The notes under the pieces are model-generated. The model did not search any database, was not told where the DNA came from, and worked only from the letters and a program-made list of their open reading frames with translations. A stretch of 29,023 nt of DNA from an uncultured Nitrososphaeraceae archaeon (GTDB lineage: Archaea; Thermoproteota; Nitrososphaeria; Nitrososphaerales; Nitrososphaeraceae), in NCBI GenBank assembly GCA_963837175.1, contig CAWIMJ010000029.1:1-29023 (forward strand), written 5' to 3'. Shown piece after piece: positions 1-29,023 of the stretch (its first letter is position 1; each line of letters opens with the position of its first letter). A program made the position numbers and the translations under genes.

Positions 1-1033
1 TCTTTGATATTGTAAAGTAATCTATTGCATTATTTTTATCATTTACATTAGAAGAGCTTAGTTGTTCTATTTCATTTGCATAAAAAGTTCCTTTCAAAGT
101 TTTACCATTAATATCAATATTTAAAAATCCAAAATGTTGATCATCTTGTTTTGCAATAAATGGTGCTTGTTGTGTAATTGCATAAAGGGATCTGCCCGCA
201 GTTCCAGTTGTGAGGTAGATAACTCCTTTATTTTTATCCTTATTACTATTATAATTATTAGAATCTTTACTTACTATAATAGGATTGGCACTATCCTCGC
301 CCTTGCTATTATTATATTTTAATGGAAATGTCCGTTGATAATTGTGATTGTCACTAGTAAAAACAAGATCTACACCATATTTATCAAATAAAGGATGATA
401 AATATCTCTTATTGTAGCATTACCAGGATGTTTAGAAGTTGAAGTATATATAGGTGGAGATACCACAACAAATCTCCAATCTATTTTTGGATTGGTAGAA
501 GCAGTTTTCAAATCATTTTCAATTAATTGATATTGAGGAGAGCCAGGTTTATAATCAATATATGGATCTATAAAAACAAAATGAGTATTATTCATATCAA
601 AAGAATAATATGTTTTGTTTAGATTCAAAGGTTTCAAATAATCATTTGTTACACCTGTTGCACCACCTGTAGTATCACTATATTCATGGTCTCCCAAGGC
701 TATCTTTATCTTTGATTTAAATGGTTCAACTATTTTAAACCAACAATCTGCTAATTTACCATAACTTAGATCTCCACCTGCTATTACAAGTTCAGGATTC
801 TTTTCTTGAATATTTTCTGCTGTTTTTGTAGCATTTTTACCACATCCCCAATCTGATGCAATTGCAATATTAAAGGAGGAGGAAGAAGACTTGTTTTCCG
901 ATATTGTAGTCTGGTTATTTTTAGAAATGGTAGTGTTTGATTCTTTAGCATAAACTATTATGTTTGCATTTAGAATTAAAGTGGAAGAGGATACTACTAC
1001 AAAAAGAAATAATATTATAATTAGATATTTCAT
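1..1033 (-). CDS. Secreted calcineurin-like metallophosphoesterase (purple-acid-phosphatase-like), 3' end runs off the window
   Basis: Not in the ORF track. Manual translation from ATG 1033: MKYLIIILFLFVVVSSS (signal peptide)...IASDWGC...GGDLSY...LGDHEY...YYSFD...DLVFTSDNHNYQRTFP...TGTAGRSLY; the frame is open to the window edge. Confidence 0.85.
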   Translation of the reverse strand, partial: MKYLIIILFLFVVVSSSTLILNANIIVYAKESNTTISKNNQTTISENKSSSSSFNIAIASDWGCGKNATKTAENIQEKNPELVIAGGDLSYGKLADCWFKIVEPFKSKIKIALGDHEYSDTTGGATGVTNDYLKPLNLNKTYYSFDMNNTHFVFIDPYIDYKPGSPQYQLIENDLKTASTNPKIDWRFVVVSPPIYTSTSKHPGNATIRDIYHPLFDKYGVDLVFTSDNHNYQRTFPLKYNNSKGEDSANPIIVSKDSNNYNSNKDKNKGVIYLTTGTAGRSLYAITQQAPFIAKQDDQHFGFLNIDINGKTLKGTFYANEIEQLSSSNVNDKNNAIDYFTISK

Positions 1034-1261
1034 AATCTAAATCTCACTTTTTATAATTTATTAATTATAAGTAGGGTATAAAGACTATTCCTTCTACAAT
1101 CGAAGGTGATTCTTCTTGTTGTTGTTCTTTGCTTTTGGCCAAATTAAGCTATATCCTCTATTCATTAGATAAATTACCTCCTGACTTTAACCATTTCTCT
1201 TAAAAAAAGAGCCATTCTGCAAAAAAGCATTTAGACTACATGAAACGATATACACACAATA

Positions 1262-2179
1262 TTGCGGATTTTCTCTATAAATGGTACAAAACTCTCTGAA
1301 GTAAGAGAGGAGCAATTTCCATTAGAGAGTGAAATCCTGCGGTTAACTGAGTCGAATCTGCATGATCTATTTGAGCTTGATTTTGTAAAATCAGAGTTTG
1401 AACTTCATGGTTTGAGAATAGACACTCTTGCATTTGATGAATAATCTAAAGCTTTTGTTATAATAGAGTACAAAAAGGATAGGAATTTCTCAGTTGTAGA
1501 CCAGGGTATGGCCTATCTTAATCTTATGCTCAATAACAAAGCTGATTTTATATTAGAGTATAATGAAAGCTCCAATTCATCTCACAATTTAAAACGTGAA
1601 GAGGTAGATTGGTCGCAGTCAAGAATAATTTTCATCTCACCAGAGTTTACAAAATATCAACAACATGCCATAGGATTCAAAGATCTTGGAATTCAACTAT
1701 GGGAGGCTCACAAATACAATAATGGGTTGCTAGTATTCAATGAAGTAAAATCTCCCTCTGCTAAAGAACCTATCACGGCCATTGCAAAAAATAATGCTAT
1801 TGTCAAAAAGGTAACTGAGGAGATTAGGGTCTACACAGAAGAGGATCACCTCACATCAGTTGATGATGGAGTTAAAGAGATGTATTCAGAATTAAAATCC
1901 AATATCCTTACTCTAGGTAAAGATATAGAGGTAAGGCCTAAGAAACTATACATAGCTTTCCGTCGGAAGCAAGCATTTGTGTCTATTGTATTTCTAAGAT
2001 CAAAACTTAAAGCATATCTTAACATTGAAATGAATCAAATTAATGATCCTTTAAAGAAAGCAAGAGATGTCAAGGATATAGGTCATTATTCAAGCGGTAA
2101 AACAGAAATAACTATTAAAGAAAAAGGTGAGATCCCTTATGCATTATCTCTTATAAAACAAGCATATGAAAGAAGTTGA
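1262..2179 (+). pseudogene. PD-(D/E)XK (NucS-like) nuclease domain plus DUF5655-like C-terminal domain, one in-frame stop
   Basis: ORFs 1262-1444 and 1508-2179 share a frame. Reading through TAA 1442-1444 gives RIDTLAFDE*SKAFVIIEYKK...DQG.AY; the C-terminus has KKLYIAF...GHYSSGKTEI. Confidence 0.75.
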
Positions 2180-2256
2180 TTTTATTTTGGTTATCTTTTT
2201 TGCAGCTTAATTGGTAATATATACAAATTAATATGCAAATCTAAGATGCAGAGAGC

Positions 2257-3238
2257 ATGATAAATAAGATAATGATACTGTTATGTTTGATTGTTCTACA
2301 ATTCTATAACGGCTTAGTTTCCTTTGAACCTGTATACAGCCAAGGACAGAATATCAGTGACCCTTCTTCCTCTCCTTTTTCTTCTTTTTCTTCTTTTCAA
2401 TCCAAAGCCGCTTTTTTGGATAATATGCCATCACACAACGTTACTGTAGGTGACATAGATATTGCATACAAACAGATAGGTGGGCCAAACGCTAAACCAA
2501 TTATTCTGATCACAGGAGCTAGTGCAACTATGGATATGTGGAACCCTCTGTTGTTAGAGCAGCTAGCATCAGCAAACTATAGAGTAATTATTTTTGAAAA
2601 TAGAGGAGTTGGTGAATCAACTGTAGGGACGAAAGAGTTCTCAATCAGTCAGTTCGCAAATGATACATTGAGGCTGCTTTGACGCTTTAGGAATAAGCAA
2701 GGCCGATGTCTTAGGCTGGTCTATGGGCGGATTCATTGCTCAGCAATTAGCGGTAACAAACCCAGACAAGGTAGACAATCTTATTTTATACACCACAAGT
2801 TGTGGCGGTCCAAACGACAGGCCAACCCCTCCTGAAGTAATGCAGATTGTTACAAATACTTCGATGTCTCAGGAAGAGCGGATGCAAAAACTTGCACCTT
2901 TGTTCTTCGCACCAGCTAGCTGGTTTAAAGCGCATCCAGATTACCTAAACTACTTTCGAATTCCTAAAGAATTTCCAATTCCTCAACAAATACATCTACA
3001 ACAATTAGATGCAGCGGCGACCTGGACTGGCACCTGTAATGCTCTTTCAAATATTACCCAACCTACTCTGATCATAGTTGGAACGGATGATGATGCTGCG
3101 CCGGACTCATTAACCTTGGCAGAAAGAATTCCTGGATCGTGGCTCATACAAATAAGAGATGCCGGACACGGCCTCATGTATCAGCACCCTGATGAGTTTA
3201 ATAGAGTTTTAATGACCTTCTTAGAAAGTAATCGTTGA
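2257..3238 (+). pseudogene. Secreted alpha/beta hydrolase, frameshifted near 2680
   Basis: Removing one T in ctgctttgacgct joins LRLL to DALGISKADVLGWSMGG (GxSxG nucleophile); catalytic Asp (GTDD) and His (DAGHG) lie downstream. Confidence 0.88.
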
Positions 3239-3407
3239 ATTCTTGAAGGGGTTACGGTGGGCCTATATGTAATATTTTAAGGATAAGTGATATTCTTGCC
3301 AAACCTCCCAAAAATGAGTATTGCTTTGTCTGAGGGGTATTTTGACTGGCCTCACCTTCTATTTATATAGACATGACCATCAAACTCATAATATTATATC
3401 GTTAATC

Positions 3408-3448
3408 TGGGTGGGAAAAATGAGTCAAATTTGTCCCACATTCCACCG
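3408..3448 (+). repeat. Dispersed ~40-bp intergenic repeat, copy A
   Basis: TGGGTGGGAAAAATGAGTCAAATTTGTCCCACATTCCACCG matches 10422-10462 at 33/41 ungapped positions. Confidence 0.7.
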
Positions 3449-3649
3449 GTACTAACAATCATCTAATATTATATTTATTACGAACTGAAATCAACAATCA
3501 CGCTAAATTTGATTCACTTCCTATTTGGGGCCAGGTGATGTGTTGGTTTTCTTCTGTATTCTGTAGATACTTTTTATATTGCTGACTCAAGAATATCTCT
3601 AAAATATCTAGAAGATTAATAAAGATAAGTTACCTTAAAGGTTGTTATT

Positions 3650-4111
3650 ATGAATAATCAATCAAATGCTATTACGTTTGTGGTATTAGCAGTAGCTATA
3701 GCAGCAGTTTTCATAGCAAGCAGCTTGCTTGTAACAACAGAAGCAGAAGCCAAGAAAAAACGTAAGGAATTAGCGGAACTAGCCGTCAAGGCACCTATAG
3801 CCCCATCCGGTGACAATGTCTACATAACATGGTGGAGCAATAAGACAGGAAATGAAGAAGTGATGTTTAGAGCATCAACAGATAATGGTGCTACATTTGG
3901 AGATAAGATTAACTTAAGTAATACAACTGCAGCTGATTCAGATGATGCAGAGATAGCTGCATCTGGTGATAGTGTGTATGTATCATGGTGGGAGAGAAAT
4001 GAAACAAGTGATACACCAGTAGCAAGAGTAAGTAATGATAATGGAGATACATTTGGGCCTGTATTGATGCTTGCTACTAATGGTACTATTGGAGAAGGAG
4101 AAGGAGGATAA
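3650..4111 (+). CDS. Secreted hypothetical protein with two BNR/Asp-box (sialidase-like) repeats
   Basis: Signal peptide, then two (A/P)SGD(N/S)VY(I/V)(T/S)WW...RxSxDNGxTFG repeats. Confidence 0.8.
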   Translation: MNNQSNAITFVVLAVAIAAVFIASSLLVTTEAEAKKKRKELAELAVKAPIAPSGDNVYITWWSNKTGNEEVMFRASTDNGATFGDKINLSNTTAADSDDAEIAASGDSVYVSWWERNETSDTPVARVSNDNGDTFGPVLMLATNGTIGEGEGG

Positions 4112-4632
4112 GAAAAAGAAATAATCTTTTTTCTCCTTTGGAATTGTTAGGAGACAAATCTAATAGTATGACGGCGTTCGCGAGCAGTATAGAGCAATAG
4201 GTCCATGATATCGTTACGTATAAGTGGTAATACTATGAAATATTGTTGCACTATTAAAAGAAGTTTTGTGTATATTTATATCAGTAATAGTCGCTATCAC
4301 CTATCGATTTCTTTCTGGATCTTCTATTCATATTTCTGCGCATTTAGAACCTAAGTCACATATCAATTGAAGAATTTGTTAGTAACCCAAATTTTGGAGT
4401 AGATGCAGAGAATAATAGAAAATATATATTTATTTATTTTTTATAATAAAAGTTCTTTATGCATTATAAAACTAAAGTATTTACATTCAGAAATAGGAAC
4501 TGATAGGTTGCAAAATAGTTAAATATGTCTTGTATTCTAGCGAAACCACAAATTTTTATAGCAAGCAAATTAGATGTGTTATAGTAGATTTACTCTTATT
4601 AATTTATAATATCTAGTATTGATAACGAAACA

Positions 4633-4813
4633 ATGTTGACTGTCTCATGCCGTGAAGAAGGAATGGACTGTGACTACGTTTGCAAGGGTGAAACAGAAGA
4701 AGAAATTATGAAAACTGCTGAGGAACATGCAATGAGATCATGGATATAAGGTAGACGATCTAATGACTCCTGAATTAAGATCCAAAATAAGATCACATAT
4801 TAGAAAATCTTGA
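4633..4813 (+). pseudogene. DUF1059-like small metal-binding protein, frameshifted
   Basis: MLTVSCREEGMDCDYVCKGETEEEIMKTAEEHAMR / (D)HGYKVDDLMTPELRSKIRSHIRKS*; the frame shifts at atgagatcatgga (~4735). Confidence 0.75.
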
Positions 4814-4895
4814 TTCTATTATCTTTTATCTTTTCAGGAATTTGAAATAGTTCTAAACTATGTAATGAATCTAGAATAGAGTTTTGAATTGCAAA

Positions 4896-4924
4896 GAGTC
4901 AAATCTGTCTTGCATTCCATCGAA
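4896..4924 (+). repeat. Dispersed intergenic repeat, partial copy
   Basis: GAGTCAAATCTGTCTTGCATTCCATCGAA matches 10436-10464 at 25/29 positions. Confidence 0.65.
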
Positions 4925-5071
4925 TGTACTAATGGTTACTGCTGATGAAATTTTATTTGACTAACAAAAAATGGCTTGTTGAAGAGTAAGAATAAAAACT
5001 AAAGATTAAACTGTTGAAATGAATTAAATATTGAAAATATACTCTAAAAAAATTTAGAAAGAAGTTAGTTT

Positions 5072-5542
5072 TTACTGCTTGGAAAATCGTTGCTGTTGAT
5101 CCGTAGAGAAGGCTGTACAGGCCTTTGCTAAATTATTGCTAAATTCTGTTGCTGCATCTACTGCTTTACTACAGACTTTCAGATTCTCTCTTGCTGCGTC
5201 TACTGCATTGATTGCTAGCTTATTGTTAATGTCAAGTGCTCTTAATGTGTTGTTAGTAATTTCATTTGATTGTCTTGTAAATTGCTGTGTGTATGGCACT
5301 GACATTGGGATGTTAAAGTTTCCTACCAATTGCTTTTGAGCTGAAATTGTATTCTCTATTACATTCTTTGCCGCCTGGATATAATCTAGCTGAAGATTAG
5401 AGATTGCTTGTGCATATTGTGGTTGAACACTTGATATCTAATCTACTGCTCTAACAAAATTTTCTCTTACTGTGTCAAATACATGAGTTGCACTATTTGA
5501 TCCTACAGTGCTGCTTTCATTTTTTGATTTATCATATTCCAT
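5072..5542 (-). pseudogene. Helical Q/N-rich hypothetical protein (possibly phasin-like), one in-frame TAG
   Basis: ATG 5542 MEYDKSKNE...FVRAVD*ISSVQPQYAQAISNLQLDYIQ continues in frame into ORF 5072-5329; TAG at 5440-5438. Confidence 0.65.
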
Positions 5543-5870
5543 TTTAAATACACTATTAATGGGTAATAGGGCTATATAAAGTCTGGTAGCAAATGGTAAT
5601 GATTACCATACAAAGCCTCTGAAATATAACAATGATTTGTATTGTATAATCGCCGTCACCCATTATCAGCCAACCTAATCAAAGTGATATCTACGGAATA
5701 GGAAGAGCCAGAAACTTATCATGTAGTAAGACGAATTGCTGAGTGGTAGAATAACACCTAGCTAGTCCTTTTCTCCATCTCTAGGAGGGAAAAACGACGG
5801 ATTCATCGTTTAGATAATTTTTCAAAACACCCATCTCCCTACCCTTTTTATTCTAATCTTCGTCACTATC

Positions 5871-7319
5871 TTACTCTTCTTCCTCTTCTACTCCTTCGAT
5901 ATCCTTATTTTCTTCTCCTCCTGCATTAGATGTTGGAATTACATAGGCAGCTGGAAGAATCTTGTATATTGCTCCATGACCAAGCGAAACAACATAAAGA
6001 TAACCATCATCAGGACCTACTTCTAGATCAGTAACTCCACCAAACCCTTCTGCAAATAATATATTTTCTATACCAGTATCTCTTGTTTCAGCGACTTTAT
6101 CTGCCAGCAAGCCGGAAAGAATTAGCTCTGTTCTGTCCTCATTTAAATCAAAATGATAAATTCTTCCAGTAACTACATCTGTCATAAACATGTCATTTAT
6201 ATACTCTATTCCCAATTTATCTGAATTAAGAAACTTTAGTGCAGTAGGTCCTAAAGTAAAAGTCCATTCAAATTCGGGATCACTGTTACTTTCCTTTTCC
6301 AGTAAAGCTAACTAAATCTTCATCAGGATTAAATCCATCGTCGTCATCGTCAGTAGAAGAAGATGATGGAAAACCTGTAATTTCTAACCATCCACTGTTA
6401 AATCCAGGTTCTATCAAATTAATCTCATCTCCATAGCCTGGACCATTCTCAGTATCCCATAAATTACCAGTTACAGGATCAAAATCAAATCCAAAGCTGT
6501 TTCGTATTCCATATGCATAGTATAGGTTAAGTGGATAAGTATTACCAAGAATGCCAACAGTACCAGCACTACTTATTACAGGTTTACCATCCTGAGTAAT
6601 TCTAAGTATACCGCTAGTTCCATCAGGCTCTTCTCCAAATTCTTGATTCTGAGCTTGAGTTAGATGACCATCAACATCTCCAATTATTACATATACATTA
6701 TTATCCGGACCTATTGTAACTACACCTCCATTATGACGTGGTCCAGGTATCGCTGGTAAGTCTAGTAGGAGTTTAGGATTTACTAATTGATCGTTTATCC
6801 ATTGATATCTATAAAGACGATTACCTGCAGGCTCACTACTACCATCAGTACGTCTGCACTTCCACCTGCTTCAGTAAAATACAAGAAAACATATACATTC
6901 CCCTTGCTATCATTTTTTGACACAGCAATTCCGCACATACATCTTTCAACTTCAGTTGCAACATTAACGGTAAGAACAGGAGTTAGTAACATATTACCAT
7001 TTACAATTCTCTGTACTGTACCTTTTTCTTTCTCTAAAACCAATATATCGTCTGGACCTAAAAATGCCATAGAAGTAGGGAATTCAAGTCCTTTGGAAAC
7101 TAATTCTACTCCTAAATTAGGATCTTTGATATATGGTAGTTCTTCCTCTTCTTCTTCTCCTCTAATAGAAGCATTAACACCTTCAATCTCTTTCTGAGCA
7201 TAAGTAATAATAATATCATTATATCCTATTGGCGATGTTAATAGTGAAGTTAGAATAATGATGAGGTATAGTGTAGTTACCCTAAAGACTGATAGCAATG
7301 CAAAAGGGAAGAGAGGCAT
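5871..7319 (-). pseudogene. PQQ-dependent sugar dehydrogenase (GSDH/YliI-like beta-propeller), two frameshifts
   Basis: Three segments: PTSMAFLGPDDILVLEK; GNRLYRY...HNGG...YAYGIRNSFGFDFDPVTGNLWDTENG; SDPEFEW...GFGGVTDLEVGPDDGYLYV. Shifts near 6850 and 6287. Collinear with 13264-14724. Confidence 0.88.
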
Positions 7320-7810
7320 TTCTTATCATCGCTCTACTATTATTACTACTATCTTTATAATATAGTTATACAGATTATGTCAACAGAAAAACTAAAAGTA
7401 AATATATAATCTCTATTTAATTCTTATTACTTTCTAACGAACAATTATACTCTTTTACCTTTCAATATGCAAATATACTCATAACAGAGATTAGATTAAA
7501 ATAATTCTACAATCCAAGTTCTAGTTCTTGCTAATATAATAGACTAAGTGCTTGATTGTTTATGATGATGAATCTACCTCAATTCAAGCTTGCTTCTTTT
7601 AGCTATCCAAGGAAAAGAAAGAATTATCTTTTTATTTGTTATCAATTCTTTAAGCAGATCAGAAGAAGCAAATATGAAACATCACTATTGCTAGTTTTAA
7701 TTTTAAACTACCTTGGAAAGATAATAATTTGCTTTAATTGCCAAAGAGTGTAACTATAATAATAACAATGGAGTAAGTAACTATAGAATCTGTACCTAAG
7801 TCAATATATT

Positions 7811-9904
7811 AGAACTAACATCCGTCAAAGAAATATTTTGCTACTGGCTATACCGCTAGTTTTATCAGCATTTACTCATCTTTGAAATCCTTTAGGATTT
7901 CCCTCTTTACATATTGATGAAGGTCACTATATGCGAAAGGCAATGTCTATTTTGGATGGTACAGGGATAGACCCATTAGCACGTTATGCAGCTCCATATT
8001 TTGGACAAATTTTCTTGGCAGGTGCATTGGGAATTGTTGGTTATCCAGATTCCTTGAATCTTTCTGATACTGGTGATAATATACTACATTCAGTTGAGAT
8101 GCTTTATCTTGCTCCAAGGGTGTTGATGGGAATACTTGCAGTAGCTGATACTTTTCTTATTTACAAGATAACTGAGCATAGATACCATAACAGAAATGTT
8201 GCTTTAATTGCAGCTATTCTTTTTGCAGTAATGCCTTATGGTTGGTTTTTTAGAAGGATATTCTTAGAGACAATTCAAGTGCCTTTCCTTCTAACCTCAA
8301 TACTTTTGGCAATTTATGTAAAAGACTTGAAGATAGAAAATAACAATAACGCTGCCAGATATAAATCAATTTCTATGATTTTACTTTCTGGCACATTTTT
8401 AGGATTGTCAATCTTTACAAAAGTTCCAGTCTTTACAATGATTCCGCTAGTAGGATTTCTAATTTATAATAATAATACTAATGGCCATAAACTAAGAAAT
8501 CTTGGACTATGGTTTATTCCTGTTATTTTAATACCACTAATTTGGCCTGCTCATGCCATGATAATTGGAGAATTTGATAATTGGAAACATGGTATCTTAT
8601 GGCAAACGACTGGGAGACCAAGTAGTCCGTTAAGTGGAACACTACACACCTTTCTTCAGTTAGATCCTATCTTGTTTGTGCTTAGTATGGCTGGCTTGAT
8701 TTATGCAGCAGTAAAGAGAGATTTCTTTCTTTTGTTGTGGGTTATTCCATTTCTCATATTTCTTTATTTTATAGGCTATGTATCGTCATTTCACTTGATG
8801 CCACTAGTTCCTGCATTTTGCATTGCAGCATCTAGGTTTCTTGTAGAGCTACCAGATAAAATAAGAATAATTATCAAGAAGAAATATTATTATAAGATTC
8901 AACAAATATTGCCATTTGCTATAATTTCAGGAATTATAACTTTTGGGTTGGTATCTACTACTATGCTAATTACAACAAATGTAAATTCTACTGTGTATAA
9001 AACGCTGGCTATACTTGTTCAAAAGTTACCAAATAAACAAGATGATGATACTAACAATACCAATCCTGTAACATTGGTAGCATCTCCAATATATTTCCCG
9101 ATGCCCAGACACGGCTTTGACAAGGTCTTTTATGAAAAAAGCTATTTCAACGGAAGGCCGCTTGAAAGTGAAAGATATATTGTTGTTGCCGACCGGGGAT
9201 TTATGCGTATCATGTCAGGAACTAATGACAGACCTTCTACCGCTATAATGAAATCACTCTATGAAAATTCACAACTAATAGATACACTTGTTCCAGATGA
9301 CAAAACTAAGTATAAGTTGAATAGTTACCCCTATTCAAGTATGCGACAATCCCCTGCAGCGAAAGAAATTGAAATTAGAAGCAGTATTGCTAAGGCTCAA
9401 CTTACAACTGAGGTCAAACCCATTACAAATACAACTACAAGTGGCAATTCAAAACAGACTGGAACTCCAGATGATGATAATATAAGAGGTTCAGGTAAAA
9501 ATGATGTTATAGTAGGTCTTGCTGGAAATGATATAATTACAGGACAAAGTGGAAATGATAATATTGATGGCGGCGAAGGAGATGATTATATAATTGGTGG
9601 CCCAGGCAATGACGCTCTTACTGGCACAGTTGGAAACGATGTAATTGAAGGTAATGCTGGAAATGATAATATTGATGGCGGCGAAGGAGATGATTATATA
9701 ATTAGTGGCCAAGGTGCGGATAATCTTAAAGGTGTAGCTGGTAGCGATACTCTAATTGGTGGCCCAGGCAATGATACTCTAATTGGTGGAGAAGGCCAAG
9801 ATAACTTTCTCTGTGGTCAAGGAAAAGACTTCGTTTTAGATTTTAATGCTACTGAAGGTGATATTAAATCAAATGACTGCGAAGCTACTACTTTTGCTGC
9901 CTGA
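7811..9904 (+). CDS. GT-C/GT39 (ArnT/PMT-like) membrane glycosyltransferase fused to C-terminal RTX Ca-binding repeats; N-terminus interrupted by TGA (probable pseudogene, true start uncertain)
   Basis: Multi-TM ORF 7931-9904. The upstream in-frame segment reads LLLAIPLVLSAFTHL*NPLGFPSLHIDEGHYM with the GT-C DE motif; TGA at 7883-7885. The C-terminus has GGxGxDxxx nonapeptides. Confidence 0.78.
9470..9830 (+). repeat. RTX/hemolysin-type nonapeptide repeats (27-nt period)
   Basis: About 13 GxxG(N/D)DxIx units; 9550-9595 and 9658-9703 are identical 46-nt stretches. Confidence 0.9.
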
Positions 9905-10421
9905 TGAAGACCTACAACAATGAATGAACAAAAGAAGTAAGAGGATATAGAGATATTTATCACCGCAATAATAACAACAAAGTCAATATTAACAAGGAAT
10001 TACTTTCTCAGCTACCATAGCAGCTATTTCATTATTTAATTTACTCTAACAAGTCTTACAAGTAGAATCCTTTCGTGTACATCAGCAGAATCCTTCTCCA
10101 TTTTACAGGCATTATTCAAAAGTGTAGTGGAAACAAACAACATTGTATGACTAGACTAGCAAGCTAAATCTATCGTGAATAAAATTATTAGACGGTTGTA
10201 TGAAATTATGTTAGAGAGTATAGCATGCCTACTCCTATGGACAATACTTTCTTTGGTGTAGAAACCTTGATTAGGTTCTTCATTTGTTGATTATTAATAA
10301 TATACCAATAGGCTCACCTACAAGTCCGCCAAATAGCCACATTAGTATTAATATATGTGATTATTCGTCTGCTTGTACACAGTAATTTACTACATTTTAA
10401 TGAAAAAAGATATCTATAAGT

Positions 10422-10462
10422 TGGGTGGCAAATTTGAGTCAATTCTGTCCTGCATCCCACCG
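10422..10462 (+). repeat. Dispersed ~40-bp intergenic repeat, copy B
   Basis: TGGGTGGCAAATTTGAGTCAATTCTGTCCTGCATCCCACCG; see copy A. Confidence 0.7.
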
Positions 10463-11060
10463 AACCCGTGGATTAACTTGTATTGCTACTACTACTGCCG
10501 CTACTTCTTCTAATCCTACATCATCATTACCAATCGTCGACATTCTCAAACACAATCAAAGTGATACCTGCGGAATGAATGAAGAGTCCGAAGATTTTCA
10601 TTATAGTAAAGGCGATATTGCTGATTGATTTTACAACAGCAGTCATAATTCATTTACAATATTTGCTGTTCAATGTAGTTGCTATATTAAAGTAAATTAT
10701 ATCCTTGCTTTTAGCGGATAGGAAAAATATGATTGTGGTAGTAAAAACTGTCGATATTTTTTAGAAACTGAATGTTATCGTGACGCCATTACTACATTCA
10801 GCGGAGTACTGCTTGACGATTGATATTGAGTATGCAAAATGAACGCTCTTTAAGAATTACATCTTCGAACTACTAGAGCTTTAATGCATCTATAAACTAG
10901 ACTTATACTTTTTATTGACCTACTAAGTAACTTAACTAATTCAATACTGTAAACACGAAGAAGTAGAAGAGAGGCATCATTCTACTACTTTACTATGATT
11001 AAAGGATGTATTGCATAAGTAAACTCCTTTTGATGCAACGTTTCCAAACAGGATATATAT

Positions 11061-12311
11061 ATGTGGCGCTGCTTATCTTTTGTTTTCAATACTATAAATA
11101 TTCTGATATTTATGATATATTATGTGCCAAAAAATATAGGGAGTTTAGTTTCAGTTTTTACTATTATTATCATTGCATTTATAACTATTATAATTGGATT
11201 TCCTGTACCAGCTAAGACATTTGGCCAGTCATTAGATATTCAACAACAACAAAAAGATAGTAATAGTAACAGAGTAGTTATTCTAACTTTTGGCAATGCA
11301 CCTAAAAGTCAATACACATATGCCAAACCAATTTTGGACAAATATGGATTTAAGGCTAGTTTCTTTGTTGTATGCGATTGGATACCTTCAGACAAAGAAG
11401 AAGACGATGCTAATTCAGAAGATATGACATGGCAAGATATAGAGACATTGCATAATGAAGGACATGATATAGAAGCGAAATCTTTTGACCATAAAGATCT
11501 GACTCATCTTTCTATTAGTGACTTGGACTTTGAAGTAGGAGAATCAAAAAGGTGCTTAGCTGATCACAATATTAATTCCAGAGTTTTTGGTACTCCCTAT
11601 GGCAAAGGATGGGATAACTCAACTGTGATTGATACTATCGCAAAATATTATGATTTTGCTATTACTGGTTTTTCTAATCTAATGTACTTGAATTGCGATG
11701 GATGGAATAAGGATCAGGAAGAACAAGACTACCAATCCAATATCCAGACTGATTGTAGAACATATTTTGATGATGGTACATTAACTTATGCAAATAGGTA
11801 CTCCATCAGAGAATGGAGCCATGATTCTGTAGATAAAGAAAACCAAGATAACGATCAGAAAACATTTGAAGAGTTTGTGAAAGTTGTCAACAGCCAAGAT
11901 AATTTTAATAAAAATGGAATTATAAACGCCATTCCTATAATAGCATATCATGATTTAGATTATGGTGAAAGAATACCTGGAAGTACTGATGTGAATTTAT
12001 TTGATGCAGAAATGAAATATTTGTACGATAATGGTTTTACAGTACTTACTATGGCAGATTTGGGGTATGATGAAAATACTAACCAATTATATATAAAACA
12101 CAACCCTGGAGTAACAACGCAAACAGAACCAGGACCAGCTGATGATGACGACAATGATATAGAAGTTGATATGAAATTAGAGCCATACAACGATCCCAAT
12201 ATCTGGTTTGGTAATAGTGAGGAAGGTTATGAAAATGATAGCAATGAATTCTCAGAATCTAGCACTGCAGAAGATAATGATGGCAGTGGAGTATATAATA
12301 ACTATAAATAA
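11061..12311 (+). CDS. Membrane-anchored polysaccharide deacetylase-family (CE4/NodB) protein with degenerate active site and acidic tail
   Basis: VVILTFGNA...PILDKYGFKASFFV...MTWQDI...GHDIEAKSFDHKDL...PYG...IAYH. The true start is probably slightly downstream (e.g. ATG 11112). Confidence 0.82.
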   Translation: MWRCLSFVFNTINILIFMIYYVPKNIGSLVSVFTIIIIAFITIIIGFPVPAKTFGQSLDIQQQQKDSNSNRVVILTFGNAPKSQYTYAKPILDKYGFKASFFVVCDWIPSDKEEDDANSEDMTWQDIETLHNEGHDIEAKSFDHKDLTHLSISDLDFEVGESKRCLADHNINSRVFGTPYGKGWDNSTVIDTIAKYYDFAITGFSNLMYLNCDGWNKDQEEQDYQSNIQTDCRTYFDDGTLTYANRYSIREWSHDSVDKENQDNDQKTFEEFVKVVNSQDNFNKNGIINAIPIIAYHDLDYGERIPGSTDVNLFDAEMKYLYDNGFTVLTMADLGYDENTNQLYIKHNPGVTTQTEPGPADDDDNDIEVDMKLEPYNDPNIWFGNSEEGYENDSNEFSESSTAEDNDGSGVYNNYK

Positions 12312-12497
12312 TGTCTTACACCTAGGAAAATATACAAGTTAGACTGACCTTATAGCTGAAAGATCATTAACAAGATGATGGTAAATGAGATATCACCGGT
12401 TGATAATAGACCAATAACAACCAAAAAAGAGAATAACTTTGATTAGATATTGAAAATGTAGTTATTTTAAAGTATTTTGAATATATTATAACATTAC

Positions 12498-12770
12498 TTG
12501 ACATCATCATCTGCATTTGTCTTGATTGATTGTGATTTTCCTTTTTCAGAAAACATCCTTGAAGAACTAAAAAAGATACCAAAGATTGAAGAATTCTATA
12601 GAGTTCAAAGTATTTATGATATAATTGCAAAAGTTAATGCAGATTCTGAAGATCAATTAAATGAGATTGTCATGAGGAAAATAAGAGAAATAGAAGGAAT
12701 TAGGAATACTTTAACCATGATTATTATAGTCTCAAAAGAGACAAAAAGAGACAGAGAAAGAAGAGAGTAA
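12498..12770 (+). CDS. Stand-alone Lrp/AsnC ligand-binding (RAM) domain protein
   Basis: AFVLIDC...LKKIPKIEEFYRVQSIYDIIAKV...KIREIEGIRNTLTMI; TTG start. Confidence 0.85.
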   Translation: MTSSSAFVLIDCDFPFSENILEELKKIPKIEEFYRVQSIYDIIAKVNADSEDQLNEIVMRKIREIEGIRNTLTMIIIVSKETKRDRERRE

Positions 12771-13263
12771 GCATAGTTATTTTTAAGCCTTTTTTTATCA
12801 TTACATAGGAATGGCAATTTCAAATAGCATCTTCATCTAACCAAGCATCTTCAAGTGCAAATATCTGATATCTTTCATAACTATTGTGCACTGGCCATAA
12901 TAATAGATTTGATTGCCTTGAAATGATAATCGTAGTCGGTGCAGGCTTCTTAGACCTTTAAAAAGGGAATGAGGTACCATCTATTCCATAAGTAAATAGA
13001 TATTTCTAATTTAACATTGAATCCTTTCTATTTTATTGTCTGTTTGTTCATATGTTTTCCTCAACTTTAATCTGCTCCTGTGTGTGTGAGTTGCATAAGT
13101 TGTTTATAATGATAAAATATAATAGACATAAAAATAAGGTGTATTCTAATATATTTGGCAGAATAAGAACATGCAGAGTTATACAAATGGGAAATAGCAA
13201 ACATATCATCAAATATCTTTCTCTCTGATTTGTCAAGAGAGTTTCTAAATGACTTCCCCTATT

Positions 13264-14724
13264 CTATAGAGAAGAATATATTTTATAGATTGATCCACCA
13301 TAAGTAAGAACATATAAACTACCATCATATGGGCTAACTTCTATATCAGTAATTACACCAAATCCTTTTCCAAATATTGTTTCTTGCATTTCATCTGGAG
13401 TATCTGCAATTTTATCTGCAAGAGGACTACCAGCAGCAAACAACAATCCTGTTCTTTCAGGATTTAATTTAAAATTATACAGCCAGCCAAGATTAGTATC
13501 ACCTATGAACATAGTATTTTGGTATTGTTTTCCTAATTTATCGGAGTTGAGAAATTTAAGTGCAGTTACACCAAGTGTTGCAGTCCAAACAAACTCTGGA
13601 TCGCTATATTGGCTATTAGCACCAAAATTAACTAAATCAGTAGCAGGATTTATTGTTTTTGCTGTTGCTGCTGCTGTTGTTGTCTCTGATGAAGAATCTT
13701 TCTCTGAATCATCCTCTGAAACTTCTGTAATTGCATCTTTTACAAAACCTTCAATCTTTGAATATCCACTATTAAATCCTGGTTCAACTAGGTTAATTTC
13801 ATCTGCAAATTCATGACCATTCTCTGTATCCCATAATTTTCCAGTTATAGGATCAAAATCCATTCCAAAAGTATTACGTATACCATATGCATAGTAGTAA
13901 GGACTCATTGGCTGTATGAATCCTAGTGGAGGATTTAGTTGTACTTGACCATCCTGTGTCACTCTAAGTATACCACTAGTTCCATCAAGTGGTGCTCCAT
14001 CAAGAACATTCTGAGCTTGACCTCTATGACCTATAACATCACCAATACCAACGTATACATAATTATCAGTAGGGCCGATCATTACCTTACCAGCATTATG
14101 CGCTCTTTCAGCATTTTCTCTACCTGGTGGCGGGTCAGCTGGAAGATCCAAAAGTAATTTTGGATTTACTAACTGATTATCTACTAATTCATATCTGTAA
14201 AGACGATTGCCTAATACACTTTCTTCTGAATCAACATCATCACCGTCTGTTGCGCTGCTAGATTCAGTATAGTATAAGAAAACATAGGTAGTGCCATTTT
14301 CATGTTGTGATACAGCAATTCCTAGCATTCCTCTCTCAGCTAGATTAGCAACACTTACATCAAGAAGTGCTTTTGGATTTAATTGACCATTTATGATTCT
14401 CTTTACCATACCTGTATTTTTTTCTGTCACTAAAATGTCATTTGGACCTACAAATGCCATACTGGTAGGATGGTCAAGTCCAGTAAAGATCTGTTCTAAG
14501 TTTAGATTAGCATCATTAAGTGTAGGTCCTTCTGGGAGAGGTTTAGACTTTGTATTATGAATTGTAGTAGGGATATCATCTGTAGAACCAGTACTAGTGC
14601 TAGAAGAAGAATCAGAAGAGCTAGAAGCTTGTGCTAGATTTATTATTGGTAGGAAGCTTAGTATTAAAATTAAAACTAAAAGTAATAGAAAAGATATAAT
14701 GATGTGACCTTTTATATCTCTCAA
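13264..14724 (-). CDS. Secreted PQQ-dependent sugar dehydrogenase (GSDH family), intact
   Basis: Signal peptide; PTSMAF, ERGMLGIA, HNAGK, YAYGIRNTFGMDFDP, LWDTENG, DEINL, GFGVITDIEVSP motifs. Confidence 0.9.
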   Translation of the reverse strand: MRDIKGHIIISFLLLLVLILILSFLPIINLAQASSSSDSSSSTSTGSTDDIPTTIHNTKSKPLPEGPTLNDANLNLEQIFTGLDHPTSMAFVGPNDILVTEKNTGMVKRIINGQLNPKALLDVSVANLAERGMLGIAVSQHENGTTYVFLYYTESSSATDGDDVDSEESVLGNRLYRYELVDNQLVNPKLLLDLPADPPPGRENAERAHNAGKVMIGPTDNYVYVGIGDVIGHRGQAQNVLDGAPLDGTSGILRVTQDGQVQLNPPLGFIQPMSPYYYAYGIRNTFGMDFDPITGKLWDTENGHEFADEINLVEPGFNSGYSKIEGFVKDAITEVSEDDSEKDSSSETTTAAATAKTINPATDLVNFGANSQYSDPEFVWTATLGVTALKFLNSDKLGKQYQNTMFIGDTNLGWLYNFKLNPERTGLLFAAGSPLADKIADTPDEMQETIFGKGFGVITDIEVSPYDGSLYVLTYGGSIYKIYSSL

Positions 14725-14810
14725 CGAAAAAGATAATGTCTTCTATGATTTAAAGTTATAAGACAAAGAAATATTGTTCTTTATTATATATATTGGTGTT
14801 ACATGGCAGC

Positions 14811-14844
14811 GCCTTGGTAGCTCAGGCTGGCATAGCGTTGACTT
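14811..14844 (+). tRNA. 5' half of a tRNA-Thr-like gene (positions ~1-33)
   Basis: GCCTTGG TA GCTC AGGCTGGCA TAGC G TTGAC TT: acceptor strand, U8, D-arm with GG (one D-stem mismatch) and anticodon 5' strand. A TATA-like TTATATA lies at 14784-14790. Confidence 0.7.
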
Positions 14845-14927
14845 TAATAGAAAGACATAAGGTCAAAACCTATCTATGGCCAAATGCTCCTCCTGTACCG
14901 AAAAGATAAACATGAGCTTCTAAGAAA

Positions 14928-15191
14928 ATGAATATCTTAATGGCAGAGCAAACTCACCGCTCTATTAAACCATCACTATTAAAAAAGACTGAAATGGACT
15001 GGTTTTCAGGAAAAACTCAACTGTCCACATCTTATGAATATAAAATAAAGAGCATAATAAAGAGAAAAATAAAAGCATTCAATGAGTTTGAATTACCTTT
15101 AATTTTAAAAAGTGGCTTGTTTCCACAGGCAGCAAACGTTGCTATGTTTAAGAACCATAATGAGAGCATTGATAATTCGTCTTTTGATTAA
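14928..15191 (+). CDS. Small basic hypothetical protein lying between the two tRNA halves
   Basis: 87-aa Lys-rich ORF (LLKKTEMDWFSG...YEYKIKSIIKRKIK...ELPLI). After its TAA the frame stays open to 15389. Confidence 0.6.
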   Translation: MNILMAEQTHRSIKPSLLKKTEMDWFSGKTQLSTSYEYKIKSIIKRKIKAFNEFELPLILKSGLFPQAANVAMFKNHNESIDNSSFD

Positions 15192-15264
15192 TCTAATTTA
15201 AGCCTAAAAGAAGAAGAAGAGATTTGGGCGGAATTTGGACAAGGAAATTTGATTAATGAATTAA

Positions 15265-15295
15265 GACTTGGTAAGGCAAGGTCCCGGGTTCAAAT
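15265..15295 (+). tRNA. 3' part of a tRNA-Thr(GGT)-like gene, truncated after the T-loop
   Basis: GAC TTGGTAA GGCAA GGTC CCGGG TTCAAAT; anticodon GGT at 15270-15272. The expected CCCGG CCAAGGC is absent. Confidence 0.72.
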
Positions 15296-15716
15296 GTTAC
15301 AACATCTCATGTCAATGCACCAACATCTTACATCCAATAACGAAAATAATTCTTATGCTGGAACGTTATTAGGTTTCAAGCAGCCTTAAATAGGCGGCAG
15401 GTGAACCCCTCTAATGCAGGGACCTAATCCCACCTAACGCATGCCAATTTTGTCCCTTCACATATAAATGGTAAAATGAGCAATCTATAAATTTTATAAT
15501 TTTTTATATTATTGTGAGTTGTCTTCAATGATAATAGAGCGATATCGGAAAGCCTTTAATTCTAGCATTACTAATCTAATTTAGAATCCTTTTTTCATAG
15601 TGATTTCATTGCGGAGACCGACGGGCCCGCTAATTACACGGGTTCATGTTATTCTGTTCAAGATTGTATAATTGCTACTGTAGCTAGATGTAAAAGGAGA
15701 ATGACAAGATAATGAA

Positions 15717-16141
15717 ATGCCAACTAGATTAAGTACCACAATTAGAAATATTACAACATTGATACCTAATTCATCTAATTCGAAACTTGCCAGTGAATTT
15801 TCTGAATATATGAAGACTAACTACAAATCCGAAAAATATCAAAATAATAACCTAAAAGCAGTTATTTCTTTTGCCAGATTTCTGGGTTGAGATATTACTT
15901 TCTATGATATTCAGAAAAAAAGACCAAATTCTAGCATTTCTAGACACAAAGATAAAACGTTCAGACATAGATGCAGACAGAAAATGGATTATTACATGGA
16001 ATGATTATCTTGGAGGAATCAAATATTTTATGCGATGGCTTTATAATCAAAAAGGCAATGATAAGAAAAGGCTAAGAAAATGAACCGTTAGCACCTACAG
16101 ATTGGGAAACTCCTTCATTTATCAGAATTAAGAAAAAAAGG
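15717..16141 (+). pseudogene. N-terminal remnant of a tyrosine recombinase/integrase-like gene
   Basis: MPTRLSTTIRNI...EFSEYMK...SEKYQNNNLKAVISFARFLG*...DQILAFLDTKIK...KWIITWNDYLGGIKYFMRWLYN...DWETPSFIRIKKK. This looks like an integrase SAM-like core-binding domain, with a stop at 15888, two frameshifts and no catalytic domain. Confidence 0.65.
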
Positions 16142-16490
16142 ACGTGGATTTTTATCTTTCTTTAGTTTTTTTTGATACGAAATAAATTCCTTAACTGTAA
16201 ATCCAGGAATGACTGTATAATAGCTATAGGTTTTCTTTTTTGTTTTAGGATCCTTGCGACTATCCAATATTCCGATATCTTTTAAATCATTAAAAAGTGT
16301 TAGAGTGGTATTATTATCTTGCCTGAGGTCTTGGATTTTCTCTAAGTTCTTTATTGAAAGACCAATTTTCCTTAGGAATGTCCCAAGATGTTTCTCTGTC
16401 AAAAGAGGCCTTCTCTTATATGGATTGTAAAATATCAATAGTCGATACAACCTCTTACGCTTTTTTTACCTTCTCATCGATTCTAAGGAT
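16135..16490 (-). pseudogene. Fragment of a hypothetical protein gene
   Basis: 111-aa protein-like ORF with an in-frame stop just upstream of its TTG; it meets the integrase remnant head-on. Confidence 0.4.
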
Positions 16491-16530
16491 TCTTGAGAGA
16501 ATATTTTGTCTTGGTTTTATCTGTTAATGA

Positions 16531-16878
16531 AAAATATACTGCTATGGTTTAGGTAACTTTTATTCCTCTATTAAAGAGCCTACAAAGGCTCTTGAATTCT
16601 ACGATAAAGCTATAGAGTTAGATCATAATAATGCTTTAGCTTGGAATAACAAAGGTAATTTTTTTAATTATTTAGAATGATATGACGAAGCTATTGAATG
16701 TTTAGATAAAGCTATTGGATTAGATCCTAGAAGTGTTCATGCATGGTATAACAAAAGTATATCCCTTTATGGTTTAGGCAAATATTATGAAGCTAAGAAA
16801 TATTATGATAAAGCAGTTGGGCTAATTAAAAAAGAATTTTTCTTCAAGCTATACAGGAACACAAGAGAAGGAAATTAA
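16531..16878 (+). pseudogene. Tetratricopeptide repeat protein remnant
   Basis: KALEFYDKAIELDHNNALAWNNKG...LE*YDEAIECLDKAIGLDPRSVHAWYNKS...LGKYYEAKKYYDKA; TGA at 16678. Confidence 0.82.
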
Positions 16879-17092
16879 GTGGTATACTGCTGATGGGAAA
16901 CCAGTTTATGAATAAAATGACCCTTAATTTAACTACCTATCGAAAATATACTGAATCCATTACCAGCAGGTTCGAATTTTCTGGCTAGTTGATCCATTAT
17001 TATACGATGGGTTAACATGAATCTCATATCTATAGAATTGATACTCTCAGTGGTGCCTATTATTTCTAGGATGATCGTGATTCTAAGAAACA

Positions 17093-17118
17093 TGTCAAAT
17101 TTGTTTTAAACGCCACTG
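17093..17118 (+). repeat. Dispersed intergenic repeat, degenerate copy
   Basis: TGTCAAATTTGTTTTAAACGCCACTG retains GTCAAATTTGT...CCAC at the same spacing as the other copies. Confidence 0.4.
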
Positions 17119-17957
17119 CCAAGCATTGGTGTAATTTCTTTGTTATGGTTCTAAGTACAGTAGCTTAAACAATTACTTATGTATAAGTATGCGCAGTTAT
17201 CGTCTAACGATATAGGAAAATACCTCCACTATCTCCACTACCTCCACCACAACCTATTTTGTGCTCAAAATTAATAGAAAATCAGTAAAGGTATTGTTCC
17301 GCGCTTCATACGATACCTCCACCAGCAACAAATACGTCCACTCTGCGCAAACCGTTAACGCTGATGGAGATACTTCAATTATGAAGGTGGTACAAGTTTG
17401 TAATAACTCCACCAATAGACGTTCAAATCTTGCTCCTTTTGACAAAATAAACAAAAGTGGAGATGGTGAACGTAGGAGGTATTTTGAGTACTCTTTATTT
17501 TTTCAATCATCCTGCATAAAGGATTATGATAATGTTTATGGCGTTCATGTGTATTCTAGAGATATTAACAATGTAAAATAGAAGGTTACTACCTTTTGCT
17601 GCTTTGCAGGTGAATTTGTCAAAGTCTTACAATCTCACAAGATATCCTAGATTTCAACATAAACATCAAATGACATGTCTGAGATGCCATCGGATCAGCT
17701 TTTTATTCTTCAGACAGTCTTTCATCTCTTTTCGTATAGTTGAAATACTTCTGAATTCTATGATTCTGCTATTACTTTTATTTACTCTCTCCCTACATAA
17801 TTGAATACTATAATTGTAAAATCTTAAAGGTGCTCACACTGTATTGTTTTACGAAGAATACTATAAAGAAGAAAGTAGATGGTAATAAAGGAATATAGAT
17901 GAAAGCAAATGGTATCAGAATCGTTCCCTTTATAAGGATCGGTTATCTATAATAGAA

Positions 17958-18941
17958 GTGCAGATTACAGAAGATAGAAGAAAGCGGGTAATAGATCTAT
18001 ATTTTAACCAGCACAAGACTTATGCTGAAATCGCAGAAATAGAACACATCTCACCCCGTGACATATATGCTATCGTAAAGGAAGAGAAAGATAGACGACT
18101 GCAATATCAACACCAACAACAGCAAGAAGAAATATCTAGTAAGGCCTACAAATTATTTTCTGAAGGTAAGAAACCTGTAGAAGTAGCCATAGTACTAAAC
18201 CTAAGAGAACCAGAGGCAACTAAATACTATAGAGAATACTGGAGACTAAAACGACTAGATAAACTCATTTTCATATTCAAAGAGACAAATGGTAAACTAG
18301 GCCCATTTTTGAAAATATACCGCCTCATAAAGGAAAAAGGTATGACTATAGACCAAGTAGTTAATGCTGTAGATATTGCTATTCATAAACTTCCTTATAT
18401 GGAAAGTCTCTATGAACAACTAAAAGAGCAGGTAGATAACATGCAACGTACAAGGCAACAATCGGAGAACTATTTGCATAACTTGAAGGAAGAAATAGCA
18501 AGCTCCAAGGAATTACTGAAGTCCTATACCAACTCCTGTGAGCGCAAAAGACAGGAAGCCAAAACTCTCAATAATGACATATCAAGATTAGAGACTGTTA
18601 TTAGTCGATTCAAGAGCAATAACGAAGAATATCTTAAGATCGAAAAGACAGTTGAATAAAAGGTGAAAAGCGTTTTAACAGATAATAAACAAATATTGCA
18701 ATTCGCTCTTGCATCAGTAATTGAAGCAATAAGAAGAAACCCTGACAAATACAATAATCTTCTAGCCATTAATATATCATCATCAATAATACCCACACAA
18801 GAATCGCTACCATTGCATAATGAGGATTATAAGACCATGATACTAGAAGAATCTGACAACCTTTACAATGAGCTAATAAAAGAACTGGTAAATAGAATTA
18901 TGTCTGCTGTAAATCCTCCTAAGACGTCTTTATCATCATGA
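17958..18941 (+). pseudogene. HTH plus long coiled-coil hypothetical protein, one in-frame stop
   Basis: ORFs 17958-18659 and 18663-18941 share a frame (EKTVE*KVKSVL). Two HTH-like segments (KTYAEIAEIEHISPRDI; KKPVEVAIVLNL) precede a heptad-rich region. Confidence 0.72.
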
Positions 18942-19221
18942 TCTAACTACAAAGACTACCTGATTCGCCCGACACATTTAGAAAAGAACAGCTATATAGT
19001 GCAACAGGAATTTACGATGACAAACAGAATTTTGATGCTATTAAATAGATCTTAAACCTATCGAGGTACCAAACATCAAATACACAGACCCATCCCAGAA
19101 ACCTAACCTTCAGGTCTGTGTTTGTTTATAAAGTATCACTATACAGTGTTATACAAATTTAATAAGATTCTTAAATGATTATCATAAAGACGTATATAAT
19201 TCTAGTTATTTTAATCTTTTA

Positions 19222-19450
19222 ATGAAAAATGTAACATTCATAGGTGTTCTATCGTTGCTAGCTTTAGCAGTAGTCGAAACATTAGGAAGTATAGCAACAC
19301 CTACATTAGCGTTGGTAGAAGATGACGAAAAGCTGAAGTCATAGACAACAAAGATTATGACAAATACAGCGACGATGTCTACATAAAGCTGAAGTGCAAG
19401 ATCATAGAAGATGAAAGGCAATCTGAACTATTATTAATCAATTTTCCATT
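19222..19450 (+). pseudogene. Small secreted protein remnant
   Basis: MKNVTFIGVLSLLALAVVETLGSIATPTLALVEDDEK (signal peptide), then a frameshift to DNKDYDKYSDDVYIKLKCKII. Confidence 0.4.
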
Positions 19451-19567
19451 GTTTGATAATTGTTATCGATCAATATGACATCATGTAAGGCTATTGCATC
19501 ATAGTAAATATTGCATTCACATTCACACATTTAACCAATATATCTTTTGTTCATAATTTGGCATATA

Positions 19568-19998
19568 TTTATGGACAAGGTCTTAATAATTATAAGAATA
19601 CTCCTTTATTATCAGATGACATAGCTCATATAATATTATATAATCCATAATAACACCTTTTGAGTCTTGACTTACTTTTCTAAGGATCACTATATCCCCT
19701 GTAAAGGTGCCTTTAAAGATATGCTGTCAACTGACTGCCATTTCCTTTTGATGTCTTTGGTATCATAGTATATCTCCAATAATCTAATCCACAGTTTATG
19801 ATATATATTCAAAACAAGCCATTCCTGAAACTATCTGTATATTTAGAAACAGAACCATAGTTCATTTGGAATATGTCTTATTGTTCCAAGCTTTTTCCTT
19901 TCCTGTAAGCACAAATCACAGTTATAACAAAAAAGCATCAAGCTATATACTTATGTGCAATTACTTCTATTGTACATATATTTGGGATAGGCTCTTAG
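19568..19998 (-). mobile_element. Degraded IS5-family transposase fragment plus two IS-end-like motifs
   Basis: Minus strand 19830-19696 reads FQEWLVLNIYHKLWIRLLEIY...KWQSVDSISLKAPL (first DDE Asp region), preceded by YGS. Related end-like motifs TTTATGGACAAGGTCTTA (19568) and TTTGGGATAGGCTCTTA (19981). Confidence 0.68.
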
Positions 19999-20681
19999 TT
20001 TAGTTGTAATTATGAAATGACTACTTTGACAGCTCTGTGGTGGTGTATTAGTCCTGTATATGGTAACGTTGATAGATATGAGCAGTCGCCAGTCTAAGTA
20101 ATGAAAACTTATTATGACATACTTCATGCCATCTGGATCTTCTATATCTATTTGCTTACCTAAGGTGCTTACCTAAGGCATTGACAATTTGTCTTTGTTG
20201 CAGCATGTAATCTATTTTCTTTACAATAAAAGCTATATCTTTTGTAGTAGACTTTTCTATCTGATATTAGAGAGGATTAGATTATCTCCAATTAATACAG
20301 ATAAAGATGGCAATGTCACAGACGGAGTATCACACAAACGATTCCTTGTTCTGAGAGTGTTATCAAATAGGTTCTAGAAGTTATGTTAGACAGAGAATAC
20401 TAACTGTTATTTGTTAACAGGTGGTAGCACGGTAAAGATAGATAGTTCTCTCTCAGATGCCTCCTATAACTAATCCAAAGCCAACTATTCTAACAGTAGC
20501 CCTAGTGTTGCTCCAAACATGTATAGCCAAACCCTCAGGCATCATCTCTTGGTAGTCTTTCATTTCCCTATGAAACACTGATATGCATATGGAAATCGTT
20601 ACTACAATTGTATTGTTGGGACAGTTTAGCTTTCAAGAAAGGAGGATAAGATAAAAGATAGTTAGATTAAGATTAGGTCAA

Positions 20682-21533
20682 TTAGATGTATACATTGGCT
20701 TTAGTTAAATTCGTTAATGCTGTTAATACATTAGGTAGTGGTTGAATGCTACTCCAAACAATGAGAGTATGATTACCAGTCTTATTATCAGGCCAGTATT
20801 TACCAGGACAATCTGAACATGATGCGTAAGTAAAGTTATGTGTAGATTCTATCTTTAATCCGTTCCTTGGGAATTCCTGCATATAGTAAGCCAAATTACC
20901 TGGATGTGTACCGCCGTCATTATCATAAGGATTAGATGTCTGTTTAGTAGGAGTATAGAATGTTCCAACTACGAGAGAAGAAGGTTTAGCAGCTTCAGAA
21001 GTTACCTGAAGAGAACCTACAGCCCAAGGAGAATCAGCAACAGTTATCTTATGAATTCCTGGGGCTAGACGAAATTCTTGTGTGTTTGTAGCATAGTCTA
21101 AATTAGTACTGTTCTGAGTTCCTACAATAAATGTATGAGGATGTGGTATATCCCAAGGAGCGTCAGCGTTGTGTATTACTACACCAGTACCATTAGAAAC
21201 AATTGTATTCTTTGGTACAAAATACGGATTTCTATCTGAAATAAGCTTGTGTTTCCCTGTCTTTATATCTTCATGTAGTTCGTTTGCAGCGTATATTATG
21301 ACTGTCTTTACTGTAGCAGGGACCTTCATAGTCTCTGTGCGATATATAGAAGATGCAGAAGGTAGTAGTGGTGGTCCTGTAGTAGCTGAAGGGTTTGAAG
21401 GAAGAGTATTAACAACTGGAATTGACTGCCAAGAAGTTATATTAGATGCTAATCCTGCTTCTTGTGCTGCAAGAATAATCAGGCCAGCTAATGACAATGC
21501 AATAGCGATAATTATGATAATTCTTTTGTTCAT
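20682..21533 (-). CDS. Secreted/anchored hypothetical protein with possible cupredoxin-like domain
   Basis: Likely start at MNKRIIII (ATG 21533) rather than 21683. FVPKNTIVSNGTGVVIHNAD...HPHT...LAPGIH...PWAVGSLQV, followed by a CxxC-containing C-terminal domain. Confidence 0.65.
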   Translation of the reverse strand: MNKRIIIIIAIALSLAGLIILAAQEAGLASNITSWQSIPVVNTLPSNPSATTGPPLLPSASSIYRTETMKVPATVKTVIIYAANELHEDIKTGKHKLISDRNPYFVPKNTIVSNGTGVVIHNADAPWDIPHPHTFIVGTQNSTNLDYATNTQEFRLAPGIHKITVADSPWAVGSLQVTSEAAKPSSLVVGTFYTPTKQTSNPYDNDGGTHPGNLAYYMQEFPRNGLKIESTHNFTYASCSDCPGKYWPDNKTGNHTLIVWSSIQPLPNVLTALTNLTKANVYI

Positions 21534-21807
21534 TATTGTAATACTATGATTCATTTGATTATTATCTATTAGAGGCATGCTACTAAATACACAAGTTAAT
21601 TTATTTCTGAATATTATACAGAGAAGACAGAAGAGGATGAAAAACAACCTAAATAATGCCGTCAAAGCTTTCACACTTACCAATATTACAACAATTCCAA
21701 ATTCTGTTAATTGTGGATTGGTGAAGAGGGATATCTTCTAGTACAAGAACATTGTTCTTTACCACGTTAAGGTAATATATGAGTTAAGCTATATATAACA
21801 TAAAGAT

Positions 21808-22227
21808 ATGCAGCTGAGAAATTCAACTTCAGGATTAAGAGTTATTGTATTATCCATTATTGTATTAATAACCGGAATATCTTTTATTCCCACATTACAA
21901 ATTGGAGTCCAAGGTCAACTGCAACAGCAAGATTCAGCCACTCCTGTTATATCACCTACTCCTACTACACCACCAACTAGTACTGCTACTACTGATTCTA
22001 CTACACCATCACGACCCAATCTAAATGATGATCCACAACAAATACTAACTGGTACTACCGCTAATACTGTGCAATTTACCCAATCTCCTCTTACTGTGCA
22101 ATTTCCCCAATTTCCCCAATCTCCTCTTACTGTGCAATTTCCCCAATTTCCCCAATCTCCCCAATCTCCTCTTACTGTGCAATTTCCACCAGGAGTAGTG
22201 TTACCGCTAAATCATCCTCCTCAATAA
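21808..22227 (+). CDS. Secreted P/T/Q-rich low-complexity protein
   Basis: Signal peptide, a Thr/Pro-rich linker and TVQFPQ(F/S)P repeats. Confidence 0.65.
   Translation: MQLRNSTSGLRVIVLSIIVLITGISFIPTLQIGVQGQLQQQDSATPVISPTPTTPPTSTATTDSTTPSRPNLNDDPQQILTGTTANTVQFTQSPLTVQFPQFPQSPLTVQFPQFPQSPQSPLTVQFPPGVVLPLNHPPQ
22066..22187 (+). repeat. Nested coding tandem repeat (27, 36, 45 nt units)
   Basis: ACTGTGCAATTT starts at 22066, 22093, 22129 and 22174. Confidence 0.92.
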
Positions 22228-22384
22228 TGTCTTCTTTTGGAAATAAACTCATCTAATAATTATCAACCTCTTTTCTATTACTAGTAAGAATGAAAGCACC
22301 ACCAGTCAGACAGGGAGGTTTATTTATCTTCTTGAGGGGCCTAAATTATTATTGATGCGATTTTATACAATGACAAAGTATGTT

Positions 22385-22434
22385 CTGGGCCTATTTATCG
22401 TGTCAAATTTGCTTCACATCCCGACAGGCCCGCT
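22385..22434 (+). repeat. Dispersed repeat copy ending in a tRNA-3'-end-like sequence (putative att remnant)
   Basis: GTGTCAAATTTGC TTCACAT CCCGA CAGGCCC GC; CCGACAGGCCCGCT matches 15618-15631 at 13/14 positions. Confidence 0.6.
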
Positions 22435-22483
22435 CCATTATTAGTTCTTTTATGTGGGTCCTACTAAAAGGTGTAAACAAAGA

Positions 22484-22885
22484 GTGAAAGTAGAACAGTT
22501 AGAATCAGGCCCAAATCCTTGCACACTGTATCTTTATGCCTTGAGATGGCCAGTTACAAGAGATAAGTATCAGAAAAGACGTGGCAATTTCTTTGACTTT
22601 CTTAAATTGGAAGATAGTACAATATAAGATAAAAGTAGAGTCTTTATTGAAATGGCAAGAAAAGATATCAATTGGACTTTTAGCAATATCTTAAGGTTTA
22701 TTCAATTTCAATAAAGTAGGGTAATCCAAAAGGAAATAAGTGGAGCAACTGTGAGAAATTATGTAAAGAGCATTAAACTATTTTGCGATATGGCTGATTT
22801 ACCTGTTGCATGGAAGAAGATTACTCGTGGACTTCCGAGAGGGAGGCGATATGCCGATGATAGAATATCGACACTTGAAGAATTA
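22484..22885 (+). pseudogene. N-terminal remnant of a second tyrosine integrase-like gene
   Basis: GTG 22484...YLYALRWPVTRDKYQKR...I*DK...FIQFQ*SRV..KEISGATVRNYVKSIKLFCDMAD...WKKITRGLPRGRRYADDRISTLEEL; two stops and no catalytic domain. Confidence 0.7.
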
Positions 22886-23406
22886 GAGCAGAGTACGGCT
22901 CGCATATCCGAGCTGGTAGGTGCTATCAAGACTTACTCTTATATGCATAAAGCACGCATTCAGAATGTTGATGTGCATGAAGGTAATGAAAGTACTTTAA
23001 CTATTCTTCATCACAAAATAAAAAACGGGATAGAAATTATCCGTGAATATGATCCTCTTTTACCTCAGATCACTGTCTATGGAAGTGAACTCAATCAAGT
23101 GTGGACTAATTTAATTGATAATGCTGATGATGCAATGAATGGCAGAGGTAAAATATGGATTAGAATAAAACAGGACTTACAATCATGTAATAATAGAAAA
23201 TGCCTATGATGGTCCTGGCATTCTACTGCTGAGATACAACCACAAATTTTTGAACCATTCTTTACTACAAAAAGATAGGTAAAGGAGGACTAAATTTGAA
23301 CGTCAGTTACCGTATTGTAGTATAAGATCATAAAGGAAACATCAGTTTCTCTTCCAAACCGGGAGATACTTGCTTTCAAGTTCGAATACCTATACATTTT
23401 TCATGA
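22886..23406 (+). pseudogene. Histidine kinase C-terminal (HATPase_c) remnant
   Basis: RISELVGAIKTYSY...VDVHEG...GSELNQVWTNLIDNA (N box), then frameshifted DGPGI (G1), IFEPFFTTK (F), GKGGL (G2) and HKGNISFSSKPGDTCFQVRIP. Confidence 0.85.
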
Positions 23407-23455
23407 TTCGAGAATCTTAAAGCACATAAGACAATGTTATAACTGAATAATTAAA

Positions 23456-24602
23456 TTGAGTAACGTAGAAAAAGAACGTCATGCTACATGGTTGGAGCTT
23501 TTTTATGACCTAATCTTTGCCGGTTGCTGTTTCTCAGATAGGCCTCAGTCTGGATACTAGTAATACTTCTATTACAGCATTCCTTGGAACGATATCACTG
23601 TTTTTTCCTGTTGTGTGGGCATGGTTGGGTGTTACATTTTATGCAACCAGATTTGAGACTGATGATTTAGTACATCGTCTACTGGTACTTTTACAGATGG
23701 TTGGAGCAGCAGCTCTTACTATTAACATACATGGCGCCTCAGGTGAGACATCAGGTAATTTTGCAATTTCATACGCTGCAATCAGGGCTTTTCTCGTAAT
23801 CGAATACATACGTGCAGGACGTAAAATACCAACTGCTCGTACACTTGCAAATAGATATGCACAAGGGTTTTCAATATCTACTATATTATGGCTAATCTCA
23901 GCGGCTGTTCCTATACCTATACGTTTTGTTCTCTGGGTATTAGCACTTGCCATAGATGTTTCAACTACAATCTTAGTTGGACGAAAGCACCTACGTTTAG
24001 CTCCAAATATTTTTCATTTACCTGAGCGAATGGGATTATTCACTTTAATTGTACTTGGAGAAACCATATTTGGTCTTATTAGTAGTCTATCAGGCCATAA
24101 ATGGACTATAGAATCTACAATATCAATAGGAGCTGGATTGGGAATAGCTTTTAGCCTTTGGTGGATATATTTTGATAGAGTTGATGGCTCTCCAATTCGT
24201 GCCTTTCGTGAAAAAGGTAGGATTGGAGTTTATACAACGTGGTTATATATTCACTTTCCCCTAGTTGTAGGCCTTGTGACTACCGCAATAGGTATAAGAG
24301 ATATAGTTTCATCTGCTGAAAATATACCTTTATCTTATACAACTCAATGGTTAATCTGCGGTTCCGTTTCGCTATGTTTATTCTCAATTGGTATTATCCA
24401 TCTTTCTATAGCTAGTGCAGCAGGTGAAAGGAAAGTAATGATATTGTATTTTTATAGATTTATAGCCGGACTTGCAATTATAACTATTCCCGTATTTACA
24501 ATTAGGATTTTACCATCGGTACTAATCATGATTATAACTATAATTTGCATGATGCAGATAATACTTGATTTAAGACATCATCCTCACCATCGCATTTTCT
24601 GA
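23456..24602 (+). pseudogene. ltrA: Low temperature requirement protein A family membrane protein, frameshift near 23520
   Basis: TTG 23456 gives ERHATWLELFYDLIFA, out of frame with VAVSQ...; the ERMGLFTLIVLGE and LWWIYFD motifs follow. Confidence 0.85.
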
Positions 24603-24879
24603 AATGCTACTCTAAAGACTAAAGCCAAAATCAGTTTTTACCAATAGCTATTTTTGATTTCTGGCTCAAAATCTCTCACTATGTTGATGGTAAGGAAAGT
24701 AGATAATATCTACATTATTTTCTTACTCTACTTTAGGTTGAACTTTGGGTTTAAGCTCCTCATACCTACTTACTCTAGAAATAAGATCCAGTTTCTCATA
24801 TTGTTAAATCAATCAAAATTACTACCTGTATGTATCTTTCACTTCATGTACTAGTTTGACCTAAGGCAGGTGTTCATTT

Positions 24880-25128
24880 CTAGCTAGGAGTCTTGTTATA
24901 TGAATCACATCCATTACACTGGAATATGATATCCTGGATAACTACGTTGTCTCCCAGATTATTTGCAAGTATATGGCCACAATTACCACACAAAAGTCTT
25001 CTATTCTCATCTCTTTCTTCCCCGTCTCCAACAAGATAAGGTTGGTCCCCTAGATGTTCAGACTTTTCGTATACGGTAACGGTACCAGATTCAGGCTTGG
25101 GAACAACTTCTAATCTTATTTCTCTCAT
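24880..25128 (-). CDS. Small zinc-ribbon protein (CxxC...CxxC)
   Basis: LLCGNCGHILA...FQCNGCDSYN; likely start at MREIRL. Confidence 0.7.
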   Translation of the reverse strand: MREIRLEVVPKPESGTVTVYEKSEHLGDQPYLVGDGEERDENRRLLCGNCGHILANNLGDNVVIQDIIFQCNGCDSYNKTPS

Positions 25129-26316
25129 AAATATCAATATTATAGCTTGAATTTACAGGTTTTGATTTGTCCATCAACCGAAATGCTGGATTCAAGATAA
25201 TCAGCTAGATTACCAGTAGATCTTATTTTTAAGCATATAATTTATATTAAAACTTCGAATAGATATGGTTCACTTCCCGAAGCTGATTTTGCAAGGCGTT
25301 CCATTTTCTTGCAACTACTGATCAATTTTTTATGGGCAAAATTAGCTTTATGATTATATGATTTGAATCATAAGGAACTAATCTTATTAATTATCTTACT
25401 AATATCCTAATATGGTATATTTATTACTTCATGGATAAAGCCATGGTCTCAAAAGTCGACTCAAAACAGGTATTACAAAATTAGAGAGCAAAACTGCCCG
25501 AATTGCAATAAAAATGATGCAATTAGCTAGGAGTGATAATTGCCGCATACTACTTCTAGTTTCAATTCCAAACAAATTCACAATGTGAAACAAGTGGCTT
25601 TGCACGCTGTGTGAAGTCTGGTGCAATAACATTCAGATCGGGAGGAAGCGGGTGATCATTGAGTAGCTGATGATTAACAATACTTCATTATATGATTATA
25701 TGTAAAAGGCATAATAACCAAAATTCCTCAGTTTTATTTCTTTCTGTGAACATTAGATATCGCAATTATATTTATATGAAGCAGGATAAGAATTATAATA
25801 CTTTTCAGATAACCAATTCTATTTTCAATTGTTAAAAGTTGAAGAATGTCTAATGAAAATGTAACCTTCTAAGTATGACAATATTGAGTATATACAACAA
25901 AATCCTCATTTGGATTTACTCTCTCTTGTCATCCTTTCCTAAATCCATAGTAAGTCCTATTGCGGACATATTACCAGCTAAAGGTACCAAAGTTCGTCTT
26001 TGCTAATGATCTCTCACAGCAGCATGGCTACAATCGACACTACTATTACCACCATTAATTCCTGGAACTTGCATAATAACTACATTTGAAAACATTGTAT
26101 AGCATCTTTCTGATATCAGCTGAGGTTTATTACAGTTAATGATAGCTATCTGATGAATGAGTAGGTACGCTAATTCAACTAAAGATAGCCAATCATTCCA
26201 GTTAGTATTTTAATCACTTTCTATAAGGAAATATGCTTTTACTACCATCTATTTTTGGAATGGTGGATACTTTTCAATCATAAAGCTCTTGCTCACATAA
26301 AAGAAGATGAGTTTTA

Positions 26317-26886
26317 TCACTTTGTTATTGCAAATGAATCAATCATCCTCTGTACAATCTGCAAATCGTTTTCGTAGTCTTCTTCTTTTGCAACGTATGT
26401 AATGATATATGCTTTGTCGTCTTTTATTGTCCAAACTTGCATTGTCTTTAGTCCTGCTATATTAGTAAATACTATTTTATACCCGGGAAGATCTGCAAGC
26501 GTAGTGCTATTTGATTCAAGGAGAATTTCTTCTGTGGGATTGATTTGAGTATTTGTATATTCTTCCAATGTCATGTTATGGAAAGGTAAATTCTTCACTT
26601 GTATCTTGAGGTTCTTTGCTAGTGACGTGTCGCTAAGAGGATAGAAATCAATATCAGCAGAATCTTGGAGAAAAGAGAGATCTAATCTTCCCCAACCAGA
26701 AGGATATTGGATCTGTATCCCATAAGTCGGATTTTCGTATAGGTTGAAAGTATTATTATCATTTGTTTGTGCTATTGTTATTGTTTGTTGATTTGTAAGT
26801 GAAGTTGATAATAATGAAGTTATCATGATTATTAGCAAACTAAATAGAAGAACTTTCTTCCCACAAGAGTTACAAAGTTTGATCAT
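26317..26886 (-). CDS. Secreted PsbP-related protein
   Basis: N-terminal TM segment; YENPTYGIQIQYPSGW...TTLADLPGYKIVF...KAYIITY...MIDSFAI. Confidence 0.85.
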   Translation of the reverse strand: MIKLCNSCGKKVLLFSLLIIMITSLLSTSLTNQQTITIAQTNDNNTFNLYENPTYGIQIQYPSGWGRLDLSFLQDSADIDFYPLSDTSLAKNLKIQVKNLPFHNMTLEEYTNTQINPTEEILLESNSTTLADLPGYKIVFTNIAGLKTMQVWTIKDDKAYIITYVAKEEDYENDLQIVQRMIDSFAITK

Positions 26887-27358
26887 TATGTTATTTTATA
26901 AACTGTATCTTCCTATAAAGCTCGTGTTAATCTATTGTCCACCTATATTATTATATATTAAGTGACAACAATTTATTTAGAACTCATGAAACATGACTTT
27001 TGACTATACACACATGCTCAGCGTCGGTCTGGAATTGGCTACACATTAGCTCTAATCGCAGTAGCAGCATAATTATAACAATCTTTTAGCATATTTCTAA
27101 ATAATTCTCAATATTCTTCTTTTGAAGATAGGCTGATTATAAAACTTGCTCATATTCAATTTCTTCTTTGATAAGAAGCTCTTGATTTGGAAATAGACCA
27201 CTCAAATAATCACTTACAACTACTTATTACTACTTTTCAGAATCGAAGCACCAATCAAACAGGAGGAATGATCTCCTAAACGGCTAAACTATTAATTCCT
27301 AATATATGAAGGGTGTTTGTTAATTATAGGTTTCACACAAAGGAATGAGTATTATTTT

Positions 27359-27399
27359 CTAGGCCAAAAATCTGTGTCAAATTTTATTCAAATCCAATC
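27359..27399 (+). repeat. Dispersed intergenic repeat copy
   Basis: CTAGGCCAAAAATCTGTGTCAAATTTTATTCAAATCCAATC matches 22385-22425 at 27/41 ungapped positions and contains TTCAAATCC. Confidence 0.55.
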
Positions 27400-27849
27400 T
27401 ATCCTATTAAATGTACAATTGCATCTCCATCTACATCTGAATGCTAGACAGATACATACACAAGGTAGAGAATAACGAGGAACTTTCTTACATTGCTATC
27501 AAAGCTTTCACACCAATATCGCAATAACTCCCGATTCTTTTAATAATGGTTTGGTGAAAGAGAATTATCATATATGAAATATATTAAATATAATATATAA
27601 TTCAAAACAAATTCACCATCAATATTTATTACATATACAATACCATTACTACTTAATATTCTGCATTCAAATACCATGCATTGGTAACAATTGAAAAGTG
27701 ATGATAACGGAGGCAATAGAACTGTAGCAATGATAACAGTATTGGTAACAAGCTGTAACAGATTAAGCTTCTATTAAGTATAATTAGACCTAGTAATAAA
27801 ATAAGATGACAATACTAACAACACTATAAAGGACTGTTAGAAGTTTAGT

Positions 27850-28418
27850 TTAATATGGAGTACCCTTTCCTCTTTGGTTTTTGAAGGCTTCAATATACCA
27901 TTCGAATTCATTAAGAAATCGTATGACTCTTTTGTCATACGTTGCATCCATTAATTTTCCATACTCATGAAAAGCATCTTGTACCCTTGATATTGGAAAT
28001 GATGAAGATATAGATGGTGCTCCAAGCTCTGCGAATATATGACGGAGATGTTGTGCTGCATTTATGCCACCAAAACCTCCGGGCGAATAGAAGACGATAG
28101 CAGAAGGTTAAAATAATATTCCTCTAAAAAATAATCTAGCGTATTTTTCATTGCAGCTGATGTACTATGGTTGTATTCTGGACTCACAGAAAGGTAGCCT
28201 TCTGCATCCTTATTATGTTCCTAAGGTCTATTAACTTCTCTGAAGGGTTTACCATCTCTTTCTACATCCTATCGAGTAAAGACAAGTTAAGTTCTAGAGG
28301 ATCAATAAAAAATACTACATGGTTACGATCTTTCAATTTTGTCTTCCATCCAGCGGGCAACTTTGATACCTTGCCGGTCTCGCCTAACTGATCCAACTAT
28401 TAAAGCAATTTCAGCCAT
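27850..28418 (-). pseudogene. NADPH-dependent FMN reductase (flavodoxin-like), multiple lesions
   Basis: MAEIALIVGSVRRDRQG...SPEYNHS.SAAMKNTLDY...YSPGGFGGINAAQHLR...GTPY*; about three frameshifts and a TAG. Confidence 0.88.
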
Positions 28419-28638
28419 TATTGTTTCTATTCTTGTTATTCTTGTTCTTCTATTAATATTCTATATATCTCTCCAAAATCAAACAAGTATCTCATTTATG
28501 CATTGAAGTTTTAGTCACATTTTTCCTAGGTATTAAATAAGATAATGCACATAAAAATCCTAGATGAACAATGATATCCTCATATAAATATGGCAGATCA
28601 GCCGTTTTCTTTTTAACCTATTAAGTTATCGTTAATAC

Positions 28639-28767
28639 ATGATAGAAGAAAGAGATAAGGATCTAAATAACATTGTATGTGAATACTGCGGTAAAGAGTT
28701 TGATAATAGCGAGACATTCAGGATACATATAGAGCAGGTGCACACTAGTAGCGACTCGTTTCACTAA
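28639..28767 (+). CDS. 42-aa C2H2 zinc-finger microprotein
   Basis: MIEERDKDLNNIVCEYCGKEFDNSETFRIHIEQVHTSSDSFH* has C-x2-C-x3-F-x8-H-x4-H spacing. Confidence 0.75.
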   Translation: MIEERDKDLNNIVCEYCGKEFDNSETFRIHIEQVHTSSDSFH

Positions 28768-29023
28768 AAAATATTACTGATATATATATGAATTATAAGA
28801 TGATTGTTAATCTTTACTGAATGGTTAGCTTATGGCGGTGAAACTTAGATGGCTTTAAGTGAATATTTTCCAATTTTCCTTGCAGAATTTTCCACATTGA
28901 TTTTGTATAGTTGATGCTCTTGCTATAGATAGAATATAATATAATATCTCTTATTCTAACATTATACTCGAAAGAGTATTATAGCATAGGAAAGACTACG
29001 CCAATGCTAGAGTAGATGCCTAA

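Follow-up and report, generated by a model that had tools for sequence, protein, structure and literature searches.

What interrupts the tRNA-Thr(GGT)-like sequence in the middle of this Nitrososphaeraceae contig? Two pieces of such a sequence stand on either side of a small open reading frame (ORF), and the original prediction read them either as the halves of a tRNA gene split in its anticodon arm by a long protein-coding intron or as the frame of a minimal tRNA-targeting mobile cassette. The window analyzed here is the whole of contig C29 (29,023 nt), part of a MAG of 3.8 Mb and 34% GC in 58 contigs (91% complete, 3.2% contamination). From comparisons of sequences we conclude that the locus is very probably a dead integration junction, left by an element with a tyrosine integrase of the SSV type (also termed 'suicidal') specific for tRNA-Thr(GGT).

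Two Fragments of tRNA-Thr(GGT) in the Window

An uninterrupted tRNA-Thr(GGT) gene does exist elsewhere in the same genome, at C56:65495-65568, where it was called by ARAGORN. In searches of the 3.8-Mb genome, the 5' piece (14811-14844, forward strand) matched this gene with 86.5% identity over 37 nt (E 1.4e-4), and the 3' piece (15265-15295, forward strand) with 93.3% identity over 30 nt (E 5e-4). Since both resemble the intact tRNA above chance, the positions and sequences originally assigned to them are right, and they do lie on one strand and in the correct order. The 5' piece covers tRNA positions 1-33 with 5 mismatches in 33 nt, while the 3' piece covers positions 29-60 with one A deleted. 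The pentamer GACTT, also part of the first description, is present at both junctions with a 420-nt insert between its two occurrences, and taking out 425 nt rebuilds an anticodon arm with the GGT anticodon and an A:G mismatch in the stem.

The 3' piece breaks off within the T-loop, its last bases being TTCAAAT, and is followed by unrelated sequence, so that the last 14 nt of the tRNA are absent. The 3' strands of the T-stem and acceptor stem, taken as a 19-mer with up to 3 mismatches, gave 0 matches in the window; a 12-mer and a 7-mer of the missing tRNA 3' end matched the window at chance level only, and neither a direct-repeat scan nor a search of the whole genome recovered the missing 3' exon. 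Matches to CCCGG-CCAAGGC in the window, with up to 3 mismatches allowed, did not exceed chance. The two pieces are fragments and do not form one complete split gene, contrary to what had been proposed: the 14 nt that the second piece lacks are nowhere in the contig.

Tests of the Intron Reading

A functional tRNA-Thr(GGT) gene whose anticodon arm contains a long ORF-bearing intron, cut out by the splicing endonuclease, would explain the order and strand of the pieces and the GGT anticodon arm that reappears on removal of 425 nt, and it would fit with the ORF consistently adjoining the 3' part of the tRNA in relatives. Archaeal tRNA genes with bulge-helix-bulge (BHB) introns, including those with introns that are long or at non-canonical positions, are likewise interrupted in the anticodon arm; here, in contrast, the exons are incomplete, no BHB rises above chance and the interrupting DNA codes for part of an integrase. 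ARAGORN with default settings found no tRNA in the window, and with long introns allowed (-i0,3000) it returned 0 genes on C29, the same run calling the tRNA-Thr(GGT) on C56. Rfam at E<=1 gave no tRNA match in the window, and the joined exons did not yield a complete cloverleaf with acceptor, D, anticodon and T arms. On another contig, C9, where the DNA has 66-74% GC, ARAGORN reported a 'tRNA-Glu with 891-nt intron', which we dismissed as a false call.

The best BHB candidate at the junctions is a 4-bp helix of A:U and G:U pairs with 3+1 flanking pairs. As many as 595 of 1000 random site pairs from the window equal or beat it, and neither a BHB nor a relaxed hBH motif was found above chance; the positive control, an intron-containing tRNA-Tyr called by ARAGORN on C57, has 4 bp with 7+2 flanking pairs. 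The imperfectly complementary insert ends noted at that time proved to be coding or tRNA-derived segments with no structure beyond chance. As for a split (trans-spliced) tRNA, no free 3' exon occurs in the genome, where exact CCCGGCCAAGGC is confined to the intact C56 tRNA and to an att remnant on C25 beside an integrase.

The intron reading is unsupported because no tRNA can be assembled from the exons and the 3'-terminal 14 nt, and with them the T-stem and acceptor 3' strands, are missing in all three copies of the locus found in this assembly. Together with the negative tRNA and BHB searches, the mismatched anticodon stem, the broken state of the ORF in two of the three copies and the comparative data presented below, in which the ORF demonstrably belongs to an integrase gene, this makes a protein-coding intron exceedingly improbable. 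The locus probably makes no tRNA, and the intact gene on C56 would cover decoding.

Coding Content of the Insert

The insert opens with a junction and short leader (14845-14875, forward strand), in which element sequence (TAGA...) begins about 3 nt past the pentamer. Next comes the remnant of a small zinc-ribbon gene (14876-14923, forward strand), 15 codons long and reduced by an in-frame 117-nt deletion between positions 14896 and 14897 (MAKCSSC before the deletion, TEKINMSF and a stop after it). In the elements of this kind the gene precedes int(N); at loci L031, L010 and L033 it is intact, with products of about 50 to 70 aa and a CxxC...CxxC pattern, and another copy, at one end of contig C25 of this genome, continues off the contig. 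The 87-codon ORF follows at 14928-15191 on the forward strand and represents, by our reading, the N-terminal fragment of an SSV-type integrase, int(N), with 87 homologous protein clusters. The insert had been described as holding this ORF and no other; its position and length are as given, and the zinc-ribbon remnant has to be added.

In the window, int(N) is stopped early by an in-frame TAA (15189-15191) in a frame otherwise open to 15389, and the remainder of the frame (15192-15264, forward strand) still aligns to the family region ...EEKPWAGFGDGELNSD.... This stop and the 117-nt deletion bear out the earlier impression that the copy is decayed. Within the remainder, at 15222-15241, lies an inverted segment resembling the tRNA 3' end, which encodes a W-x-x-F-G motif and agrees at 14 of 20 nt with the reverse complement of tRNA positions 52-72. 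The ORF has no usable or convincing match in Pfam, NCBIfam or PHROGs, and the AlphaFold model of the 87-aa product is helical (two-helix), with moderate confidence (pLDDT 69.6). ORFs at 15717-16083 were also considered as integrase N-terminal fragments and were dropped, as no library supported them. No Int(C) or other catalytic fragment is present in the window.

The int(N) Family Is Associated with the 3' Half of tRNA-Thr(GGT)

We found that homologs of the ORF form a sizeable family: all 87 of 87 candidate protein clusters from metagenomes and MAGs proved homologous, typically with 126-146 aa and 60-76% identity. The few records that name their source, like the related genome loci, are from Nitrososphaeraceae. 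Exceptions are one locus, whose MAG bears the label Bacteriovoracales, and a weak match in Halorubrum. In an alignment of 24 proteins, the C-terminal tails read ...LVRQRSRVQIPAKA in 19 and ...LGKAKVPGPNPGQ in 5, and both are translations of the 3' half of tRNA-Thr(GGT), in two reading frames. That homologs cross the core in two frames is a point against the integration-junction reading, since not every copy can then be a plain half of a single working gene.

For the nucleotide context we pooled 34 loci, namely 30 from two collection scans (7 genome and 23 metagenome contigs), locus L013 and the three copies of this assembly. Of these, 24 have a tRNA-Thr core-like segment, corresponding to attR, that begins at the ORF match or within about 20 nt of it. 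The segment extends to tRNA position 71 or further in 11 loci and to position 68 in 2, and ends no later than position 61 in the other 11. The full cores (11 loci) span tRNA positions 30/31 to 71-74, seven of them being 100% identical to the tRNA, which places the att core at positions 30/31-74 of tRNA-Thr(GGT), that is, 44-45 nt. In the ten loci with no core after the ORF match, the match is partial or weak or the contig ends (L048). The 31-nt piece at 15265-15295 of the window is accordingly listed by us as a relic att core embedded in the integrase gene.

The 5' half of the tRNA behaves differently from the 3' part, and the expectation that homologs would be framed by both halves failed. 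Of the 25 loci whose upstream sequence extends for 300 nt or more, only five have it, i.e., the three copies in this genome (G000), L013 (G005:C15) and L033, and all five have one common junction; both the rarity and the single junction speak against an intron. At L013 the junction is the same and the genomic context is another one, so the unit could have moved rather than merely been inherited. The median pairwise dN/dS is 0.36 among eight intact ORFs (27 pairs), five further ORFs with stops having been left out of the 13 examined. The family represents a genuine gene, copies of which often decay in situ.

Int(C), attL and the Unsplit Form

The other half of the split gene was recognized in relatives. 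Three genomes of the same genus have an intact tRNA-Thr(GGT), called by ARAGORN, at attL (G002:C73, G006:C342 and G003:C386). In G002:C73, a frame that starts from the anticodon loop of the tRNA (VRQRSRVQIPAKAHSF...) runs without a stop into an integrase. The length of this frame is 345 aa in G002 and 185 aa in G006, where the contig ends; in G003 it is interrupted after 29 aa. The 345-aa protein matches PF16795 'Archaeal phage integrase' with 29.3 bits (cut-off 27) and PHROG 5127 'integrase' with E 1.7e-10. The single protein gave no phmmer match in PDB, while a six-sequence profile of its relatives retrieved entries 3uxu, 4dks and 3vcf ('Probable integrase') at E 2-3e-4. We take these three structures to be the SSV1 integrase.

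An unsplit form was sought among longer relatives, and one was found, P0088, a partial protein of 275 aa, here compared at the protein level. Its Int(N) domain is followed by ALVRQRSRVQIPAKA as the core peptide, a linker and an integrase-homologous region, the integrase part being the SAM-like region. Two inverted segments flank the core in the int gene as well, the 3'-end-like one upstream and, downstream, a copy of tRNA positions 3-37. Because the attachment core sits within the integrase reading frame, integration splits the gene. In the integrated state, an intact tRNA stands in frame with Int(C) at attL, and Int(N) reads into a second core at attR.

Comparison with Known Suicidal Integrases

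Suicidal integrases are described in a review as carrying PF16795 and using tRNA genes as targets, with att sites of 40-50 bp, and those characterized, as given in its summary table, come from Sulfolobales, Thermococcales and Archaeoglobales (PMC8371274). The present family resembles the SSV1-type ('type I') enzymes of SSV1/SSV2, pTN3 and pT26-2 in the PF16795 catalytic domain, seen for Int(C) in the relatives, in an att core of ~44-45 nt that equals the 3' part of the tRNA and lies inside the int ORF, and in a split that puts Int(N) on the attR side and Int(C) on the attL side. It differs in its hosts, here mesophilic soil Nitrososphaeraceae, in an Int(N) domain without Pfam, NCBIfam or convincing PHROG match, and in the two inverted tRNA-derived segments around the core of the int gene; the window, moreover, contains a truncated stump and no element. 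The Int(N) family and the Int(C) of relatives thus have the anatomy of the SSV type, and recombination at the att site is predicted from it.

A further parallel is NitEve-E3, which is integrated in Ca. Nitrososphaera evergladensis as a cryptic element and whose SSV1-like integrase was split in the process (Krupovic et al., 2019; PMC6563490). By description, the host is thaumarchaeal in either case and the SSV1-like integrase is split. The term 'tRNA-Thr' is absent from the main text of that paper.

Three Copies of the Locus and the Unlikely Transposition Reading

The locus is present three times in this assembly, which has many duplications of 94-98% identity. The window segment from 13258 to 15433/15491 recurs at C45:3338-1047 (reverse strand) and at C34:93184-96616 with 87-96% identity; for the sub-block 13258-14896 the values are 96.5% (C45:3338-1700) and 92.7% (C34:93184-94886). 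The repeated block consists of a host gene for a secreted protein of the glucose/sorbosone dehydrogenase family (13264-14724, reverse strand; PF07995, E 2.7e-35), the 5' piece, the insert, the 3' piece and ~140-200 nt more. The three could be paralogs or co-binned variants. Both other copies break after TTCAAAT exactly as the window does, and both retain the 117 nt that the window lacks between 14896 and 14897. The ORF is broken by stop codons in C45 and by frameshifts in C34. In place of the last 14 nt of the core, positions 15296-15491 hold a sequence common to C34 (90.9% identity over 197 nt) and C45 (93.6% over 140 nt), which is found in diverged form (72-81%) at five metagenome loci (L046, L028, L038, L041 and L042) whose cores are also truncated and mutated.

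The copies bear directly on the idea that GACTT is a 5-bp target-site duplication made when a small transposon or MITE entered a tRNA pseudogene. Such an insertion would account for the 5-nt direct repeat around 420 nt, and transposition does happen at the locus, because a genuine IS of 1,015 nt, which has inverted ends and is accompanied by a 9-bp duplication, interrupts the 117-nt segment of the C34 copy. The insert itself, however, has no terminal inverted repeats above chance and no transposase, and its zinc-ribbon and int(N) content stands beside the tRNA-Thr core at those 24 of the 34 loci, mostly without the 5' half. The pentamers are not identical either. The 5' one is GACTT in all three copies of this assembly, whereas the 3' one is GACTT only in the window and GCCTT in C45 and C34, the two pentamers differing at L033 as well; the second pentamer is the normal start of the att core. 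Because their flanks are shared on both sides, the three copies are segmental duplicates and not independent insertions. A 420-540-nt unit at unrelated sites with other 5-bp duplications was found neither in this genome nor in the 40 relatives searched. We therefore hold an insertion of this kind to be very unlikely. Under the integration-junction reading, the pentamer G(A/C)CTT simply represents tRNA positions 29-33, retained once in each att remnant, and marks neither a target-site duplication nor an intron boundary.

Origin of the Left Junction

The left junction is where the integration-junction reading needs an additional step. The pieces at 14811-14844 and 15265-15295 would be the remains of the target tRNA, on the attL side, and the attR core, respectively, and the insert would be the right end of the element with its zinc-ribbon gene and int(N). 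A copy of the element at C25:128460-128611, in another upstream context, aligns from profile position 4 (nhmmer, E 3.4e-41). Because homology to it begins ~3 nt past the pentamer, the tRNA relic is fused to just the last ~0.45 kb of the element. The body of the element has to be inferred as lost, because the window holds no Int(C) and C25 alone in this genome shows an integrase match. The observed arrangement would follow if a deletion, illegitimate or aided by the integrase, had taken out everything between the attL anticodon loop and a point ~30 nt ahead of the zinc-ribbon gene. A later event may have swapped out the last 14 nt of the core, and the scar would then have been copied along with its flank to give the three copies. 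Its further decay would comprise the 117-nt deletion, the premature stop and the mismatched anticodon stem.

Alternatively, the left junction may be a true recombination product, in which a whole element with its left end at the zinc-ribbon gene entered the anticodon loop by means of another recombinase, the 3' piece then belonging, with the attP core, to the element's own int gene, which would be internal, decayed and never split. On the tRNA side, the break is at or next to the anticodon loop, and the cleavage sites of the SSV1 integrase are reported to border that loop (PMC8371274); the same junction occurs in two contexts, the dehydrogenase flank and L013, and the sequence past the core is conserved in several loci. 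Against this, the tRNA and the element site lack an overlap of the kind that tyrosine recombinases need, only TAA lying between the pentamer and the first element-homologous base, with no common overlap of 6-8 bp. The matching right junction, made of the element end and tRNA positions 34-74, was not found in the window, and the core here has no Int(C) behind it. We judge this history to be unlikely.

The surroundings of the 5' relic were compared as well. The orthologous metagenome locus L033 matches it at 30 of 30 nt and has the same upstream flank and junction. This flank is unlike that of the canonical tRNA-Thr(GGT) locus (C56 and G002:C73), and among the relatives searched none has an intact tRNA at it. 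Of the two readings first offered, the mobile cassette was nearer to our result: the entity is mobile and tRNA-targeting, but what remains is the terminal stump of a larger element and not a minimal unit.

Implications for Nitrososphaeraceae Genomes

The earlier observation is real though incomplete, and its interpretation as an intron is wrong, which removes a tempting false positive, as there is no protein-coding tRNA intron at this locus. For the annotation of archaeal genomes a simple rule follows, namely that a tRNA half accompanied by a small ORF reading into the tRNA is the signature of a split SSV-type integrase. The mechanism is already known, and the host group is a less studied one. 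SSV-type integrases have mostly been characterized in hyperthermophiles, with one report from Thaumarchaeota, and they appear to be common in the genomes of soil ammonia oxidizers, with tRNA-Thr(GGT) as the target.

The stumps raise the question of a function of their own. That Int(N) stumps are kept at dead att sites by some residual activity or, more modestly, that they represent an undescribed integrase family are proposals that we consider, taken jointly, distinctly improbable. The stumps and the zinc-ribbon gene could act as dominant-negative or helper fragments toward incoming elements with related suicidal integrases, and the role of the Int(N) stumps could lie in superinfection control or in assisted excision, with transcription possibly driven by the relic tRNA promoter. 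More broadly, soil Nitrososphaeraceae may harbor a large undescribed family of suicidal integrases specific for tRNA-Thr(GGT). Three segments derived from tRNA may form the framework of their ORF, and they may occur in either orientation with respect to the tRNA.

tRNA-derived sequences in and around the integrase gene

The intact tRNA-Thr(GGT) gene of this genome (contig C56:65495-65568) carries the T-loop TCCAAAT, with a C at position 55, which is normally U in tRNAs. The same T-loop is present in the 100%-identical att cores (the tRNA 3' part inside the integrase ORF) of related genomes. In the decayed window copies the T-loop reads TTCAAAT, and in other relatives it is ATCGAAT or TCGAAAT. 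We found that the truncated and mutated att cores are followed on their 3' side by a region of ~140–200 nt (window 15296-15491), which is kept in all three genome copies and in five metagenome loci (L028, L046, L038, L041, and L042). This region terminates in a hairpin and a T-arm-like GGTTCAAnTCC motif, the terminal sequence in C45 and L038 being CCCGGCTAGG, and may represent remnants of further att sites.

Additional tRNA-derived pieces are found within the integrase gene itself. In 3/3 attL loci, where the tRNA is joined to the catalytic fragment Int(C), i.e., L049 (G002:C73), L052 (G006:C342), and L057 (G003:C386), tRNA-Thr positions 3-37 recur in inverted form ~105–130 nt 3' of the tRNA, where they encode the peptide ...PRQRSTSLSYQ... 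The N-terminal fragment, Int(N), in turn contains an inverted segment resembling a tRNA 3' end (window 15222-15241), which codes for the conserved W-x-G-F-G motif. These pieces may serve as arms bound by the integrase, or they may have been left behind by switches in orientation.

Mobile elements and assembly features

In the C34 copy of the block, the zinc-ribbon gene preceding int(N) is interrupted by a 1,015-nt IS-like insertion (C34:94966-95980) with inverted ends of ~20 nt (GCTTTGTTGCACAACTCATT...) and a 9-bp direct repeat (GCTCTTATT) on both sides. Another gene, at window 17958-18659, encodes a 233-aa HTH plus coiled-coil protein and probably belongs to a repeated mobile element; it has more than 20 diverged copies genome-wide (64–85% nucleotide identity), including copies that adjoin the intact tRNA-Thr(GGT) on C56 and the att remnant on C25. 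The ORF of a proline/glutamine-rich secreted protein contains a direct-repeat array with a 9-nt phase (window 22063-22187), the repeated sequence being ...PQFPQSPLTVQF...

Window stretches 1-2177, 19993-25022, and 25950-29023 share 97.4–98.4% identity with C14:5-2181 and C25:6747-14832, and are either recent segmental duplications or strain variants co-assembled in the MAG. Contig C9 has a GC content of 66–74% in its first ~7 kb (C9:1-7000) vs. 28–39% beyond, which suggests that it is chimeric or starts with foreign DNA. The "tRNA-Glu with an 891-nt intron" called by ARAGORN (C9 3221-4198) lies within this GC-rich part and was rejected as a false call.

Reverse-orientation variants and distant relatives

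The integrase family also includes reverse-orientation variants, located in this genome (C25:120781-121755 and 120795-120837) and at L016 (G005:C25:14375-15350) and L010 (G021:C11). In two loci, Int(C) reads out of a tRNA-Thr core that is present as its reverse complement. At L010, the reading frame of the Int(N) homolog enters a complete, reverse-complemented tRNA-Thr(GGT). The flank following the C25 copy is that of the intact C56 tRNA.

More distant integrases of the same family, with 35–44% identity to the first sequence of alignment A2, are encoded at L053 (G009:C69) and L060 (G009:C1). They, too, start with peptides resembling translated tRNA sequence, e.g., ...ALDGIRTHDLRF..., and this resemblance suggests that Nitrososphaeraceae possess split integrases targeting other tRNAs.
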